The notes beneath the pieces were generated by a model. That model did not search any database. It saw only the letters and a program-made list of their open reading frames with translations, and was not told the DNA's origin. Source: a virus (lineage: Duplodnaviria > Caudoviricetes). From it: a stretch of DNA of 64,000 nt. The first letter of the stretch is position 1. Each line of letters opens with the position of its first letter. Position numbers and translations under genes: made by a program. This document shows, piece by piece, positions 1 to 64,000 of this stretch. The DNA lies in the IMG/VR virus record IMGVR_UViG_3300031857_000014. One strand, 5' to 3'.

Positions 1-2451
1 CCATTTAGATGTATCTAACGGAGAAGAAATAAACGATTCTCTCGTATTTAGTTTTAATGTGCCATTAAATTTAAAATTATCGTCAGTAAAAGATGATTCA
101 TTTAAATAAGATAAATATAAATTTGAATTAAATGGGTATATACTTTTCCTATATGATTCAGGAGTATAGTTTAAAAGATAGTTATTTAACTTTGGAAAAG
201 ATGAGTCATCATCAATTCGATTATTGTTTGTGCTAAGTTGTTCGATTGTATATGAAGTTTCGATTGAACTCTTAATATAATCTACTGTTGATAATTGATC
301 TTGATAATATGGGTATCTTTCAAATTGAGAGGTCGCTCTTAAAAAAGTTTTTAAATCATCAGTTGTTTTTATTGAATTTTTTAATATTCCAACAATATCT
401 AAATCATCTAATGTACTTTGTTTTATGTTTTCAAATTCTAAATCAGATAATTCTTTAATTGTTTCTTTATCAAAAGAATCAAACAATGTAAAATAATAAG
501 ACCTTTCCCATATTTCATATAAAAAAGAACTCATTGTTTTATTAATATATGAGTTAGTTGCAGCAACATAACCTAAACTACTTATGTTTTTATTTCTATT
601 TTCTTGTGAGTTAGATTCAAAAACATAATTAACATTATTAACACCACCTTCGTTATCCGCTAAAGGGTCATATAAGTTTGTAGACACACCAATAAATTCT
701 TCAACAAAACCTACTTCAGGCCATAATCTTTTATCATATGATTTTAATGTTTTTTGTAAATCTTCTTCACCCGGATATGCTATTATTTTTTGTTTGTTAC
801 CTGCGGAATTTTTTTTGATTTCTGGCCAAGGGTATATTGAAGAACCTTTTGATTCATTACTTAAATTACCAACATACTTTTTTCTTTCCTCACCTACATT
901 AAATGAATTGAAATGAACTTCCCTCATTAATCTTACATAGACTTCGGCGTTCGCTAAAATTATACCAAAAAGATTACGAACAGTTGGTGAAAACCCTAAA
1001 CCTCCAGCGTCTTTATTTTTTATCACCTCATTCATTTTCTTTTCCACATCTTCTTCTAACTTTTTCTTTTGCTCATTAAATTGTTTTCTTATTTCAAATA
1101 TATCTTCAAACAATTTATTTTTCGCAACAAGATATTGGTTGTCTTTTACGTCATAATATTCTTTAATACCTTTTATATTTTTTATATCAATCGCACTTAC
1201 AAATTTACCGTTAGTTTTATTCTTAAGTTGTTTGTTAAAAATATTACACTCAGTAATTTTTTTTCTATATGTTTCGATTATTTGTTCTAATGTACCTTGA
1301 TTACTTGCACCAATAATTTTATCTGATTTTGTTTTGTTTGTTTTATCAGATTGATAAAAATAATCAACATCACCTATTGATAAAAATTCAAGACTTAAAT
1401 TTCTTTTACTCCAATCATTAACTGAGGTTTCAAAATTATTTATAATTTCAGAAAATTCTTTTATTCCCGCAAATACTTTTGGTTCAACAACTTGGTCAAA
1501 AATTTCTTTTTCTAATAATTTATCAAGTGACTTTGCAATAACACTAATTTCTCTCAATGTCTTTACTGGTACATCTTGACTAATAAGTTTTTTTTGTTTT
1601 AATTCGTTGAAGACAGATGTTAATATCTTATATCCTCTTGATGATTTAGATACTTTCTTTTCATAAACACCTAATTTAGTATTAAATGTTCCTTCTTTTT
1701 GTACTTCTGTCAAATACATGTAAGGACAATTCATTACCGCCTTTAACGGAATATCACTTAAAAAAGCATATGTTGAACCAACAAAACTAGTACTTATTTC
1801 AAAGTTACCTGTGGTATCATTAAATTTAGAATTGAATTTAACTAAATGTAGTCTATATCTAATTGCTTTACCATAAAATCCTTTTACTGTTAAATAAAAT
1901 ATTGGCCAAGGTATATGGAAAAACGCGTTATATGGTGAATTTTCCGGAGATTCAAATAATGTTTTACCTCTAACATCAATAAAATTTATATTGACTTGTG
2001 GTATAAAATTTGCACCTTTTATTAAAATACTAACACTATCAATACCAAAAGTTTGAGCACTTTTATCATTTTGATAAGGATCTCCTACAGGTACTTTTAT
2101 ATTTTGAAAATTACTAAATTTACCTAAATTTATGTTTATGTCTTTTTGTGTTACTTCACTAAACGCATCGGTCCAAGAAGTATCGTAATCTCTACCATCC
2201 GCATTTTTAAGAAAATTTAATGTCCCTTTTGCAATAGATGTTAATGTATTTTTATTATCGGACGCAATTAAAGTTGTTCTTGGAATTAAATCCGCTTCCA
2301 AGTTTACATACATAACTAAATTCTCTTGTTTAATTCCTCTTGGTTGAACTTCTCCATCAACAAGTACACTGTTAGGGTCCACATAAATTAAATTATTGTG
2401 GTCTACTTTTACTAATATATTTTCACTATTTGTTAAATCATTGTTTGCCAT
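1..2451 (-). CDS. Large conserved hypothetical protein, probable baseplate hub/structural protein (3'-truncated by window edge)
   Basis: Not in the ORF track. ATG at 2451 gives MANNDLTNSENILVKVDHNNLIYVDPNSVLVDGEVQPRGIKQENLVMYVNLEADLIPRTT. The same frame is open at the window end (...RESFISSPLDTSKW). I translated both ends and internal stretches, not every codon. It lies directly downstream of baseplate genes. Confidence 0.7.
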   Translation of the reverse strand, partial: MANNDLTNSENILVKVDHNNLIYVDPNSVLVDGEVQPRGIKQENLVMYVNLEADLIPRTTLIASDNKNTLTSIAKGTLNFLKNADGRDYDTSWTDAFSEVTQKDININLGKFSNFQNIKVPVGDPYQNDKSAQTFGIDSVSILIKGANFIPQVNINFIDVRGKTLFESPENSPYNAFFHIPWPIFYLTVKGFYGKAIRYRLHLVKFNSKFNDTTGNFEISTSFVGSTYAFLSDIPLKAVMNCPYMYLTEVQKEGTFNTKLGVYEKKVSKSSRGYKILTSVFNELKQKKLISQDVPVKTLREISVIAKSLDKLLEKEIFDQVVEPKVFAGIKEFSEIINNFETSVNDWSKRNLSLEFLSIGDVDYFYQSDKTNKTKSDKIIGASNQGTLEQIIETYRKKITECNIFNKQLKNKTNGKFVSAIDIKNIKGIKEYYDVKDNQYLVAKNKLFEDIFEIRKQFNEQKKKLEEDVEKKMNEVIKNKDAGGLGFSPTVRNLFGIILANAEVYVRLMREVHFNSFNVGEERKKYVGNLSNESKGSSIYPWPEIKKNSAGNKQKIIAYPGEEDLQKTLKSYDKRLWPEVGFVEEFIGVSTNLYDPLADNEGGVNNVNYVFESNSQENRNKNISSLGYVAATNSYINKTMSSFLYEIWERSYYFTLFDSFDKETIKELSDLEFENIKQSTLDDLDIVGILKNSIKTTDDLKTFLRATSQFERYPYYQDQLSTVDYIKSSIETSYTIEQLSTNNNRIDDDSSFPKLNNYLLNYTPESYRKSIYPFNSNLYLSYLNESSFTDDNFKFNGTLKLNTRESFISSPLDTSKW

Positions 2452-2764
2452 AGTATAATGTATACAAATCCACGTTCTTTTTGTAGTCTTGTAGAGTAAC
2501 GACTAAAGGAAAAGGTATTCTAACGAAAGAATTATCAGGTATTTCAAATTCAACACTACCAAGTAAAGGATTCGCTTGTAAAATTAACCAACCAAATACC
2601 GGTGTACCATAATATTCTTGAGACAATTTATCAAGTCTATCTTTACCTTTTTTATATTGATAGTACCTATCTGTTCCTTTTATAGGTATTTCTATCCCCG
2701 GAACAATTCTAAATGTACCATCTTCTTCAAAATACTGATATCTATCAAAATAATTTCTACTCAT
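2438..2764 (-). CDS. LysM-like baseplate wedge / tail protein X-like (T4 gp53-like)
   Basis: RLDKLSQEYYGTPVFGWLILQANP...VRIPFP is a LysM-like tail X pattern; baseplate context. Confidence 0.7.
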   Translation of the reverse strand: MSRNYFDRYQYFEEDGTFRIVPGIEIPIKGTDRYYQYKKGKDRLDKLSQEYYGTPVFGWLILQANPLLGSVEFEIPDNSFVRIPFPLVVTLQDYKKNVDLYTLYYGKQ

Positions 2765-5700
2765 TAATTACCCTTTTTATAAAAATTAAGTTTATTGGTA
2801 ACACTAACTTTAGTTGATTTAAGATTTTTCACGTCTTGAACTTTTCCTGCATCTGTTATTTCTGTAGTACTTTGAACATTGAATTTTATTGTTTTACTAT
2901 TACCTCTCTTTTTGAATTTACTAAATTTAAAATTGTGGTCATTTGTTTTAGTATAAAAATCGTCCAATCTTTTTCTTAATTTTTTTCTCAAATTTTCAGT
3001 GAAAATTGTTGTGTCAGTTTCAAAAGTGTTTTTCATTAAATTGTCTCTATCTTTAATATCATTAAATAAAACTGACAGTACCGTTGTAAATTGTTGTGTT
3101 GTATAATTGGACGAATTATAATTTATTGACGTATCTAAATCAGTATATAATTTAGGTGTATTGTTAGTTATATATTCGACATTATTTTTATATTCATTAT
3201 ACAATTTATCATATGTAAAACCAGATAATGTTGCTTCAGTTACTTTATTTTTGTCTATTTTATAATCGTAAAAACCATATTTAACAATTACGTTAACTTT
3301 ATCAAACGCACTTATTAATTCGTCTCTTTTTGTTTCAAAATCTTCTAACACATTCTGTTCAACCATTTCATCAAATTTTGTTTGAAGAAACGATTCAATG
3401 TATGGTTGTAACAATTCATTCGCCTTGTCTTTCTTAGGACCTGTTAGTTCTTTGTCAAAACCAAATATTTGACATAAATCAGATGTTTTTGATATTGAAA
3501 TCATACCCGCTTTAATACCTCTAACAATTATTGATATATCACTTGTTTTAGGATATAAACCAAATAATTCAATTGTTTGTGGTGTATTTATGGTAGTATA
3601 AACATCGTAATCTTTTATTGTTCTATAATTATTTGAAAAGAAAACACTTCCTAAATTGTTACCATACTTTAATACAATTGTATTATACATACTTTCGTAT
3701 CCATTAAAATATGATTCTGTTTTTTCAAATACATTATCTATTAATTTGGTGAAATCTATTGTTCCTCCAGTAGTGTTAACTGTTTGAAATTCACCAATAT
3801 ATTCTCCTTCTTTAATTTCATTCTTACTATCTTCAGGTTGTGTATCAACTAACTTTTGTTGGTCTTTAAGTAATTCTTCTAAGAATTCTTTTGTAAATGT
3901 TTCTGCGTCTTGTCCCGCAATTTTACTATTTGTTGATATTGACCTTTCATCATAAATTTCGGTATTTGCGTAGAAATTAGACGATAACGCATTCTGTAAT
4001 CTTTCTACAGGTCTTTCTAAACCTTGACCACCAATAAAAGTTATTGAACAAGTAACGTTAGCAATCATAGGTTGTACACCAATACCTTCAGGATTTAAAT
4101 CCCAAACATTATCATCAAAAGTTATATTAACATCTTTAATTATTATTTTTGAATGATAAAAATCACCTATTCTTAAAACACAAAAAGGTGGTGGTCCAAA
4201 TGATGTATTTCTTGCATTAATATCATTTTTATCTGCAACTCCTTTAATTGGTATTGTATCACCAGGTCTAATACACTGATGTAAAAATGTTAATCTTGAA
4301 TTTAATCCTTCTGGTGTTGTTGAGTGAAAACCGGGATGAAAATATTTTAATTTTTCTCTTAACGACTTAAATGCCAATGGAGAATCTTCTTCCAATTTTT
4401 TAAAATAGTAACATTCAGAAAGAGTTTTCATAATGATTCTCTTCATTACATCAATTGGTGGTTTCTTTTTTGTTCCCGGAATAATACTAGTTTCAGTTTC
4501 AATTCTTGTTCTTGGTAATTCTGCCGGTGGGGGCGGAGGAGGTGGAGGTGCTGGAGTTGTTTTTGTATATTTAAATCCAACAATACTATGTCTACAATAA
4601 AATGCTGTCGGTGAAACTACTTTTAAACCTCCATTTGGACTTGTTATGTATTTGAAATCTTTATTTATACAATCACTACTTCTTGTTCCCCCATTATATA
4701 ATTCACCGTAACTTACTGTTTTTATTGTTACTTTACCTTTATTACCAACATAACCAAATTGTTCTAATGTATATTCTTTATCAATACTATTTATTACATT
4801 ATTTAATTTATCCTCGTTTATCCATTGTATATCAGGTACTGTACTTCCTGTTTTAATTCTATCAAAAAAATCTCTAATAACACTATGTGTTCTTCTAAGT
4901 GATAATTTATTATTATATGATTGTGTAGCAACAGATGATGTTGCCGATTCAATAAATAATTGAATATCTTTTACCGTATTATTAGCAATATCTTGTTTTA
5001 ATGTTTCTGTTTTAGCTGTGTATGAACTAAAGTTATTTGTAAACTCATCAAAATATTTTGTTAAAACATTTATTGTTTCTCCTGTTGCAGTTTCAATATT
5101 TGATACTGTCTCTGAACCAAAAAGTAATTTTTTATCGTTTTTTGCATTACTACTAGTTGCTGGAACTAATGAAACTATTGCATTTTGTAATCTAGTTAAA
5201 TAATCATTCTTTTTAGGTGCTAATTCATTGTATTCTTCTCCGTATGGTCTTCCTGCTGTTAAGCTAGTTCCTTTAGGAAAATCATTTTCATAATATAATG
5301 GTGTTGGTGATAATGTTACTGTTTCGTTACTACTGTTTTGTGTTGGTGTGTCACTAGGATTTTGAGTTGTAACAGGGTCCGTTACCGTTTTATATTTAAT
5401 TATTGTTTGAGGGTCAGTACCTTTATTTAAATATTGTTTTATTAATTCAATATCGTTACCATCTAATGTTGAAAATCTTCTAATTAAACCATAAAAATCA
5501 ACCTCTTCACATCCAGCAAAAAACGCATTTATATAATTGTCGGCTTCCTCATCTGACATATTTTTAAAATAATCTCTAACTAATAAATTTAAAATACTTG
5601 GGTGGTCAACAACAATTTTAAAACCTAATTGTCCTGTTCTTTCTGTATTTTGGTATGTATATATTGATTCAGGTCTACCCAAGAAAGTATTTGATTCCCA

Positions 5701-7524
5701 TCTTGCACTATTGTTTTCACTAACTTTTAAATCATATGGTGGAAACCACATTACCCTACCACCATTTGGTCCTCTTTCACAATATGGTAAATCTTGAACC
5801 ATAAATCCAGGTAATGTAGATGACTTCCACGCCAAGTTCTCTATTGAGAACATATATTTTTTAGCGTAAAAATCTTTACCATTAGCGTCTTTTACACCTC
5901 CCGCAACAATATTTGTAGATGATTTAAAATCATCATCTCTTAAACCATTTGACATCGGTGCAATATTTAAGTTCCATGGTTTACTTCCACCACCCATAAC
6001 ACTTGCATCGAATTTTCTGATAATCTCTGTTCTTTTCATTGTATCAGAATAATTCATATATGACCTGTCTTTGGTCCAAACTCTACAATATTCAACACCC
6101 GTTTCTTCTCCACTAAATTTATCAACGTACTTAATCGCAGAACCTCTTGACATCATCATATCACCTTCTCTAAACACCCTACTAGTTTGATCAATGACAT
6201 TCGCAACGTGAGAACGTGCTGCACCGCCATCTTTTGGCATTGTCTCAAGTAAATCTTGTGTTGTGCCTAATATTGAATCTCCTCTAAAACCAAATCTGGT
6301 TGATAAAGACTCTTCCAACTTTGAAGATTCGTCTGCATATTCTTTATTGTTTTCCCCTAATTTATTTTTTGATTTAGAACTAATCCATGTTAATTTACCT
6401 CCTATCGCACCACCTTCAGTTATATTTCTTTTTCCTTGAAAAAGTTTTGCTTGAACTTCGTCAAACATTAATGATAAAAAATAATTACTTCTTACTGGTC
6501 TATCATTAAAATCACCCATAGCAAATTTCACATCATCACTTCTATCATCACCAATATATGCTTCTCTTGAAGGTGCTTCTAAACCTAAAATAGATTTTAC
6601 TCCTTCGGCGACGTTATTAACAAAATTAAAAACCTTAGAAGATTGTTGTGATCTCGCTGTTGTTGTATAATCGGGTCCATATTTAGAAAAACCTAAATTA
6701 TTGAACAAATATTGTTTTTGTCCTTCACCCATATACTCAATGAATATATCAGATGGTTTTCTTGATAATTTTGGTCTTCTTTGTATACCTACGAGAGAAC
6801 CTAAAGCACCTGTAACGTCTTGTATTATTGCACCGAATTCTGTCCTTGCTTGTGGTCTATATTCAACAGGATTTGCAGGATTAGTTAAATAATCACCCGG
6901 GATTTCCGCAAAAGGAAATTCTACCCCCGCAACTGTTTGAAGAAAATCAATCGCTTTACCCGGTGCAGTGTTTGCAACAGTTATTTTATTGTTATATTCA
7001 ATTAAAGGTTCTCGACCAGTTACAATGTTTAACGCAGTTGCGGTGTTACCATTTAACGCATCTAATATTCTTGCTCTACCTATAGTCGCAGCTTCTAAGT
7101 TTTGTTGAACCCTTGCAAATACTGGTCCCTGTCTATTTTCTTTAATGTACTTTGCTGCGAATTTAAATAATTCACTTTCTGTGTCATAATTACCATTATT
7201 AGACATAATACCAATCAAATTATGGTCAGTAGGAAATTGAAAATAGGGGTATAATTGTAAATTCGCTCTTCTTGGTATAGTATCAATACTTTCTTTTATA
7301 AAATATTGATTTGGTTTAAAAATATTTTGAGTTTGGATAAAAGTTAAATCATTAACTCTATTTGTATCTACCGCACCAGGATCCACATTAGCGAAGTCAG
7401 ATAAATTCTGAACAATATAATTTTGGTCAGTAAAAGTCTGAGGTCCGTTGGGTTGTTGAAGTGTTCTACCTATCAAAAAATCCCTAAATCCCCTTGTTGT
7501 ATTAAAATCTAAATACGTTGGCAT
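2764..7524 (-). CDS. Large multidomain baseplate/tube-initiator protein with OmpA-like domain
   Basis: 1586 aa. Tube-initiator-like segments (WFPPYDLKVSENNSARW...FLGRPESIYTYQNTER; LRIGDFYHSKIII) flank an OmpA-C-like segment (YYENDFP...SATSSVATQSYNNKLSLRRTHSV) and a poly-Pro linker. Follows the tape measure gene. Confidence 0.6.
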   Translation of the reverse strand: MPTYLDFNTTRGFRDFLIGRTLQQPNGPQTFTDQNYIVQNLSDFANVDPGAVDTNRVNDLTFIQTQNIFKPNQYFIKESIDTIPRRANLQLYPYFQFPTDHNLIGIMSNNGNYDTESELFKFAAKYIKENRQGPVFARVQQNLEAATIGRARILDALNGNTATALNIVTGREPLIEYNNKITVANTAPGKAIDFLQTVAGVEFPFAEIPGDYLTNPANPVEYRPQARTEFGAIIQDVTGALGSLVGIQRRPKLSRKPSDIFIEYMGEGQKQYLFNNLGFSKYGPDYTTTARSQQSSKVFNFVNNVAEGVKSILGLEAPSREAYIGDDRSDDVKFAMGDFNDRPVRSNYFLSLMFDEVQAKLFQGKRNITEGGAIGGKLTWISSKSKNKLGENNKEYADESSKLEESLSTRFGFRGDSILGTTQDLLETMPKDGGAARSHVANVIDQTSRVFREGDMMMSRGSAIKYVDKFSGEETGVEYCRVWTKDRSYMNYSDTMKRTEIIRKFDASVMGGGSKPWNLNIAPMSNGLRDDDFKSSTNIVAGGVKDANGKDFYAKKYMFSIENLAWKSSTLPGFMVQDLPYCERGPNGGRVMWFPPYDLKVSENNSARWESNTFLGRPESIYTYQNTERTGQLGFKIVVDHPSILNLLVRDYFKNMSDEEADNYINAFFAGCEEVDFYGLIRRFSTLDGNDIELIKQYLNKGTDPQTIIKYKTVTDPVTTQNPSDTPTQNSSNETVTLSPTPLYYENDFPKGTSLTAGRPYGEEYNELAPKKNDYLTRLQNAIVSLVPATSSNAKNDKKLLFGSETVSNIETATGETINVLTKYFDEFTNNFSSYTAKTETLKQDIANNTVKDIQLFIESATSSVATQSYNNKLSLRRTHSVIRDFFDRIKTGSTVPDIQWINEDKLNNVINSIDKEYTLEQFGYVGNKGKVTIKTVSYGELYNGGTRSSDCINKDFKYITSPNGGLKVVSPTAFYCRHSIVGFKYTKTTPAPPPPPPPPAELPRTRIETETSIIPGTKKKPPIDVMKRIIMKTLSECYYFKKLEEDSPLAFKSLREKLKYFHPGFHSTTPEGLNSRLTFLHQCIRPGDTIPIKGVADKNDINARNTSFGPPPFCVLRIGDFYHSKIIIKDVNITFDDNVWDLNPEGIGVQPMIANVTCSITFIGGQGLERPVERLQNALSSNFYANTEIYDERSISTNSKIAGQDAETFTKEFLEELLKDQQKLVDTQPEDSKNEIKEGEYIGEFQTVNTTGGTIDFTKLIDNVFEKTESYFNGYESMYNTIVLKYGNNLGSVFFSNNYRTIKDYDVYTTINTPQTIELFGLYPKTSDISIIVRGIKAGMISISKTSDLCQIFGFDKELTGPKKDKANELLQPYIESFLQTKFDEMVEQNVLEDFETKRDELISAFDKVNVIVKYGFYDYKIDKNKVTEATLSGFTYDKLYNEYKNNVEYITNNTPKLYTDLDTSINYNSSNYTTQQFTTVLSVLFNDIKDRDNLMKNTFETDTTIFTENLRKKLRKRLDDFYTKTNDHNFKFSKFKKRGNSKTIKFNVQSTTEITDAGKVQDVKNLKSTKVSVTNKLNFYKKGN

Positions 7525-7565
7525 TATATTGTTTTAATAATAAATAGATATAATTAAAAAATTTA

Positions 7566-9518
7566 TTACAAGTACAAGTAAGAACCAGGATTACCTACTT
7601 GTATTCTTTCATCACCCACTCTTACATCTATTTTAAAAAGATGTGGTTGTGCGTTATTTACCGGTGCTGTATTTGTATTTGTTGTTGTAGTGGTATTTGC
7701 TGCGGTAGTGGTATTCGTTGTTATTGGTGCTGCTGTTGTTGTTGGTTGAGCGACAGTACCTTGTTGTGTATTTGTATTTGTTGTTGGTGATTTTGTTGCA
7801 GCGCTACCTTTTGGTGTTTTACTTTTAATATATTTATTATTTGCATCAACAATTGCATCCGCAATCCCGGTCATCATATTTTTTACTTCCGGTGCTTCTT
7901 TAGTTGCGAATTTACTAAAATTATCTGCAGCCTTTTTAGGGTCTAACGGACCTCCCTTAACAAGTTCTTCATATAATTTATCCGCAGCTTTACCACCAGA
8001 CCTTCTTGCTAATGCAGCAAGGAAGTTTAAATCTCTTTCAATATTTGTAACAGAGTTTGCTTGGTCTCTAACTATTTGTTCAGGTGTTCTATCTTGTAAT
8101 TCTTTTTGATAAAATAATAATGTTTCTGCTTGTTTTTGCGATAAATTTTCTAACGCAATCTCTTTTGTGTCCTTATCTACACCTAACGCTTCTCTTATTC
8201 TATCACTATTTAATTCTATCATCATTTTACCACCCTTCATCTGAGAAATATTAGTTAGGAATTCTTTCTGTTCGTCTTTTAAATCTAAACCACTAGCCAT
8301 CATAGCAGCAGCTGCTGAAGTTCTTTCTGCGGAAGCAATTGCACCTTTTGCTAGTTCATCATAACTAACCCCTAATGCTTTAGCCATTTCTCTTGCTCTT
8401 CGTAAATTGACACCGGTAATTTCAAATCTACCTTGTTCTGCATTATATGTCGCTAAACTACTGGCGGCACCAATCAATGAATCTTGTAACCCTTCCACAT
8501 TATTTGTCGCCATGTACATTAATTTTAATGGGTCGTTAAAATCACCTATAGCACCACCTAATACTTGTAAGTTCGCGGCTAAATCAATTGCTCCTTCAGG
8601 ATTCATAACGCTTTCTGCAATCTTAAAAACTTCACTCATACTCATTCTGAATTCGGTTGCTTTTCTAATCATATTACCTAATCCTTCAATACCATTTTTA
8701 AAACCAAATTCATTTAATTTACCTATATTCTGTGATAATTCTTTCGTGGTGTTTTTTGATGAAAGACCTAATTGAAGTGATTTCATACCAACCTTTTCAA
8801 TCATTTCGACAGACTCTCTAGCTCCCATTCCAATATTCTCAAATCCAGGTAACATTCTAACTAATTCTTCTAAAGTACCTACGAACGCCTTTGCTGCAGT
8901 ACCTGCTTGTTTCCATGTTTCCGAATTTATAAATGCGAATTTACCCGAATCCCTCACCAAAACCTGAGATGACCTAACCAATTCATCAAACCCAATACCC
9001 ATTCTTAGTAACTCAGGATTTGCATCTGATAGTTCATTTCTTAAATCTTCCGCTAATTGACCGGTAACACCAATTTCTTCATTTACCTGAGTTCTTAATG
9101 CAGATTGTTGTTTCATGTATAGCTCCATGCTACTACCAAGTCCATCAATAATATTTTTACCAATTTGTTGTAAACTATTAACACCACCTTGTTTATCTAT
9201 TACCACATCAAGAAGATCAGTTATTTTAGTATATTCCTCAGTAATATTTGGTAATTGAGTACTACTTTGAGTTGCAATTCCTCCTCTAAATAATTTTGTT
9301 ACACCTTCAAAAACATTAGATGATTTAGTTGAAGTGGAGGTGGTTGATGTTGTTGTATTAAAACGACTAGTAATTTTCGCTTGTTCATCGGGTCTCATTC
9401 TTTCACCACTATTCCATTGATCTAATGCTCTTAGAAACGTGTTTGTTACTGAAGTTTCATCATTGTGTAAATAAAGATAATCATCTATTCTTGGTCTTGG
9501 TCCTTGTCCGTTTGCCAT
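7566..9518 (-). CDS. Tape measure protein
   Basis: 650 aa, Ala/Leu/Gly-rich helical composition, immediately downstream of tube and chaperone genes. Confidence 0.7.
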   Translation of the reverse strand: MANGQGPRPRIDDYLYLHNDETSVTNTFLRALDQWNSGERMRPDEQAKITSRFNTTTSTTSTSTKSSNVFEGVTKLFRGGIATQSSTQLPNITEEYTKITDLLDVVIDKQGGVNSLQQIGKNIIDGLGSSMELYMKQQSALRTQVNEEIGVTGQLAEDLRNELSDANPELLRMGIGFDELVRSSQVLVRDSGKFAFINSETWKQAGTAAKAFVGTLEELVRMLPGFENIGMGARESVEMIEKVGMKSLQLGLSSKNTTKELSQNIGKLNEFGFKNGIEGLGNMIRKATEFRMSMSEVFKIAESVMNPEGAIDLAANLQVLGGAIGDFNDPLKLMYMATNNVEGLQDSLIGAASSLATYNAEQGRFEITGVNLRRAREMAKALGVSYDELAKGAIASAERTSAAAAMMASGLDLKDEQKEFLTNISQMKGGKMMIELNSDRIREALGVDKDTKEIALENLSQKQAETLLFYQKELQDRTPEQIVRDQANSVTNIERDLNFLAALARRSGGKAADKLYEELVKGGPLDPKKAADNFSKFATKEAPEVKNMMTGIADAIVDANNKYIKSKTPKGSAATKSPTTNTNTQQGTVAQPTTTAAPITTNTTTAANTTTTTNTNTAPVNNAQPHLFKIDVRVGDERIQVGNPGSYLYL

Positions 9519-9522
9519 AATA

Positions 9523-9672
9523 TTAACTATTTTCTAATTCTATCATATAATTTATATAATATCTTCTTATATAAATAGGCATAGAGAGAATATCTCCATA
9601 GGAGAATCCTCTTTTAATTAGAAATAAAATTTCGGTTAACTGGTTCTTTTTATATTCCGTAGAAAGGGCGAA
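9523..9672 (-). CDS. Start-less +1-frame ORF, predicted frameshift extension of the tail assembly chaperone (gp51/GT-like)
   Basis: FALSTEYKKNQLTEILFLIKRGFSYGDILSMPIYIRRYYINYMIELENS* (49 aa). The frame opens just after an in-frame TAG two codons before TTT_CGC (9673-9668), has no start codon until M31, and its stop is 5 nt before the TMP ATG. Confidence 0.75.
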   Translation of the reverse strand, partial: FALSTEYKKNQLTEILFLIKRGFSYGDILSMPIYIRRYYINYMIELENS

Positions 9673-10399
9673 AGAATTCTACCCCAAATCCGATTACAAA
9701 TTGGATTTCTTCTCCTGATGGGGTTGTTGCTTTTTGGGTTAAATCTAACCCCGGTTTATTATCTGCAATAAATTTTCTAAAGTCCTGTGCATCTTTAATT
9801 GGTAGATTTTCAATTAAATTTCTGATATTCATTAAATCCTTATTTCCTGCAACCGATTTAATCATGAATTCAAGTTGTTTGGTCATAATCGGAGCATATC
9901 CATTACCATTCCAACTCTTTTGAATTTCTCTTATTTCCGCTTCTTGTTTTTGAGTCAAGAATTTGAAAGTAATATCTACTTTAGATTTTTCCATAAAATA
10001 TGAATATTCCCCATTTGCATCAGGTGTTAAATTGAAATCTTTAACTTTTAAAGTACTTAAATCTACTTTGGTTTCAAACTCTTTGTCTGTTTTCGGGTCA
10101 GTTAGTGTTACTGTATATTCTGAACCAAATGCGGTGTTTCTTAAAAAGATTAAAATCGCTTGTCTATCCTCTTCCGCCAATTCCTCAATTGAAATATCTT
10201 TATCCAAAATCTTTCTTTTCAAAAGTTCGGAGACTATCGCATTTGTTTGAATTAGGTTTGGTGCCGCTAAAATATTTTCGTCCGCTGCTGTTAGATATGC
10301 AACTCTAACTGATTTTTTTCCATTTGGATAATGAATACCTTTTGTTGGTAATTCTACCACATCATAAGAAATTGTTGGGTCTACTCTAAATTGTTCCAT
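9650..10399 (-). CDS. T4 gp26-like baseplate hub assembly protein / tail assembly chaperone
   Basis: VELPTKGIHY...LTAADENIL...EDRQAILIFLRNTAFGSEY...FFRP; sits between tube and tape measure genes. Confidence 0.75.
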   Translation of the reverse strand: MEQFRVDPTISYDVVELPTKGIHYPNGKKSVRVAYLTAADENILAAPNLIQTNAIVSELLKRKILDKDISIEELAEEDRQAILIFLRNTAFGSEYTVTLTDPKTDKEFETKVDLSTLKVKDFNLTPDANGEYSYFMEKSKVDITFKFLTQKQEAEIREIQKSWNGNGYAPIMTKQLEFMIKSVAGNKDLMNIRNLIENLPIKDAQDFRKFIADNKPGLDLTQKATTPSGEEIQFVIGFGVEFFRPFYGI

Positions 10400-10451
10400 A
10401 GTATTAATTTAATCAATAACTATTGGAAAGTCAAGTTTTTGATAAAATAAA

Positions 10452-10478
10452 AAACCCCATGTGTTGAACATAGGGTTT
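10452..10478 (-). terminator. Rho-independent terminator after tail tube gene
   Basis: Minus strand AAACCCUAUGU-UCAAC-ACAUGGGGUUU followed by a U-rich tract. Confidence 0.75.
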
Positions 10479-10498
10479 GTAAAATATTTGTTTTTGTA

Positions 10499-10987
10499 TT
10501 AGTAAACTAAGATACATCTATCTGGTCTCATTGAACAAGTGATAGTTGCCACATCATCTCTTGAATAATCAAGATCATTAAAGTTTAAGTCAGTAATGAA
10601 TGTACCTTGAAGTATCCATTTCTCAACCACAACACCAGTTGGGTCAAGCATTTCCAATTCAATGTCTTTTTTATAACCAGCAGCATAACCCATACGACCT
10701 GTAACAGATTCAGCGTGTAAACGGAACCATTCCATTAACGCCTGTGCCGCTGAAGGACCAATTGGGTCTTTGAAAGTTACTCTCATTTCATTCCATTCAA
10801 ATCTACCAGCAACATAAGTTGATGTATTGATAAATGGAATTGCAACAGAATTGATTTTTGCACTAGGTCTAGCCGTTGATGTCACATACCACTCGTTAAT
10901 ACCCAAAGATGATGGAAATCTAAGGATGAATCGGTTTACTCTTTTCGGTTCATATGGAACCGGCATTTTCATTAATAAATCTGCCAT
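10499..10987 (-). CDS. gp19: Tail tube protein (T4 gp19-like)
   Basis: YEPKRVNRFILRF...IPFIN...AGRFEWNEMRVTFKDPI...GYKKDIELEMLDPTG...W.L.G.F; follows the sheath gene. Confidence 0.9.
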   Translation of the reverse strand: MADLLMKMPVPYEPKRVNRFILRFPSSLGINEWYVTSTARPSAKINSVAIPFINTSTYVAGRFEWNEMRVTFKDPIGPSAAQALMEWFRLHAESVTGRMGYAAGYKKDIELEMLDPTGVVVEKWILQGTFITDLNFNDLDYSRDDVATITCSMRPDRCILVY

Positions 10988-11066
10988 TTTTTAAATAATT
11001 AAGTTTTTTTGTTATCTTCCTATAAATACTACGTATTTGAGAATATTTTATTTTTTTTGAAAAATC

Positions 11067-11095
11067 TTGACTTTGTCATTTTTTTTCGTTAGTTT
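11067..11095 (+). promoter_or_regulatory. Putative sigma70-like promoter pointing into the CTAG-rich element
   Basis: TTGACT (11067-11072), 17-bp spacer, TAGTTT (11090-11095). No + strand ORF follows. Confidence 0.35.
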
Positions 11096-11100
11096 TTTAC

Positions 11101-11256
11101 TACCCAGTATCTAGGTTCCAGTATTCAGTATTAATATAACCAATTCCAGCATCTAGAATATTATATAAATACTAGAATATCTAGTTCTAGTATCTAGAAT
11201 AATAAATATAATATTATAAAACTAGTACTAGCATACTAGTTCCAGTATACTGGGTA
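11101..11256. repeat. CTAG/CCAGTAT-rich non-coding array bounded by a 10-bp inverted repeat; candidate replication origin
   Basis: Nine CTAG between 11111 and 11239, several (C)CAGTAT units, and TACCCAGTAT (11101-11110) / ATACTGGGTA (11247-11256). I found no ORF of meaningful length. Confidence 0.7.
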
Positions 11257-11261
11257 AATAG

Positions 11262-11277
11262 TGTTCCACGTGGAACT
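11262..11277. promoter_or_regulatory. parS: parS-like palindrome
   Basis: TGTTCCACGTGGAACT, a perfect 14-bp palindromic core, 15/16 identical to the parS variant TGTTCCACGTGGAACA. Confidence 0.65.
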
Positions 11278-11318
11278 ACCATATTCCCCCTTTATGTTAC
11301 CGAGTTTTTATACAAAAA

Positions 11319-11344
11319 AAATCCTCTAGTTTTCTAGAGGATTT
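11319..11344 (-). terminator. Rho-independent terminator after tail sheath gene
   Basis: 11-bp stem AAATCCTCTAG/CTAGAGGATTT, 4-nt loop, U-tract on the minus strand. Confidence 0.85.
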
Positions 11345-11364
11345 ATATTTTATTTTAATGTTGA

Positions 11365-14271
11365 TTATATATTCTCAAATGAAGCACCAGTCGGAGTTAT
11401 ATTGAATTCAATCTCAATAAATTCAAGAGACCTAGTTGGTTTTAAGTAAATCTTTCCTCTCAATGTGTTTGCATCTAAATCCTCTGGATCACTAGACACT
11501 CTTACACGGAAATCGTAAAGACCTCTTTCTTTCTTTATAGACTCAAGAATAGGATTTACTAATCTCAAGAACTCTTGTCTTACTTGTTCGTCATTTTGTT
11601 CAAATAACAACCTTACAGATACCGCAGAAATCAATTTTCTTGCTCTCAACAATAATCTTCTAACATTAATTCTATCTAATGCAGATTCTCTTAATTGAAG
11701 AGTTTTATTACCCCAAATAATTGTACCTGTATCTGAGAATGTTGCGATAGGGTTAATTCTGTTTGAATATAAGGTGTCTCTTTCATCTAATGTAAGTTTC
11801 TTATTCGCTTTAATTGATTTAACAAGACCTCTTGAATAACCTGCAACTGCGAACCAAGGATACGATACATTATCGGTTAACGCAATATTTCTAACAACTT
11901 CACCTGTAGGCGGGATGTATAATTGTGTTGCGTTGTCTGTATCTCTAACCTGTATCCACGGCCAGTATGTCGCTGAATAGTTACTATCAATTGCGGAATC
12001 GTCAATCGCAGCAACTACTTCTTCAACACCTTCAGCACCAGTGAAATTAGGAGAGTTCATAATATATAATGAATCCGCTCTATCTTCTTCAATCATTTCT
12101 ATCGCTTGGTTAACCAATGAACTATGATCGTAGAAATTAATACCTGGTGTAGCGAATACATTTATATCAACCGCTTCAGGATTTTCAAATGTTTGAATAC
12201 CTTGAAGATACGCATAATAGTCAGAATTACCATTATTAACATCAAATACACCGCCATTATTTTGATTATTTGCGTTATATGTTGGTTTACCATAAATGTA
12301 ACCATCACCATAAGTTCTAACATTTCTATAGATATCCCAACCATCAAAACCACCACCAGCAGCAAATGTAAATTTACGATATCTGATGTCAGTTAATTTA
12401 TCTCCTACTGGTTGACCCTCCAAATCGTATGGAGTTGTAATATATGTGGTACCTGAAATTGTTGATGCGTTTACAGATAAGTGGAAACCAGATGTGGATG
12501 AAGTACCTTCAGCACCTTTATATTTAAATAAATCATTATCATATCTTGAACCTGTCTGATTTGATAAACCTAAAGATACTTTTCTTACTTTATCTCCATT
12601 TGATAATACCGCGGTACCATCAGCGTCATAATACATTGTATCGCCAGCATCAAAGTATTCTGTTTTATACAAAACATTACCTAAAGTACCACCACCAAAT
12701 GTTTGATTATTTACGAATCCTTTAAAACCAGCAGGGAATGCATCAACAGGTGCGTTATCTGCTATAGATAACATAATTAACTTAGAACGTAATTCATAGT
12801 CACCATTTGATGTACCTATTTTTTTAGCGACATAACCTGGTAAATCAGGATTCATACTACATCTTGAATATTTTTCTAAAACAACAGGATTATCATCAGT
12901 ATCATAGTAATCACGAACCAATAAATCAAAATCACCATTATCCAAATTAATATTAGCTATTTGAATTTTAACTGTGTAGTTTGCACTTTCACCATCAGGT
13001 ATTGTTATAATTTCAAACAAATCTGCAACTTTACCACCTCTAACCTCTGAAACAACCATTGGTGTTATCGGAGATAACCATTGACTCATAAAGTTTTCTG
13101 ATTCTGAATTTACAACTTTTGTTAAACTTAAACCTCTAACATATCCTTTTTGAAATGCAGATTGTAAGAATTTAGGGTATGCCTCATGAACGTATATTGG
13201 ATAGTCTGTTCTTGGTTTATCAAACACATCACTTCCCAAAACTTTAGTTATGTATTTTGAAGATGTTTGATCCATGGAACAAGTGAATTGTTTTGCACCA
13301 CCTGTTGTACCCGTTACGTTAATTATAAATTCTGCTAATGGATTTGTAGTAACACCACTTAAATCATCAATATCGAAACGAGATGAAAGAAATGTTTCAA
13401 GACTTAATGTGTTTTGTTGATAGAGACCTCTACTTCTAAGTGCAGCAACTATTAAATCTTTATACTGTGTTAACTCACCTGCATCGTATTTGAATCTAGC
13501 CACATCAAAATATCCATTTTGTGCGTCATATGCAAAAAGATAAGAATAAACACCATCAACATTTCCACTACCATCAAAAGATAAAAGTTTGTTTATCCAT
13601 TCTTTACCGTTAGGACTATCATCAGTATAAAACCCATTAAGTGGGGAAACTTGTTCAATTCCAAATAAAGATGATAATTCGGTAATCGCATTACCATCCA
13701 AATCGGTAACAATATATGCACCTAAATCAGGTACTAATCCCATAGTAAACCAGTTACCATCTTCAGAAGCACCATATCCACCAAAATTTGTTTCAATGTA
13801 ATCTGTTATTGTTGTTCCTTCAAATGAGAATATATTTGAAAGTTCATTATAAAAAATACTTGATGATGGGTTAGATGGGTCCATAGAGTCCACTACTAAA
13901 CTAGTATGTGCACTTGTATCTGCGGTAACACCAGCTAATGTTTGTATACCAAATGTTGTTGTTGGTTTATATCCAGTTAAACCAAGAATTCTTGTTACGA
14001 ATAGTTGGTTTGATTCTTCTAGATACGATTTAGCAACATACGGTAATTCATATTTTGGATTATCTGCACCGTCTTTTACAGGTGTAGTACTTCCAAAGTA
14101 TACTTTGAATTCATCAAAATTGGTAATTAATATTGGTTCAAATGCGGGACCCTTCAATGTCTCACCAACCAATCCGAGTGTTGTAACACCAACACTTTGT
14201 GCTACGAATGTTAAATCTTTCTCTGAGGTATATACACCGGGAGAAACGAATACTTTGTTTGAATTTGCCAT
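11365..14271 (-). CDS. gp18: Tail sheath protein (T4 gp18-like)
   Basis: N-term FVSPGVYTSEKDL...GETLKGPAFEP; C-term SNYSATYWPW...WFAVAG.SRG...ALDRINVRRLL...PTRSLEFI.I.F. Confidence 0.95.
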   Translation of the reverse strand: MANSNKVFVSPGVYTSEKDLTFVAQSVGVTTLGLVGETLKGPAFEPILITNFDEFKVYFGSTTPVKDGADNPKYELPYVAKSYLEESNQLFVTRILGLTGYKPTTTFGIQTLAGVTADTSAHTSLVVDSMDPSNPSSSIFYNELSNIFSFEGTTITDYIETNFGGYGASEDGNWFTMGLVPDLGAYIVTDLDGNAITELSSLFGIEQVSPLNGFYTDDSPNGKEWINKLLSFDGSGNVDGVYSYLFAYDAQNGYFDVARFKYDAGELTQYKDLIVAALRSRGLYQQNTLSLETFLSSRFDIDDLSGVTTNPLAEFIINVTGTTGGAKQFTCSMDQTSSKYITKVLGSDVFDKPRTDYPIYVHEAYPKFLQSAFQKGYVRGLSLTKVVNSESENFMSQWLSPITPMVVSEVRGGKVADLFEIITIPDGESANYTVKIQIANINLDNGDFDLLVRDYYDTDDNPVVLEKYSRCSMNPDLPGYVAKKIGTSNGDYELRSKLIMLSIADNAPVDAFPAGFKGFVNNQTFGGGTLGNVLYKTEYFDAGDTMYYDADGTAVLSNGDKVRKVSLGLSNQTGSRYDNDLFKYKGAEGTSSTSGFHLSVNASTISGTTYITTPYDLEGQPVGDKLTDIRYRKFTFAAGGGFDGWDIYRNVRTYGDGYIYGKPTYNANNQNNGGVFDVNNGNSDYYAYLQGIQTFENPEAVDINVFATPGINFYDHSSLVNQAIEMIEEDRADSLYIMNSPNFTGAEGVEEVVAAIDDSAIDSNYSATYWPWIQVRDTDNATQLYIPPTGEVVRNIALTDNVSYPWFAVAGYSRGLVKSIKANKKLTLDERDTLYSNRINPIATFSDTGTIIWGNKTLQLRESALDRINVRRLLLRARKLISAVSVRLLFEQNDEQVRQEFLRLVNPILESIKKERGLYDFRVRVSSDPEDLDANTLRGKIYLKPTRSLEFIEIEFNITPTGASFENI

Positions 14272-14309
14272 CGATTGTTATTTGCTTAAATATATTTTTA
14301 TTGATTACT

Positions 14310-14317
14310 TATAAATA
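14310..14317 (-). promoter_or_regulatory. Late promoter motif TATTTATA (coding strand) upstream of sheath
   Basis: One of 13 exact gene-oriented copies found upstream of structural genes (see findings). Confidence 0.6.
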
Positions 14318-14399
14318 TCTTTATTTTATTGAAAGATTTATGTATTTTTAACGGTAAGTATCCTTTTATATACTTAATTATCTTTTTTTATCTTTTTAC

Positions 14400-14555
14400 A
14401 TGAAGAATAAGACCAAAAACGTAAAAATTAGTGATAAACACCATCAGATGTTAAAAAATCACTGTGAAAAAAACGGGCTTAAAATCTATAAGGTTATAGA
14501 AAAGTGGATTGAAAATCTATCAAAGAACGATAAGAAAGACATTTATGGTGAATAA
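14400..14555 (+). CDS. Small ribbon-helix-helix DNA-binding protein
   Basis: Not in track. MKNKTKNVKISDKHHQMLKNHCEKNGLKIYKVIEKWIENLSKNDKKDIYGE (51 aa) shows the strand-helix-G-helix pattern of the CopG/Arc type. Confidence 0.7.
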   Translation: MKNKTKNVKISDKHHQMLKNHCEKNGLKIYKVIEKWIENLSKNDKKDIYGE

Positions 14556-14558
14556 CGA

Positions 14559-15794
14559 TTAGTAAAAATATGTAACAGTTATCTTAGAATTTACTATAGG
14601 ATTTATTAGTAGAGTTATTTCATTTTTATTTGTTACATCATATCCTACAGAATTTTCTTCTATAAGACCATTTATATCCAACATAATCAAAGCGGCAATA
14701 GTGTTACTTGTGGTGAATACATTTGTTGTACCATCATAAATAAATGTTTCTTTAGCCAAGAATATTTTATTTCCCCATAAATCAGTTGGTGTTGGGTTTT
14801 TTCCTTTGTAATAAATTATAGTTATTTTACTACCAACAAGAGGAGGAGAAACAAATGTTATTTTTGATGTTTTTGCAATATGGTAATAATCAACATCTTT
14901 AATTTGTACAACACCATTTATTGATACACTTACTAAAATTGCTATAGTTTCACCCACACTAAATGATGTTTGTATTCCATCTGCAACTATTGATGTGACA
15001 AATATTTCATCAATATTCTGTACGCTGGTTTTTACTATTTTAGGTAATTCTTCAAACTCTTGCATTATAAACATTCTACTGATAGCCGGTTTAACTTCAA
15101 ATTCTTCACTGTCAATAAGAAAACCTAACATTGTAAATTTGTAATTCTGTAAATAAAACCTACGACCATCTAATGTATCCATAGGTGTATTATCATCAAT
15201 AGAGTCTAAAACTATAGGAATATAATGTCCTTTAACTGACGTATACGCTTGTCTTGATGAAAAGTTTTGCATTACAAGTTTATTCAACTTATTTAAGTCT
15301 CTAAATTTGTTACAAACTATTGTCACTTCATATGATATATCTACAGCAATTGGTTGCGGTATTTTGTATATGTCTGCACCAAATTGATTACCATCCCAAG
15401 TAGGTACCGTAGCGTAGTGGAATTGTTTTCTAACCGGTATTGTTCTTTGTACTGAAGGATTTGTACCTAATTGAACTTCAGGTTTTCTTATCACCGCCAT
15501 AAAAGGAACCTGAACATTACCATCTTTATCTGAAAATTCCCAATTATTAGTGTACTCCGCCCATCTTTGAATGGTCATTATTTTATCAATAATAGGTACT
15601 TTTTTACCATCAGAAACTATCTGTAAATTATTTTTTACAAATTCCAACATACCCAAATCTAAGTCATCATGTAAAACAGAATCAGGAAGGTAAGTATCGG
15701 ATTTAGTTATCCTATCCAATAATTCTTGTCTTCTTTCAAGTAACTCTTTTTGAGTATAAACACTAAAATTTGTTTTTCTTTTAGGTAATGGCAT
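14559..15794 (-). CDS. Tail terminator / sheath stabiliser (T4 gp15-like) with C-terminal repeated domains
   Basis: Likely start at ATG 15794 (MPLPKRK). Contains PQPIAVDISYEV and two C-terminal F.xDG...F...L.ING...Y...ITF repeats. Confidence 0.6.
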   Translation of the reverse strand: MPLPKRKTNFSVYTQKELLERRQELLDRITKSDTYLPDSVLHDDLDLGMLEFVKNNLQIVSDGKKVPIIDKIMTIQRWAEYTNNWEFSDKDGNVQVPFMAVIRKPEVQLGTNPSVQRTIPVRKQFHYATVPTWDGNQFGADIYKIPQPIAVDISYEVTIVCNKFRDLNKLNKLVMQNFSSRQAYTSVKGHYIPIVLDSIDDNTPMDTLDGRRFYLQNYKFTMLGFLIDSEEFEVKPAISRMFIMQEFEELPKIVKTSVQNIDEIFVTSIVADGIQTSFSVGETIAILVSVSINGVVQIKDVDYYHIAKTSKITFVSPPLVGSKITIIYYKGKNPTPTDLWGNKIFLAKETFIYDGTTNVFTTSNTIAALIMLDINGLIEENSVGYDVTNKNEITLLINPIVNSKITVTYFY

Positions 15795-15795
15795 A

Positions 15796-16308
15796 TTATA
15801 TTCCTCTAAATTCAGATTCCTGTACCGGAGCACAAGTTATTGTTCTATAATGCGGTTTGTAACCAAACATATTATGTTTATTATCAGATACAACCGTACC
15901 GTCATTTGTAACCGTATAATATCTAATTCTGTCTTCTGTTTCCTGATAACCTACATAATCACCATATCTTATATTAATCTTTAATTCTTCTAAATGTTTT
16001 ATGTACACAGACACAATTAAATTTCCGGGTTCTTGATAACGAACTAAACCAGCTTTATATGAAGCATTCTTAGGTTCTTCAATCTTAACCAGAGCATTAA
16101 ATTCTATAGGAGGGAAAAACTTTATTTGGTCTTTCCCGACTTCACCGTATACATCATCGGTGTCTGTTTTTTGTCTATCAACTCTAAATAGAATTAATTT
16201 CATATTTAAGTCACCATGAAGATATTCTTGACCCATTTGAATATTAAGATCAATATCATCAACAGATACGAACTTAGATAATCTAGTTATTGGTAAACGG
16301 TTTGTCAT
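15796..16308 (-). CDS. Head completion / neck protein (T4 gp14-like)
   Basis: DDVYGEV...F.PP.E.NALV...PGNLIVSVY; located next to the gp15-like gene. Confidence 0.6.
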   Translation of the reverse strand: MTNRLPITRLSKFVSVDDIDLNIQMGQEYLHGDLNMKLILFRVDRQKTDTDDVYGEVGKDQIKFFPPIEFNALVKIEEPKNASYKAGLVRYQEPGNLIVSVYIKHLEELKINIRYGDYVGYQETEDRIRYYTVTNDGTVVSDNKHNMFGYKPHYRTITCAPVQESEFRGI

Positions 16309-16366
16309 AATATAATAAATAGTACAAACTTTTATTCTATTTAACTATATTTTAAGTATTTAGATT

Positions 16367-18109
16367 ATGATTATAGAAATTGAAGCAAGAGAAATACTCT
16401 TAAATTATGAAGGTTCTAATAACCAATTATTAGAATGGAAAAAAAGATTTTCCGAACAGAAGAGTTTTAAACTAACCAGACCACAGTCTGAGTATGTTTT
16501 AAAATATCATGACATTAAACCAAAAGTTGCAAGGAAATATATTAAAATAGCGAAAACATTCGGACAAAAAATTATGGACGAAAGATTACTTCCTGAGGTA
16601 CCTGAAAAATTTTGGTGTGAAAAATTGTTATGTGAATCAGATAAAGCGTTTCATATATGGGGTAAAATTATTGAAACTGACCCATTAAATTCTTTTTGGA
16701 TACCAAAAGCAGCAGTTTTACAAGAAGAAAAAAAATTAGATAGAGAAATTGATTACAGTAAATATAGTAATAGACCTCCACTTGAACATCAAAAAGAAGC
16801 GATAGAAAAATTGTTAGCCAACAATAAGTTTATCTTGGCTGATGACATGGGTTTAGGTAAAACAACATCTGCGGTTATTGCGTCTTTAGAAAGTGGTGCA
16901 AAAAAAATATTAATTGTTTGTCCCGCGTCACTTAAAATAAATTGGGAAAGAGAAATCAAAAATTATTCCGATAAAAAAATATTAATCGTTGAAGGTAGAA
17001 AGTGGGGTTCAACATTTGATTATTATATCATAAACTATGATATCATTAAAAACTTTCACACAACTGATAAATCAGAAGACAGTGAGGATTATAAACTTTT
17101 AGTCAATATGAATTTTGATTTAGCAATAGTTGATGAAGCACATTATGTATCAAATACAACAGCAAATAGAACAAGACTATTAAATGATGTCTTAAGTAAA
17201 ATTCCCAAGGTTTGGTTATTAACTGGTACTCCTATGACATCAAGACCAATTAACTATTTTAATTTATTAAAAATTGTTGACTCACCATTAACACTTAATT
17301 GGCAAACATATGTAAGAAGATATTGTAAAGGTTATCAATTTACTGTTGGTAATAGAAAAGTGTGGAATACAAGTGGTGCAAGTAATTTAGATGAATTAAG
17401 AGATTTAACTAAATCTTATGTTTTAAGAAGAATGAAAACTGACATTTTAGATTTACCGGAAAAAACAATTACTCCTGTATTTTTAGAATTGACAAATAAA
17501 ATGTACGATGAGGAATTAGAAGAGTTTACAAAAATAACAAGTGAAAATAAAAATAATGAAACGATAAGTGTTACACTTAATCGTCTTATGAAAATAAGAC
17601 AACTAATTTCTTACGAAAAAATTCCATATACTTGTGAATTAATTGACAAGTGTTTAGAAATGGGTAAAAAAGTTATAGTCTTTACTAACTTCACAGCAAC
17701 ATTGGACACTCTTCATCAAAAATATAAAAAAAATTCTGTTGTTTTAGATGGAAGAATGTCAAAAGATAAAAGACAAGAAAGTGTTGACAGATTTCAAAAT
17801 GACGATAAAGTAAAAGTATTCATTTCGAATATCATTGCTGGAGGTGTAGGTATCACATTAACCGCTGCGGACACAGTAATTATGAATGACTTATCTTTTG
17901 TTCCTGCTCACCATAGTCAAGCAGAAGATAGATCGTACAGATACGGGCAAAAAAATAGTGTTCTCGTTTATTATCCAATTTTTGAAAACACTATTGAAAA
18001 GATTGTTTATAATATTTTACAGAAAAAGAAAAATATTATTGACCAAGTAATGGGTGATGGGGAATATTCTGAATCTTTCAGTAAAGACTTAATTAAAGAG
18101 CTTATTTAA
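16367..18109 (+). CDS. SNF2/HARP-family helicase
   Basis: ILADDMGLGKT, IVCPASL, DEAH, LLTGTP, AGGVGITLT, QAEDRSYRYGQ. Confidence 0.93.
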   Translation: MIIEIEAREILLNYEGSNNQLLEWKKRFSEQKSFKLTRPQSEYVLKYHDIKPKVARKYIKIAKTFGQKIMDERLLPEVPEKFWCEKLLCESDKAFHIWGKIIETDPLNSFWIPKAAVLQEEKKLDREIDYSKYSNRPPLEHQKEAIEKLLANNKFILADDMGLGKTTSAVIASLESGAKKILIVCPASLKINWEREIKNYSDKKILIVEGRKWGSTFDYYIINYDIIKNFHTTDKSEDSEDYKLLVNMNFDLAIVDEAHYVSNTTANRTRLLNDVLSKIPKVWLLTGTPMTSRPINYFNLLKIVDSPLTLNWQTYVRRYCKGYQFTVGNRKVWNTSGASNLDELRDLTKSYVLRRMKTDILDLPEKTITPVFLELTNKMYDEELEEFTKITSENKNNETISVTLNRLMKIRQLISYEKIPYTCELIDKCLEMGKKVIVFTNFTATLDTLHQKYKKNSVVLDGRMSKDKRQESVDRFQNDDKVKVFISNIIAGGVGITLTAADTVIMNDLSFVPAHHSQAEDRSYRYGQKNSVLVYYPIFENTIEKIVYNILQKKKNIIDQVMGDGEYSESFSKDLIKELI

Positions 18110-19204
18110 TCTTTCTGTTTCATCAATAACCATTTTCTTAATTCCTTTGTCTTCAGCATCAGGGAATTGAATTGTAACTGTTTTGGTTTCTTCATCATAA
18201 ATTATTTTATTAATATCACCATCCTTAGTCATTACAACATTTATGTTGTTTTTACTCGCTATTTTCATTAAATTTTTAAGTTCTTCAAACATATCGATTA
18301 TTTTTATTTTTTTTACTACAACTTCTTCAGGAAAAACCCATGTCGTATCTTGTAGTTGTTTATTTTTATTTAAATCATTTTTTAACATTATTATACTATC
18401 CTTATAAACCATTACCCAATAATGACAATTAGAACGAGTACTAAATTTAGATTTAGTTAGAATTTGATTTTCATTGTTGATGTAATAATTTGCATATTTC
18501 ACTTGAATTTTTTCTTCAAAATTATTTGAGTTAACTACCCAAAAATCAACACCAGTTTCTCTATCTAGTGGATCACCTAATCCACTTGAACATTTCATTC
18601 TTAAATAATTTGGGAAAAATTCGTTAATAAATCTTTTGAATAACATTTCACCAATGTCACCTATCATCATTACGTTTGCACATATTGACATCATTTCTTT
18701 ACACTGAGGTGAATTATAATCCAATAATAAATTACTGTATTTTCTAACAATTAATAAAAGACTATGAATTTTTTCATATGTCGATTCAATATCTTCTCTC
18801 CAATTCTCACCTATTCTTATTTTTTCAGTGTATATTATTTTACCATCAATTTCAATATAATCTTTTCCGGATTTTTTTAATGATTCCAAAATAACATTAC
18901 ATTGTGAAAAAAGATATAACTGTCCACTTAAATTAGTATTAAGTGTATTTAATCTGTGCCACCTATTCAATAACACAACACCAAAATCAGTTAATTTAGA
19001 TTGAGGGTGAGGATTTCTTAACCATAAACCTAATGGTTCATAATATTCTTTTAATATAAAATTAATTGAGTCAGATATCCGGTATTTTATACATTTATCT
19101 TTGTACTTATATTCCCCGATTTCACTTAATACTTGAAAAAAAGTTACCTCATATCCTACCTTTTTATCCGTCATTAATCTATTGTATATTTCAGGTGTCA
19201 TCAT
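18089..19204 (-). CDS. Hypothetical protein with possible PD-(D/E)XK nuclease domain
   Basis: GDIGE...GVDFWV...KIQVK resembles a restriction-endonuclease-like active site. Confidence 0.45.
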   Translation of the reverse strand: MMTPEIYNRLMTDKKVGYEVTFFQVLSEIGEYKYKDKCIKYRISDSINFILKEYYEPLGLWLRNPHPQSKLTDFGVVLLNRWHRLNTLNTNLSGQLYLFSQCNVILESLKKSGKDYIEIDGKIIYTEKIRIGENWREDIESTYEKIHSLLLIVRKYSNLLLDYNSPQCKEMMSICANVMMIGDIGEMLFKRFINEFFPNYLRMKCSSGLGDPLDRETGVDFWVVNSNNFEEKIQVKYANYYINNENQILTKSKFSTRSNCHYWVMVYKDSIIMLKNDLNKNKQLQDTTWVFPEEVVVKKIKIIDMFEELKNLMKIASKNNINVVMTKDGDINKIIYDEETKTVTIQFPDAEDKGIKKMVIDETERLNKLFN

Positions 19205-19279
19205 TATTAGTTAAAAATACTAAAAATATTTGGTATTTAGTAATAACTTTTAAGATATTTATTGTAATAACACAAAGAT

Positions 19280-20404
19280 ATGTCAGCAACAATAATAACT
19301 CTACCTGAAAAGGAAAAATTATATACACAGGTTTTTCACCTATTAGGTATGCCTGTTAGGGGAATTGAATTAACAGAAGAACAAATGGATACGTTTTTAG
19401 AATTGGCGGTATCTGAGTATGAACAATACGTTAATGATTGGTTAATTGAATCACAGTGGTCTGCTTTAGCCGGATTGGATGTTGACACACAATCCTTAAC
19501 AAGAGCTCTGACCACAAGAGCAATGGACTATGAAACACAATATACATATTCATATTCAAAAATCGTTGGATTACAAACAGGTGGTCCATGGGAGTTGAAA
19601 AAAGATTATTTCACATTAACAGGAGGAACTCAGACATATGTAATCCCCGCAGGACGTGAAATAAACGAGTTATTATGGTTCACAAGAGCAACTCTTACCG
19701 ATTCAATTGTTGATCCGTTTTTGGGTGGATTTGGTGGTCTTGGTGGTGTTGGTTTTGGTGGTGTTGGTGGATTCGCTCAAGTTGGTGCGTCAGGGTCCTA
19801 TTTTATGTTACCAGCGTTTGATTTGTTATTAAGAATGCAAGATAGAAATATTAAAAATAGATTAATTGGTGGTGAATTAACTTATAGAATTACTGCGGGA
19901 CCAAATGGGACTAAAATAGTACATTTATATAATGTACCCGGTGGTAAATTTGACTTCGGGTCTGTACAACAAAATAACTACCAAGTGTGGTATTGGTATT
20001 ATGATACAACTACAACATCAAGAGATGAATGTTTAGAAAAAAATAAAGACATAGTAAAACTTCCGTCTGATGTTATGGTTGAAGCGTTAACTTGGGATAA
20101 AATGAATAAACCTTCACAAAATTGGGTAAGAAAATATTTGACAGCATATGCTAAGGAAGGTCTTGCAAGAATATGGGGAAAATACTCCGGTGACTTAAAA
20201 GTACCTGACCAAGATATTAAACTTGACTATACTTCTTTATTAACCGAAGCAAAAGATGAAAAACTTAAATTAGTTGAAGAATTACAACAAAGACTAGAAA
20301 GACTCCGCCCCGAAAAACTTTTAGAAAGAAAAGGAAACGAAGCGGAGAATCTTAACAAATCTCTGAAGTATAGACCAATGGTGTCACCATTTAATGTTAT
20401 TTAA
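19280..20404 (+). CDS. Neck / head-tail adaptor (T4 gp13-like)
   Basis: LLGMPVRGIELTEEQMDTFLELAVSEY ... WVRKYLTAYAKEGLARIWGKY. Confidence 0.75.
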   Translation: MSATIITLPEKEKLYTQVFHLLGMPVRGIELTEEQMDTFLELAVSEYEQYVNDWLIESQWSALAGLDVDTQSLTRALTTRAMDYETQYTYSYSKIVGLQTGGPWELKKDYFTLTGGTQTYVIPAGREINELLWFTRATLTDSIVDPFLGGFGGLGGVGFGGVGGFAQVGASGSYFMLPAFDLLLRMQDRNIKNRLIGGELTYRITAGPNGTKIVHLYNVPGGKFDFGSVQQNNYQVWYWYYDTTTTSRDECLEKNKDIVKLPSDVMVEALTWDKMNKPSQNWVRKYLTAYAKEGLARIWGKYSGDLKVPDQDIKLDYTSLLTEAKDEKLKLVEELQQRLERLRPEKLLERKGNEAENLNKSLKYRPMVSPFNVI

Positions 20405-23298
20405 AGGTGATTCGCGTGATACGCAAAATCATTGCCATTTGTTTCAATAATTTCATCTTCATTACTCACAGTACTTGACTCAATCATAGAAACGACTTTT
20501 CTATTGTGTTCCACCCAATAACTGTCTACGTTACTTAAACTCTCCTCAACATACATAAAGAACGGGTCTCTATTTACTCTATTCCAAAACATTACTTCAC
20601 TATCTGATAATGTCATTACTTCATTAAAATTATCTTGACCAGATTCTTTTAGAGGAAACCCACTTACAAGTTCACATTGAAGTTTCGTAAAGTATTGTCT
20701 GTTAGCCGGATCCTCAATTAAAATATCGTCCCTGATTTCAGGTTTAAAAACAACCAATAGTGGTTCAATTCTTTTATTGAAATTATTTAAATAACGAGCA
20801 ACATTGTAATCACCTGTTAGTTCAGGATTATTTTGAATATCTCTTTCAGGAATCATGTAACAGTTAATTTCCAAATAATCACTCGGCATCGGTTCACCAT
20901 GTTTTAACTCATACTCTTCTTTTTGTTTCTTAGTTGGTTTAGTTATTTTTTGAACGTCACCAGAAGTTTTCTTTGTACCGTTATTTACATAATAAATTGT
21001 TTCACCTAATGTTGCAGGATAGTCATTAAGTAAAACTAATTCCATGTGAGCTTGTCTTGACATTAAGATACCGGCTTTAGTTGTTTTCTTGATGTATTTT
21101 CTATATTCTTCTACAGATTGTTTTACTCTTGATTTGTTGGCGATTTTAGATAAAGGAATTTGTTTATTGTATATCTTATCAACATAAGAATAATATAACT
21201 CAATAAAAGAAACCCCGTCACCATTTAACAGATGTTTTAATCCTTCATCTAAAAACTCGACAACATACTGTTGTAATTTCTTGGATTTGATTGTGTTACC
21301 AGTAAGTTTTATTTTTTCTTTTCCTTTCTTTAATAGTTTAATGATATAATTTTTTCTTGAGACATTAATACAAACGGGAGCAATATAATCAATATCCAAA
21401 CCCATTTCGTTCCTCATAAAAACATCATTAAACTCTGCAGTGTCTGCTTCAATACCTTTATATTCTTTACCTTCTTCAACTAATTCGTTTAATCCCTTAC
21501 CAATATAAATGTGCGATTCAACATCAATGGGTGTTTCAAAGTTGACACCATCAGTATCCATTACAAGTGGTTTATAACCTTTCTTCATAAAGAACATAAT
21601 CATCATACGAAGACATTGTCTACCCACACATGTAATTGTTTCACCCATATTCATATCACCCCATGGAAATACTTGAGGTGCAGATAATGAACCGAAATAA
21701 GCGTTGATGAATATTTTAATTGGTAACTGTTTTCTATCGTACATTTCCGCCAATACAGGGTCTTTGTCTTTTAATTCACCTGCCAATCTTTTATATTGAA
21801 TACGAATGTTTCTGAAATATTTTAACATTGATTTTTGTACACCCATAACATCACAATCAGGGAATACATCGTACACCAATTGAATTGATGGGTATAGTGA
21901 AGCGTAGTCAAATTTAACGATGTTTTTAGAATACCCTACACTCAGTAATCTTGATAACCCTCCAGTGATTGCTCGTCTTTCATCTTTAGCGGGAATTGCC
22001 AAATTATTTTCGTAAGACCATGCTAACATTATTATCTTCCATAAGGTCGCAGTACCCATAGTAGATATTCTTTCATATGTTGTTGGTACTAATTTTGACA
22101 ATAGAAAAGTAGATTGACTAAAAGAATCATCAACAACTAATGTCTCATACAAATCATCATCGAGATATTGTTCAACAATTTTAGAACCAACCCATATCTC
22201 AAATTTACCCGGATATTTTTCTAATAAGTTTTCTGTACCCGGTTCACCAATTTTCTTATAATTACCTGTCTTAGGATTGACATAGTAACTTTCATTCTCT
22301 AAATAAATTTTAGAAATTTTATTACCCTCAACATACACACGATTTGGTTTTTCTTTTTCCAAATACTTTGTTATGTATTTAAGACTCCATGATTTAATTT
22401 CTGAATTAATTGCCTGTGCTCTACGAACAGAGTGAGCAATGTCCACAATATTGAAACCCCATATAACATGTTGAGTATACGGTTCAATTTCATTTGCCAA
22501 CTTTAAAAGACCTTCTTTTTGTTTTATACCTTCTAAAGTAAAAATTTGAGTCAACCCTTTAATATCAACACCTAAAATTTCACCTCTTTTAAGTATAAAT
22601 GGAAAGTCAAATGACGCTGAATTATATCCTGCAATAATTGTTGGTTTTAATTCTCTTATTGTATTAAAGAATTCCTCAATACATTTTTTCTCACCATCAT
22701 CACCAAACGCACTTAATGTCCTTTGAAATCCCCTATTATCTTTCATCCCAATTAGTATGATTTTATCTGTTTCAGGATTTAAACCGGTGGTCTCAATGTC
22801 AAACACAAATCTGTGAACACCAGAATAATCATCAATACCTTTGAACAGTCTTTTTTTCTTTTGAATAAGATATTGTTCTACCGGAGATAATGTTATAAAA
22901 TATGGTTTATATTTTTCATCCCAAGGATTTATACCACCTTGTCTGAAAAAACTAATTAGTTCAGTATATCCTTTTATACTTTTTACTAAAAAGTTTAAAC
23001 CATTTGATAATCTTTCATTACCATGGGTCTCTAATTTTTCAATTAGAATACCATATTCAACCATTTTTTGTTTTTGAAGTGTCTTACTATTATTGTAAAA
23101 ATTAAGACCAGTTAAGTCCCCAACCCAAAGAAACGGAATGAAACTATCTTCTTTGATTATCTTACCCTGTTCAGGGTCCTGTATGATTTTGTAAATTTTA
23201 TTTTGTTGGTAATCGTATTCAACGCCAACAATGAATTCTTCGGAATCTGCGCCGTTCAAGAAGCTCTCAATGACTTCCTGAGAAATAATTTCTTTCAT
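20401..23298 (-). CDS. polB: DNA polymerase family B with 3'-5' exonuclease
   Basis: ExoI FDIETTG, ExoII GYNSASFD, ExoIII YLDDD; polymerase motifs DYASLYPS, KIFINAYFG, MDTDG. No intein seen. Confidence 0.95.
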   Translation of the reverse strand: MKEIISQEVIESFLNGADSEEFIVGVEYDYQQNKIYKIIQDPEQGKIIKEDSFIPFLWVGDLTGLNFYNNSKTLQKQKMVEYGILIEKLETHGNERLSNGLNFLVKSIKGYTELISFFRQGGINPWDEKYKPYFITLSPVEQYLIQKKKRLFKGIDDYSGVHRFVFDIETTGLNPETDKIILIGMKDNRGFQRTLSAFGDDGEKKCIEEFFNTIRELKPTIIAGYNSASFDFPFILKRGEILGVDIKGLTQIFTLEGIKQKEGLLKLANEIEPYTQHVIWGFNIVDIAHSVRRAQAINSEIKSWSLKYITKYLEKEKPNRVYVEGNKISKIYLENESYYVNPKTGNYKKIGEPGTENLLEKYPGKFEIWVGSKIVEQYLDDDLYETLVVDDSFSQSTFLLSKLVPTTYERISTMGTATLWKIIMLAWSYENNLAIPAKDERRAITGGLSRLLSVGYSKNIVKFDYASLYPSIQLVYDVFPDCDVMGVQKSMLKYFRNIRIQYKRLAGELKDKDPVLAEMYDRKQLPIKIFINAYFGSLSAPQVFPWGDMNMGETITCVGRQCLRMMIMFFMKKGYKPLVMDTDGVNFETPIDVESHIYIGKGLNELVEEGKEYKGIEADTAEFNDVFMRNEMGLDIDYIAPVCINVSRKNYIIKLLKKGKEKIKLTGNTIKSKKLQQYVVEFLDEGLKHLLNGDGVSFIELYYSYVDKIYNKQIPLSKIANKSRVKQSVEEYRKYIKKTTKAGILMSRQAHMELVLLNDYPATLGETIYYVNNGTKKTSGDVQKITKPTKKQKEEYELKHGEPMPSDYLEINCYMIPERDIQNNPELTGDYNVARYLNNFNKRIEPLLVVFKPEIRDDILIEDPANRQYFTKLQCELVSGFPLKESGQDNFNEVMTLSDSEVMFWNRVNRDPFFMYVEESLSNVDSYWVEHNRKVVSMIESSTVSNEDEIIETNGNDFAYHANHL

Positions 23299-23384
23299 GT
23301 GTTATAAATTTGGTTGACCTATTAGCTTACTGTAAATCAGTAGTTTGTCTTGTATTCCAATAATTATAACAAAAAAGTTCGAGA

Positions 23385-23753
23385 TTAAAAAATATTGATG
23401 TAAAGTTTTTCTCTGATTGGAACTATTAATTTGTTTGTGGGATTCAAATCGGTATCTAAAAATTGTATGGTAACCGTACCCTCAAACCTACCTACTTGAG
23501 AAGTTTGTTCTTCGGTGAATCTATATGTAATATAATATTCATCTGTTGTTTGATTGTATTTTTTTGTTCTTAATACCAAATTACATTGACCATCAAATAT
23601 AATAGGGTCACCAGTTGAAACTTCTGACATTTCAAACGTTATTTCAGAATTTTCCAATAAATCATTAAAAGATGATTTATCGTTTTTACCATCGTCAATT
23701 AATCTTAATTTTAATATCGGGTCTGTTGCGCCTTTTCTTATAAAAAATTCCAT
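23385..23753 (-). CDS. BppU-like baseplate upper / virion structural protein
   Basis: MEFFIRKGATDP.L...Y.F....T...GRFEG...I resembles the BppU N-terminal-type Ig fold. Confidence 0.5.
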   Translation of the reverse strand: MEFFIRKGATDPILKLRLIDDGKNDKSSFNDLLENSEITFEMSEVSTGDPIIFDGQCNLVLRTKKYNQTTDEYYITYRFTEEQTSQVGRFEGTVTIQFLDTDLNPTNKLIVPIREKLYINIF

Positions 23754-23754
23754 A

Positions 23755-23991
23755 TTATAAAAAATGATTTAAAAAGACAATATTTCCCCCCATGAGAGTC
23801 CATAATGCATCTTTATAATCCGGAGTACCGGTGTCGGACAAATAATCATACACTTCTTTTCCTATTGAAATAACCATTAAAAAAATTAATGAAATCAATG
23901 GATGAAATACTAAGTTAAATAATGTGTAAATAATTACACCGTAAACAAAGTGATTTGCTTTATCTATTGGTATTAAAGGTAACTTATTCAT
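23755..23991 (-). CDS. Small membrane protein
   Basis: 78 aa with hydrophobic helices; DKANHF...GKEVYD...DALWT. Confidence 0.55.
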   Translation of the reverse strand: MNKLPLIPIDKANHFVYGVIIYTLFNLVFHPLISLIFLMVISIGKEVYDYLSDTGTPDYKDALWTLMGGNIVFLNHFL

Positions 23992-24013
23992 ATCAATAAA
24001 TATATCGAAAAAA

Positions 24014-24038
24014 AAATCCCTTCGTTTAGAAGGGATTT
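24014..24038 (-). terminator. Rho-independent terminator
   Basis: AAATCCCTTC-N5-GAAGGGATTT with a long A-run on + (U-run on -). Confidence 0.85.
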
Positions 24039-24056
24039 ATTATTAAAATTTAAAAA

Positions 24057-24773
24057 TTATAGTGAAACTGTATGGTACGAAAGGTATACTTGCATTGATA
24101 ATGTACCACCTGAAGCATTACTTGCTGCTGTTATTGCTATATTTTCGTTAGTTAATCCTGTAAGTGATGTAGGATAATATACGAGTGTTTTTGACGCTAA
24201 ACCTAAAGGTCCATTAGTTGAAGTAACAATGTTTTGACTACCACCACTATAACCAATCGTAACTTGAGTACCACCTGTATACGCAGTACCAGAAGAAGTT
24301 TTCAGAATTACTGAATCAACCACAACTAATTTATTAGCACCAGGTGCCGCCAAAATTGTTTGAGGTGTTGTTGCCAATAGTGCTGTTTGTCCACTAGTAA
24401 TTGTTATTCCAGTCGTTGTAAATAATGTTGCACCGGGTACATCTGTAATATTACTACCGTCACCAGAAAAATCGGTTGCGGTAACTGTTCCTGTAACGTT
24501 TAAATCACCGGTAACATCCATCACACTGTCTACAGTAAAAGTAGTTGCAGTTGTACCATTAAAAGTTAAATCATATCCTGCGAAATTTACCGTTCTATTA
24601 CCGGTCAAACTATCGTCACTACTATATAGTGTACTAGAACCACTAAACTGTATTGTATCTGCAATAGTTTGTATTGAGCATTGATAAATTGTATCATTAT
24701 CAACTACAACTGTTGTTGTGGATAATGAGGGGTTAGCTAAATTGTCTAAATCTGTGATTTTAATACTATTCAT
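24057..24773 (-). CDS. Virion structural / tail fibre-like protein
   Basis: Thr/Gly/Ser-rich; IKITDL N-term motif; LNVTGTVTATDFSGDGSNIT fibre-type repeat. Confidence 0.5.
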   Translation of the reverse strand: MNSIKITDLDNLANPSLSTTTVVVDNDTIYQCSIQTIADTIQFSGSSTLYSSDDSLTGNRTVNFAGYDLTFNGTTATTFTVDSVMDVTGDLNVTGTVTATDFSGDGSNITDVPGATLFTTTGITITSGQTALLATTPQTILAAPGANKLVVVDSVILKTSSGTAYTGGTQVTIGYSGGSQNIVTSTNGPLGLASKTLVYYPTSLTGLTNENIAITAASNASGGTLSMQVYLSYHTVSL

Positions 24774-24835
24774 TGTAAATTATTTTATTATAAATATTTG
24801 GTTATTTCAAATTATTCTTTTTATTTTAAAAAATT

Positions 24836-26299
24836 TTAATTAGTGATACCCGTTATTATTAAGGTGTTACCAGAAATGAAAAATAATTTATTATTTCCAT
24901 CGGTATCTTGTAAAATATTTTTATTAAAACTACCTGACACGCTAATCGAACCTGTAAAAGTAGTATTATTTAACTGACATAAAACATTGTTTAATTGAAA
25001 ATCAGTACGAATTATATTATTTTGAAAACTATTTGCAACAATATTATTATCATAAAAATCGGATATGATGGTATTATCGGTAAATGAATTTTTTACGATA
25101 CTATCATTAAAATTATTAGATAAAATTGTGTTACGAGCAAATTCATAACCTATTTGATTTTTTCTAAAATTTGATGTAATGTAATTATCTTCAAATAAGT
25201 TACCTATAAAATTGTCTTCAAAATTATCGTTTGTTATATTATTTCTAAAATAATCACCTACACTGTTGCTATAAGAATGATTATCAAAAGTGTTGTTGTA
25301 GCAAACGTTACCAAAAGTATTTTGATAGTAATCAAAATTACCTTTAAAAACATTATTAGGTAATATGAAATTTCCTACACTATCATATAAATGATATATA
25401 CTATAGTCTCCAATGTAATTATTAAAAATTGTTAATCCTGTTGGTGAAACCCCGGTCAGATTAAAAGTTGTGTATTCTTCACTTGTTAGTGATATGTTGT
25501 TTCTTTTATGACTAACAAACCCATCATTAATAGTTGAGTAATAAGTTGTACCTGAACCTATGGTCGTAATACTTAATCCGGTAATAGTCATACCTGAAGA
25601 ACCGGAAATAGTCAATACTTCAAAATACTTGTTACCCATACTTGGTATTGCAATTACGTCTCCAACAGTTAATGATGAAGAAAAAGTTGTACCGGTATTA
25701 CCAACAACCACACCATTTGATTGTACTTGTATTGTACCAGGTAATATATCACTTAATTTATATGAATAAGATTCATATCTTTTAAAGTATATGTTTCTAT
25801 GGTCATAATCTGTTCTGTTGTTATATTCATCAATTCTTTCTATAATTCTTCCAAACGCCTGACCACCCGTTTTTTCAGTAGTACTGAAAGTATAGTCATA
25901 TTTGATTTTGTCTTTAGGGTATTTAGGTTGATATCCGTCTGAACTAATTGTATTTGCACTTAAAGCAAAAACAATAATTGGTTCAATAGGTCCTTGTTTA
26001 TAAGTTGTATTACCAGTAACAGGTTGACCATTAATTAAAAAATCTGGTTGATCGTAACACGTTTTATAGTTGGTTATTAAATATGATTTACCAGCGGTAA
26101 GCGTTTTACCTGTTATTTTACTGACTAATTCAGAATAAGTAACACTTTCATAGTCGTTTGAAAGATTAAATGTATTACCTGAATCATTTTTAAATTTAAA
26201 AAACCCGTCACTTGAATCTACGAATAGGTTATACGTATTACCACTTGATGTCGGAATATTGTTTTTATTTTGTTTTTGTAATTGTATGTAACTTGGCAT
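24836..26299 (-). CDS. Tail fibre/spike-like protein with Asn-rich beta-helix repeats
   Basis: TYSELV......L.AG..YLITNY N-domain, followed by repeated N-x-F-x-x-N-x-I units. Confidence 0.55.
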   Translation of the reverse strand: MPSYIQLQKQNKNNIPTSSGNTYNLFVDSSDGFFKFKNDSGNTFNLSNDYESVTYSELVSKITGKTLTAGKSYLITNYKTCYDQPDFLINGQPVTGNTTYKQGPIEPIIVFALSANTISSDGYQPKYPKDKIKYDYTFSTTEKTGGQAFGRIIERIDEYNNRTDYDHRNIYFKRYESYSYKLSDILPGTIQVQSNGVVVGNTGTTFSSSLTVGDVIAIPSMGNKYFEVLTISGSSGMTITGLSITTIGSGTTYYSTINDGFVSHKRNNISLTSEEYTTFNLTGVSPTGLTIFNNYIGDYSIYHLYDSVGNFILPNNVFKGNFDYYQNTFGNVCYNNTFDNHSYSNSVGDYFRNNITNDNFEDNFIGNLFEDNYITSNFRKNQIGYEFARNTILSNNFNDSIVKNSFTDNTIISDFYDNNIVANSFQNNIIRTDFQLNNVLCQLNNTTFTGSISVSGSFNKNILQDTDGNNKLFFISGNTLIITGITN

Positions 26300-26311
26300 T
26301 TTATTTATTTT

Positions 26312-26680
26312 TTAAATTATTATTCCTGAACCTGTTATAGACCCATTATTTATTAGTGCTCCACCAATTTTAAGTGTACCATCAACAATAATCGAATCAT
26401 TATTAGTTAAATTACCTTGCACAAAATATTCAGCATTTTGTTCTATAATAAATACAGTATTTTGGTTTACAGTTAAATTAGAATGATTATATATTACTTG
26501 ATATTCTTCAATTGTACTTGTATAACCTGTTCTTGTTTGATTATATATAAATGGGGTCAACAAATTACGTAAATAATCAAATGTTACTTTATATGTAACA
26601 CCATTTTGAACAATAGCGGTTACGCCGGTTAAACTTGGAGTCGTTAAATTTGGAAGTAGTGATATTTTTATACCTGACAT
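26312..26680 (-). CDS. Virion structural protein
   Basis: KISLLP N-terminal motif, small beta-rich C-term, late motif upstream. Confidence 0.45.
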   Translation of the reverse strand: MSGIKISLLPNLTTPSLTGVTAIVQNGVTYKVTFDYLRNLLTPFIYNQTRTGYTSTIEEYQVIYNHSNLTVNQNTVFIIEQNAEYFVQGNLTNNDSIIVDGTLKIGGALINNGSITGSGIII

Positions 26681-26693
26681 TTACATAAATATT

Positions 26694-27737
26694 TTAAATA
26701 ATCAATAGATTATCATTTTCTGTTAATAAATTTTTTCCATCCTCGGCCAATAATCCATTATTTATCAAACTTATTATATTATTAACCCCATTCGCGTCAA
26801 TATAGTCACATTCATTAGTGTTATAAACACATAAATCATATGTCTCAGTAAGAATTAAAAAATTATATTTTACATACACAAAACTTAGAGGTTCTGTATA
26901 ATATCTTATTTTTTTAATATCAAAACAACAAACACCATCGTGTACGTTGTTCATTAATCCTGTTCCACCACCCCAAGATTGTATAAATGGTTGAACACTA
27001 TCACCATCCCTTGGTATAATTTCTTCCCAATTAATTATTTTATATATTGGTCTACCATTTAGATATATTTTTAGAACACCTAATCTTCTATCTCTTTCTT
27101 CATCCCATCTTGGGTTTAGTATTTGAGTTTCTTCATAAATTGGTGTAGCTCCGGTTAAGACATCATATGGGTTTAATACTGTTGACCCGGTAATTAAATC
27201 ATTGACACCACCTTCATTTAATAAATCACAATCAGTATAATATTTGTACCTATCAAAAACTATTGCAACGTGAAAATCTTTAGTTTCTTCACAAATGTGG
27301 AGTGTAGGTGTCTGACCACTTGAAACATAATAATTTCTAGTGTAACCCGAATCACAATTTGTTGTATCACCTGAATATCTTATTGTAACCCATCTGATTC
27401 TACCATCTGAAGTAAATTGAAAAGATAAATTATTATCGGCGTATTTTTGTGGATCATCTTCACCTCTTGTACCTATATAATAAAATACACTACCATCGGA
27501 CCAATCCAACCCATTTTTATTAAAAACAAATTCCAAACTCCAACCTTTTTCATGTCTACTTGAAAATATTGGTGAACAATTATCGATACCACTTCCTGTG
27601 TCAAATTTATATGCCCAAGGTTTATTTTGTAAACTTGGTGCTTGGTCACAACAATTATCTGAACTTTCTAATTTTCCGACACAATTAATAATTTCGGAGG
27701 ATAAATCAGATACAGGAATTTGTAAATCAATTGACAT
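26694..27737 (-). CDS. Virion protein, possible LamG/ConA-like lectin fold
   Basis: GWSLEFVF...FYYIG...FHVAIVF...LKIYLNG pattern. Confidence 0.45.
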   Translation of the reverse strand: MSIDLQIPVSDLSSEIINCVGKLESSDNCCDQAPSLQNKPWAYKFDTGSGIDNCSPIFSSRHEKGWSLEFVFNKNGLDWSDGSVFYYIGTRGEDDPQKYADNNLSFQFTSDGRIRWVTIRYSGDTTNCDSGYTRNYYVSSGQTPTLHICEETKDFHVAIVFDRYKYYTDCDLLNEGGVNDLITGSTVLNPYDVLTGATPIYEETQILNPRWDEERDRRLGVLKIYLNGRPIYKIINWEEIIPRDGDSVQPFIQSWGGGTGLMNNVHDGVCCFDIKKIRYYTEPLSFVYVKYNFLILTETYDLCVYNTNECDYIDANGVNNIISLINNGLLAEDGKNLLTENDNLLII

Positions 27738-27772
27738 TTATCTTTTCTATATAAATAGTATTTTAATTAGAT

Positions 27773-30289
27773 TTACACATTAGGTACAACAACTATTTCT
27801 ATAGTGTCTTCCACCACAAATGAATCATGAGTAAAATAGTACGTATTCGTACTATCTCCTTGAACAAGAAGTGAATCTTGTAAAACACTATTTATATATA
27901 ATTTAACTGTGTGATCCTGTTTTATACCATTAGTTATTTCAACAAGAATAGTACTCGAACTATTATTTGTATGTGTCGCCACAAGACAATCTCTAGCACT
28001 TAACGGTATAGTATTTGAACCATCAATAACACTATAACCCGGACCGTCAAGACCAGACAGCAACTCAACGTTGTTTATTACCAAACCTGGACTCGCCTCT
28101 CTATCTGTATTATTAGAAACTATTAATCTACCTGTATCTCGAATTAAACGGAAACCATTTACAACCGTTATAACTAAATAATCTGAGGATGGTATTGGTG
28201 TTCTATCAAGTATAAAAGAACCCGTTAAACTACCAGCATATATGTGGAATTCCGCAGTTCTACCACAATTTGTGTCGATATTAACTGATTTATCAAGAGT
28301 ACTATCTCCCACATAACTAATAATCAAATTCTCATCACCTTCTTCATTATTACGAGTTGCTTCAATTAATGTTGTTGTACTATCAAGAGGGAAAGAACCA
28401 GTTATAAATGAGTTAATAAAAGAATTTGGACCTAAAAGACCAGTAATTGATGCGTCACCCGTTGCGTCATAATTAAATCTAATCAAATCTGTTGGACATC
28501 CTGGTGTTGGTGTTGGTGTATTTGTTGGAACTGGTGTTGGTGTCGCAGTTGCAGGGATAGGTGTTGGTGTATTTGTTGAAACCGGTGTTGATGTTGGTGT
28601 TGGTGTTGGTGGAATAGGTGTATTAGTCGGTGTTGGGGTATTAGTTGGCGTCGGTGTTGGTGTTGGTGTGTTAGTTGATGTTGGTGTCGGGGTTGGTGTA
28701 TTAGTTGGTGTTGGTGTATTAGTTGACGTTGGTGTCGGCGTTGGTGTTGGTGTATTTGTTGGTGTCGGTGTAGGACAAACGTATGTCGATAGATATGTAT
28801 TATAATTACCGGTTATCAATCCAGAAGATATGTTTTGATTCCAAATTTCTATAGTACCTATTCTAAAATTACCCGGACCACCATTACCCATATTGACTAT
28901 GTCAAGTAATCCTATACCTAATTGATAATTTGGAGGAGCAATTCTATTAACAAATGTTCTATTAACTTCAATTGCATCGACATATGCAACTATTTCCGTT
29001 CCGTCATATGTAAAACCAACATAGTACCATCTATTAAATTGAACAGGTTTAGGATTTGCAACAAAATCTATACTTGAACCATTCCACAGACCAAAGTGGA
29101 AATAACCACTAACTAATTCTATTATTGATAAATGCCAATCACCTGAAAGTCCACCAGACATCTCATTAAGGACTATTCCATTTGATATCGGATAAACCCA
29201 TGTAAATACAGATAATTTATTACTTACAAATGATTGTGAAATATTATTAACAAAACCGTAATTAGAAGTACCATTAAATTCCAAATAATCGACACAATAA
29301 TCACTTGAATAAGTTGGATTATTATAAATTGTGGTTGTTGCTGAAAACGCCAAATCAGTAATTGTGTTACCTGTACCTGAATATGATGATGAGTTATTTA
29401 CATCAATTCTATATAGTACTTGAGGAGCAACTGGTTCAGGTGTTGGTTCTGGTGGTTCAGGGGTGTTAGTTGGTGTCGGTGTTGGTGTAATAGTTGGTGT
29501 TGGGCTTGATGTAGGTGTCGGAGTAATGGTCGGTGTTGGTGTAGGTGTTGGTGTAGGTGTTGGTGTAGGTGTCGGTGTTGGTTCAATAAATACCACATCA
29601 GGTTCTATTTTAAATCCTGTGTATGGGATATTTGATGGTAAAACGATATCCTCAAATACATTTTCTTGAGTAAGGATATCAAAAGACTCATCTAAAGTGA
29701 TTGTTAAATTAGAACTACTTTCACCAGCGTTTATTGTTATTCCTGTAATAATTTCTATTGTATCACCTGTTGTGTTTAGTTTGTGTGTAAAATTGACTGT
29801 AATGTTGTCTTGTACCGGTTGATTACTATTCAAATAATAATTTAAAACTATTGAACCGGGGGTAATTTGAGCATTTAAATTCAATTGTATACTTTCAGTA
29901 AATGCAGAAATAATAAAATAATGAGTTTCTCCGTCTGGATTTGTATAAGTGTAAACATGGTTATTCAATATTGTATTTGAATATGTGTTACCAAAATGAT
30001 TAACAAAATCATTGTAATTTAAAAAAATACTATATCCCGAATATGGGTAAGACAAATCATTGATTCTGTTATCATATTCAATTAGAATTACATTATCTCT
30101 AACGCAACCAAATTGATTCATAGAAGTATCTATTGTTAATCCGGTATATGTAATTAAATTATCTAAATCTAATACATCCGAATAATAATCATCGTCAACT
30201 TTTGATAGTTCGTAATCATATAATTCTGAGGTATCTAATTTAACGTCTAATTTAGACCCGTAATATTTTAAAATATTCTGACTATTCAT
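27773..30289 (-). CDS. Virion surface protein with LamG-like domain and two Pro-Thr linkers
   Basis: [10 protein letters not shown]...[11 protein letters not shown]...YVD LamG-like domain flanked by (PT)n tracts. Confidence 0.65.
28500..28775 (-). repeat. In-frame (PTPTNT)n coding repeat
   Basis: GGTGTT-type hexamer tandem; encodes about 90 aa of Pro/Thr. Confidence 0.85.
29440..29580 (-). repeat. In-frame (PT)n coding repeat
   Basis: [30 protein letters not shown]... Confidence 0.85.
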
Positions 30290-30294
30290 TAATT

Positions 30295-30327
30295 TATAAA
30301 TATCTTTCCTTTCGTTTGATATTTATA
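30295..30327. promoter_or_regulatory. Back-to-back divergent late promoter motifs
   Basis: TATAAATA on + at 30295-30302 (serves the minus gene) and TATTTATA at 30320-30327 (serves the plus gene), within a 55-bp gap. Confidence 0.6.
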
Positions 30328-30344
30328 TAAAAACCTAAGTTATC

Positions 30345-31091
30345 ATGAATAATTTCATAAAACAGGTAATTGAAGAAAAATTTGCGTCAAAAAAACAACA
30401 AAGATTGTTTTATGCTAAATCTTCTGATAAATCCATTTCACCTAAAGAAAGAAAAAAATGGAAGAAATGGGCTCAAGAATTTTCAGCAGATACGGATTTT
30501 GAAAAATTACCAGAAAAGAAAAAAGAAGAAGTAGACGAAATAGTTGACGATTTCGGTAACATAAGTAGAAATAAAAAACCTAAAAACTTTAACACAAAAG
30601 GAATTACATCAAATTCTATGAGTGATGAAGTTGTAAAAAGTGGGTCGGGATCTATGGGTACTCATGGCGTACATGGTACACATACTTCTTTAAGATATTG
30701 GGCGGAAGCGGACATGAGTAAAACTTTAGGTTACAAAGAAACCTTGGGAAAAGATAAAGATTACGAAGATGCTGAAGAACATTTTGAAGATGAATTAAAT
30801 TTAGATGAGCCAGAAGCTGAAGAAAGATTAAGTAAAATGGGTTATGATAAAAATTTACCAAAAGATAAAGTAAGATTGATAGAAAACCCAAAAAAATTCA
30901 TGTCAGATTATATTGAAAGTATAATTTATAAAAAAACTTTGGAAAATGACTTAGTTCAAAAAGAAACAGATGAAACAGAAGAAACTAAAGAAATCCCAAG
31001 TATTGTACAAAAACAATTAAAATCATTAAAAAATACAATGAATACATATAATTTGACTATTAATGATGTTACCAAAGAATTAAAAAAATAA
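30345..31091 (+). CDS. Hypothetical protein (putative head-associated)
   Basis: 248-aa ORF; FASKKQQRLFYAK module; late motif upstream. Confidence 0.6.
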   Translation: MNNFIKQVIEEKFASKKQQRLFYAKSSDKSISPKERKKWKKWAQEFSADTDFEKLPEKKKEEVDEIVDDFGNISRNKKPKNFNTKGITSNSMSDEVVKSGSGSMGTHGVHGTHTSLRYWAEADMSKTLGYKETLGKDKDYEDAEEHFEDELNLDEPEAEERLSKMGYDKNLPKDKVRLIENPKKFMSDYIESIIYKKTLENDLVQKETDETEETKEIPSIVQKQLKSLKNTMNTYNLTINDVTKELKK

Positions 31092-31588
31092 TGAATAGTG
31101 AATTAAAAAGTAGATATTTTGATATACCACAAAATATCTTAGATAAAATTAATCATACAGTAACTTGTTTACAAGGTGAAAATGTTCGTGGGATTCAACG
31201 AGCAAAAAAACTATTGAACGACAAAAAAGTAAAATATGGTCAATTAAAAAGAATTATTCATGACATACAAAATATTGATAAAATAAAAGACAGAACCAAA
31301 TACGATTTATGTGGTGGTGATTTAATGGAAAAATGGGCTAAACAATTTTTAGATAATGAAAGACAGTTGATAATTAACAGAAAAGATTCTAAAAAAAATG
31401 CGGATAGTATGGGAGGAATCACAGGAGAAAGAAAAAATAGTCATTTAAAAAAACACAAGAAAAGATTTAGTTTCAAAATCCCTGTTAATTTAATTAAAAG
31501 TAATTCACATAAATCATCAATTACACCAATAACATCATTAGGATTATTTGAAGAAGTTGAAAAAATAAAAAAATTAATTGACTACTAA
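31091..31588 (+). CDS. Hypothetical protein
   Basis: 165-aa ORF translationally coupled to its neighbours. Confidence 0.65.
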   Translation: MNSELKSRYFDIPQNILDKINHTVTCLQGENVRGIQRAKKLLNDKKVKYGQLKRIIHDIQNIDKIKDRTKYDLCGGDLMEKWAKQFLDNERQLIINRKDSKKNADSMGGITGERKNSHLKKHKKRFSFKIPVNLIKSNSHKSSITPITSLGLFEEVEKIKKLIDY

Positions 31589-31589
31589 T

Positions 31590-32672
31590 ATGGCAACACA
31601 GTTAGAACAAATTGCAGAAAAATTAAGAATAGAACATATAGCCAGAAACAAATACGAGTCAGAAAAAAAATATTCTTCTGAAAATTCTAACGCATTATCC
31701 GATGGTGATGAATTTGGTAAAGGAGAAAATAATGGAAGTATTGGTTCAAAAACGGATATTTTAACAAGAATCGATAATACTGGAAGAAATACATATTCTT
31801 CAAATAACGGATATTCATCAGTAAATACTCGAGCATTGTCTGACGGAGATGAACCAGGTAAGGGGGAAAACAATGGTAATATCGGAGGAAGAACAGATAT
31901 ATTGACTAGAATTGACAATACTGGTAGAAATATTTACAATCCTAATAATCAGTATTCTTCCATCAATACTCGAGCGTTATCTGATGGTGATGAACCAGGT
32001 AAAGGGGAAAATAACGGAAATATCGGGGGTAGAACGGATATTAACACAAGAATTGATAACACAGGAAGAAATATATACTCACCAAATAATCAATATTCAT
32101 CAGTAAATACAAGGGCGTTATCTGATGGTGACGAACCAGGTAAGGGAGAAAATAACGGAAATATTGGTGGACAAACTGATATTCTAACAAGAATTGATAA
32201 CACCGGTAGAAACATTTATAACTCTAACAATCAGTATTCAAGTATTAATACTCGAGCATTATCTGACGGTGATGAGCCAGGTAAAGGAGAGAACAATGGT
32301 AGTATCGGAGGTCAAACCGACATATTGACTAGAATTGATAATACCGGAAGAAATATATATTCACCAAATAATCAATATTCTTCCATCAATACTCGTGCGT
32401 TATCTGATGGTGACGAGCCAGGTAAAGGTGAGAACAATGGTAGTATTGGAGGACAAACTGATATTTTTACAAGAATTGATAATACTGGTAGAAATATTTA
32501 TAACCCTAACAATCAATATTCATCAGTAAACACAAGGGCGTTATCTGATGGTGATGAACCAGGTAAAGGTGAGAACAATGGTAGTGTTGGTGGACAAACT
32601 GATATTCTAACGAGAATCGATAATAGAGGTAGAAATTATTATGGAGAAACAAGACAATATCCTGACTTTTAA
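31590..32672 (+). CDS. Protein with seven tandem 47-aa repeats
   Basis: Likely start at ATG 31590 (MATQLEQ). Unit TRIDNTGRNIYNPNNQYSSINTRALSDGDEPGKGENNGNIGGQTDIL; 7 copies of ALSDGDE.GKGENNG. Confidence 0.85.
   Translation: MATQLEQIAEKLRIEHIARNKYESEKKYSSENSNALSDGDEFGKGENNGSIGSKTDILTRIDNTGRNTYSSNNGYSSVNTRALSDGDEPGKGENNGNIGGRTDILTRIDNTGRNIYNPNNQYSSINTRALSDGDEPGKGENNGNIGGRTDINTRIDNTGRNIYSPNNQYSSVNTRALSDGDEPGKGENNGNIGGQTDILTRIDNTGRNIYNSNNQYSSINTRALSDGDEPGKGENNGSIGGQTDILTRIDNTGRNIYSPNNQYSSINTRALSDGDEPGKGENNGSIGGQTDIFTRIDNTGRNIYNPNNQYSSVNTRALSDGDEPGKGENNGSVGGQTDILTRIDNRGRNYYGETRQYPDF
31690..32645 (+). repeat. 141-bp coding tandem repeat x7
   Basis: Copies differ mostly at synonymous positions; approximate boundaries. 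Confidence 0.85.
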
Positions 32673-32674
32673 AA

Positions 32675-33388
32675 ATGAAAATTAATAATATTATTTTTGA
32701 CATACTATTGGAACAACCAAGTTTTGATGCAAAATCAAAACCATTAGTGAATGCAATAAAAAATAGAAATCCGGTGACGTTTTATTATTCGGGACCAAGA
32801 AACCCTAAAAAAGATAGTGTGGTTGCGGGTGGTAGATTTAGGGCTGAAATTGTTGCAATGGGTTTGAGTAAAAAAGGTAATTTAATTGTCAGGGCGTGGG
32901 TCGAACCTCCATCAAGAACTAAAACAGGTTTTAATAAAGGAAATTGGAGAACATTTATTGTAAATAGAATGAGTAGTATTACTGTATTCGATGACAAGAC
33001 ATTTGATGTTAAAAGACCAGGATATAAAGAAGGTGACGATAAATCCATGACAGTAACATATGTCAAATCATCGTGGACTTCAACACCACCTGTCAAACCA
33101 AAAGAAACACCAAAACCAGTAGAACCTGTCAAACCAAAAGAAACACCAAAACAAACAAAACCGGAAGAACCGAAGAAAGATGAACCGGTAAAACCTGAAG
33201 AATTACCTCAACCAAAACCTGAAAAGAAACCTGAACCACCAAAAAAAGAGGTTGAACCAACTAAACCTGAACTTAAGGAACCAGAAAAAAAAGAGGAACC
33301 TAATTCTGAAGAAAACCCTGAAAAGGAAAAAAATAAATTACAAGAAGGAATAGTAAGATTTAAATCTTTAATTTCCTATAGTTTTTAA
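32675..33388 (+). CDS. WYL-like domain protein with Pro/Lys/Glu-rich tail
   Basis: AIKNRNPVTFYY...R.AEIVAMG......IVRAW....WRTFIVNRMSSI; PKE-rich linker. Confidence 0.6.
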   Translation: MKINNIIFDILLEQPSFDAKSKPLVNAIKNRNPVTFYYSGPRNPKKDSVVAGGRFRAEIVAMGLSKKGNLIVRAWVEPPSRTKTGFNKGNWRTFIVNRMSSITVFDDKTFDVKRPGYKEGDDKSMTVTYVKSSWTSTPPVKPKETPKPVEPVKPKETPKQTKPEEPKKDEPVKPEELPQPKPEKKPEPPKKEVEPTKPELKEPEKKEEPNSEENPEKEKNKLQEGIVRFKSLISYSF

Positions 33389-33409
33389 TTATAATTAAAT
33401 AAAAATACT

Positions 33410-34003
33410 ATGTCAGGACAAGGAACAATATCGACTAATGATTTAATGATGAAATTAGTCCAAGCTAAAAAAGTAATGAATAAAGTTGACTCAGGAAATT
33501 TTGAAAGAGGTAATGTAAACGAAAGAATACTAACATCACCTCCAGAAGAAATTATGGAAATGCAATCACCATCAACAGTAACTAAACAAATACCAACACC
33601 AACTGTAGATAAAATACAAAATTCAAAATTACCTGATGCAATTAAAAAAGCGATGATTGAAAACCCAATTCCACAAATTTCTTTAAATGATAGTTTGGAC
33701 ATGAATTTTGTTAAAAATGCAAAAAGATTGATGGAACAAGAAGGTTTAACATCTAAAAAATCAGGGTCTTCAAATCAAGTAATCAAAACATATCTTTCAG
33801 AATCAAATACATCAGATATCGCGGAAAAATTAACACCAATTATTGAAAACATAATTAGGAAAACTTTAGATGAAATAGTTGACAGAAAACTAAATCAGAT
33901 TTTAACCGCACATCAAACCGCGTCTATCAATGAAAATCTTGTATTAAAAGTTGGTGATTCCGTGTTTAAAGGAAAAATAACAGGCGTAAATAAAGCTAAA
34001 TAA
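33410..34003 (+). CDS. Hypothetical protein
   Basis: 197-aa ORF in an operon-like run. Confidence 0.7.
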   Translation: MSGQGTISTNDLMMKLVQAKKVMNKVDSGNFERGNVNERILTSPPEEIMEMQSPSTVTKQIPTPTVDKIQNSKLPDAIKKAMIENPIPQISLNDSLDMNFVKNAKRLMEQEGLTSKKSGSSNQVIKTYLSESNTSDIAEKLTPIIENIIRKTLDEIVDRKLNQILTAHQTASINENLVLKVGDSVFKGKITGVNKAK

Positions 34004-34051
34004 TTTCTTTTTTCAAAATTTTTGTTTATACTTTAGACATATTCATTAGAT

Positions 34052-35278
34052 ATGTCAAAAATTAAAGTATTAGTAATCCCATCCGATACATTTGGTGTGG
34101 GTAAATTCAGAATCTTAGATCCATTTAAATACATTGGTGATAACTACTCAGATGAAATTCATGTTGATATAGCATTTAACACAGAAGATAATCATGATTT
34201 TTTTAAAAATTATGATATTGTTGTGTTTCATAGTTTTATACACAAATTACCTCACGAAGCGAATATCGCGAGAATTAATTGGTTAAAAAATCAAGGAATT
34301 AAAGTGATTATGGATATTGATGACCATTGGAAAGTTGATCAGAGACATCCAATGTATCATCAAATCCTTTTTAACAAAGTTAGTGAAAAGAAAGTTGAAT
34401 TGATGAGGTTATCGGATTATGTCACAACAACCACACCGGTTTTCGCAAACACAATAAAAACAAAGTTGGGTATAAAAAATGTGTTAGTTTTCCCGAATGC
34501 CGTTAACGATGAAGAACAACAATTTCAACCAAATAAAATTGAATCAGAAAAAATTAGATTTGGTTGGTTAGGTGGTTCATCTCACTTACACGATTTAGAA
34601 TTGTTAAGAAATGGTATCTCATCTGTTTATAGTGCTTACGGTGAAAAAATACAATTTGTTTTATGTGGGTTCGATACGAGAGGTTCGGTTAATGAAATAA
34701 ACAAAGAAACAAATCAAGTAACACAAAGACCAATTCAACCTATGGAAACTGTTTGGTACAAATACGAACAAATTTTCACAGATAATTACAATGTACTTGA
34801 TGAAGAATATAAAAATTATTTAATGACTTTTACAGAAGGTAATTATGTGGATAAAGATAAACCATACGTAAGAAGATGGACTAGAGAAGTTAGTAAATAC
34901 GCGAATAATTACAATTATTTTGACGTATCTTTAGCACCGATAGTTGATTCAGAATTTAACACTAATAAATCACAATTAAAAGTTATTGAAGCGGGATTTC
35001 ATAAAAAGGCATTAATTGCTAGTGAAATAAACCCGTACACTATAGATTTGATTTCAGGTGTTGATGATGGTAAATTTAATAGTAAGGGTAATGCGTTATT
35101 GGTTTCACCAAACAGAAACCATAAACAATGGACACAACACATGAAAAAATTATATGAAAATCCAAACATGATTGAAGATTTGGGTAATAGATTATATGAA
35201 ACAGTAAAAGACAAATATTCTTTACGTAAAGTTTGTAAAGATAGAGTTGAATTTATAAAATCAATTATTAATAAATAA
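34052..35278 (+). CDS. Glycosyltransferase (GT-B, family 4-like)
   Basis: MDIDDHW, GWLGGSSHLHDL, DVSLAP...FN..KSQLKVIEAG. Confidence 0.85.
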   Translation: MSKIKVLVIPSDTFGVGKFRILDPFKYIGDNYSDEIHVDIAFNTEDNHDFFKNYDIVVFHSFIHKLPHEANIARINWLKNQGIKVIMDIDDHWKVDQRHPMYHQILFNKVSEKKVELMRLSDYVTTTTPVFANTIKTKLGIKNVLVFPNAVNDEEQQFQPNKIESEKIRFGWLGGSSHLHDLELLRNGISSVYSAYGEKIQFVLCGFDTRGSVNEINKETNQVTQRPIQPMETVWYKYEQIFTDNYNVLDEEYKNYLMTFTEGNYVDKDKPYVRRWTREVSKYANNYNYFDVSLAPIVDSEFNTNKSQLKVIEAGFHKKALIASEINPYTIDLISGVDDGKFNSKGNALLVSPNRNHKQWTQHMKKLYENPNMIEDLGNRLYETVKDKYSLRKVCKDRVEFIKSIINK

Positions 35279-35290
35279 AAACAAAAAAAC

Positions 35291-35521
35291 ATGCATTATT
35301 TAGTAACTATCGGTTATGAAACCGAACAAATGGACAGAAACGGAAATCCTCGTTTACAAAAATTAAAGTACATCGTTGAAGCTGAAAGTGTTGAAGAAGC
35401 AACAATTGTTGCATCAAAATACAGAGCGGGAGACGTAAGGTCAAGTGAAAGTATTTCAATTGTTAAAATGCCAATTGAATGTATCATTGATAAAAAAAAC
35501 ACTCCGGAATATTATAAATAA
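35291..35521 (+). CDS. DUF4494-like small protein
   Basis: YLVTIGYE...KLKYIVEAESVEEA resembles the Bacteroidota DUF4494 family (recalled, not searched). Confidence 0.55.
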   Translation: MHYLVTIGYETEQMDRNGNPRLQKLKYIVEAESVEEATIVASKYRAGDVRSSESISIVKMPIECIIDKKNTPEYYK

Positions 35522-35535
35522 TAAAAAGAAACACG

Positions 35536-35772
35536 ATGCAATTCCATAGTAGAGACATTCAAATTTTACGTCAGTCACAAAGTAAAATGGTTTTAGAGTA
35601 TCTTAATTCACTTAATGTTCAAGTAACTGTAGAAGAACTACAAAGAATTACCGACATTTTTGTTGAATGCTGTTTAAGACCATCAGACGATGATTTAAAA
35701 AAAAGAATCAAATCTTTAGATAAATGGATTAATGAAAAAATAGAAGAAAAAAAATCTATACCAAATGGATAA
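35536..35772 (+). CDS. Hypothetical protein
   Basis: 78-aa ORF in the operon. Confidence 0.6.
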   Translation: MQFHSRDIQILRQSQSKMVLEYLNSLNVQVTVEELQRITDIFVECCLRPSDDDLKKRIKSLDKWINEKIEEKKSIPNG

Positions 35773-36382
35773 GGAAAAAATTGACGATTATATCGAAAGA
35801 TTAAAAAAATTTGACTCAACTATGAGTGGTGATGATGAAAATTTTGACCCAACACTCATAAATGAATTGAATAATTTATTAAATGTACTTAATGATGATA
35901 TTGTAAAAACACAATCTCAACAAATCGATAAAACTGATTATGAAATGGATTTTTCACCATTAAGTGTAAAGATTAAAAAATTAAGGGAAAACGCTGTTAT
36001 TCCAAAATATTCTAAAGATGGTGACGCTGGTTTAGATTTAACTGTAACACATATTATTTCAGAAACCATGACCGATATTACATATGGTTTTGGAATTGCG
36101 CTTGAGATTCCAAAAGGATATGTAGGGTTAGTATTTCCAAGATCATCAATAAGAAAATATGACATGTTGTTAACGAACGCAGTTGGTGTTATAGATAGTG
36201 GATATAGAGGAGAAATACAAGCAACGTTCAAAAAGACTGAAGGTACTTTTAATTATTATGGTGCAAATGAGAGAGCTGCACAAATTATCGTTTTACCTTA
36301 CCCTAAAGTACAATTTATTGAATCTGACGAATTGTCAGATACAGAAAGAAATACTGGTGGATTTGGATCAACAGGTAATTAA
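35765..36382 (+). CDS. dut: Trimeric dUTPase with N-terminal extension
   Basis: All five motifs: AGLDL, PRSS, GVIDSGYRGEI, AQII, RNTGGFGSTG. Confidence 0.95.
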   Translation: MDKEKIDDYIERLKKFDSTMSGDDENFDPTLINELNNLLNVLNDDIVKTQSQQIDKTDYEMDFSPLSVKIKKLRENAVIPKYSKDGDAGLDLTVTHIISETMTDITYGFGIALEIPKGYVGLVFPRSSIRKYDMLLTNAVGVIDSGYRGEIQATFKKTEGTFNYYGANERAAQIIVLPYPKVQFIESDELSDTERNTGGFGSTGN

Positions 36383-36423
36383 AGATATTTATTAGAATAA
36401 TAAATGTTGTTAAATTTTAAATT

Positions 36424-37185
36424 TTGTTAAAAAGAAAACCAAAAACATCTGAACCTAAAAAAGGTAGACCCACAGTAGAAAAAAAAGCACCTATAACATT
36501 CGAAGAAAAAAAGATAAATAACAAACAAAGAATTCGTGAGGTCATAAAAAAACCAAAAGAAAAGTTCTTAACTAAATCTCAAGAAGAGTATTGGAACATT
36601 TTGGGTGATAATCAAATTACTTTATGTTTTGGACCTGCGGGTGTTGGTAAATCATACATTGCAATGAAAAAAGCGGTTGATTTACTTTGGGACGATAGTA
36701 ATAAGTACGAGAAAATTATTATTGTTAGACCGGCGGTTGAAGCTGAGGAAAAACTTGGTAGTTTACCAGGAGGTTTGGAAGAAAAACTAGACCCATACAT
36801 TTATCCTTCATATTATCTACTTAATAAAATAATTGGTAAAGAAGCCAGAGAAACTTTGAAAGATGAAGGGTTTATTGAAGTGGCTGCGTTGGCGTATATG
36901 CGTGGATGGAACGTTGATAATACGATATTAGTTTTTGAAGAAGCACAAAACGCAACTCCACAACAAATAAAGTTATTATTAACAAGAATAGGGTTTAATT
37001 CTAAATTTTTTATATCAGGTGATTTAGAACAATCAGATAAATACAAAGACAAAACAAAGTCTGGTTTATACGACGCTAAGAAAAGATTACACGGGTCACA
37101 CGATATTGGTATATTTGAATTTGGTAATGAAGACATTGTTAGAAATCCATTAATAAGTCATATCTTAAAAAGATATGAAGATTAA
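36424..37185 (+). CDS. phoH: PhoH-family ATPase
   Basis: FGPAGVGKS, IVRPAVEAEEKLGSLPG, AYMRG, FEEAQN, GDLEQSD, DIVRNPL. Confidence 0.95.
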   Translation: MLKRKPKTSEPKKGRPTVEKKAPITFEEKKINNKQRIREVIKKPKEKFLTKSQEEYWNILGDNQITLCFGPAGVGKSYIAMKKAVDLLWDDSNKYEKIIIVRPAVEAEEKLGSLPGGLEEKLDPYIYPSYYLLNKIIGKEARETLKDEGFIEVAALAYMRGWNVDNTILVFEEAQNATPQQIKLLLTRIGFNSKFFISGDLEQSDKYKDKTKSGLYDAKKRLHGSHDIGIFEFGNEDIVRNPLISHILKRYED

Positions 37186-37222
37186 GGTTTACTTATAATC
37201 AATCTAATAGTATATTTCTTTT

Positions 37223-37870
37223 ATGGAAATATTCGTTAGTATTGATGGTGTTTTAAGAAACACAATTCAAAAATTTGATTATCATTACAAAGACAGTTTT
37301 TTTGATTCTGAATTTGAGAGTGAAAATAATTTTGAATATGGAATAATAGAACCAATTCAAAATAATAATTTATTAGATTCATATAAATTTCAGTCAAAAG
37401 AAGAATTTGACTATTTTTTATTTATTGAATATCCAATAGAAATTTTTGGTCACGCCGGACTAAGTTACTCAACTGCCATTTCAGATTTAAATAATCTAAT
37501 ACATAATAATCCTGAACATAATTTTACTGTTGTTGGTTTAGATCAATTCGGAAAATCTAAACCGGCAACACTATTCTTTTTATCTAAAAATGGATTTTTA
37601 GGGAATGATATAAAGTTTATCAAATCAAATGAAATAAATAACATTTGGGAAAAATGTGATTTTTGGATTACCGATGATAAAAGAATTATTGATTCCTGTC
37701 CAAATGAAAAGTCAGTAATAAAATTTAATACAATTTATAATCAATTCTTTACTAATAAAAAAGAAATAACTAAATTATCAGAAATACAAGAACCATGGAA
37801 CTGTTTGGAAAAAACTACTACATTGACATTGACGGAATCACAGACAAATGCAGAACAACACAATCAGTAA
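37223..37870 (+). CDS. HAD-superfamily 5'-nucleotidase-like protein, motif I degenerate
   Basis: FVSIDGVLRN (first Asp replaced by Ser), WITDD, KFNTIYN. Confidence 0.55.
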   Translation: MEIFVSIDGVLRNTIQKFDYHYKDSFFDSEFESENNFEYGIIEPIQNNNLLDSYKFQSKEEFDYFLFIEYPIEIFGHAGLSYSTAISDLNNLIHNNPEHNFTVVGLDQFGKSKPATLFFLSKNGFLGNDIKFIKSNEINNIWEKCDFWITDDKRIIDSCPNEKSVIKFNTIYNQFFTNKKEITKLSEIQEPWNCLEKTTTLTLTESQTNAEQHNQ

Positions 37871-38097
37871 AAAACGATGACGATACTGATGAAACCGAAA
37901 ATTCTGAAGGGTCAATTGAAATAAACATTTTTAAGTACGAAATGATTAAAATGTGTATTGAAAGAGTTTTATCAGAGTACGAAGAAGATGATGAATCAAT
38001 GGGAGTTTTTGGAAAAGAAAAAACACCAATGTCATTTAAAATTGCGTTTAATACATTAATAAAATACGGAATAATAATCGAAGAAGAAGATGAATAA
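37795..38097 (+). CDS. Hypothetical protein
   Basis: 100-aa acidic ORF. Confidence 0.6.
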   Translation: MELFGKNYYIDIDGITDKCRTTQSVKNDDDTDETENSEGSIEINIFKYEMIKMCIERVLSEYEEDDESMGVFGKEKTPMSFKIAFNTLIKYGIIIEEEDE

Positions 38098-39154
38098 TCA
38101 AGAAAATTTAGAAAGACTAGAGTCTGCGATTGGTAGACTAGAAAACAAACAAAGTGTCATTTATTTTTTAACTTATGACACAAAAAATAATCCAAGAGCT
38201 GCGGTAAAACATATCTATGATATTGCGCTGACTCTTAAAAGAAATGGGTATAACTCTAAAATTTTAGTTGAAGATAGTAGTTATACCGGAGTAAAAGGAT
38301 GGTTAGGAGACACATATGATGAATTAAGTGTTGTATCAATTAAAACTGACAAAATTGAAATTAATGTTGATGACATTATGGTAGTACCTGAATTTTATTC
38401 GAATGTACTACAACAATTGGCAAACATTAGATGTACTAAAATTATGTTGATACAACAAAAAGAGTACATTTTTGAAACATTACCTATGGGTAGTAGATGG
38501 TCAGATTATGGATTTGATAGAGCTATTGTAACAACAGAAAAATTAAAAAAATACGTTCAAGAAATCTTTCCTGAAATGTTAACTTTTATTATCCCACCAA
38601 TTATTGGAGATAATTTTAGTCCTTCAGAAAAACCAGTCAAACCGTTTGTTTCAATTCATTGTAGAAATAGATCAGTACAAAAGAAAATTATCTCAGAATT
38701 TTATTTGAAATTTCCTCAATTACGTTGGATTACTTTTAGAGACATGGTACAAATGACATATGAAGATTTTTCAAATGGACTTAAAGAATCTATGGTTTCT
38801 TTATGGTTAGATGATGAATCTACTTTTGGAACATTTCCATTGGAATCTATGAAATGTGGTGTTCCTGTTGTTGGTAAAATACCAGATACTGAACCTGATT
38901 GGTTATCAGAAAATGGAATGTGGACATATGACGAATCTAAACTTGTTGAAATTTTAGGGACATATATTTTGGCTTGGTTAGAGGGTGTTGAACTTAATAT
39001 GGAAGTAAAAGATAAAATGAAAGAAACTCTTTTACCATATATGACATCAGTAACAGAAAATAACATAGAAAGAGTATTTAATAGTTTTGTTTCACAAAGA
39101 CTAATCTCGCTTAAACAAGCATCAGAAAAATTAAAAGAAGAACAAAAAATATGA
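38090..39154 (+). CDS. Glycosyltransferase (GT-B-like)
   Basis: AVKHIYDIA.TL...GY; ESTFGTFPLESMKCGVPVVG (E-x7-E-type motif). Confidence 0.75.
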   Translation: MNNQENLERLESAIGRLENKQSVIYFLTYDTKNNPRAAVKHIYDIALTLKRNGYNSKILVEDSSYTGVKGWLGDTYDELSVVSIKTDKIEINVDDIMVVPEFYSNVLQQLANIRCTKIMLIQQKEYIFETLPMGSRWSDYGFDRAIVTTEKLKKYVQEIFPEMLTFIIPPIIGDNFSPSEKPVKPFVSIHCRNRSVQKKIISEFYLKFPQLRWITFRDMVQMTYEDFSNGLKESMVSLWLDDESTFGTFPLESMKCGVPVVGKIPDTEPDWLSENGMWTYDESKLVEILGTYILAWLEGVELNMEVKDKMKETLLPYMTSVTENNIERVFNSFVSQRLISLKQASEKLKEEQKI

Positions 39155-39936
39155 AAGAAATGAATATTACAATTTTATTGCCAGTACATAAAATAGACGG
39201 TGATTATAAAGAAATGTTGGATAACGCTGTTAAATCAGTTGAACAATTTTATAACGATGTTAATTTAATGGTTATTTGTCCGGAATCAATTAGTAAAGAT
39301 TTGGATAATTTATCTGATAAATTAAATATTGAAGTAATACCAAATAAAGGTAAAACAGATTTCTGTTCTCAAATAAATTTGGGTATTGAAAATGTTAAAA
39401 CAAGTTGGTTTAGTATTTTAGAAATCGATGATGAATTTAGTTCAAATTGGTTAAAATCAATGACTGAATATGTTGTTGGTTTTCCTGAAGTTGACGTACT
39501 ATTACCAATCGTAAAAGATATTAATACAGAAGGTAAATTTTTAAGTTTTACTAATGAATCCGTGTGGGCGTATGGATTTTGTGAAACCCAAGGATTTTTA
39601 GATAATGAAACATTAATCGAATTTCAAAATTATCAAACTAGCGGAGGTTTATATAAAACCAGTGTAGTAAAAGAAAATGGAAAATTTAAAGAAAATATTA
39701 AACTAACATTCATTTATGAATTTTTATTAAGACTTACACATAATGGTACAAAAATTATGACAGTACCAAAAATTGGATATCAACACGTTAATTTCAGAGA
39801 AGATTCTTTGTTTTGGAATTATAAAGAAGATGAAAATAGTAAAATGGACGAATCAGAAATTAAATTTTGGGTAGATACCGCAAAAAAAGAATTTTTCTTT
39901 AAAAATAAACGAGATGTAACATATTCCCAAAATTAA
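39151..39936 (+). CDS. Glycosyltransferase (GT-A, family 2-like)
   Basis: ITILLPVH...AVKSV...QINLG......WFSILEIDD...EFLLRL. Confidence 0.75.
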   Translation: MKEMNITILLPVHKIDGDYKEMLDNAVKSVEQFYNDVNLMVICPESISKDLDNLSDKLNIEVIPNKGKTDFCSQINLGIENVKTSWFSILEIDDEFSSNWLKSMTEYVVGFPEVDVLLPIVKDINTEGKFLSFTNESVWAYGFCETQGFLDNETLIEFQNYQTSGGLYKTSVVKENGKFKENIKLTFIYEFLLRLTHNGTKIMTVPKIGYQHVNFREDSLFWNYKEDENSKMDESEIKFWVDTAKKEFFFKNKRDVTYSQN

Positions 39937-40634
39937 TGCCAAGAAAGAGAACCCAAAAAATTTATTTTGGGGAGGCTCAAGAAGAAGCGGTAATAAGATA
40001 TCTACAATCTGAATCCGAGAACGAAAAGAATAAGATATTCAATGAATATTTAAGAGAACCCCTTAAAATAATGGTGGAAAGTATTATCCGCCGTTATAAA
40101 TTATACAGAAAAGATTTTGAGTACGAAGATGTGCATACTGATACTATGTCATTTTTGATAACCAAAATCAATAAGTTTGACCATACAAAAAACCATAAAG
40201 CATACTCTTACTTTGGTACAATATGTAAGAATTATCTTATGGGGGCGATTCAGAAAGATACAAAAGAAACAAATAGAAGTGTTTCATACGATGACATCTC
40301 ATCAGATTTAGAAGATAGACCCGATTTATCATACACTATTGAAGAAGATGTTTTAGATTATCGAGATGTGATAATCAAATTAAGTATCGAACTTGAAGAT
40401 TTTATAGAAAAGAAAGATTTATCAGACAATGAAAAGAAATTAGGTTATGCACTATTAGAAATCTTTAACAATTTTGAAAAAATATTTCAAAATGGTGAAG
40501 GTAATAAATTCAATAAAAACCTAATACTACTCTCACTAAGAGAAATGACTTCTCTATCAACAAAAGAAATCAGAGTTTCACTTAAAAAATACAAAAAACT
40601 ATACGAGGGTATATTAGGTAGATTTTTAGATTAA
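39936..40634 (+). CDS. Phage sigma factor, T4 gp55-like (late)
   Basis: Region-2-like IIRRY...EDV..D...FLITKINKFDHTKNHKAYSYFGTICKNYL. Confidence 0.65.
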   Translation: MPRKRTQKIYFGEAQEEAVIRYLQSESENEKNKIFNEYLREPLKIMVESIIRRYKLYRKDFEYEDVHTDTMSFLITKINKFDHTKNHKAYSYFGTICKNYLMGAIQKDTKETNRSVSYDDISSDLEDRPDLSYTIEEDVLDYRDVIIKLSIELEDFIEKKDLSDNEKKLGYALLEIFNNFEKIFQNGEGNKFNKNLILLSLREMTSLSTKEIRVSLKKYKKLYEGILGRFLD

Positions 40635-40648
40635 ATCTATTTATAGAT

Positions 40649-41029
40649 ATGAAAGATAAAAGAAACATAATCTCCTTAGATGTGGATTCCGCATTGGCTT
40701 TAATGCAAGAAATCTATAATGACATTGTTGAACAAAAAAACACAGCGTCTTTAATTACTAAAAAAATGTTGACTTTTATGAAAGACGCTGAGGATATGAG
40801 TGTCATTGGTCCGGTCATTAAAGAACAACAAAAAATTCTTAACGATTGTACTGAGAAAAAGATATCATTAGTGAAATTACAAGGAGCATTACTCAAGCAA
40901 ACTAGCGGAGGAGGTAAAGGAGCACCTATGGGTAAATTAAGTTTGTCTGATGAAGATAGAGAATTACTTGATAAATTAGTTAATGACGGTAATGATAACC
41001 AAGGTAGGTCAGAAAATTATTCGTTATAA
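40649..41029 (+). CDS. Hypothetical coiled-coil protein
   Basis: 126-aa ORF with a late motif at 40638-40645. Confidence 0.65.
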   Translation: MKDKRNIISLDVDSALALMQEIYNDIVEQKNTASLITKKMLTFMKDAEDMSVIGPVIKEQQKILNDCTEKKISLVKLQGALLKQTSGGGKGAPMGKLSLSDEDRELLDKLVNDGNDNQGRSENYSL

Positions 41030-42933
41030 TGAGTAAAGTTAAGGATAAAAAGAAAAAAATTAAAGCCAAACTTGAGGCCATTAAAAAAATTAATGATGAC
41101 CCCAAAAAAGCTACGGATGATATATTTGACGCGTATTTGAAAGATTTACCAAGTACAGATAAACTATTTGGTAATAAACTCGACTCATTTTTAGAAAAAA
41201 GAAAAAGAAAAAAAGAAAACAAAAAAGATATTTTCAGCGAATTAATGGATATTGCTGAAGGGTTTTTAGGTTCAAATAATAGTAAAGTTGAAGGTTCGGA
41301 TAAATTATTTAGCAAAGGTAAAATTAAAAAATACGCAATTGATTCTTGTAGAATAACTTTAGAAAACGCCAAACCAATTATATTGGAAAGCGTTAAAAAA
41401 GTATTTTTTGAAGGTGAAGGTATTTGTGGTGCGAACAGTAGCATGCCAATTGACACTATCACAATAAAACCTAAGGAAATAGATTTTTTAAATATGTTGA
41501 CTTTGGACCCTTCAAGTAATAGTGGTAAAATAATGTACGAACCACAAAGTCCAAGTATTGGTAAACAAAAAGTCAATAGATCATTATACGATTCATTTAA
41601 TTCCGGTCCTTATCAATTTGACACGAACAATAATTTAACATTATTTACATCCACTTGGGATTCCGGAAGTCAACAATTTAATATAAGTGGATTAACTCAA
41701 GGTGGTTTAAACCCCGTTAAGGTTGAAGATTTTTTTAATGATTATTATTCCAATATAGAATTACCGGATATTACAGGAATCACAAAAACAGCCATGTTAA
41801 TGACAATACAAGGTGATGGTAGTGAAAGTGTTTTATTCAAAGATGGAATGAAAAATCTGAATAGATTATTACAAAAATTATTTGCATTGTGTAATTCAGA
41901 AACAAATAGAAACTCAGTAGCAAATCAAAACGCGGTTGACTTGTTTGACGAAAATGATGAAGTATTAGAGTTTTATTTTGATTTTAATGATGTTGAAGGT
42001 ATTGATTTAGATGATGAAGACGCGATAAGTAGAGGTGTGTTAAAATTTAGAGATTGTGATAATTTTGAAATACCTGTTAATACAGATAATATAGAAGATT
42101 TTGTATATCTATCCTCGACTAGTAATAATATAAACAATGTTGTTGATAATACATTAAGAAAAGCGGCAAAAGACGCCGCAGAACAATCTGATTTACCATT
42201 AATTAATTTGAATTTGTCATTATTAAACAATTTCATTTTACAATTACCAAAAGCACTAATAGGGAGTTTATTATCCCCAAAAATATTTTTACCGATAGTA
42301 ATAATATATAAATTATTTAAATCAGCATTAGCTCAACTTGACGTTAAAGAACTGATGAGAAAATTATCAAAGCTATTTGGGGTTATAGTAAAACAATTAT
42401 TTTGGAGATTTTTAAGAGAATTCTGGCAGTTTATTAAAAGAGATTTGATTAATTTTTTAAGAAAATTAGTTGCTAAAATATTGAAAAACAAATATAAAAG
42501 GTATGTGACAATCATAAAGTCACTTATTAATTTTTTAAGTAGACTTAGAACCATACCCAACTTTGATAACTGTTCAACATTATTTGAAGCAATAACCGCA
42601 GCAATCGAAGCGTCATTAGCAGGAACTAAGTCATTTAGTATACCAGGTATATTACTTGGGTTATCAGATACTGTATTACCCGGATATAGTCAGGATAGAG
42701 CACTATTAAACATAACAGAAAGATTAGAAAAGGCGGGAGTACCCATGGGACCAATATACGGTGATTCAAATGATTTAGTTAGTGTAATTAAAGGTATTAT
42801 TGATGGTCATACGGAAGAAATGGATACAAATGGTTTTGTTAAAGTTTCAAACAAAAAAATGACAATCCCCACACCTGTTGGACCAATTGTAATTCCACCG
42901 GGTTTATTAAATAGTTCAGGTAAAATACAATAA
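41029..42933 (+). CDS. Hypothetical, probably structural protein
   Basis: 634-aa ORF upstream of the baseplate-spike-like gene. Confidence 0.65.
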   Translation: MSKVKDKKKKIKAKLEAIKKINDDPKKATDDIFDAYLKDLPSTDKLFGNKLDSFLEKRKRKKENKKDIFSELMDIAEGFLGSNNSKVEGSDKLFSKGKIKKYAIDSCRITLENAKPIILESVKKVFFEGEGICGANSSMPIDTITIKPKEIDFLNMLTLDPSSNSGKIMYEPQSPSIGKQKVNRSLYDSFNSGPYQFDTNNNLTLFTSTWDSGSQQFNISGLTQGGLNPVKVEDFFNDYYSNIELPDITGITKTAMLMTIQGDGSESVLFKDGMKNLNRLLQKLFALCNSETNRNSVANQNAVDLFDENDEVLEFYFDFNDVEGIDLDDEDAISRGVLKFRDCDNFEIPVNTDNIEDFVYLSSTSNNINNVVDNTLRKAAKDAAEQSDLPLINLNLSLLNNFILQLPKALIGSLLSPKIFLPIVIIYKLFKSALAQLDVKELMRKLSKLFGVIVKQLFWRFLREFWQFIKRDLINFLRKLVAKILKNKYKRYVTIIKSLINFLSRLRTIPNFDNCSTLFEAITAAIEASLAGTKSFSIPGILLGLSDTVLPGYSQDRALLNITERLEKAGVPMGPIYGDSNDLVSVIKGIIDGHTEEMDTNGFVKVSNKKMTIPTPVGPIVIPPGLLNSSGKIQ

Positions 42934-42934
42934 G

Positions 42935-43135
42935 ATGGACAAAGAAAAAATTATAGAAATTGTAAGTGAAGTAGAAAATAAATCAAATAAAGATTTGACT
43001 AAAGTTGTTAATTTTTTACACGAAGAATTTTATAAAACTAAAAATTTAATAATTGATTTAACTCGTCATTTAGATACAGTTGAAGAAATGTATAATAAAG
43101 CGAATAACGAATTAGAAAAGAGAAATATTAAGTAA
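42935..43135 (+). CDS. Small coiled-coil hypothetical protein
   Basis: 66-aa ORF coupled to its neighbours. Confidence 0.6.
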   Translation: MDKEKIIEIVSEVENKSNKDLTKVVNFLHEEFYKTKNLIIDLTRHLDTVEEMYNKANNELEKRNIK

Positions 43136-44664
43136 TGAAAATAATTGATATTGGTGTTTGTGTCGATAACTTGGACCCCAAAGGAATAGGTAGAATTAGA
43201 TGTGTTAGATATTCTGATTATGTGGGCGAAAAAGAAAAGGCGGTGACATATGAAAAATGGGACGATAAAGATATGTTTATTGCTATTCCATTTTTACCAC
43301 CAAATATTAATTTTATTCCTGAAATTGGTCAAGCGGTAAAAATTATAAATTACAATTCAGACAAAGACCATGTAAACCAAGAGTACATTGCTGGTCCTTT
43401 TACAACAATGTTTGATTTTAATTCTCAAACATTCTCACAACAAGTTGAAAACACGTCATATGGTGTTCAATTTAAAAACACACCTGACATTTACAATAAA
43501 GAAACAGGAAAATTTATAGAGGATAAATCTGAAGGTGTCTTTGCAAAAGAAAAAGATTTTGCAATTTATGGTAAATCCGGTTCAGACATTGTGTTCACCG
43601 AAAATGGATTACAATTAAGAGGTGGTAAATTATTATCAAAACAAGCTGCAAGTGGAACTAACAGAAAAAAAATGTTAGTCTACCCACTAATGACGCAAAA
43701 ATCAAGTTCCATTTATTTAAAAAAGTTTCCAAAAAAATTAGTTAAAACACAGAAGTTAACAAAGAAAGAAATTATTGAAGTACAACCACTAAAATATGTT
43801 ATCGAATTTGAAATAGATTCTTTATCCTCACCAAGTAACATTAATTTTTTTGTATACAAAGTTGTAAAGTCAATAGGTAAAACATACCAATCTGATTTCT
43901 TCAATGAAAATACACCATTATCTTACGCAAATATTAAATTAATCAATACTGACGGTACCTCATCTACACCAACTTTTACAGTACCAATAACTGATATCAA
44001 TCAAGTCACAACCCAAATAAGAACAATTATATTTTCATTGCACGAAGATTATCTAATAGAAACTATTAGGAAACAAAATATAACTAATTTAGATTATACA
44101 AGTTATCCAAATGAAGACATTCACCCTTTCTATTTTAGACCCACACAACAGATGAAAAATTATATCCCCACAAACACTACACAAGAAGAAATTAAGGATA
44201 AAATTTTCAATTTTAAATTGGTTACGGGTATTGGTCCCGGTTCAGGATTGGTGTGGCAGAGTACTCAAATGAAAAATAAACCTAAACTTATTGATGTTAT
44301 TGTTGATGAATTAAAAGAACAATTTGACTCACCAGAACAAACTTTTGCGACGGTAAAATCAGATAAAATATATTTTCTATCCACCGATACTAATGATATT
44401 CAAAGAATAAAATTTGAAGAATTTGATAAGTATGAATTAACTCAAGACGACTATGTTCAAAAAATCGAAGATTTTACATTCGCGTCAGTTAGAGGTGAAA
44501 AATTAGTGGAGTTTTTAGAAGCGTTATATAATGCATTTTTAGGTCATAAACATAATATTAATAAAGTATACACAACAAACGGTTTTGACGAACATCAAGT
44601 TTTAAAACAAAAATTCGAAACACTAAAAAATGATATCCTTAATAATTCAATTAGAATCAACTAA
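43135..44664 (+). CDS. Baseplate central spike (gp5/VgrG-like N-terminal OB fold)
   Basis: GVCVDNLDPKGIGRIRC...PFLP...FIPEIGQAVKI; C-term RGEKL..FL......HKH. Confidence 0.65.
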   Translation: MKIIDIGVCVDNLDPKGIGRIRCVRYSDYVGEKEKAVTYEKWDDKDMFIAIPFLPPNINFIPEIGQAVKIINYNSDKDHVNQEYIAGPFTTMFDFNSQTFSQQVENTSYGVQFKNTPDIYNKETGKFIEDKSEGVFAKEKDFAIYGKSGSDIVFTENGLQLRGGKLLSKQAASGTNRKKMLVYPLMTQKSSSIYLKKFPKKLVKTQKLTKKEIIEVQPLKYVIEFEIDSLSSPSNINFFVYKVVKSIGKTYQSDFFNENTPLSYANIKLINTDGTSSTPTFTVPITDINQVTTQIRTIIFSLHEDYLIETIRKQNITNLDYTSYPNEDIHPFYFRPTQQMKNYIPTNTTQEEIKDKIFNFKLVTGIGPGSGLVWQSTQMKNKPKLIDVIVDELKEQFDSPEQTFATVKSDKIYFLSTDTNDIQRIKFEEFDKYELTQDDYVQKIEDFTFASVRGEKLVEFLEALYNAFLGHKHNINKVYTTNGFDEHQVLKQKFETLKNDILNNSIRIN

Positions 44665-44686
44665 TTGATATTTATTAAATAAAAAG

Positions 44687-46060
44687 ATGTCATATTACCG
44701 TTCATATTTCGAGAAGAATAATACTATAATTAAGAATTCTCACGCAAATAGTGCTAAAAACCCAAATACCGAAATTTACTATGGTTCAGGTTTTTCAAAA
44801 TTCATCTTCAAGGTAGATTTTACCGATTTAATCCAAAAATTAGATAATGGTGATTTAGTTGTGGATAATAACACAAGCCATTATCTCAACATGAAAAACA
44901 CCATATTTGGTGATGAGGCTCTTATGGGTATTCTCAAAAATAACGATAAGAGAAGAGCAACTTCATTTGACTTAATTTTATTTGAATTAGACCAAGATTG
45001 GGATGAAGGTGTTGGATTCGATTATGAAAGAAATGAGTACGATTTCAATTTAATGAATAAAATTTATGATGAAAGACCATCAAACTGGTTTAGTGCAACA
45101 ACATTAAATGCGTGGACGACTTCAGGTATATATTCAGGAACACCGATAATAATTGATACAATACATTTTGATAACGGAAACGAAGATTTAAAGGTTGATA
45201 TTACTGAATATGTAAATGGTATCATTGTTGATGGAAACACGAATTACGGACTTGGATTAGCGTTTGATATTCCTTATGAAACTGTTGTCGACTCCGTGTA
45301 TCAATCCGTGGCGTTTTTTACAAAATACACTCAAACCTTTTTTGAACCTTACGTCGAATCTTTCTTCGAAGATAGAATAAACGACAACAGACACAATTTT
45401 GTTGGTAATGTATACCAAAACCTCTACTTATACGTAACTAAAGGTGGTAATTACTACGATTTAGATATAGAACCTACAGTTGATATACTTGATCACACAA
45501 ACTCCATAATTCCGGGTTTAAATGACCTTACAACCACTAAAGTTAGAAAAGGTGTATACGTGGTTAATTTTGGTATAGATGGTACTTTATGTGACGGTAG
45601 AAGGTTCTTTTTTGATAAATGGAAGGGTATTGAAATAGATGGTGTATCATTAGCAGATGTAAAACAAAAATTTGTTCCCAAATTATTTAATACACAATAT
45701 ACAATAGGTGAAAATCCAACTGAATATCAAAGGTATATTGTTCAATATTATGGAATAAAATTGAATGAGAAAATAAAGAGAGGTGAACTCAGAAAAGTAG
45801 TTGTTAATTTGAAATCTATTGATGTTCAGAACATTGTTTTATTTGACCAAGTATATTATAGAATGTACATAAAAGAAGGTCGTACTGAGGTTAATATTCA
45901 CGATTGGACCCTATTAGATGTGACTAATGAGAACTCTTTTGTTTTAGACACGTCCTATATGATTCCAAGAGAATATTTTATCGAAATAAAAGCAAAAACT
46001 CACACAGAGGAAATTTTCCATAATGATATATTAAAATTTGAGATTGTATCAGAAAAGTAA
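44687..46060 (+). CDS. Virion structural protein
   Basis: 457 aa, beta-rich, late motif upstream. Confidence 0.55.
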   Translation: MSYYRSYFEKNNTIIKNSHANSAKNPNTEIYYGSGFSKFIFKVDFTDLIQKLDNGDLVVDNNTSHYLNMKNTIFGDEALMGILKNNDKRRATSFDLILFELDQDWDEGVGFDYERNEYDFNLMNKIYDERPSNWFSATTLNAWTTSGIYSGTPIIIDTIHFDNGNEDLKVDITEYVNGIIVDGNTNYGLGLAFDIPYETVVDSVYQSVAFFTKYTQTFFEPYVESFFEDRINDNRHNFVGNVYQNLYLYVTKGGNYYDLDIEPTVDILDHTNSIIPGLNDLTTTKVRKGVYVVNFGIDGTLCDGRRFFFDKWKGIEIDGVSLADVKQKFVPKLFNTQYTIGENPTEYQRYIVQYYGIKLNEKIKRGELRKVVVNLKSIDVQNIVLFDQVYYRMYIKEGRTEVNIHDWTLLDVTNENSFVLDTSYMIPREYFIEIKAKTHTEEIFHNDILKFEIVSEK

Positions 46061-46073
46061 AATATTTATAGAT

Positions 46074-46550
46074 ATGAAAAATATAGAAGAAATTATTAAA
46101 AGACAATTAAGAAGTCTAACAGAAAATGAAGGTATGGAAAACTACATGTTTTTCAGTAATCTAGAACAAATTAAGAGACAATGTGAAATGTTACTTAAAA
46201 TGGACCCGAAGATGTTGGATTCTATTATTCAGGATGGTCACGATTGGGCTGATGACCATGTATCTGAAGCAAAGAATAACATGGATCAAGTATTCGATTT
46301 CTTTATGAACAAAACTAAAGAAATGGAAAAAGGTATAACTGACGTTAAATCAGATTTGAGTCAATTTAGTTTAAATGAAGAAGAACAAATTGATGAAAGT
46401 AAAAACAAACCAACAAATCCTAAACTATGGGCGAGAGCAAAATCTATGGCTAAATCCAAATTTAAGGTCTACCCTTCAGCTTATGCAAACGGATGGGCTG
46501 CTAAATGGTATAAAAAACATGGTGGTGGATGGAGAAAGTCAAAAAAGTAA
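46074..46550 (+). CDS. Hypothetical head-associated protein with basic C-terminal module
   Basis: Likely start at ATG 46074 (MKNIEEIIK). C-term NKPTNPKLWARAKSMAKSKFKVYPSAYANGWAAKWYKKHGGGWRK. Confidence 0.65.
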   Translation: MKNIEEIIKRQLRSLTENEGMENYMFFSNLEQIKRQCEMLLKMDPKMLDSIIQDGHDWADDHVSEAKNNMDQVFDFFMNKTKEMEKGITDVKSDLSQFSLNEEEQIDESKNKPTNPKLWARAKSMAKSKFKVYPSAYANGWAAKWYKKHGGGWRKSKK

Positions 46551-46553
46551 AAT

Positions 46554-47285
46554 ATGAAAATAAGATTAAGTGAAGAGGATTTAAAATACGTTCAAGAATC
46601 CATTCAAACCGGTGAAGTTTTACAAGAAGATTTAAGAAGATGGTTTAAAGAAAAATGGGTTGATGTTAGTAGAAAAGTTGATGGTAAACATCCTCCTTGT
46701 GGTAGAAAGAAAGCAACAGATAAAGGATACCCTAAATGTAGACCTAAAAAGAAAATATCCAAAGAAACACCTAAAACCGCTGGTTCGTATTCCGCAAAAG
46801 AAAAGAAAGCAATGACAACACAAAAGAGAAAAGCGGAGAAAACACATAATAAATCAGGAACAGGAAATAAACCAAAAATGACACATTATAACGAAGAAAG
46901 AATATCAAAACTAACTGATTTAGTTTTAGAAGAAATAAACAGTTTAAAACACACTAGTATTCTATATGAAGATGAATTCGGTTCTGTTGAAGAAACTGAA
47001 TTTATTGCAGACGATTTATTGAATGAAGCGGAATATCAAGGACGTAAAGTTCAGTTAGGTAAAATCATGCAAGGAGACATTAAGAAATTCAAAGTTTATG
47101 TTAAAAATGATAAAGGAAAAGTAGTTAAAGTAAACTTTGGGTTTGGTGGTAAATCCGCAAAAGGAAAAAGAATGGTTATTAAAAAGAATAACCCACAAAG
47201 AAGAAAATCATTTAGAGCAAGACACAATTGTGATAATCCGGGACCTCGTTGGAAACCGAGATATTGGGCATGTAGAACATGGTAA
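46554..47285 (+). CDS. Hypothetical protein with two basic Trp/Cys modules
   Basis: LRRWFKEKWVD...PCGR...YPKCRP and KKFKVYVKN...VNFG...RRKSFRARHNCD...YWACRTW. Confidence 0.7.
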   Translation: MKIRLSEEDLKYVQESIQTGEVLQEDLRRWFKEKWVDVSRKVDGKHPPCGRKKATDKGYPKCRPKKKISKETPKTAGSYSAKEKKAMTTQKRKAEKTHNKSGTGNKPKMTHYNEERISKLTDLVLEEINSLKHTSILYEDEFGSVEETEFIADDLLNEAEYQGRKVQLGKIMQGDIKKFKVYVKNDKGKVVKVNFGFGGKSAKGKRMVIKKNNPQRRKSFRARHNCDNPGPRWKPRYWACRTW

Positions 47286-47319
47286 AATTATAGGCACACC
47301 TCGCACGCCACCCAGACAA

Positions 47320-47343
47320 AAACCCACCGTAATTGGTGGGTTT
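47320..47343. terminator. Bidirectional terminator between convergent genes
   Basis: AAACCCACC-N6-GGTGGGTTT with A/T-rich flanks. Confidence 0.75.
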
Positions 47344-47348
47344 GTTGT

Positions 47349-47675
47349 TTATAGTAATTTTTGATTTGACCAGTACTGTAATCTATTATCACAATACCTA
47401 TTTAATTTATACGCGTCCTTTTTCTCAATCAACTTAGAGATATCTGACATGTGTTTTTTATTATTAAAATCTATACCAATAATATATCCACCTTCACTTT
47501 TTTCATGTGTTGTTTCCCTTATATATTTCCCTTGGTCGTCTAAAAGTAAAAGTTCAATTATACCTTTTTTGGTGTCAGTGTCCTTTTTATAAACTTTGAA
47601 TGGTATTGAACGTATTTCAATCATTTGCTGAAGGACATCCAATCTTAACTTTTCGTAATCTGTAGTTTCATTCAT
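47349..47675 (-). CDS. Hypothetical protein
   Basis: 108-aa ORF. Confidence 0.55.
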   Translation of the reverse strand: MNETTDYEKLRLDVLQQMIEIRSIPFKVYKKDTDTKKGIIELLLLDDQGKYIRETTHEKSEGGYIIGIDFNNKKHMSDISKLIEKKDAYKLNRYCDNRLQYWSNQKLL

Positions 47676-47711
47676 TATACAAAAATAGTAAAATGTTTTG
47701 AAATAACAAAA

Positions 47712-47861
47712 TTAATTTACTTTACATAACCAATATCTAACACCGTTAATTTTTACATATGTAGTGTTTGAAGACGGTTTTTCACAATATGTTTCTTTAG
47801 TACCGTTTTCAAATGTTAGTACAAAACCGGTCCTATTTAAATTCCATTTAATTGTATTCAT
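47712..47861 (-). CDS. Small hypothetical protein
   Basis: Not in track. MNTIKWNLNRTGFVLTFENGTKETYCEKPSSNTTYVKINGVRYWLCKVN (49 aa) fills the gap. Confidence 0.5.
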   Translation of the reverse strand: MNTIKWNLNRTGFVLTFENGTKETYCEKPSSNTTYVKINGVRYWLCKVN

Positions 47862-47908
47862 AAATTATATTTTAATTAATATAGATTTTAAAGGACAATA
47901 AGTAAATA

Positions 47909-47936
47909 AAAAACCCCCGATTTCTCGAGGGTTTTT
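47909..47936 (-). terminator. Terminator after major capsid gene
   Basis: Minus strand AAAAACCCUCGA-GAAA-UCGGGGGUUUUU. Confidence 0.85.
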
Positions 47937-47955
47937 ATATAGATAGTCGTAAAGA

Positions 47956-49704
47956 TTATCTTAAAGTGTTCAAATCAAATGTTTGAAGACCTCTCACATC
48001 GATAGTTGCGAAGTAACGGTTGTTAACCATTTTCTTTGCGTATCTTGTCATGATACCTTTAATCGGTGTCATGTTGAAAGGATTATACATTGTTGGAGTC
48101 AACTGTAATGGTACGTATGGTGCGTAAATGTAACCAGCGTCTAACAATGACTTACCTTTGTGTCCAATCAAGATTTTTCCTGCTGGGAAGTAAGGGTCAC
48201 GATATACTTGGTAACGACCTGCTAATGTACCAACTTTCTCAATACCCATGTTGTACTGATCTTGCTCAGGAGCAGCGTTTGATACGTGGAAATATTCCAA
48301 ATCATCGAATACTGCAGAAACTTCTGAAGAAACAACGATCCAGTTAGCACCACCTCTCAAAGTAGTTTTGTGGATTTGAGCAGACAATTGGTTAATTTTG
48401 GTTAACAATGTTTGGTTCCAATCTTTTTGAGTGTAACCCTGAAGAGTAGCACCTGCATTACCACCATATTTCCATTCGTTGTAATCCCACTTCAATGACC
48501 ATGCTGCACCTTTTCTAAGGTCACGTAAAATTTCACGGTCAACCTCAGCAGCGATTTGCTCAGATAACAACGCTGTTAACTCAGCTTCTGCATCGATGTT
48601 GTGGAACGCACTAACGTCTTGTGCTAATTCAGGAGACCAGCTAGCTCTCAATTTTCTTTCAGTTACAGAAACTGTTACTGACTCAAGATCGAAAGAAACT
48701 TCACCGATTTCATCTTCAAATTCCAAAGTAGCATATCTACGATAAGTAAAGATAAAGTCAGTACCATCTAAAGCACCACCTGCTACTGTGTAATTAGAGA
48801 AACCTGCAGTTGACGAATAAGTTTGTAAATCAACTTGGATGAATATAGTACCATTCTCATCGCAAATATCTTGATAACCAAGACCATTAGCAGAATCAAA
48901 TGCTTTAACACCGTAATTAACAATTCCTTTACCATATTTCTGTGTAACGATATTGAATGGTAAATTTCCTGTTGATATACCTGAAATACTAACCGCGTTA
49001 GTCACAACAGATAATGAAGCCAAGAATTCTTCTGTATCCATTTCGTTACCGTCTGGACCAGCTAATTTACCTTGACCTGGTCTAGAGAAACCACTAAGTG
49101 CAACAACTACACTTGATAAAGATGTATTAATTGGATAAGTTACACCATAAGTAACAGCTCCGTTAGAGAAAGTAACAAGACTATTACCTGTTAAACTAAC
49201 TGTAGTGAAACCTCCTTTAGAGTAATCATACAATCCTGAAGTTGCGTCATCGTTTGACTCATAGAAACGATCATAAAGGTTAATACCTGTGTATCCAGTA
49301 GATGCACTTGTACCACCTCCACCACCTGGAATACCATATGGTTGATAGTGACCATTTCCGCCAGTTCTATCTTGAATTTTTGGTACGAAATAGAATAATT
49401 TACCGATTGGTAAGTTCATAGCTTGTACAGACACGATGTCGTTAGCTAATAATTTAGAGAACACACGTCTGATGATAGGAAATACCACAGTCTCAAATGA
49501 ACCTGAAGCATCAGATACTGCTGCTTCGTTTATCAAATAAGACGCTTGGTTTTCATACAACTGCGCGATGTTATCTTTCATGTGACCGTCAAGACCCTCA
49601 AGGAATCCGAGGTCATCCCATTTTCTGATGGTATCTTCTTTGATAACACGAAGGTGCTTAAGACCGATGTTACCAACCATACCTGATTCTAATAATGCTC
49701 CCAT
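47956..49704 (-). CDS. gp23: Major capsid protein (T4 gp23-like)
   Basis: PIIRRVF..L.ANDIVSVQAM..P.G..FY; RKLRASWSPELAQD; YAPYVPL; GIMTRY. Confidence 0.97.
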   Translation of the reverse strand: MGALLESGMVGNIGLKHLRVIKEDTIRKWDDLGFLEGLDGHMKDNIAQLYENQASYLINEAAVSDASGSFETVVFPIIRRVFSKLLANDIVSVQAMNLPIGKLFYFVPKIQDRTGGNGHYQPYGIPGGGGGTSASTGYTGINLYDRFYESNDDATSGLYDYSKGGFTTVSLTGNSLVTFSNGAVTYGVTYPINTSLSSVVVALSGFSRPGQGKLAGPDGNEMDTEEFLASLSVVTNAVSISGISTGNLPFNIVTQKYGKGIVNYGVKAFDSANGLGYQDICDENGTIFIQVDLQTYSSTAGFSNYTVAGGALDGTDFIFTYRRYATLEFEDEIGEVSFDLESVTVSVTERKLRASWSPELAQDVSAFHNIDAEAELTALLSEQIAAEVDREILRDLRKGAAWSLKWDYNEWKYGGNAGATLQGYTQKDWNQTLLTKINQLSAQIHKTTLRGGANWIVVSSEVSAVFDDLEYFHVSNAAPEQDQYNMGIEKVGTLAGRYQVYRDPYFPAGKILIGHKGKSLLDAGYIYAPYVPLQLTPTMYNPFNMTPIKGIMTRYAKKMVNNRYFATIDVRGLQTFDLNTLR

Positions 49705-49732
49705 TTTTAAATTGGTTTTATTTTTTTATTAT

Positions 49733-50950
<1,218 letters not shown>

Positions 50951-51038
50951 TTTTCTTTATTTAGTTTTATTATTCTATAAATACTATGAATTTTATAAAA
51001 AATTCAGTTTTATTATATGTTTATCGGGAAAAAATTGA

Positions 51039-51725
51039 TTATTTTGATAAGAAGTTATCAAGTCGACCCATTAGACTTTTCATTTTGTCAGTATCGACCT
51101 TTGGTTCTTCTATAGACTCTTGATACTGTTCTCTCTCTGATGGGTCACTAAATACATATGCACCAGGAGTAGACGGAGACGACACTAAATCAAAACAGAC
51201 CAATTCAAAATCTTCTTGTACAACGTTTTGACCTTTTATATTTTTTAAAGAACCAACTCCTCTAGATGAAATACCTAAAGTCGCACCATTCATTATTAAC
51301 ATTGCTGCTTGGTCACCTTTAGTACTGACTATTCCCATTTTTTTCCAACCGGGAGAAGTAAACAATTTGATTTTACCCATTAACATTTTACCATCCCACC
51401 ATGTTTCTAAAATTGAGTGAGAAACTCTGTCTAAGTCAATAAGAGAAGATGATGGGTGATTTAATTCATTTAATGCCCCACCTTTTTTTATAATTGTTTG
51501 ATATTTTTCGTTTTCTCTTTTTAAAATGGTTTCAGGATAAATTCTACCATTTTTGTTTGGTGTGTCGTATTTCTGTAAAACAGCATAAAGGATAAGGTCT
51601 TTTGAAAAGTCCATATCCTTCATTTCTGAAATTATTCCTTTATTATCTTCTGCGGAAACGTATCCTGCATCGTATTCGATGAGGTAACCTTTTACACCAA
51701 TATCATTGGGACCTAATATCTTCAT
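51039..51725 (-). CDS. gp21: Prohead protease (T4 gp21-like)
   Basis: NKNGRIYP, GALNELNHP, LDRVSH, GISSRGVGS, FDLVSSPSTPGA. Confidence 0.95.
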   Translation of the reverse strand: MKILGPNDIGVKGYLIEYDAGYVSAEDNKGIISEMKDMDFSKDLILYAVLQKYDTPNKNGRIYPETILKRENEKYQTIIKKGGALNELNHPSSSLIDLDRVSHSILETWWDGKMLMGKIKLFTSPGWKKMGIVSTKGDQAAMLIMNGATLGISSRGVGSLKNIKGQNVVQEDFELVCFDLVSSPSTPGAYVFSDPSEREQYQESIEEPKVDTDKMKSLMGRLDNFLSK

Positions 51726-51761
51726 TTATAGCTATTAATACTATAAATACTTAGATATTTA

Positions 51762-52187
51762 CTAATTTTTACTTTTAGAGAAATTAAATAGATTTTTGTC
51801 AGATAAACCATTATCGATAATGGTTTCTGTAATATATTTTATAGTTGACTTTATTTCTTTTGATTTAACATCAAACTTTTTTTCTACGTATAAAGTAACC
51901 TCTAAATTCATAAAGGATTTTTTTTCTTTTTTAATTCCTTTTGTCCTTATGTCTAAATCAACTATAGATTGTGGTTTAAAATATTCTAATTTGAGATTAG
52001 AAATTATTTCTTTAATTAATCTTCTTGATTTCAAAATAGTAAAATCAAAATCTTCATTTTCGTTTTTTGGTTGAACCCAAGAATTAATTTTTAAATAAAT
52101 TGTTTTTAAATTTTTAGAATCTACTGTTCCATATCCAATTTTTACATCATTGTAAATTCCTAATGGAATAAACTTACCGGTTTTCAT
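51762..52187 (-). CDS. Hypothetical protein
   Basis: 141-aa ORF in the head module. Confidence 0.7.
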   Translation of the reverse strand: MKTGKFIPLGIYNDVKIGYGTVDSKNLKTIYLKINSWVQPKNENEDFDFTILKSRRLIKEIISNLKLEYFKPQSIVDLDIRTKGIKKEKKSFMNLEVTLYVEKKFDVKSKEIKSTIKYITETIIDNGLSDKNLFNFSKSKN

Positions 52188-52287
52188 TAATTTTTCATGT
52201 TATAATATTTTTATGGTGTTAATAAAATATAATATAATTTTTAGTAAAAAACAAATTTTTTTATATTTTTTTCAAATACTTATTTTT

Positions 52288-52479
52288 ATGATTATTATTG
52301 ATGTAACAAAAGAAAAAAATATTGAAACCGCGTTGAAAAACTATAAAAACAAGGTGAATAGAATTAAACAAATTCAAAAATTGAAAGAGAGAAAAGAATA
52401 CGTGAAACCCTCTGTAGTTAAAAGAGAAATTATATTAAAAGCTAAATTTAAAAATAAAATGAAAAATGGTCTTAATTAA
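52288..52479 (+). CDS. rpsU: Ribosomal protein bS21
   Basis: Likely start at ATG 52288: MIIIDVTKEKNIETALKNYKNKV...LKERKEYVKPSVVKR (bS21 signature ALKxxKxK...R..Y.KPS..R). Confidence 0.85.
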   Translation: MIIIDVTKEKNIETALKNYKNKVNRIKQIQKLKERKEYVKPSVVKREIILKAKFKNKMKNGLN

Positions 52480-53219
52480 AGACCATTTTTTAATTCTTTA
52501 AGTTTGTAATAATTGTATTTTGAAATTTCCATAGAATCCACTTCTTTTTTAACAGATTCTAATTTTGATATAACATCTGATTGTATGTATTTTGACTCAG
52601 ATAAGATACCATTGATTTTTTGATTGATATCTTCTTTTAATTCTTTTGTTTTTTCTTTTAAATCTTCGTCATTAAATGATAAAATGTCCTTTAATTCTTT
52701 TCTCTGATTCTCATTTAATGAATCATTATATAAAACATTGAAATTATTGACAAGTACTGCATTTAATAAACCTAAATTTGGTATTAATGTTTCCGATTCC
52801 TCAAGTTTTACAGATTCTTTTTTAGTTGTTAAAAACTTAATTAAATTATCCTTCGCTAATACTTTTTTATCTATGTTTAACAAACTATCATCCTCTGATA
52901 AAATATCTAAGTATTCATATACTTGATTGTTATCACAGTTATAATCTTGAATATGTTCGTAAAGTGTTTTGTTAAATTTATATAATTCTTTAGTCTTATC
53001 TTTTAATAGATTAATTATACTTTCAACGTATACTTTCGCAACATTTTTATCTTCAAAATATTTGTTTTCTATTTCTTCATAAAATAGATATAATTCTTTG
53101 AAACTTTTATTCTCTTTTATGATTTCCATAATAGATTTTACATCTGTCATGTTTTTTTCAGAATACGATTCAGATATTCTTGTCAGTAATTTTGATTTTA
53201 ATTTACCAAAACTGTTCAT
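52476..53219 (-). CDS. Hypothetical protein downstream of portal
   Basis: 247-aa helical ORF. Confidence 0.7.
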   Translation of the reverse strand: MNSFGKLKSKLLTRISESYSEKNMTDVKSIMEIIKENKSFKELYLFYEEIENKYFEDKNVAKVYVESIINLLKDKTKELYKFNKTLYEHIQDYNCDNNQVYEYLDILSEDDSLLNIDKKVLAKDNLIKFLTTKKESVKLEESETLIPNLGLLNAVLVNNFNVLYNDSLNENQRKELKDILSFNDEDLKEKTKELKEDINQKINGILSESKYIQSDVISKLESVKKEVDSMEISKYNYYKLKELKNGL

Positions 53220-53221
53220 GT

Positions 53222-55018
53222 TTAATCGTTTAATATGTCTTTTAATTTATTTTCTATTTCATAAATATTCTCTTGCGCCTTATTAAAATCAAATTCTTCA
53301 TTTTCATCTAACATTTCTGTTATTTTTAATTTTTTTGATTCACTTAAAGGAGCTTCACCACCACCTGTTGGAGGTGGTGGAGGAGGAGAACCACCACCCA
53401 ATTCACCACCCATACCACCGGGAGATTCACCTGGAGCACCCGCACTTGCTTCTCTTTCTTTTTCGGGTATACCGTACTTATTGTCTACATTATCAAATAC
53501 TCCTGAACGTTTAATAACATTTTGTGTGTTAGTTAACTCAAAACCAATAGCTCTTTCAAGTCTTTGTTGCTGTAAATCAAGAATAACTTCATTATCACTC
53601 ATACCAAGAATATTTTTCTTAGCCCATGTATGAGAAACAGGTAAAATACCTATTTGAGATTGGTCAGATGTTGCATCCTTATAAAGAGTTATCTTTTCTT
53701 TCCATTGTTCAATCTTTAATAATTCTGATTGAGAAGATGGGTTAGTTAAAGATAATTGAAAATTATTTAATTCATCTTCTAAACCTAATAAGTATAAATG
53801 AATTAACGCAATTTTATTTAATTCCTGAATTAATGATTTTTGAATTCTATTAATTGTTCTCGCAAAACGTATATCCATTAGTGCAAGATTCTTACCGTCA
53901 CCCACAGCATCTTCAAACCCTAAAAAAGCTTTAGGTATTCTCAATGCAGCTAATAATTTCTTTTGAATATATTCTATATCGGCGATTTCACCTAAGTTTT
54001 GAGCACCTGCTAATGTTTCAATAGGGTTAGTCGCAGCTGGATCACGAACAGGAATAAAATAATCTTGGTCTACCGCCATTTGATTATATCTCATATCAAT
54101 TTGTCCATTCTTAGGGTCAGCAATAGGTTGTCTTTTAAATTTATTCGCAACCCTTTGTACGTAAGCTTCAATATCCTTATCATCCATATTACCAACAAAG
54201 ACTTTAAACACACGTCTCTCCGGTGCTCTTGATGTTCTATAAATTAACATAGCGTCTTCGGCTAAAAGTAGTTGTTTCCAAATTCTTCTAACTTTATCTA
54301 ACATTGATGTACCATAAGGTAATTTTCTATCATCACCTAATAATCTAAAATGTCCAATTTCCCATGATTGAAATTCCATGTCTTTATTTTTCCATTGAAA
54401 TCTCAATTCTCTAGTTGGCATTTTCATTTCAGGATTTTGATTGGGTGTTTTTGATGAAACACCTTCCAATCTTTCTATTTCAATATTTGGTAACTGTTGA
54501 CAACCAATAATTCCTTTTTCGGGATTTATTTTGAGATAGATAAAATTGTCACCATATTTACATAATCCTCTAGCCCACATTTGTAAATTTGTGTTTATGT
54601 CTAATCTGTTACTAAATAAATCTTCTAAAATATTTTTAACTCTGGTTGATTCTGAATATATCGTTAATATTTCACCTTTTTCTGACATTGTTGTTGATTC
54701 TTCAGCGTAAATGTCTAAAGCAGCAGATATCTCCGGAGTAAACTCCATAGATTCATAATCATAGTATGCTGCTAATCTATTTGGTTCATAATATACTGAT
54801 TGATTATATAGTGATTGATCTAATTTAGCCCATTTATCTGCGATATATGTACTTTGTTGTGCTTGAAGTAATGCGTTTTCGTATTCTTCTTTACTATCCG
54901 TTTTCAGTAACTCATCCTTACTAAATGTAAATGATTGTTTTTCTTCAGGTTTTGATTGACCCGGAAACCCAAACATCTTAGTGAGTTTCTGAAATACCGT
55001 TAAATTTTGATTATCCAT
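53222..55018 (-). CDS. gp20: Portal protein (T4 gp20-like)
   Basis: YESME..PEISAALDIYAEE, EDAMLIYRTSRAPERRVF, QDYFIP, LAALRIPKAFL. Confidence 0.95.
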   Translation of the reverse strand: MDNQNLTVFQKLTKMFGFPGQSKPEEKQSFTFSKDELLKTDSKEEYENALLQAQQSTYIADKWAKLDQSLYNQSVYYEPNRLAAYYDYESMEFTPEISAALDIYAEESTTMSEKGEILTIYSESTRVKNILEDLFSNRLDINTNLQMWARGLCKYGDNFIYLKINPEKGIIGCQQLPNIEIERLEGVSSKTPNQNPEMKMPTRELRFQWKNKDMEFQSWEIGHFRLLGDDRKLPYGTSMLDKVRRIWKQLLLAEDAMLIYRTSRAPERRVFKVFVGNMDDKDIEAYVQRVANKFKRQPIADPKNGQIDMRYNQMAVDQDYFIPVRDPAATNPIETLAGAQNLGEIADIEYIQKKLLAALRIPKAFLGFEDAVGDGKNLALMDIRFARTINRIQKSLIQELNKIALIHLYLLGLEDELNNFQLSLTNPSSQSELLKIEQWKEKITLYKDATSDQSQIGILPVSHTWAKKNILGMSDNEVILDLQQQRLERAIGFELTNTQNVIKRSGVFDNVDNKYGIPEKEREASAGAPGESPGGMGGELGGGSPPPPPPTGGGEAPLSESKKLKITEMLDENEEFDFNKAQENIYEIENKLKDILND

Positions 55019-55069
55019 ATAAGTAAATACTTTTGTTTAAAATAAACTAAAATATCAATAGTTTAAAGG

Positions 55070-56848
55070 TTATTTCTTAGTACCAAATAACCACGAATAT
55101 TCTTGATATGCGTCTTTATTTGATGATATATTATTCATATTAGAATTTAATCCTGGATTATCCATTTGAGTTAAACCAACCGGATCAAAAGACGTTCCGT
55201 ATGAATAAAATGATTTATTAGGTTCATATGTTCTTTCACTTACTGTCCAAGACTCTAACATGGCTTTATTTGCCGATTCATTTCTTTGAAGTTGGTTAAA
55301 ACATATATCACCAGCATATAACGCCATAGATATACTCATAATTGCATCGTCATGAGCACCTTTCATGTGGTCAGGTCTACCATTAATATAAACAAACGTG
55401 TTTAATTCATTTAATAATCTATTCGATCTAATTAAGAATCCTTTTCTAACTTGTTCTTCAAATGCAGCAACAATTTGAGTTCTTTTGTTATTAAAATTTA
55501 TACCGGGAATTTTATCCATTACTTTTCTATTATATTCCCAAATATTTTGTGTATTAATACCTTCAATATATAAATTTTTATAATTCATTTCTTGAAGTTT
55601 TCTTGATGTAGCAATTCCCATACCACCAGTTATATCTGTAACAATAAATGAATTACCATAAAGAATACCCCATTTATATGCGATTGACGCCAAATCATCT
55701 GGAGGAATTTTTCCTATATATTCTAAAACTTGTTCTCTATCATCAAAATCAATTATATTGATTGCTGAAAAATCTTCACTATCACCTCTACTCACATCAA
55801 CACCCATAATATATCGGTGACCAACAATAGGTTCTTTCCATTGCCAAAGAGTACCTTGCATATACTTTTCAATCGGTTGTCTAACCATATTCTTTGCAAT
55901 ATTCTCTTGTATTTCACCTGGAATAACACCATCACCTGAACCTAAAAAGTCACATTCCAATTCCTGAGCAATCTTACGTCTATCATATTTGAATTTTTTA
56001 GACATAGATTCAAACCAAGAAGAAAAAGGTTTGTATCCTTGTTCTTCATACTCACGATATTTTTCAATATCAAAATCGTACATAACAACTTCATCATCAT
56101 TATATTGTTCTCTATTCAACATGTAATGACATATGTCAGCACATTTAATCCACCTTAAATCCTTAGTATATCTTGGGTCTTTAAACCATCTTAAATCAGT
56201 AATATGAAAATCATTTATACCACGTAGAGCCTGATCATAAACACCATAATAAATTGGGTCATATCCATTTGGTGTTGAAATAAGAATAATCTTACCACCG
56301 GTAGACAATGACGCCATAGACGCCGCCCAAAAATCTTCTCCTGCTTCAATATAAGCAGCCTCATCAAATACAAGTATTGTTGGAGTATAACCACGTAACG
56401 CATCCGCAGATGTTGCTACCGCTTTTACTTCACAACCATTGTTTAATCTAAATCTACTTTCTGAATTTTTATCCGGGTGAAAACCAACATTAATCCATTC
56501 AGGCCATTGGTCTAAGAAATGTCTAACCTTATTGGCCATTTCAATTGCGGTATCTCTCTTGTTTGCAATAATCAAAACCCTTTCAGGATTTTCGGGTTTT
56601 GCTGTCTGAAGTTTCTTTGATATCCATGCAGCGGTAACTGTTGACACACCCGCCTGTCTATATTTCCTTGTTATATTCTCATTATAAGTTTCGTAATCTT
56701 TAATTAACTGAACTTGGTCAGGGAATAATTCTAAAGGAACAAATTTCTTTTGTGTATTATCATAAGTTGTTAGATATGTTTTGAGAGCATATGGAGCATC
56801 TTTGATAATACGAGCATATTCTTTTAACTGCTCAATTTTACTATTCAT
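55070..56848 (-). CDS. terL: Terminase large subunit (T4 gp17-like)
   Basis: Likely start at ATG 56848 (MNSKIEQL). RKYRQAGVST, LVFDEAAYI, ISTPNG, QELECDFLGS, GVDVSRG, HDDAIMS. Confidence 0.95.
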   Translation of the reverse strand: MNSKIEQLKEYARIIKDAPYALKTYLTTYDNTQKKFVPLELFPDQVQLIKDYETYNENITRKYRQAGVSTVTAAWISKKLQTAKPENPERVLIIANKRDTAIEMANKVRHFLDQWPEWINVGFHPDKNSESRFRLNNGCEVKAVATSADALRGYTPTILVFDEAAYIEAGEDFWAASMASLSTGGKIILISTPNGYDPIYYGVYDQALRGINDFHITDLRWFKDPRYTKDLRWIKCADICHYMLNREQYNDDEVVMYDFDIEKYREYEEQGYKPFSSWFESMSKKFKYDRRKIAQELECDFLGSGDGVIPGEIQENIAKNMVRQPIEKYMQGTLWQWKEPIVGHRYIMGVDVSRGDSEDFSAINIIDFDDREQVLEYIGKIPPDDLASIAYKWGILYGNSFIVTDITGGMGIATSRKLQEMNYKNLYIEGINTQNIWEYNRKVMDKIPGINFNNKRTQIVAAFEEQVRKGFLIRSNRLLNELNTFVYINGRPDHMKGAHDDAIMSISMALYAGDICFNQLQRNESANKAMLESWTVSERTYEPNKSFYSYGTSFDPVGLTQMDNPGLNSNMNNISSNKDAYQEYSWLFGTKK

Positions 56849-56863
56849 ACATATAAATACAAA

Positions 56864-56886
56864 AAAAGGTGGTAAAACCACCTTTT
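56864..56886 (-). terminator. Terminator upstream of terL late promoter
   Basis: AAAAGGTGGT-N3-ACCACCTTTT, immediately followed on the minus strand by TATTTATA (56852-56859). Confidence 0.75.
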
Positions 56887-56890
56887 CGTA

Positions 56891-58210
56891 TTAATTATCA
56901 CTTGGCATGTCTATACCTAAACCACCAAGAAAATCTCGTAAATCATCATCGTCAGTATCATCCGTGATATCGTCTAAATCACTTTCGAACTGTTGAACCG
57001 CTTGTTCAAATTCTTCGTCTTTTAACATTTTTTCAATACCATCCATTAACTCATTCATAAGTCTTTTACCTTTATCAGTACCACCTATGACCTCTTTAGC
57101 AAATACTAAGAAATTTCTTGCTGGTAGTTTGAATATTTCCGCAATTAAATAATTCTGTAATTCGTATTTATCCGTATCAGTTAAAATTTCTTCAGGGAAT
57201 TGTTGTCTAATTCTGTCCCAAATAGCTGGACCTAATCTTAAATCCCACATTTCTTTTTCTAATGTATCTTCAGACGCTTGTACCGCACTAAATGTTTCTT
57301 CATCACTTGGGTCACCATGATGCGACAATAATTCTAACCAACCTTTAATTAATTCATGAACTAATACAGGGAAGTTTATTGCTCTCACAGTAATCTTTGG
57401 TGGATCAGAATTTCTATCAACGGACTCTTTACCACCAACCATAGGTTCTCCACCTCCACCTCCCATCATCATCTGCATTTGGTCATCACCTAATTGCCAA
57501 TATAGAGTATCATTAATTGACATTAACACACCATATTGATTAATTAAATTTTCAGAACCGGTAATTTCTCTTATTTTATCAGCAACATAATGGTACATGT
57601 AATGACCCCTTTTTGATGCTCCTTGAATTATATTGTTTATTAATCTTCTTTTAGCCTTTTCTAAATCTAAATTTTGTAAATCGTTTGCTAAATCTTCTTC
57701 AACTTCTAAATTAACTTCAGGAGCGTTTTGTTGTCCTTGATTTTCTCTATTAAAATCACTAGCATCTATTTCTCCTAAACCAACAATTTTTGCATCAAAT
57801 TCAACAGCACCTTCAGGTATTGAAAATTCTTTCATAACTAATTCAATACCTAATTTTTCTAATGCGTCTCTGTGTGCTCTTTCAGTTTGAACAATTTGAT
57901 TATGAGCACCCATCATCATTTGAGTCAATGGACCTAAATCACCCATAGTTCTCAAAGGAGTATTAACACCAGTATATTGTCTAACTTTTTGAATTACTTG
58001 TTTATATCTTTCAGACGCTAGCAACTCCTGAAAGTTTTTGTTTGGTTCGTCACCTGTTTTAGGTAACGGTACCTTTTTTAAAGGAGTATCACCGGCAGCC
58101 AATTTTGCTTGGATGTCGGGACTTGGTCTATCTTCCGTATCAAAGTCCATTGCCATTTCTTCTATGTTTTCTTTGATGAAAGATAACAAATTTTTTTTAC
58201 TTATTTCCAT
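56891..58210 (-). CDS. Hypothetical protein
   Basis: 439-aa ORF in the head module. Confidence 0.75.
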   Translation of the reverse strand: MEISKKNLLSFIKENIEEMAMDFDTEDRPSPDIQAKLAAGDTPLKKVPLPKTGDEPNKNFQELLASERYKQVIQKVRQYTGVNTPLRTMGDLGPLTQMMMGAHNQIVQTERAHRDALEKLGIELVMKEFSIPEGAVEFDAKIVGLGEIDASDFNRENQGQQNAPEVNLEVEEDLANDLQNLDLEKAKRRLINNIIQGASKRGHYMYHYVADKIREITGSENLINQYGVLMSINDTLYWQLGDDQMQMMMGGGGGEPMVGGKESVDRNSDPPKITVRAINFPVLVHELIKGWLELLSHHGDPSDEETFSAVQASEDTLEKEMWDLRLGPAIWDRIRQQFPEEILTDTDKYELQNYLIAEIFKLPARNFLVFAKEVIGGTDKGKRLMNELMDGIEKMLKDEEFEQAVQQFESDLDDITDDTDDDDLRDFLGGLGIDMPSDN

Positions 58211-59393
58211 TTTTCAAACTTTTTTTCTCGGATAACGCTTTTGGTTTATGATCCGGTCCGGGACCTGGTATGTAAGACGGTTTTTTTGGTTTTTCTCCCG
58301 GAGTTGGTATAGGTTTTTCTCTTACAGGTGTTTCAGTTGGTGCCGGTTTTTCCTTTGTTTCACTTGAACTCATAATTGAGTCATATGTCATAAATTCAGG
58401 AACACCATTATGTCCTTTTTTAGCCTTAGTTGATGGCATTGGAATCGCAGCTGTTTCAACCTCGTTAAGTTTTGTTTTAATTAACTCCATAATTTCATTT
58501 TTAGATGTAAATGGATGATAATTATTTTCCACAATATCTTCAACCCAATTTCTAATTTCTTTAGTTTCTTTTAAATTTTTAAGTGTCTTTGCAAGTCTTG
58601 CTCTTTGACCTAATTTACCACCTTTTTTTGCAGCTGCTTTCAATTTACCTGCAGGAATTGTTTCGTCTTTTTTTACACCTAACGCCTTTTTTAATGAACC
58701 TTTTTTGGAAGGATGTAACGCTTTTTGAATCCATTTTTTATCATTTTCATTAACCACATTATCTTCATTTGATAATTTATAAGCGTTAAATTCAATACCT
58801 GATTTTCTGACAGCACCAACAATTACACCTTCTTCTTTCATCTCGTTCGCCATTTGATTCACAAGTTCTTCTGAAACTCCACGAAAACTAACTAATCCCG
58901 CATATTCGTATTTATATCCCGTTCCTTCAGATTTTGTAAAACCTCTAACACCTGTTGTAATTGTTTTATATGGTTTCAGTTCGTGTTTTTTAAAGATACG
59001 ATTAATCACTTTTTTGACAGGACTCATTTCACCTTCTTTCATTTCAGTTTTTTTACTTCTAAGTAATTTGAAATCTTCTTTATCTATTTTACCATTTTTA
59101 TTTTTGTCTAAAGCGGATAATTGTTTCTTTGTTGGTTTAGTTTTTTCTTCTTTTGTTACTTGTATATGACCTTGTTTAGAAATATCCGCAACTTTTTTTG
59201 GGTCATTAATTATTGTATTGATAGCCTCAGCGTCCTTTGGGTTATTCATGCTATAAACCTTAACTTGCTTAGTCAACTCCTCATTTAACATTCTTTCACA
59301 TAAAGAATTAAGTTGTTTATCTGTTAAATTTACTAATGTATTTCTGGAAAGACCTTCACCTAAAAGTCTTCTTACCATTTCAACTCTTGTCAT
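58197..59393 (-). CDS. Modular hypothetical protein with EF-hand-like loop and basic module
   Basis: DKNKNGKIDKED loop; KWIQKAL..KKGSLKKALGV...RARLAKTLK module. Confidence 0.65.
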   Translation of the reverse strand: MTRVEMVRRLLGEGLSRNTLVNLTDKQLNSLCERMLNEELTKQVKVYSMNNPKDAEAINTIINDPKKVADISKQGHIQVTKEEKTKPTKKQLSALDKNKNGKIDKEDFKLLRSKKTEMKEGEMSPVKKVINRIFKKHELKPYKTITTGVRGFTKSEGTGYKYEYAGLVSFRGVSEELVNQMANEMKEEGVIVGAVRKSGIEFNAYKLSNEDNVVNENDKKWIQKALHPSKKGSLKKALGVKKDETIPAGKLKAAAKKGGKLGQRARLAKTLKNLKETKEIRNWVEDIVENNYHPFTSKNEIMELIKTKLNEVETAAIPMPSTKAKKGHNGVPEFMTYDSIMSSSETKEKPAPTETPVREKPIPTPGEKPKKPSYIPGPGPDHKPKALSEKKSLKNGNK

Positions 59394-59791
59394 ATTGTTT
59401 TGAATTTAATTTCTTCGTTAATAAGTAAGTAACCTCTTACTTTTAATTTTTTGGTTACGTTATCTAATGTCTCACCAAATTTAAATGTCAATCTTTCATC
59501 TTCGGAATCAATATCAAATTTTTCCCAAGCTAATGAAATTACACCATCTACAGCATCAATAACTCCGAAATAATCGGAGTTTTGAATCAGTTCTAAATTC
59601 AGGTTGGTATCTTTTAACAAACCAACCAAATCAATATATTCAACGTTTGGTGATTTTTGTCCTGTAGATAAAGATGCAGGAATTACAAACCATTCATCCA
59701 TGTCAAATTCTGAGCTCTTACTGAAAATGAACTCATATTGTTTCTGACCCTTGTAATCTGAACCAATTTCATTGACATAGATTAATTTCAT
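59390..59791 (-). CDS. Hypothetical protein
   Basis: 133-aa ORF, coupled to its neighbours. Confidence 0.7.
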   Translation of the reverse strand: MKLIYVNEIGSDYKGQKQYEFIFSKSSEFDMDEWFVIPASLSTGQKSPNVEYIDLVGLLKDTNLNLELIQNSDYFGVIDAVDGVISLAWEKFDIDSEDERLTFKFGETLDNVTKKLKVRGYLLINEEIKFKTI

Positions 59792-59793
59792 TA

Positions 59794-60801
59794 TTATTTG
59801 AAATATTTACTCAAAGTTTTATTTATCGAATCATTAATATCTCTCTTTATTTCATCCAAATCTAATTCTTGAATATCAGATTTACCTTCATTACCTAAAT
59901 CAGCGTACTTACTCAAATCAATTTCACCATAATTAGCAATTGGTGTATTAATAAAACTTTCTAGTTTGTCCATAGTTTCACCTAATTCAGATTCTTCGCC
60001 ACCCATTTCAGGTTCTTCTGACGGCATTTCTTCATCACCCATTTCAGGTTCTTCTGATGGGGATTCTTCACCTTCTTCTTTAGGTTCAAATTTTTTCGCA
60101 ATATCGTCTAAATCATCTTCTTCTAATTTCTCCAAATCAACCGCAGATATGACCATGTTTAAAACATATTTAATATCGTCACTTTCCATTTTTTGTTTTT
60201 GGTCTCTTAATTCTTGACCTAATTTACCTGCGAATTTTTGAATTTCAGCCATATAATCCGATGGTTTGGAACCTTCTTGACCACTCATTTCAGGTTCTTC
60301 TGATGGCATTTCTTCACCACCCATTTCTTCACTTGGTGGTGGCGGTGTCATTTCTTCACCTGATGGAGGTGGAGGAGGAGTCATTTCAGTAGAAGGTGCT
60401 GGAGGAGGAAAAGGAGGTACAGTTCCATCACTAGATGGTTCTTCAGAGGAACCTTCAGATTTTTGTTTTAATACATATTTGGTGGCTTCTTGTAATTCTT
60501 CTTGACCTTTTAATAATTCAAGTCTTTTCAACGCTTCCGCATATGAACTAAATTTATTTTTATTTTTCATGAATAATCCACCGATATAATCGAGTGAACT
60601 TTCATTCAAACCTTTCTTTACATAATATCCATCCTTCTCTTTTACGATTCCGTAAACACCATTATTAGATTCTTTTACTACTTGTACTTTAGAATCAGAT
60701 GGTTTATTATTGTTTGTTTTGTAGTATGTGAGTTCGAGGATTCTTTTTAATTTTTCGTCTCCTGCTAATTTCTCACTACCTAGTGGTTTGTATTCTCCCA
60801 T
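59794..60801 (-). CDS. Hypothetical acidic/Pro-rich protein
   Basis: 335 aa; EEMPSEEPEM repeats; late motif at 60836-60843. Confidence 0.7.
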   Translation of the reverse strand: MGEYKPLGSEKLAGDEKLKRILELTYYKTNNNKPSDSKVQVVKESNNGVYGIVKEKDGYYVKKGLNESSLDYIGGLFMKNKNKFSSYAEALKRLELLKGQEELQEATKYVLKQKSEGSSEEPSSDGTVPPFPPPAPSTEMTPPPPPSGEEMTPPPPSEEMGGEEMPSEEPEMSGQEGSKPSDYMAEIQKFAGKLGQELRDQKQKMESDDIKYVLNMVISAVDLEKLEEDDLDDIAKKFEPKEEGEESPSEEPEMGDEEMPSEEPEMGGEESELGETMDKLESFINTPIANYGEIDLSKYADLGNEGKSDIQELDLDEIKRDINDSINKTLSKYFK

Positions 60802-60871
60802 TTTTTAATAAAATTAAATTGGCTTATTCTTAACCTATAAATACAATGATAATTCAAAAAATTAACGTTAA

Positions 60872-61951
60872 TTATTGTGGTAGAGATAATTTTTTATCGA
60901 TTGCGGTACTTTTTAAATTAAGTAACTTCTCGATATATCCATTTCTTCTCAAAAGTTTGAATGTTAAATTTTCGTATGAATATTCACCACCATCCTCTAA
61001 ACCACTCTGTCTGAATTTTTTTATTTTATTTTTTAGGTCGTCTATTTTTTTAACTATGTCTTTATCATCACTATTTGAAACCAAATCATCTATCTGTTTA
61101 GCATATTCTTCACCTTTCTCTAGAATTTTCCTATCATCAATTTTAGTATTAACTTTTTGAGGTTCTACTAACCATTTATTGTGTAATATAGAATAAACTC
61201 CGGAGGAAATATGTTCTTCATCAATGTCTTGAACGTATAATTCAACATCAAATCCTTTTATTTTAATATTATGGTCTTTATTCCATACGTTCTTTTTACT
61301 ATTAAAAAATTCTTTTACGATATTATGAAGTATTTTTGAATCCGTTTTTTTACTATTATCAAATTCATCCATATCAAGAAGTATATGTAAGTCAACATCC
61401 GAGAATTCCGACCAATTAAAATTTGCTAATGAACCTGTTAAGATTATATCGTGTATAAAAAAATCAACATCTATAGATTCAATAAAATTATTAGCAATTT
61501 CTAATAATCTTTTTCTAATGTTTTCTTTCATTTCATAACCACTATCAACTCTACGGAATATATCATAACAAAGATGGTCTTTACTTTCAAATGAAGAAAT
61601 AATTTTTTTATCTAATTCTTTATCCTCTTCTAACTCACTTTCCTTACTTAAAATATGATTAATTAATTTAGTCATGTTTTCAGCGGTAAATCCTTGAGTT
61701 CCGATACTACCATTAGGTCTTCTTAAGATTTCTGTAGGTATTAATTTAAAATCACCATTTACAATTGAGGGGATTTTTTTAACATTTAACAGATTTAATA
61801 AATTCGCTCGATGATTACCATCATTTATCACATATGTATCATCTGGCATTTTAGAAATTTCAACAGGATTAGATATCACAAATTTTAATATTTTTTGGAT
61901 ATCCTGTTTATTATCTCTTAATTGATATATTAAATCTTTAAACTCACTCAT
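60872..61951 (-). CDS. Pol-beta-type nucleotidyltransferase fused to N-terminal ParB/Srx-like segment
   Basis: YVINDGNHRA (ParB/Srx-like); LTGSLANFNWSEFSDVDLHI and ELYVQD (NTase GS...DxD...E). Confidence 0.75.
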   Translation of the reverse strand: MSEFKDLIYQLRDNKQDIQKILKFVISNPVEISKMPDDTYVINDGNHRANLLNLLNVKKIPSIVNGDFKLIPTEILRRPNGSIGTQGFTAENMTKLINHILSKESELEEDKELDKKIISSFESKDHLCYDIFRRVDSGYEMKENIRKRLLEIANNFIESIDVDFFIHDIILTGSLANFNWSEFSDVDLHILLDMDEFDNSKKTDSKILHNIVKEFFNSKKNVWNKDHNIKIKGFDVELYVQDIDEEHISSGVYSILHNKWLVEPQKVNTKIDDRKILEKGEEYAKQIDDLVSNSDDKDIVKKIDDLKNKIKKFRQSGLEDGGEYSYENLTFKLLRRNGYIEKLLNLKSTAIDKKLSLPQ

Positions 61952-62193
61952 TTTACTTTAGTGTATTTATAATTTTTTGATATATTCTGATTAAAAAACT
62001 TTCCCTGAGATTCCGCTAACCTTAATTTCGCAAACACTTCCCATGGAACTTTATTATACTCATAAATAGAGCCATTATTAAAAGTGATAGTTAAATCTTC
62101 TGATTCGGTATTAAATGATGCTGATTTAAGATTACTTGAATTGATTTCAACCATAATCATTTTACCTTCAATTTTTTCTGATGTAATTGCCAT
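61948..62193 (-). CDS. KTSC domain protein
   Basis: SSNLKSASFN......L.ITFNNGSIYEY..VP...F..L..AESQGKFFNQNI. Confidence 0.9.
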   Translation of the reverse strand: MAITSEKIEGKMIMVEINSSNLKSASFNTESEDLTITFNNGSIYEYNKVPWEVFAKLRLAESQGKFFNQNISKNYKYTKVK

Positions 62194-62237
62194 AATATTT
62201 CTTTTTAAAGAATATACTTAATAAATATCAAATAAAA

Positions 62238-62259
62238 AACCCTCCGTAATAGGAGGGTT
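62238..62259 (-). terminator. Terminator after hsp20
   Basis: AACCCTCC-N6-GGAGGGTT with U-tract on the minus strand. Confidence 0.8.
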
Positions 62260-62265
62260 CAATTA

Positions 62266-62643
62266 TTAATTCAGAGAAATGAGTCGTTCAATTGACTTTC
62301 TCCTACTTCTTGGTAGAGTAATCTCTACTACCCCGTTTTCTACTTTACCCTTAATGTTTTTTTCATCAACATCTTCAGGTAAACGATAGGACTTTTTAAA
62401 AGAGTTCACAAAAGAATATGTTTTATCATCTGTTTCTTGTTTTTCATAAGACACAGTTAAAACATCATCTTTCAAAATAATCTTTATGTCCTCTTTTGAC
62501 AATCCGGGTACCGCTAAATTTATACGGTACTCGTTTTCGGTTGTTATTACATCTGATGACTTTTTGTTTTTTGATTGATAATTTCTGTCATCAAAGAAAG
62601 AATCAATCATCTCTTTGAATGGATCTCTGTAAGTTGTTAACAT
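62266..62643 (-). CDS. hsp20: Small heat-shock protein (Hsp20/alpha-crystallin)
   Basis: Y.I.LAVPGLSKEDIKI......LTVS...F.KSY.LP..VD..NIKGKVENGVVEITLP. Confidence 0.92.
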   Translation of the reverse strand: MLTTYRDPFKEMIDSFFDDRNYQSKNKKSSDVITTENEYRINLAVPGLSKEDIKIILKDDVLTVSYEKQETDDKTYSFVNSFKKSYRLPEDVDEKNIKGKVENGVVEITLPRSRRKSIERLISLN

Positions 62644-62798
62644 AATATATAAATTTTTGTAATAGAAAAATCAAATTTTGCACCTTTCAATATTATTATG
62701 ACATTTTTTCATATTTATCATAAATTAAGTGACATTTTGTCGATAATTTTTTATTTCAAATATTTTGAGTTATATTTTTTTGATAAAACTAAATTTTA

Positions 62799-64000
62799 AT
62801 GTCAGTAGATTTTTTTGAAGAAGGTCCAACTTCAAACCAAAAGAAAGTAAAAAAAGGTTCTAACACACCTATTTTAGATAATTTTTCAAGGGATTTGATA
62901 AAATTAGCTGAAGAGGGTAAAATAGATCCGGTAATTGGTAGAGATATTGAAGTAAAAAGAATTGCACAAATATTATCTCGTAAAAAGAAAAATAATGTGG
63001 TAATTGTTGGAGACGCGGGAGTTGGTAAATCTGCGTTAGTTGAAAAACTAGCACTTATGATTTATAAAAATCAATGTCCACCAAATCTTTTAGAAAAAAG
63101 AATTATGTCTTTAGATTTGACATCACTTGTCGCTGGTACTAAATATAGGGGTCAATTTGAAGAAAGGATTAAAGCAATTCTTAACGAACTACAAGAAGCA
63201 CCTAATGTAATTGTTTTTATAGATGAATTACATACCATGATTGGAGCAGGAAACGCAAGTGGTTCAATGGATGCTGCCAACATATTAAAACCAGCATTAG
63301 CTCGAGGTGAAATTCAATGTATTGGTGCAACCACATTTGATGAATTTAAGAAACATATCGAAAAAGATAGTGCCTTGGTAAGAAGATTTCAAAAAATAAT
63401 TCTAAAAGAACCAACACAATCTGAAACAGTTGAAATTCTTAATAATATAAAAAATTCTTATCAGAATTATCATAAAGTATCATATGAAGAAGGGGTTATA
63501 GAAACAATTGTAAAATTATCAGGTAGATACATTACAGATAGACAATTTCCGGATAAAGCAATTGATGTTATGGATGAACTTGGTTCCGAGAAAAAAGTTT
63601 CTGATAAAATACCTGATTCAATAGATAAGATAAAAAAACAAGCGGAAGAATTAAAAGAAAAAAAATTAGAAGTTGTTAAATCACAAAACTATGAATTAGC
63701 TGCAAAACTTAGAGATGAAGAAAGAAAAATTTTAACATCATTAGAAGAAGAAAAACAAAAATGGAACAACATTAAAAAAGAGAACAAAATCCCAATTTCT
63801 ATTGATGATGTTTATCAAATTATATCTCAAATGACGGGTGTTCCTATTGCAAAATTGGATAGTAAAGAAACTGAAAAACTTTTAAAATTAGAAGAAATAC
63901 TAAGTAATAAAGTTATTGGTCAAGATGAAGCAATTTCAATCATATCCAAATCAATTAGGAGAAATAGAGTTGGAATCAAAGACGCAAACAAACCAATTGG
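62799..64000 (+). CDS. clpC: ClpC-like Hsp100 AAA+ ATPase lacking the N-domain (3'-truncated)
   Basis: Not in track. MSVDFFEEG...IDPVIGR...[16 protein letters not shown]...[12 protein letters not shown]...FIDELH...LKPALARG...RRFQ; UVR-type middle domain [11 protein letters not shown]. Confidence 0.9.

Follow-up and report, generated by a model that had tools for sequence, protein, structure and literature searches.

A programmed +1 ribosomal frameshift at the sequence UUU_CGC very probably makes a G/GT-like pair of proteins from a single gene coding for a T4 gp26-type chaperone. The gene is carried by a stretch of 64,000 nucleotides from a Caudoviricetes virus (IMG/VR record IMGVR_UViG_3300031857_000014), called here the window. 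Comparison of related sequences indicates that the strongly conserved recoding site is real and that all evaluable relatives preserve the two-frame layout. The exact slip codon, most plausibly UUU_C, is assigned by logic from the variation of the site among lineages.

Organization of the locus

The features of the locus are the following (coordinates are those of the window).

11365..14271, minus strand: tail sheath gene, 968 aa (phrog_23 tail sheath, E 1e-61)
10499..10987, minus strand: tail tube gene, 162 aa, directly upstream of the chaperone gene (phrog_4542 tail tube, E 1e-25)
10452..10478, minus strand: terminator-like hairpin in the tube/chaperone intergenic region (sequence prediction, putative function)
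9650..10399, stop included, minus strand: short product, a putative 249-aa gp26-like (PF12322) tail/hub assembly chaperone, frame 0 (ORF, Pfam, phrog_150, AF2 model, BFVD folds)
9650..9681, minus strand: shift window, from the +1-frame TAG (9681-9679) to the frame-0 stop TAA (9652-9650) (column entropies, alignment)
9668..9676, minus strand: proposed shift site UUC_UUU_CGC (invariant TTT followed by C in 73 clade loci, rarity of CGC; exact site deduced)
9673-9671, 9672-9670 and 9670-9668, minus strand: within this site, the P-site UUU, the UUC on which re-pairing would occur and the A-site CGC, respectively
9523..9669, minus strand: +1-frame extension, 48 codons (ALSTEYKK...IELENS) followed by TAA at 9525-9523 (peptide conservation, codon periodicity)
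7566..9518, minus strand: putative tape measure protein gene, 650 aa (ORF; the gene at the same position is annotated as tape measure in relatives)

The genes follow each other on the minus strand in the order sheath, tube, the 249-aa gene, a 'gap' of 131 nt and the 650-aa gene that occupies the tape measure position. The chaperone gene ends with GGA TTT GGG GTA GAA TTC TTT CGC CCT TTC TAC GGA ATA TAA, so that its product in frame 0 has the carboxyl terminus ...GFGVEFFRPFYGI*. In the +1 frame the stretch that opens after the TAG at 9681-9679 reads NSFALSTEYKKNQLTEILFLIKRGFSYGDILSMPIYIRRYYINYMIELENS; it runs through the frame-0 stop and closes 4 nt ahead of the tape measure ATG (9518). The region from about position 9679 down to the frame-0 stop forms a near-invariant dual-coding block. 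The -1 frame of the window is shut 5 codons beyond the frame-0 stop.

The +1 ORF has no ATG, GTG or TTG codon until the Met of the motif 'SMP', which lies 19 codons short of its end. Conceptual translation with a slip from UUU to UUC yields a product of 291 aa with the junction GVEFF-ALSTEYK. The junction peptide predicted for the +1 slip is GVEFFALSTEYK, while a -2 slip would give GVEFFFALSTEYK. An initial annotation, made from the DNA letters and their open reading frames, had correctly read the end of the chaperone gene, the +1-frame TAG and the two products of 249 and 291 aa. It had also described a 49-codon ORF without an early start codon that stops 5 nt before the tape measure gene; the lack of an early start and the position of the first Met hold, but the ORF counts 51 codons from stop to stop, 48 of them past the slip, the figure varying with the chosen starting point, and the distance is one nucleotide shorter.

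A probable chaperone of the gp26 family

The 249-aa protein matches the Pfam family PF12322 (T4_baseplate) with 47.3 bits for a cut-off of 24.5, over profile positions 9-218 of 219, and searching the record of the phage itself recovers this match. PF12322 is the sole Pfam family matched by the protein, which is also related to phrog_150 'baseplate hub' (E 1e-14). Its AF2 model is confident (pLDDT 86.9) and has its nearest folds in BFVD, with E values between 1e-15 and 1e-8, among gp26/gp51 hub proteins that carry the names baseplate hub subunit or hub assembly protein; Foldseek searches of the PDB with the same model gave no match. Ranking of 48,161 chains with VIA-align placed in the top rows 3fgx (Z 5.7), the HK97 tail assembly chaperone (PDB access code 2ob9, Z 4.9) and YqbN (3klu, Z 4.7), Z values that are all under the caution level of Z 8 and too low for a shared-fold claim. 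These rows include also a PLE protein and a protein from phage YuA, and all of them align over residues 125-223. YqbN/XkdN is a tail chaperone too, and the clustering of chaperones at the top of the chain ranking is suggestive only. Judged by the position of its gene and by the frameshift, the protein behaves as a tail assembly chaperone.

T4 and Firmicute-phage members of the family carry two CxxC pairs that form a zinc ribbon; at the aligned positions the window protein has no cysteines. This absence is a loss in the lineage and no ground for exclusion from PF12322. The predicted complex of the 48-aa extension with the tail tube protein, computed with separate alignments, scored 0.16 for a mark of 0.32, a value that speaks neither for nor against binding.

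Conservation in the close clade

A scan of IMG/VR identified 80 loci that encode proteins with 67-77% amino acid identity to the window chaperone. The region is complete in 73 of them, representing 42 distinct sequences. All 73 complete loci have TTT TTT CG(C/T/A) or TTC TTT CGC at the site, the in-frame TTT followed by C being invariant, and a +1 ORF of 48-50 codons after it. The stop of this ORF is separated from the tape measure ATG by 11-24 nt in nearly all loci.

Column entropies across the clade display a change of coding frame at the site: the peak of nucleotide variability falls on the third positions of frame 0 upstream of it and, starting at the frame-0 stop, on the third positions of the +1 frame. 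The 24-nt overlap between the two is nearly invariant, as expected for DNA coding in two frames. The extension varies in the manner of a selected protein, for example ALSTDYKKGQLDEILFLVKRGFSYGDILSMPVYIRRYYIQYLISLENGNN, and the +1 frame is, by these measures, under clear purifying selection. No start codon of the +1 ORF is conserved across the clade sequences; in the window, as in at least ten further distinct sequences, the first 28 codons of the extension are free of any start. A search for conserved RNA structure 3' of the site found none (-1.9 kcal/mol, no covariation).

Distant relatives and the extension domain

The same family was found by tblastn in eight phage genomes, with 24-31% identity to the window protein; megablast of the region against phage records gave no match. 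The genomes are those of Flavobacterium phage immuto, Microcystis phage Mel-JY01, Listeria phage LIS04, Streptococcus phage GXN1, Bacillus phages HSE3 and SP-15, Xanthomonas phage phiXF1 and an uncultured phage of 484 kb; six of the eight are from cultured isolates. In all eight the sheath and tube genes come first, followed by this gene, then by either a gap or small 'hypothetical' ORFs, and last by the tape measure gene. The +1 frame is open across the stop in each of them, and just ahead of the stop lies an in-frame TTT with C or T as the next base.

A second IMG/VR scan, seeded with the Mel-JY01 protein, yielded more than 600 stretches. About 78 loci (62 distinct) were evaluable, with 43-59% identity to Mel-JY01, and in 76 of these the +1 ORF is complete and 62-108 codons long (median 66). 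The site reads TTT TTT TGG CCT in 72 of the about 78 loci. The -1 frame of this group closes after a median of 12 codons and its peptide is not conserved. A related-locus search seeded with the Xanthomonas phage protein found nothing. The tube gene precedes the chaperone gene in 158 related loci.

Beyond the close clade the codon that follows UUU is TGG, CTT, CAC, CCC or AGT; the A-site codon is conserved within that clade only. An in-frame UUU then C or U precedes the overlap in all loci except four of a Firmicute-phage-like group, which have no UUU_Y and carry CCC_A in the overlap instead. The conservation of TTT CGN that was to be checked according to the initial annotation is thus found for TTT followed by C or T, and not for CGN outside the close clade. 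The start-less +1 ORF, proposed there as a second check, proved to be conserved as a protein with no conserved start found.

Extension residues L2, P31 and R35 are invariant across groups that share 25-35% identity. Profile-profile comparison with hhalign relates the extensions of the Firmicute-phage/-1 set to those of the window/Mel set with E 6e-12. On this evidence all these groups share a single homologous extension domain. Searched alone against PHROGs and Pfam, the extension matched no family.

Shift direction within the family

Members of the family that continue in the opposite frame were also found. In Agrobacterium phage Atu_ph07 the gene ends with CAT TTT TTC GCA TGA and is followed by a 75-codon ORF in the -1 frame; the continuation is likewise in the -1 frame in the uncultured phage LR756511. 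These two gp26-like genes (-1 type, T_TTT_TTC) share with that of the window the protein family, a shift placed where the domain ends and the extension domain, but have the opposite direction to the window with its early closed -1 frame. The -1 extension of LR756511 matches the HMM built from +1 extensions with E 2e-7, that of Atu_ph07 weakly (E 0.026). These matches indicate that the same extension domain is reached via a -1 shift in some lineages and via a +1 shift in others.

The slip site and its alternatives

A P-site codon whose tRNA re-pairs at least as well one base forward, combined with a slowly decoded codon in the A-site, is the classical recipe for a +1 shift. At the window site the P-site tRNA pairs at least as well in the forward position (UUU to UUC) and the A-site codon CGC is rare. 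In the 43 long ORFs of the window, which has a G+C content of 30%, CGC is the second-rarest sense codon, with 3 occurrences among 17,789 codons and among 633 Arg codons, and an in-frame TTT is followed by CG in 2 of 632 cases. The codon entered in the +1 frame, GCC, is itself uncommon. CCC and UUU are the most shift-prone codons after CUU in prfB-type experiments, as cited in the PRFect paper (PMC10885494). The slip of tRNA-Phe at UUC_UUU_CGC put forward in the initial annotation was borne out by the comparative tests: TTT followed by C or T is kept, the +1 peptide is conserved and CGC is rare.

The same long product might be reached by a -2 ribosomal shift or by slippage of RNA polymerase on the T run. 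Most relatives have runs of T6 (TTT TTT CGY) or T7 (TTT TTT TGG), on which the -2 re-pairing of tRNA-Phe is perfect and the loss of one U from the transcript gives the same frame. However, the site is TTC TTT C in the window and in loci L083, L004, L005, L007 and L187, where a -2 shift would put the tRNA on UCU and no more than 3 consecutive T are present. These lineages have exchanged the TTT of the first Phe codon for TTC, which shows that only the second UUU matters, and a +1 shift at UUU_C is favoured because TTC TTT C permits it and allows neither a -2 slip nor polymerase slippage. Loci L001 and L008 read TTT CTT and TTT CTA, which leaves an in-frame UUU followed by a pyrimidine as the sole feature common to nearly all lineages. 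Synthesis of the long product by these two routes is considered improbable.

Small separate ORFs are annotated at this place in several isolates, and TTG or ATG codons occur near the overlap in some relatives. The +1 ORF could then be a separate small gene for a 'gp51-like' peptide, translated unfused by re-initiation or from a non-canonical start. Against it, the peptide is conserved from its first codons, well upstream of any start in the window and the other sequences that lack one over more than half of the extension, and the TTG codons further upstream are a by-product of the conserved Gly-Phe-Gly-Val codons that overlap them. Moreover, the +1 ORF always overlaps the end of the chaperone gene and the slippery UUU_Y or CCC_A is always found inside the overlap. 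A separate gene is thereby very improbable. That there is no recoding at all, the arrangement being due to a sequencing error or a decaying gene with a +1 frame open by chance in AT-rich DNA, has next to no probability. A search of 5.8 billion proteins for in-frame fusions (product residues 238-291) did find one, Logan contig L103, with both parts in one frame; a further indel in the same gene makes it likely that this fusion is an error. The same break recurs independently in 73 metagenomic loci of the close clade (42 distinct sequences), in about 78 of the distant group (62 distinct sequences) and in 8 phage genomes, and the selection acting on the +1 frame argues also against a chance opening.

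Proposed mechanism

Under the +1 frameshift model the gene between tail tube and tape measure would encode a T4 gp26-type chaperone in two forms made from one mRNA. Most ribosomes would end at the TAA to give the 249-aa form. A minority would pause with tRNA-Phe on UUU (F243), owing to the very rare CGC that comes next; the tRNA-Phe would then re-pair on UUC one base forward and the +1 frame would be read for 48 more codons. The long form of 291 aa (...GVEFF-ALSTEYKK...IELENS) would terminate 4 nt ahead of the tape measure start codon. By analogy to lambda gpG/gpGT, the shared part might coat the tape measure protein and the extension might recruit the tube or the hub, the slip rate setting the ratio of short to long form. 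The efficiency of the shift may be low, as no stimulatory element was found. Both this efficiency and the binding partners of the two parts are inferred, and the roles of the two parts are assigned by that same analogy.

Relation to T4 gp26 and gp51

T4 gp26 (208 aa) and gp51 (249 aa) each match the whole PF12322 model. Gp51 has past the domain an in-frame tail of ~48 aa, the same length as the extension. Gp26 ends with ...KEFFELL, the corresponding codons being GAG TTC TTT GAG, and has no +1 ORF after it. The window protein and the T4 pair have thus in common the Pfam family, the end of the domain at a Glu-Phe-Phe motif and the length of the tail. They differ in that T4 genes 26 and 51 are separate, divergently transcribed neighbours without a frameshift, while the window has one gene with a probable frameshift and a product devoid of the zinc-ribbon cysteines. 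Two PF12322 genes are present in T4 and one each in the complete genomes of HSE3 and SP-15 and in the 142-kb record of the window phage, the latter being a fragment about 43% complete; immuto and Mel-JY01, also complete, have a single candidate each, under the Pfam threshold. T4 appears therefore to encode the short and the long form as two genes.

Direct similarity between the extension and the gp51 tail was searched for in several ways. Fusion of the extension lengthens the alignment to phrog_150 by 30-40 profile positions (from 232 to 264 or 274), with a gain of 6.1 bits for the window and of 3.7 bits for Mel-JY01. Alignment with hhalign of all extensions to 40 gp51 tails gave P 0.007 (0.007-0.056 among runs), a score that 3 of 200 column shuffles also attained. 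In this alignment GGF..dvynMPI.lRrfyi stands opposite K..Ydl.SiM.MiPiERsiaLSLiE; one intermediate run picked another register. An HMM of the extensions matches gp51 with E 0.064, and BLASTP of the fused product against T4 gp51 found nothing significant. No match to phrog_634 ('hub assembly catalyst') was found in the phage's own record. These profile comparisons weakly support a homology between the extension and the gp51 tail. The idea, raised in the initial annotation, that gp26/gp51-like pairs may often be frameshift products stands in outline, both proteins belonging to PF12322 and the tails being equal in length, and the resemblance that it saw between extension and gp51 is weak.

T4 was named as the one long-tailed phage without a G-T frameshift in a 2016 review (PMC5009743). 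Gp26 and gp51 are listed as hub assembly chaperones of unknown mechanism in a review on the T4 tail (PMC3004832). A literature search found no paper that associates either gp26 or gp51 with frameshifting or with the tail assembly chaperones, an absence that is no proof of the link being undescribed. There is about an even chance that all long-tailed phages, T4 included, need a short and a long tape-measure chaperone, and that the gp26/gp51 family has over evolution made this pair interchangeably by a -1 shift, by a +1 shift or, as with T4 genes 26 and 51, by duplication with the tail fixed in frame. Gp51, a 'hub assembly catalyst' that has long lacked an explanation, would then be the equivalent of gpGT and T4 would be no exception to the Xu-Hendrix-Duda rule.

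Comparison with other recoding systems

UUU_CGN is the +1 motif of influenza A PA-X and of the amalgaviruses. Their sites are like that of the window in having UUU in the P-site followed by a rare CGN codon, a tRNA-Phe that re-pairs on UUC and no stimulatory structure. The +1 frameshifting of both is described in the 2016 review, according to which PA-X has no known stimulator (PMC5009743). These are eukaryotic RNA viruses with unrelated proteins, and the likeness is in mechanism only.

The gpG/gpGT proteins of lambda are the model of a chaperone frameshift conserved in long-tailed phages (Levin 1993; Xu, Hendrix and Duda 2004; reviewed in PMC5009743). Their gene lies, as in the window, between the major tail/tube and tape measure genes and codes two products with a common amino-terminal part, the second ORF being start-less and ending just ahead of the tape measure gene. 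The layout is conserved and the sequences are not. The window differs from lambda in a shift that is +1 rather than -1, in the absence of an X_XXY_YYZ heptamer and in a protein that belongs to PF12322.

Shifts of +1 are also described in Listeria phage PSA (CCC_UGA) and in the tail chaperone of the haloarchaeal myovirus HSTV-2 (PMC5009743). Like the window, they feature a forward shift in a phage tail gene, and CCC_N is the candidate site in the four CCC_A loci described above. HSTV-2 offers a precedent for a +1 shift of the G/GT type, but the protein families and hosts of both phages differ from those of the window.

Significance

The long product is missing in all six of the examined isolate records that annotate the stretch: four of them have small hypothetical ORFs in its place and two have a gap. 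With more than 600 IMG/VR stretches in one related group, this annotation gap is probably widespread. If the frameshift is true, it provides widespread and naturally replicated bacterial +1 sites of the simple 'slippery codon plus hungry codon' type. A family that uses both -1 and +1 shifts would also be a good system to study what fixes the direction and the efficiency of the shift. The T4 gp26/gp51 family would be placed among tail assembly chaperones, giving gp51 a testable role as the long form, which would connect the tape measure complex with the tube or the hub. Since the G/GT principle is well known, the finding adds a variant and a unifying connection rather than a new kind of system.

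Transcription signals

The initial annotation had also noticed a late-promoter motif of the tape measure gene, TATTTATA, at 9570-9577, that is not conserved there. TATTTATA was discarded as a promoter candidate: in 37 of 38 relatives TATTTAT sits between the extension stop and the tape measure ATG, 4-5 nt ahead of the latter, a place where the window lacks it. The hairpin predicted between the tube and chaperone genes may lower expression of the chaperone relative to the tube protein. A terminator is annotated at the same tube/chaperone position in Bacillus phage SP-15.

Context of the proposed shift site at the chaperone gene end

Nearly all lineages share the proposed slip site UUU_Y, an in-frame UUU followed by a pyrimidine, at the end of the chaperone gene. 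It is absent from this position in four loci of the group related to Firmicute phages (L185, L186, L188 and L189), where the gene ends as GAA TTA TT(T/C) AAT CCC AGT AAG TAA (positions about 2195-2235). The sole plausible +1 site in these sequences is CCC_A, and this candidate resembles the CCC-type +1 site of Listeria phage PSA. In phage T4 the Glu-Phe-Phe motif is retained at the end of gene 26:

L089:10803-10830, end of T4 gene 26, with the motif encoded as GAG TTC TTT GAG

The base that follows UUU is a G in T4, and a stop ends the +1 frame after seven codons. The T4 gene end appears to be a remnant of the sequence around a shift site, with the shift itself absent.

Chaperone and extension are found in a single frame in one relative, the Logan contig ERR14822396_74969 (L103):

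672-1546, chaperone and extension in one frame (product P0125)

The contig reads GAA TTT TTT GCC CTT, lacking the C of CGC, which fuses the chaperone to the extension in P0125. A natural fusion that became fixed in this lineage would account for such an arrangement, and is the less probable of two readings because a second frame break is present near the 5' end of the same fused gene. This second break makes read errors the likely origin of the L103 fusion.

Zinc ribbon and length of family members

In an alignment of the window chaperone (9650-10399) with T4 gp26, T4 gp51 and Firmicute-phage homologues, both zinc-ribbon CxxC pairs are gone from the proteins of the window clade, of the Mel-JY01-like group and of the Flavobacterium phage. 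Both pairs are kept in T4 gp26 and gp51 and in the Bacillus, Listeria and Streptococcus phage proteins. The second-best structural match to the model of the window chaperone is BFVD entry A0A8S5RZL9 (Myoviridae sp. ctNQV2; 28% identity), a protein of 430 amino acids; it may represent a chaperone family member that is naturally longer or fused.

Putative transcriptional signals

The motif TATTTAT is positioned 4-5 nt upstream of the tape measure ATG, 3' of the extension stop, in 37 of the 38 distinct relatives (L009-L085). It is absent from the same interval of the window, where only TATT (9519-9522) separates the stop from the ATG. The TATTTAT of the relatives fits the putative "leaderless late promoter" motif noted at other places in the window's genome. 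A further signal lies between the tail tube and chaperone genes:

10452-10478, minus strand, strong hairpin resembling a terminator, with a T run

Bacillus phage SP-15 has an annotated terminator at the corresponding place. The hairpin may keep the chaperone and the tape measure protein at a lower dose than the tube protein.

What the first reader, a model, noticed from the sequence alone, without database searches (positions are those of the whole stretch)
11067..11256. CTAG-rich, inverted-repeat-bounded non-coding element with an inward antisense promoter: candidate origin or structured RNA
This lies in the largest intergenic gap of a gene-dense window. It has nine CTAG in 129 bp (CTAG is normally scarce in bacterial and phage DNA), repeated (C)CAGTAT units, a CCAGTATACTGG palindrome and 10-bp terminal inverted repeats (11101-11110 / 11247-11256). 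A TTGACT-17-TAGTTT promoter-like sequence would start a transcript at about 11101, antisense to the tail operon. This layout fits an iteron-like or R-loop-primed origin (T4 origins are transcript-primed) or a small RNA whose ends pair.
Basis: partly seen in the sequence, partly recalled or inferred. Interest (0 to 1): 0.7.

Follow-up and report, generated by a model that had tools for sequence, protein, structure and literature searches.

The report
CTAG-laddered palindrome between sheath and tube
The gap between the tail-sheath and tail-tube genes of an uncultured freshwater jumbo phage holds a real, single-copy palindrome built from CTAG-like four-letter blocks and kept at this spot across the clade; it most resembles the hairpin-plus-late-promoter junction of T4-type phages, I found no support for an origin, and its function is untested.

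Summary
There are nine CTAG in 129 bp, against 60 in the whole 64-kb window. A 10-bp terminal inverted repeat, the CCAGTATACTGG palindrome and the TTGACT-17-TAGTTT site are all present.

The element is the only cluster of this kind in its 142-kb record and in two near-complete relatives. It sits in the same gap in 103 distinct sheath-tube gaps from related contigs, but its interior changes fast.

About two thirds of relatives can close a hairpin (CCAGTAT...ATACTGG). One third carry same-direction CTAG arrays instead. In 63 of 88 cores the phage's gene-start motif TATTTAT lies inside the element and points at the tube gene.

On the tube side, a block that reads backward as TTG-N20-TA(G/T)TTTTT keeps an invariant 20-nt spacer. 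It lacks the near-invariant G of host-type promoters and occurs once per genome.

GC skew follows gene direction and does not turn at the element. No RNA data were available.

Best reading (about 0.4): a clade-specific, enlarged version of the T4 gene 18-19 "hairpin + late promoter" junction. A backward small RNA gene, a protein-binding array linked to the neighbouring parS, and an origin all remain open.

This scan noted hairpins with backward promoters at this junction before, in T4-like phages.

The parts
11365..14271 (-). Tail sheath gene (968 aa), upstream neighbour
   Evidence: phrog_23 tail sheath, E = 1e-61.
11319..11344 (.). Two-way intrinsic terminator: an 11-bp stem with a T-run on both strands
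   Evidence: Found on both strands. 0.1 such sites are expected in shuffles. A G+C-rich hairpin with an A-rich run before it and a T-rich run after it stands at this place in most relatives printed (my G/C-run pattern matched 76 of 103 distinct gaps).
11262..11277 (.). parS-like palindrome TGTTCCACGTGGAACT
   Evidence: Read directly. A parS-like 16-mer is present in 75 of 103 distinct gaps, 8-142 nt from the element, and its two central bases vary. Earlier scan note e1-5336025 covers it.
11101..11256 (.). Core element: a 156-nt ladder of C-Y-R-G tetramers (9 CTAG, 5 CCAG/CTGG) with A/T spacers, closed by the 10-bp inverted repeat 11101-11110 / 11247-11256
   Evidence: Single copy in the genome.
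11242..11253 (.). 12-bp palindrome CCAGTATACTGG (tetramers T1-T2 in tail-gene orientation)
   Evidence: Read directly. It recurs as CCAG-(T/A)ATA-CT(G/A)G in relatives.
11164..11174 (-). Internal late-promoter-like motif TAGTATTTATA, pointing toward the tube gene, 184 nt upstream of the tube ATG
   Evidence: Exact 11-mer repeat of the proximal copy (D6). TATTTAT lies inside the core in sense orientation in 63 of 88 relatives, against 9.4 expected, and in antisense orientation in 4.
11067..11097 (+). Conserved block that reads backward as TTG-N20-TAGTTTTT.
   Evidence: The spacer is exactly 20 nt in 88 of 103 distinct gaps, plus the window by direct reading. The block is highly conserved and occurs once per genome. 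It lacks the G at -5 of host-type promoters.
11021..11031 (-). Proximal late-promoter-like motif TAGTATTTATA, 41 nt upstream of the tube ATG
   Evidence: A proximal TATTTAT[AT] is present in 103 of 103 distinct gaps. The same motif lies 11-59 nt upstream of many gene starts, in sense orientation.
10499..10987 (-). Tail tube gene (162 aa), downstream neighbour
   Evidence: phrog_4542 tail tube, E = 1e-25.

Best explanation
This is a clade-specific, enlarged version of the control junction that T4-type phages keep between the tail-sheath (gene 18) and tail-tube (gene 19) genes.

In T4 that junction reads 'hairpin, then late promoter', twice over. Here the order in tail-gene direction is:
1. sheath stop codon;
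2. a two-way terminator;
3. a parS-like palindrome;
4. a long, dyad-like ladder of C-Y-R-G tetramers (CCAG, CTAG, CTGG) separated by short A/T spacers;
5. a conserved A-tract/TTGACA block;
6. the tube gene's own TATTTATA motif.

The CTAG richness is a by-product of using self-complementary or wobble-complementary tetramers as the rungs of the ladder. Relatives with no CTAG keep the ladder with other complementary tetramers.

Proposed mechanism (inferred, not shown):
- RNA polymerase that reads through the sheath terminator copies the ladder into an 80-160-nt hairpin, which ends, protects or marks that RNA.
- Late transcription restarts at the TATTTAT motif in the hairpin's apical part and again at the proximal copy, feeding the tube gene and the co-directional tail genes that follow.
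- The adjoining block is either a weak, non-canonical backward promoter or a protein-binding site.

Shown: the anatomy, the single-copy status, conservation of position and layout, enrichment and orientation of TATTTAT, and the fixed spacer. Inferred: that these RNAs are made, that they fold, and what that achieves.
For: Position and layout match T4. T4's own 116-nt gene 18-19 gap holds two hairpins, each followed by TATAAATA. Here the 11-mer TAGTATTTATA occurs twice, inside the element and 41 nt before the tube ATG (D6).

TATTTATA is a gene-start signal in this phage. It lies in sense orientation 11-59 nt upstream of many gene starts. It is enriched inside the element in tail-gene orientation: 63 of 88 cores against 9.4 expected, with only 4 in antisense orientation.

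The hairpin layout is widespread.
- Of 103 distinct gaps, 89 carry the left CCAG[TA]AT, 71 the inverted right partner, and 69 both.
- The tetramer spacing is mirrored between the two arms: TATA, AA | AA, ATA.
- The window's element folds at z = -6.8 on the tail-gene strand. The mean over 88 relatives is -2.3.

Some compensatory changes exist.
- CCCAGTA/TACTGGG becomes CCCGGTA/TACCGGG in L059 and L062.
- An inner CTAG:CTAG rung becomes GCAA:TTGC in L059 and L062 and in L175-L179.
- CCAG:CTGG alternates with CTAG:CTGG.

Wobble favours tail-sense RNA. In 53 distinct elements with the seven-tetramer layout, counted over the 12 distinct tetramer combinations, rungs T2:T6 and T3:T5 show 21 G:U against 2 A:C (19 against 2).

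The element belongs to this clade's junction. It is absent from the short sheath-tube gaps of distant relatives, 45 and 94 nt.
Against: - No transcript data exist (see Tried and rejected).
- A strong terminator lies upstream, so only read-through RNA would contain both arms.
- About a third of relatives (34 of 103) have same-direction CTAG arrays with no inverted right end. Most of them, including the L002-L029 group, also lack the internal TATTTAT, and a hairpin explains these poorly.
- Much of the 'stem' is conserved sequence rather than covarying pairs. The AA/AA spacers never become AA/UU. CCAGAAT faces ATACTGG with an uncompensated A.A. The pair flanking the closing stem is random: C:A 19, C:G 15, T:G 15, T:A 4.
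- Against dinucleotide shuffles the strand difference is small: z = -2.3 against -2.0, and the sequences are related. A cruder mismatch count gave 8 G:U against 5 A:C.
- The element plus block stays together when mobile genes separate it from the sheath terminator (L009, L051, L052, L055) or from the tube promoter by 1.7-2 kb (L030, L268). This suggests a self-contained module rather than a simple leader or trailer.
Confidence: 0.4

Rival explanations
1. A self-contained backward small-RNA gene. A promoter at 11067-11097 (+ strand) starts RNA at about 11101-11103, exactly at the foot of the palindrome. The roughly 250-nt RNA would carry a 5' hairpin, then the parS-like hairpin, and would end at the two-way terminator (11319-11344) before it can run antisense into the sheath gene.
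For: - TTG-N20-TA(G/T)TTTTT has an invariant 20-nt spacer in 88 of 103 distinct gaps, plus the window by direct reading, and the block is among the best-conserved parts of the gap.
- The box abuts the hairpin foot within 0-8 nt in relatives.
- The terminator works on both strands in the window, and A-rich runs precede the terminator stem in the relatives printed.
- The + strand RNA also folds well (z = -5.35).
- The element and block stay linked when genes are inserted on either side.
- Backward promoters at this junction were noted before in T4-like phages.
Against: - The box lacks the G at -5 and, in 54 of the 88 gaps scored, has a G at -10. In Flavobacterium johnsoniae promoters G at -5 is nearly invariant and G at -10 is virtually absent (PMC6847099).
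- The complete relative holds 44 intergenic sites that match the canonical pattern TTG-N19-21-TAHHTTTG. The block occurs once per genome and belongs to no promoter class.
- It fails a sigma-70 scan.
- The wobble pattern favours the opposite strand.
- There is no Rfam match.
- In L004, L019 and L030 the block has decayed.
Confidence: 0.2
2. A DNA site for a sequence-specific protein: an operator-like or centromere-like array of ATACTRG/CYAGTAT heptamers in variable number and orientation. It may work together with the neighbouring parS and host ParB. On this reading the hairpin potential is a side effect of inverted sites.
For: - The motif itself, not only its pairing, is conserved. CCAG[TA]AT occurs in 89 of 103 gaps.
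- Identical 14-mers (ACTGGAACTAGATA) stand in direct orientation in both arms.
- Arrays grow by tandem duplication (L060, L019), and some are flipped (L004, L019, L064).
- One third of relatives have only same-direction arrays.
- The site is single-copy.
- CTRGAAC resembles a parS half-site (ACGTGGAAC). It co-occurs with parS with an odds ratio of 10.8, not corrected for relatedness.
Against: - No candidate binding protein was found: there is no Trp-repressor-like gene, and NusG is present only in this genome.
- The tetramers can be replaced by unrelated complementary ones (GCAA:TTGC), and some relatives have no CTAG at all.
- Site spacing is irregular.
- The parS link rests on a few clades, and parS-free lineages keep the hairpin.
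Confidence: 0.15
3. A replication origin of the T4 oriF/oriG type (a promoter plus an easily unwound A+T-rich stretch, primed by an R-loop) or of the oriE type (short direct repeats). Cruciform formation may aid opening.
For: - The locus is unique and conserved, with a promoter-like block pointing into a 75% A+T, repeat-rich stretch.
- T4 oriF and oriG are about 100 bp each: a promoter plus an A+T-rich unwinding element of no fixed sequence. oriG lies in a tail-fibre gene, and oriE carries short direct repeats (PMC3016281).
- The fast-changing interior fits an unwinding element.
- The element lies about 5 kb from a switch in transcription direction. The more active T4 origins lie near such switches.
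- parS sites lie near origins in bacteria (established knowledge).
Against: - There is no GC-skew turn at the element.
- The stretch is no more A+T-rich than other gaps, which run 15-30% G+C.
- The repeats are 4-7 nt, not iteron-sized.
- The promoter is non-canonical.
- The conserved tetramers and mirrored spacing are not needed for an unwinding element.
- There is no replication gene nearby.
Confidence: 0.12
4. An invertible promoter switch, or a miniature mobile element bounded by the 10-bp inverted repeats.
For: - Inverted repeats flank a promoter-like motif.
- In a few relatives the array lies in the opposite orientation (L004, L019, L064, L268).
Against: - The element is single-copy in three genomes and always at the same site: 72 of 80 motif hits have the tube gene just downstream, 6 are cut by the contig end, 1 is inverted at the same site and 1 is a chance match inside a coding region.
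- Contigs of four metagenomes showed no strand-changing joints.
- The repeats are only 8-10 bp.
- Switching an essential tube gene on and off makes little sense, because the tube gene keeps its own promoter.
Confidence: 0.03

Closest known systems
Gene 18-19 (sheath-tube) intergenic junction of phage T4 and T4-type phages
   Same: - Same position between sheath and tube homologues.
- Hairpin(s) followed by the phage's late-promoter box, present twice (T4; here).
- The same gap is a hot spot for inserted homing-nuclease-like genes and other accessory genes.
- Backward-pointing promoters at this junction were reported by earlier notes of this scan.
   Different: - The gap is three times longer (377 against 116 nt).
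- The hairpin is an 80-160-nt A/T-rich ladder of C-Y-R-G tetramers, with the promoter box in its apical part rather than after a short G+C hairpin.
- The box is TATTTATA, not TATAAATA.
- A parS-like site and a unique conserved block are added.
- There is no sequence homology, and no phage record matches at DNA level.
PeSL promoter/stem-loop cassettes of T4-type phages (Arbiol et al. 2010, PMC2839356; Comeau et al. 2014, PMC4122927)
   Same: A small non-coding cassette that joins a promoter to a stem-loop, placed between genes where accessory genes are shuffled in and out.
   Different: PeSLs are many-copy, strong sigma-70-like early promoters with terminator stem-loops in hyperplastic regions. 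This element is single-copy, sits between core late genes, and its backward promoter-like box is non-canonical.
T4 replication origins oriF/oriG (promoter + A+T-rich unwinding element, R-loop primed) and oriE (12-nt direct repeats) (Kreuzer & Brister 2010, PMC3016281)
   Same: A promoter-like site pointing into an A+T-rich, poorly conserved stretch. The location inside a late-gene region is allowed, since oriG lies in gene 34. Short repeats occur at oriE.
   Different: Nothing replication-related was shown here. There is no skew turn. The promoter class is unknown. The interior has conserved tetramers and mirrored spacing, which unwinding elements do not need.
Clusters of a palindromic tetramer at unique DNA sites: GATC clusters in E. 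coli oriC and in the phage P1 pac site (my own knowledge, not checked here)
   Same: Many copies of one palindromic 4-mer are packed into 130-250 bp at a single site, in a genome where the 4-mer is otherwise not enriched. A Dam-class methyltransferase gene is conserved in this clade.
   Different: The tetramer is CTAG, not GATC. The specificity of the phage methyltransferase is unknown. Some relatives keep the element with no CTAG at all, which argues against a methylation-site function.

Membership tests
T4-type sheath-tube junction (hairpin + late promoter) | Lies between homologues of the tail sheath and tail tube genes, on their strand | tested here: met
   phrog_23 sheath and phrog_4542 tube flank the gap. 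The same holds in all related loci.
T4-type sheath-tube junction (hairpin + late promoter) | Hairpin-forming inverted repeat upstream of the tube gene's late-promoter box | tested here: met
   Folding z = -6.8. A closing inverted repeat is present in 69 of 103 distinct gaps, and a proximal TATTTAT[AT] in 103 of 103.
T4-type sheath-tube junction (hairpin + late promoter) | The box is a true late promoter used by the phage's late transcription machinery | not testable with these tools
   The only evidence is positional: the motif lies 11-59 nt upstream of many gene starts in sense orientation. No RNA data exist.
R-loop-primed origin (T4 oriF/oriG type) | Early or middle promoter whose transcript enters an A+T-rich unwinding element | tested here: inconclusive
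   The block is conserved with a fixed spacer, but its box departs from the host consensus at -5 and -10. A+T content is not exceptional among the genome's gaps.
R-loop-primed origin (T4 oriF/oriG type) | Replication starts there (nascent DNA, copy-number peak or compositional turn) | tested here: not met
   Only composition could be tested. GC skew follows gene strand and shows no turn at the element. This is a weak criterion for phages. Copy-number mapping was not possible.
Iteron origin | Three or more direct repeats of about 12-22 bp that bind an initiator, usually next to its gene | tested here: not met
   The repeat units are 4-7 nt with irregular spacing and mixed orientation. The neighbouring genes are sheath and tube.
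Known RNA families (Rfam 15) | Match to a curated covariance model | tested here: not met
   Nothing near a gathering score was found. The best matches have E = 0.26-3.7 and are unrelated families.
PeSL cassettes | Many near-identical copies per genome in hyperplastic regions | tested here: not met
   There is one copy in the 142-kb record and one in each of two near-complete relatives.
Miniature inverted-repeat mobile element | Several copies at different sites, with empty sites in relatives | tested here: not met
   Single-copy. The motif is tied to the sheath-tube gap: 72 of 80 fetched loci have the tube gene just downstream, 6 are cut by the contig end, 1 is inverted at the same site and 1 is a chance match.
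Invertible promoter (inverton) | Both orientations present within one population | tested here: inconclusive
   Contigs of four metagenomes showed no strand-changing joint, but contigs drop rare variants.

The most novel reading that the evidence does not exclude
The palindrome, its backward promoter-like block and the adjacent host-type parS may together form a self-contained 'origin plus centromere' module, as on a bacterial chromosome, placed inside the tail-gene cluster of a lytic-looking jumbo phage. On this reading a short backward transcript or a cruciform opens the A+T-rich ladder to start replication (or to make a recombination-priming break), and host ParB loaded next door positions or protects the phage DNA.
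Probability: 0.12. Interest if true: 0.75.

Novelty: new variant of a known kind. Interest (0 to 1): 0.45.

Why it matters
These freshwater phages of roughly 290-330 kb are abundant. More than 590 contigs carry this tube gene. The host is probably Bacteroidota, going by earlier scan notes and by the 44 host-type promoters in a complete relative. No member has been cultured.

Their one and only CTAG cluster, in a genome that otherwise avoids CTAG, marks a unique cis-acting site that every member keeps while rewriting its interior.

If it is an RNA hairpin and promoter junction, it extends the T4 'hairpin + late promoter' logic to a distant clade. It also gives a handle on late transcription signals (TATTTATA) in phages of Bacteroidota.

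If it is instead a backward RNA gene, a ParB-linked array or an origin, it would be the first cis element of that kind defined for this group. It would also explain why a host-type parS sits between two tail genes.

Either way it is a compact fragment of about 300 bp that can be tested directly.

Tried and rejected
- DNA similarity to 50,697 phage records: no match. Protein-level relatives are 42% identical at most and have short sheath-tube gaps.
- Rfam: no meaningful match.
- RNA evidence: no RNA holder was listed in either search of public runs.
- DNA runs: laying contigs of four DNA runs showed the window's gap as one identical contig per run and no strand-changing joints. This says nothing about rare variants.
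- RNAalifold on a 46-sequence MAFFT alignment returned only the 4-bp CCAG:CUGG stem, because the arms and loops align poorly. I counted pairs by parsing the tetramers instead.
- Specialised NusG recruitment site: rejected. A NusG-like gene is present in this record but in neither near-complete relative that keeps the element.
- Trp-repressor-like CTAG binder: none is encoded.
- Methylation-site cluster: a Dam-class methyltransferase is conserved, other methyltransferases are variable, and their specificity is unknown. Relatives with no CTAG argue against this idea.
- The block as a member of a promoter class: no other copies were found.
- Long-range pairing of the 3' arm (GGAAC) with GGUUCC in the tube coding start appeared in one minimum-energy fold, at very low ensemble frequency. 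It is only 6 nt, so I did not pursue it.
- Antisense genes in relatives as proof of the backward promoter: rejected, because the L051 insert has its own TATTTATA directly before its ATG.
- The bS21-phage paper, which probably covers this clade, says nothing on origins or on this gap.

Full report
**What is there.** The window is the reverse strand of bases 15742-79741 of a 141,857-base IMG/VR virus record, estimated at 43% complete. The finding lies in the 377-nt gap (10988-11364) between a tail sheath gene (11365-14271, minus strand) and a tail tube gene (10499-10987, minus strand).

- nine CTAG between 11111 and 11239, against 60 in the whole window and 109 expected from shuffles;
- the exact 10-bp inverted repeat 11101-11110 / 11247-11256, which has no other exact copy in the window;
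- the palindrome CCAGTATACTGG at 11242-11253;
- (C)CAGTAT-type repeats;
- TTGACT-17-TAGTTT at 11067-11095.

The stretch folds much better than shuffled versions on both strands: z = -6.8 on the tail-gene strand and -5.35 on the + strand. No Rfam family matches, and no phage record matches at DNA level.

**The element is unique in the genome.** In the 142-kb record this is the only non-coding gap of 150 nt or more that holds any CTAG, CCAG or CTGG. It has 11 + 5, and the other gaps have none. In a 92%-complete relative (288 kb) and a complete one (310.5 kb), a CTAG-cluster pattern hits only the sheath-tube gap. The densest CTAG windows of the complete genome are all there too.

**Relatives.** From 211 fetched loci I extracted 103 distinct sheath-tube gaps, mostly 250-420 nt. 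Distant cultured relatives have short gaps: 45 nt in Flavobacterium phage immuto and 94 nt in Microcystis phage Mel-JY01. The module is therefore specific to this uncultured clade.

In tail-gene orientation the layout is conserved:
1. sheath stop codon;
2. a G+C hairpin terminator flanked by an A-run and a T-run;
3. a parS-like palindrome, in 75 of 103 gaps;
4. an A/T spacer;
5. CCAG(T/A)AT, in 89 of 103;
6. a variable core with 0-11 CTAG;
7. ATACTGG, in 71 of 103;
8. the block A6-(C)TACG-A5...TTGACA...TCAAG;
9. about 40 nt of spacer;
10. ATATTTATAAG, in 103 of 103;
11. about 30 nt, then the tube ATG.

The flanking proteins are 86-96% identical, while the core is almost unalignable between subgroups.

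**Two forms of the core.** In 69 of 103 gaps the two ends are inverted and can close a hairpin. In 34 there is no inverted right end, and most of these carry same-direction arrays with more CTAG (median 7 against 3). The window's element is an expanded hybrid of the two forms.

In the best-defined hairpin subgroup (53 distinct sequences) seven tetramers stand in mirrored spacing: CCAG-(T/A)ATA-CTRG-AA-CYRG-...-CTRG-TATTTAT-[A/T loop]-CTGG-AA-CTRG-(W)ATA-CTGG.

Some arrays have grown by tandem duplication (30-nt periods in L060 and L019), and a few are flipped (L004, L019, L064, L268).

**Is it a structure or a motif?**

For a structure:
- The arm spacing is mirrored.
- Mean folding z is -2.3 over 88 relatives.
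- There are a few clear compensatory changes. CCCAGTA/TACTGGG becomes CCCGGTA/TACCGGG. An inner CTAG:CTAG rung is replaced by GCAA:TTGC in L059 and L062 and in L175-L179.
- Relatives with no CTAG at all keep a ladder.

For a motif:
- The closing heptamers are conserved in sequence.
- Identical 14-mers stand in direct orientation in both arms.
- The AA/AA spacers are never compensated.
- CCAGAAT faces ATACTGG with an uncompensated mismatch.
- The pair just outside the stem is random.
- One third of relatives have only same-direction arrays.

I therefore treat the hairpin as likely but not proven.

**Which strand?** Counted over the 12 distinct tetramer combinations of the seven-tetramer subgroup, rungs T2:T6 and T3:T5 show 21 G:U against 2 A:C when read on the tail-gene strand. 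The frequent A/G flips always face U. These would be C.A mismatches in + strand RNA.

Raw folding energies also favour the tail-gene strand (67 against 18), but so do the shuffles, and the z difference is small. A cruder mismatch count gave 8 against 5. The evidence leans to tail-sense RNA but does not settle it.

**Promoter-like signals.** TATTTATA lies 11-59 nt upstream of many gene starts in sense orientation.

The same 11-mer, TAGTATTTATA, occurs 41 nt before the tube ATG and again in the middle of the element, pointing at the tube gene (D6). TATTTAT lies inside the core in sense orientation in 63 of 88 relatives, against 9.4 expected from shuffles, and in antisense orientation in only 4. 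It is usually preceded by CTAG.

T4's own gene 18-19 gap reads 'hairpin, TATAAATA' twice. Earlier notes of this scan describe hairpins with a late promoter and a backward middle promoter at this junction in several T4-like phages. This is the closest known layout.

**The backward site.** Read on the + strand, the conserved block is TTG-N20-TA(G/T)TTTTT. The spacer is exactly 20 nt in 88 of 103 distinct gaps, and in the window by direct reading.

This is too regular for chance, but it is not a standard promoter:
- It fails a sigma-70 scan.
- The Bacteroidota consensus is TTTG / TAHHTTTG, with G at -5 nearly invariant and G at -10 virtually absent (PMC6847099). The complete relative holds 44 intergenic sites that match the canonical pattern, mostly about 20 nt before start codons.
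- The block ends in T, and in 54 of the 88 gaps scored it has G at the third position.
- It occurs once per genome.

It could be a weak or specially recognised promoter, or a protein site.

A two-way terminator (11319-11344) would stop a backward transcript after about 250 nt.

**Origin?** GC skew follows gene orientation in the 142-kb record and in the complete 310-kb relative, and does not turn at the element. The element lies about 5 kb from a region where transcription direction switches.

T4 origins are a promoter plus an A+T-rich stretch of no fixed sequence, can lie in late genes, and tend to lie near such switches (PMC3016281). An origin is therefore not excluded, but nothing positive supports it. 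The stretch is not unusually A+T-rich for this genome.

**Autonomy of the module.** In some relatives extra genes sit in this gap: L,D-transpeptidase accessory genes, zinc-ribbon proteins and restriction-endonuclease-like proteins. They sit either between the sheath gene and parS/element, or between the block and the tube promoter (L030, L268). In both cases the element and block stay together. This argues that they form one unit whose function does not need direct contact with either neighbouring gene. It is the main reason I keep the rival readings at substantial weight.

**Verdict.** The best-supported reading is a clade-specific, enlarged T4-type sheath-tube junction: a hairpin ladder carrying an upstream late promoter, next to a unique backward promoter-like block (confidence 0.4). 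The rivals are:
- a backward small RNA gene (0.2);
- a protein-binding array, perhaps tied to parS (0.15);
- an origin (0.12);
- an inverton or mobile element (0.03).

Caveats:
- The sequences are related, so counts are not independent events.
- My ORF calling was crude.
- No expression or replication data were available.

Noticed in passing
window 11262-11277 and the same place in related loci: The parS-like 16-mer is present in 75 of 103 distinct gaps. Its two central bases vary freely (CACGTG, CACATG, CACAAG, CACGAG, CACGCG, CACGGG), while the GTTCC/GGAAC arms stay complementary or wobble. One whole subgroup (for example L046-L073 and L175-L179) lacks the 16-mer but keeps the palindrome.
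   Followed up: partly
window 10945-10963 (tube codons 9-15): A 6-7-bp hairpin, CGGTTC...GAACCG, lies in the first 45 nt of the tube coding sequence. Synonymous variation is strongly reduced in codons 1-10: 0.39 bits against about 1.0 elsewhere. The rare codon CCG is kept at Pro9 in 109 of 111 distinct genes. Metagenome contigs from many strains pile up on just this stretch.
   Followed up: partly
L051, L052, L055, L030, L009, L086, L092, L268 (sheath-tube gap of relatives): The same gap is an insertion hot spot. The inserts are YkuD L,D-transpeptidase genes on the opposite strand, a zinc-ribbon protein, two large REase_MTES_1575-like proteins (one with a Mom-like C-terminal part), and small unknown ORFs.
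   Followed up: partly
whole window and G002: CTAG is strongly avoided genome-wide: 60 against 109 expected in the window, and 176 in 310.5 kb of the complete relative. The sheath-tube gap is the one place that concentrates it.
   Followed up: partly
G002:C1, about 235-260 kb and scattered: The complete relative has at least 44 intergenic matches to the Bacteroidota promoter consensus TTG-N19-21-TAHHTTTG, most ending about 20 nt before a start codon. This fits a Bacteroidota host and marks the early-gene regions.
   Followed up: no
G000:C1:135103-135837 and 135964-136272: A Dam-class (D12) adenine methyltransferase gene is conserved in this record and in both near-complete relatives. A NusG-like gene right beside it in this record is not detectable in either relative.
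   Followed up: no
window 35291-35772: The only larger apparent gap in the window holds two + strand ORFs of 76 and 78 codons and has no Rfam match.
   Followed up: partly

Follow-up and report, generated by a model that had tools for sequence, protein, structure and literature searches.

A gene in the head module of a large freshwater phage encodes what our sequence comparisons confirmed to be a real, intact phage copy of a Bacteroidota-type ribosomal protein bS21. The explanation we favor, with a probability of about 0.6, is that this protein would occupy the host 30S subunit, hide the anti-Shine-Dalgarno (anti-SD) sequence, and sustain the late translation of phage mRNAs that lack a Shine-Dalgarno (SD) sequence. 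Among ribosomal proteins, bS21 is the one that phages carry most often, and in Bacteroidota it governs whether ribosomes can use SD sequences at all. The window, as used here, is the whole 64,000-nt stretch that was analyzed, taken from IMG/VR record IMGVR_UViG_3300031857_000014 (141,857 bp; completeness estimate, 43%); its features around bS21 are collected in Table 1.

Table 1. Features of the bS21 locus and the surrounding head module (window coordinates).
Feature	Coordinates	Strand	Remarks
Major capsid protein, gp23 type	47956..49704	-	PF07068, E 8e-73
Acidic scaffold-like protein, 405 aa	49733..50950	-	Scaffold position; matches no family
Prohead core protease, T4 gp21 type	51039..51725	-	PF03420, E 1.6e-23; TATTTATA ahead at 51742-51749
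orf141, divergent neighbor of bS21	51762..52187	-	Position of T4 prohead-core genes
Divergent intergenic region orf141/bS21	52188..52287	.	Conserved linear blocks, without SD
bS21 (rpsU-like) CDS	52288..52479	+	63 aa plus TAA stop
Palindromic hairpin with A-run and T-run	52460..52492	both	Two-way intrinsic terminator (predicted)
orf247, convergent neighbor of bS21	52476..53219	-	Helical; no family match
Portal protein, T4 gp20 type	53222..55018	-	PF07230, E 6e-78
Large terminase TerL	55070..56881	-	PHROG 2, E 1.3e-35

Identity and conservation of the phage bS21

The product begins with MIIIDVTKEK and ends with KAKFKNKMKNGLN, the latter exactly as quoted in a first-pass annotation made from the sequence alone, and it is small and strongly basic (net charge, +13). 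Its assignment to bS21 in that annotation was upheld by a match to the Pfam family Ribosomal_S21 (PF01165; 35.2 bits, E 9.7e-9, above the cut-off of 27), by a further match to PHROG 21469 ("ribosomal protein S21"), and by alignment with the solved bS21 of Flavobacterium johnsoniae. The score against the NCBIfam equivalog TIGR00030 lay narrowly under its cut-off (27.9 vs 28.95). A profile of the phage family aligned with the F. johnsoniae protein (7JIL_z) over residues 1-62 free of gaps (68 bits, E 5e-18) and reached 66 bits with 9i5v, a second solved bS21, against 37 bits or less for the remaining solved bS21 structures, a distribution that bears out a protein of the Bacteroidota type. The KPS motif (K40-P41-S42) is invariant or nearly so across the alignment of the phage bS21 family. 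The MIIID-type start is likewise conserved across relatives (38 distinct upstream regions), and the alignment identifies the MIIID methionine as the true start. A longer form of 88 aa, starting at the ATG at 52213, was rejected; its frame is open into bS21 in just 5 of 38 distinct relatives.

A word-indexed search returned a family of 63-aa proteins with 60-92% identity to the phage bS21, the closest being P0002 (92%) and P0003 (85%), and the relatives fetched from IMG/VR were 59-70% identical. Scanning IMG/VR revealed at least 439 loci encoding bS21 relatives. Gene order and the opposite strand of bS21, between homologues of orf141 and orf247, were the same in 80/80 loci of the synteny set, which consists of loci fetched with the bS21 profile. 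Among related loci, 156 of 160 carry the gene, and the remaining 4 are cut by a contig end. Pairwise dN/dS values of approximately 0.12-0.15 (684 pairs) indicate that bS21 is under purifying selection and is not a chance ORF. These data bear directly on the view that the gene is a passenger or remnant, either a captured host gene without a phage role or an ORF that arose by chance in AT-rich DNA. Although chance ORFs are common in DNA of ~30% GC and this ORF is short, its presence in nearly all related loci over many metagenomes, the low dN/dS, the fixed position, a terminator of its own, and a Pfam score above the gathering threshold leave this view with hardly any probability, and the conservation data effectively refute it.

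Searches of cultivated and deposited phage records at the DNA level gave nothing useful, and a protein search of a phage database returned only matches of 41-44% identity, from huge uncultured phages and one fecal bacteriophage contig. The best cellular bS21 proteins in 301 Bacteroidota genomes were 40-48% identical to the phage protein, and those of the Flavobacterium type showed ~35-45% identity. A single-protein scan of genome contigs yielded only two loci, in metagenome-assembled genomes (MAGs) titled Saprospirales and Flavobacterium. The Saprospirales MAG has two bS21 genes, one of which (L082/L086, on the 26.8-kb contig CALAZP010000224.1) is phage-like, with a MIIIDVTKEK start and without an SD; this gene may come from a phage contig binned with the MAG in error, or be a second copy of phage origin.

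Phage clade and genomic setting

Chen et al. 2022 (ISME Commun 2:31, PMC9723584) described five clades (a-e) of freshwater phages with predicted Bacteroidetes hosts, genomes of 293-331 kb, and a GC content of 31-34%. The locus belongs to this clade of ~300-kb freshwater Bacteroidota T4-like myophages, with which it shares a reverse-strand bS21 flanked by two hypothetical genes within the TerL-portal-protease-capsid block, a genome of ~300 kb with GC near 30%, a freshwater habitat, a Bacteroidota-like protein, an aromatic residue 54, and a conserved C-terminus. The remark in the first-pass annotation that the feature is not novel as a class was correct, as that paper describes exactly the same clade and arrangement. 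The class of bS21 genes has been known since 2022; the terminator, the SD contrast, and the tail variant described below are absent from PMC9723584, in whose text the words promoter, terminator, and hairpin do not occur.

Contigs of relatives extend up to about 333-334 kb, and GC in the window ranges from 27 to 34% (~30% overall). Metagenomes of the lake-water, riverine, and freshwater types, drawn from several studies, contained the sequence; two of the runs, one lake-water and one freshwater, had zero-difference contig pieces. Together with a record of 141.9 kb at 43% completeness, these observations agree with the large freshwater phage proposed from the sequence. None of the sequencing runs recorded as RNA clearly contained the phage sequence; a possible RNA run (X20), in which 6% of words were present, was judged to be probably DNA. 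Families of type IX secretion system (T9SS) sorting domains, searched as a host marker, gave no match, and control families were equally silent. The SD-less, A/T-rich leaders of the window genes fit a Bacteroidota host.

All neighbors of bS21 lie on the minus strand (Table 1), so the description "antisense within the head module" holds in the sense of opposite orientation. Neither orf247 nor orf141 matched a Pfam or PHROG family. orf247 adjoins bS21 in every related locus extending that far and probably corresponds to the gene that Chen et al. named "bS21_CN", and the position and strand of orf141 are constant in all loci reaching it. This setting lends some weight to a possibility raised by Chen et al., namely that bS21 is virion cargo, made with the prohead core, packed, and injected for the next infection. 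The gene lies between those for the portal and the prohead protease, at the site of T4 core-protein genes; its product is small and very basic; and it has a terminator and a C-terminal KNGL in common with its head-module neighbor orf247. However, it stands on the opposite strand with a regulatory region of its own, and by inspection its N-terminus has no (L/I)xE-type capsid-targeting/cleavage motif. Its rRNA-binding features (KPS, aromatic 54) are also under purifying selection, although this is compatible with both models. We consider packaging into the virion very unlikely.

Elsewhere in the module, long Glu/Asp runs, one of them made up of 12 Glu residues, give the protein in the scaffold position an extremely acidic character, and contigs from related populations vary in length in this gene (joints and inserts near 50226-50810). 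Another two-way terminator-like hairpin lies at 56863-56887, between TerL and the upstream gene ending at 56891. Because the GTG annotated as the TerL start (56879-56881) falls within this hairpin, the true start may be further downstream. No tRNA genes were found in the window.

A predicted two-way terminator in the last codons of bS21 and orf247

The ends of bS21 and orf247 overlap by 4 nt (TTAA, 52476-52479) within a perfect palindrome, AAAAATGGTCTT-loop-AAGACCATTTTT, which contains the last codons and the stops of both genes. A terminator scan called this element on both strands, with minimum free energies of the RNA of -15.1 and -13.6 kcal/mol for the two strands (z of -5.2 and -5.0 vs shuffles). 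Pairing held for 99% of cells across 26 distinct sequences, and three pairs showed compensatory double changes. Since both arms of the palindrome are coding, bS21 and orf247 both end in KNGL(x): bS21 ends with KNGLN and orf247 with ELKNGL, and the ending occurs on both proteins in nearly all 38 distinct loci. KNGL stands immediately before the last residue in 69 of 75 unique bS21 forms. Cellular bS21 of the Flavobacterium type ends with K-D-G/S-L-E-S, which suggests that the KNGL ending is probably ancestral to bS21 and that the C-terminus of orf247 was probably shaped to mirror it. In contigs of related populations (lake and river runs), the terminator loop has one base fewer, at 52478; the loop is 4 nt long in most relatives vs 5 nt in the window copy.

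Chen et al. took the conserved C-terminus of bS21 to reflect functional importance on the ribosome (PMC9723584). Whereas that paper credits the C-terminus to function alone, here it is also a terminator arm. The terminator represents a second constraint, at the nucleic acid level, that could explain part of the C-terminal conservation, and such conservation alone is therefore no argument for a ribosomal role. Sharing of a two-way terminator would also explain the apparent co-transcription of bS21 and "bS21_CN" in unstranded RNA reads.

C-terminal tail and position 54

The bS21 of F. johnsoniae (7JIL chain z; PMC7797042, PMC9976891) resembles the phage protein in its length, its KPSV-KR core, its aromatic residue 54, and its K-x-G/S-L ending; it differs in having Tyr54 where the phage has Phe and in a tail far less basic than that of the phage. 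The first-pass annotation had called the phage tail short and basic, and only the second adjective stood. Compared by net charge, residues 51-63 carry +5, the highest value among 39 unique relatives, with the other 38 ranging from +1 to +3; the protein as a whole, however, has 63 aa vs 64 in F. johnsoniae, and its tail is not short. A less basic C-terminal domain is a signature of Bacteroidota bS21 (Jha et al. 2021, PMC7797042). The phage tail is far more basic than host tails, and its binding geometry could therefore differ.

Tyr54 of F. johnsoniae bS21, which stacks on A1534, contributes to concealing the anti-SD (PMC7797042); when it is changed (Y54A) or the C-terminal region is lost, ribosomes shift from SD-less toward strong-SD mRNA (PMC7797042; PMC9976891). 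When this anti-SD-contacting residue was compared with host bS21, as the first-pass annotation had proposed, its aromatic character proved to be kept, but not the tyrosine itself. Only two of 75 unique forms, the window copy among them, have Phe at position 54, and the 67 unique forms of 63 aa have Tyr (65) or His (2) there. Chen et al. likewise reported an aromatic residue at the position of F. johnsoniae Tyr54, "in one case Phe54" (PMC9723584). What sets the window copy apart from the clade as published is this rare Phe54 together with a tail more basic than those of the other 38 variants compared. F and Y were counted as similar by Jha et al. (PMC7797042), and, judged from the alignment, Phe54 for Tyr54 is a conservative change. 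One cellular Bacteroidota bS21 (L095) also has Phe54 (KARFRDTF), so this residue is not restricted to phages.

Upstream region and Shine-Dalgarno use

Alignment of 38 distinct upstream regions revealed several conserved blocks. The best-conserved element of this intergenic region, TTATGGTG (52211-52218), was shared by 37 of the 38 distinct relatives; it lies ~75 nt ahead of bS21 and, on the other strand, ~25 nt upstream of orf141, and it begins a mini-ORF of variable length (2-25 codons). Elsewhere in the record, TTATGGTG had a single other match, which is coding, and none that is intergenic; CACCATAAAA/TTATGGTG was rejected as a repeated promoter motif, as no intergenic repeats were found. 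The 5' region showed no consensus RNA fold and no Rfam family above chance. Closer to the gene, one block reads TATATTTT at 52262-52269 (TATATTTG in many relatives) and another reads TACTTATT at 52277-52284; 31 of 38 relatives have TA[TC]TTAT no more than 30 nt before the bS21 ATG. The window copy has a degenerate form of the late-type motif (TACTTATT) and an imperfect host-type -7 box (TATATTTT), which makes the timing of bS21 expression uncertain. Of the 38 relatives, 20 have a host-type TAnnTTTG box farther from the gene. This motif showed no enrichment in the window, so a host-type promoter is suggested only by the conserved position in those 20.

The motif TATTTAT[AT] occurs 40 times in the window, and 17 of these occurrences are followed within 60 nt by a start codon on the same strand, including those of the protease and scaffold genes. 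It probably represents, together with TATTTATA, a late-promoter element of the phage clade. The form (G)TATTTATA(G) was seen in sense orientation 3-51 nt upstream of many structural-gene starts, with late-motif sites at 50976-50983(-), 51742-51749(-), 30295-30302(-), 30320-30327(+), 40638-40645(+), and 60836-60843(-); TATTTATA is the reverse complement of the T4 late box TATAAATA. At some genes, the gap from motif to ATG is 3-5 nt, and leaderless mRNAs are possible there.

No SD was found before the phage bS21 or its 38 distinct relatives, and none of the 53 window genes has GGAG, GAGG, or AGGA at -20 to -4; their leaders are A/T-rich. An extended SD (e.g., GAGAGGAGGTGTC or AAAGGAGGTAT) precedes rpsU in 8 of 11 distinct cellular Bacteroidota loci, a set from which the phage-like L082/L086 was left out, and all 11 have a TAnnTTTG-type or TTTG-ending box ~20-30 nt upstream. 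The extended SD lies ~6-8 nt before the ATG in L083/L085, L087, L088, L091-L094, and L096, and the rpsU genes without it are L084, L089, L090, and L095. In Bacteroidota, the rpsU SD lets bS21-free ribosomes drive rpsU translation, resulting in autoregulation (McNutt et al. 2023, PMC9976891). The strong extended SD that marks this autoregulatory unit is missing from the phage gene, which, unlike F. johnsoniae rpsU, would lie outside the host autoregulation. Across the 141.9-kb record (~43% of the genome), extended-SD-type patterns showed no excess over the control and none was non-coding; a candidate site (G000:C1:140483) was rejected because it lies in a coding sequence, and the match at 113931 is coding too.

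Proposed role of the phage bS21

Biochemical work on the host protein provides the frame for our favored explanation. bS21 binds late and can dissociate, and ribosomes without bS21 or its C-terminal region perform worse on SD-less mRNAs and better on rpsU mRNA (PMC9976891). The phage gene would form its own transcription unit, with a plus-strand promoter region and the two-way terminator that it has in common with orf247. Its product would bind the host 30S at the bS21 site, either filling vacancies or swapping with loosely bound host bS21, and the aromatic residue 54 would keep the 3' tail of the 16S rRNA, with the anti-SD, tucked away. Ribosomes would thereby stay "replete" and initiate best on SD-less mRNAs, which are those of the phage's own genes. 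Because the phage gene lacks an extended SD, synthesis of its product may escape the host bS21 feedback loop, and ribosomes filled with phage bS21 would keep host rpsU translation low. In its least supported step, the explanation adds a possible preference for phage mRNAs conferred by the divergent N-terminal helix. Since no gene in the window is led by an SD, phage bS21 is unlikely to serve in "unlocking" the anti-SD. Viral bS21 is also known from another T4-like phage, Pelagibacter phage HTVC008M (Mizuno et al. 2019, PMC6375957), whose protein can enter Escherichia coli ribosomes according to the discussion by McNutt et al. (PMC9976891); its host phylum and bS21 lineage are different.

The model of Chen et al. 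2022 assigns a larger part to the helix: phage bS21 would replace that of the host, and its N-terminal helix would select phage late mRNAs. The first helix does differ consistently between phage (YKxKVQKxKQIQ) and host (YKRKFDKTGTVRQ) proteins, a divergence that Chen et al. likewise reported, and bS21 is transcribed together with structural genes, consistent with late co-expression (PMC9723584). However, we found no feature specific to phage mRNAs on which such selection could act; leaders in the window are as A/T-rich and SD-less as the host mRNAs in the cited papers, and no conserved RNA structure or motif of late leaders was tied to bS21. We therefore regard selective hijacking as a rather doubtful alternative.

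Another reading places the host feedback at the center. SD-less phage bS21 mRNA would be freely translated by replete ribosomes; with the anti-SD hidden, the bS21-free ribosomes needed by host rpsU mRNA would be removed; and host bS21 synthesis would shut itself off, with more and more of the ribosome pool passing into the phage form. Independently of this, the identical KNGL endings, imposed by the palindromic terminator, might couple bS21 and orf247 or their expression. We put forward this exploitation of the rpsU feedback, together with the separate coupling, as a tentative and on balance improbable proposal.

Implications

The locus adds no new class of phage gene, and its value lies in three testable points that it brings to the published model. 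First, the phage gene would stand outside the SD-based feedback loop by which the host controls its own bS21. Second, a phage whose genes all appear to be SD-less favors a role in keeping ribosomes replete over one in unlocking the anti-SD. Third, the C-terminus that has been read as functional would also be constrained by the two-way terminator that overlaps it.
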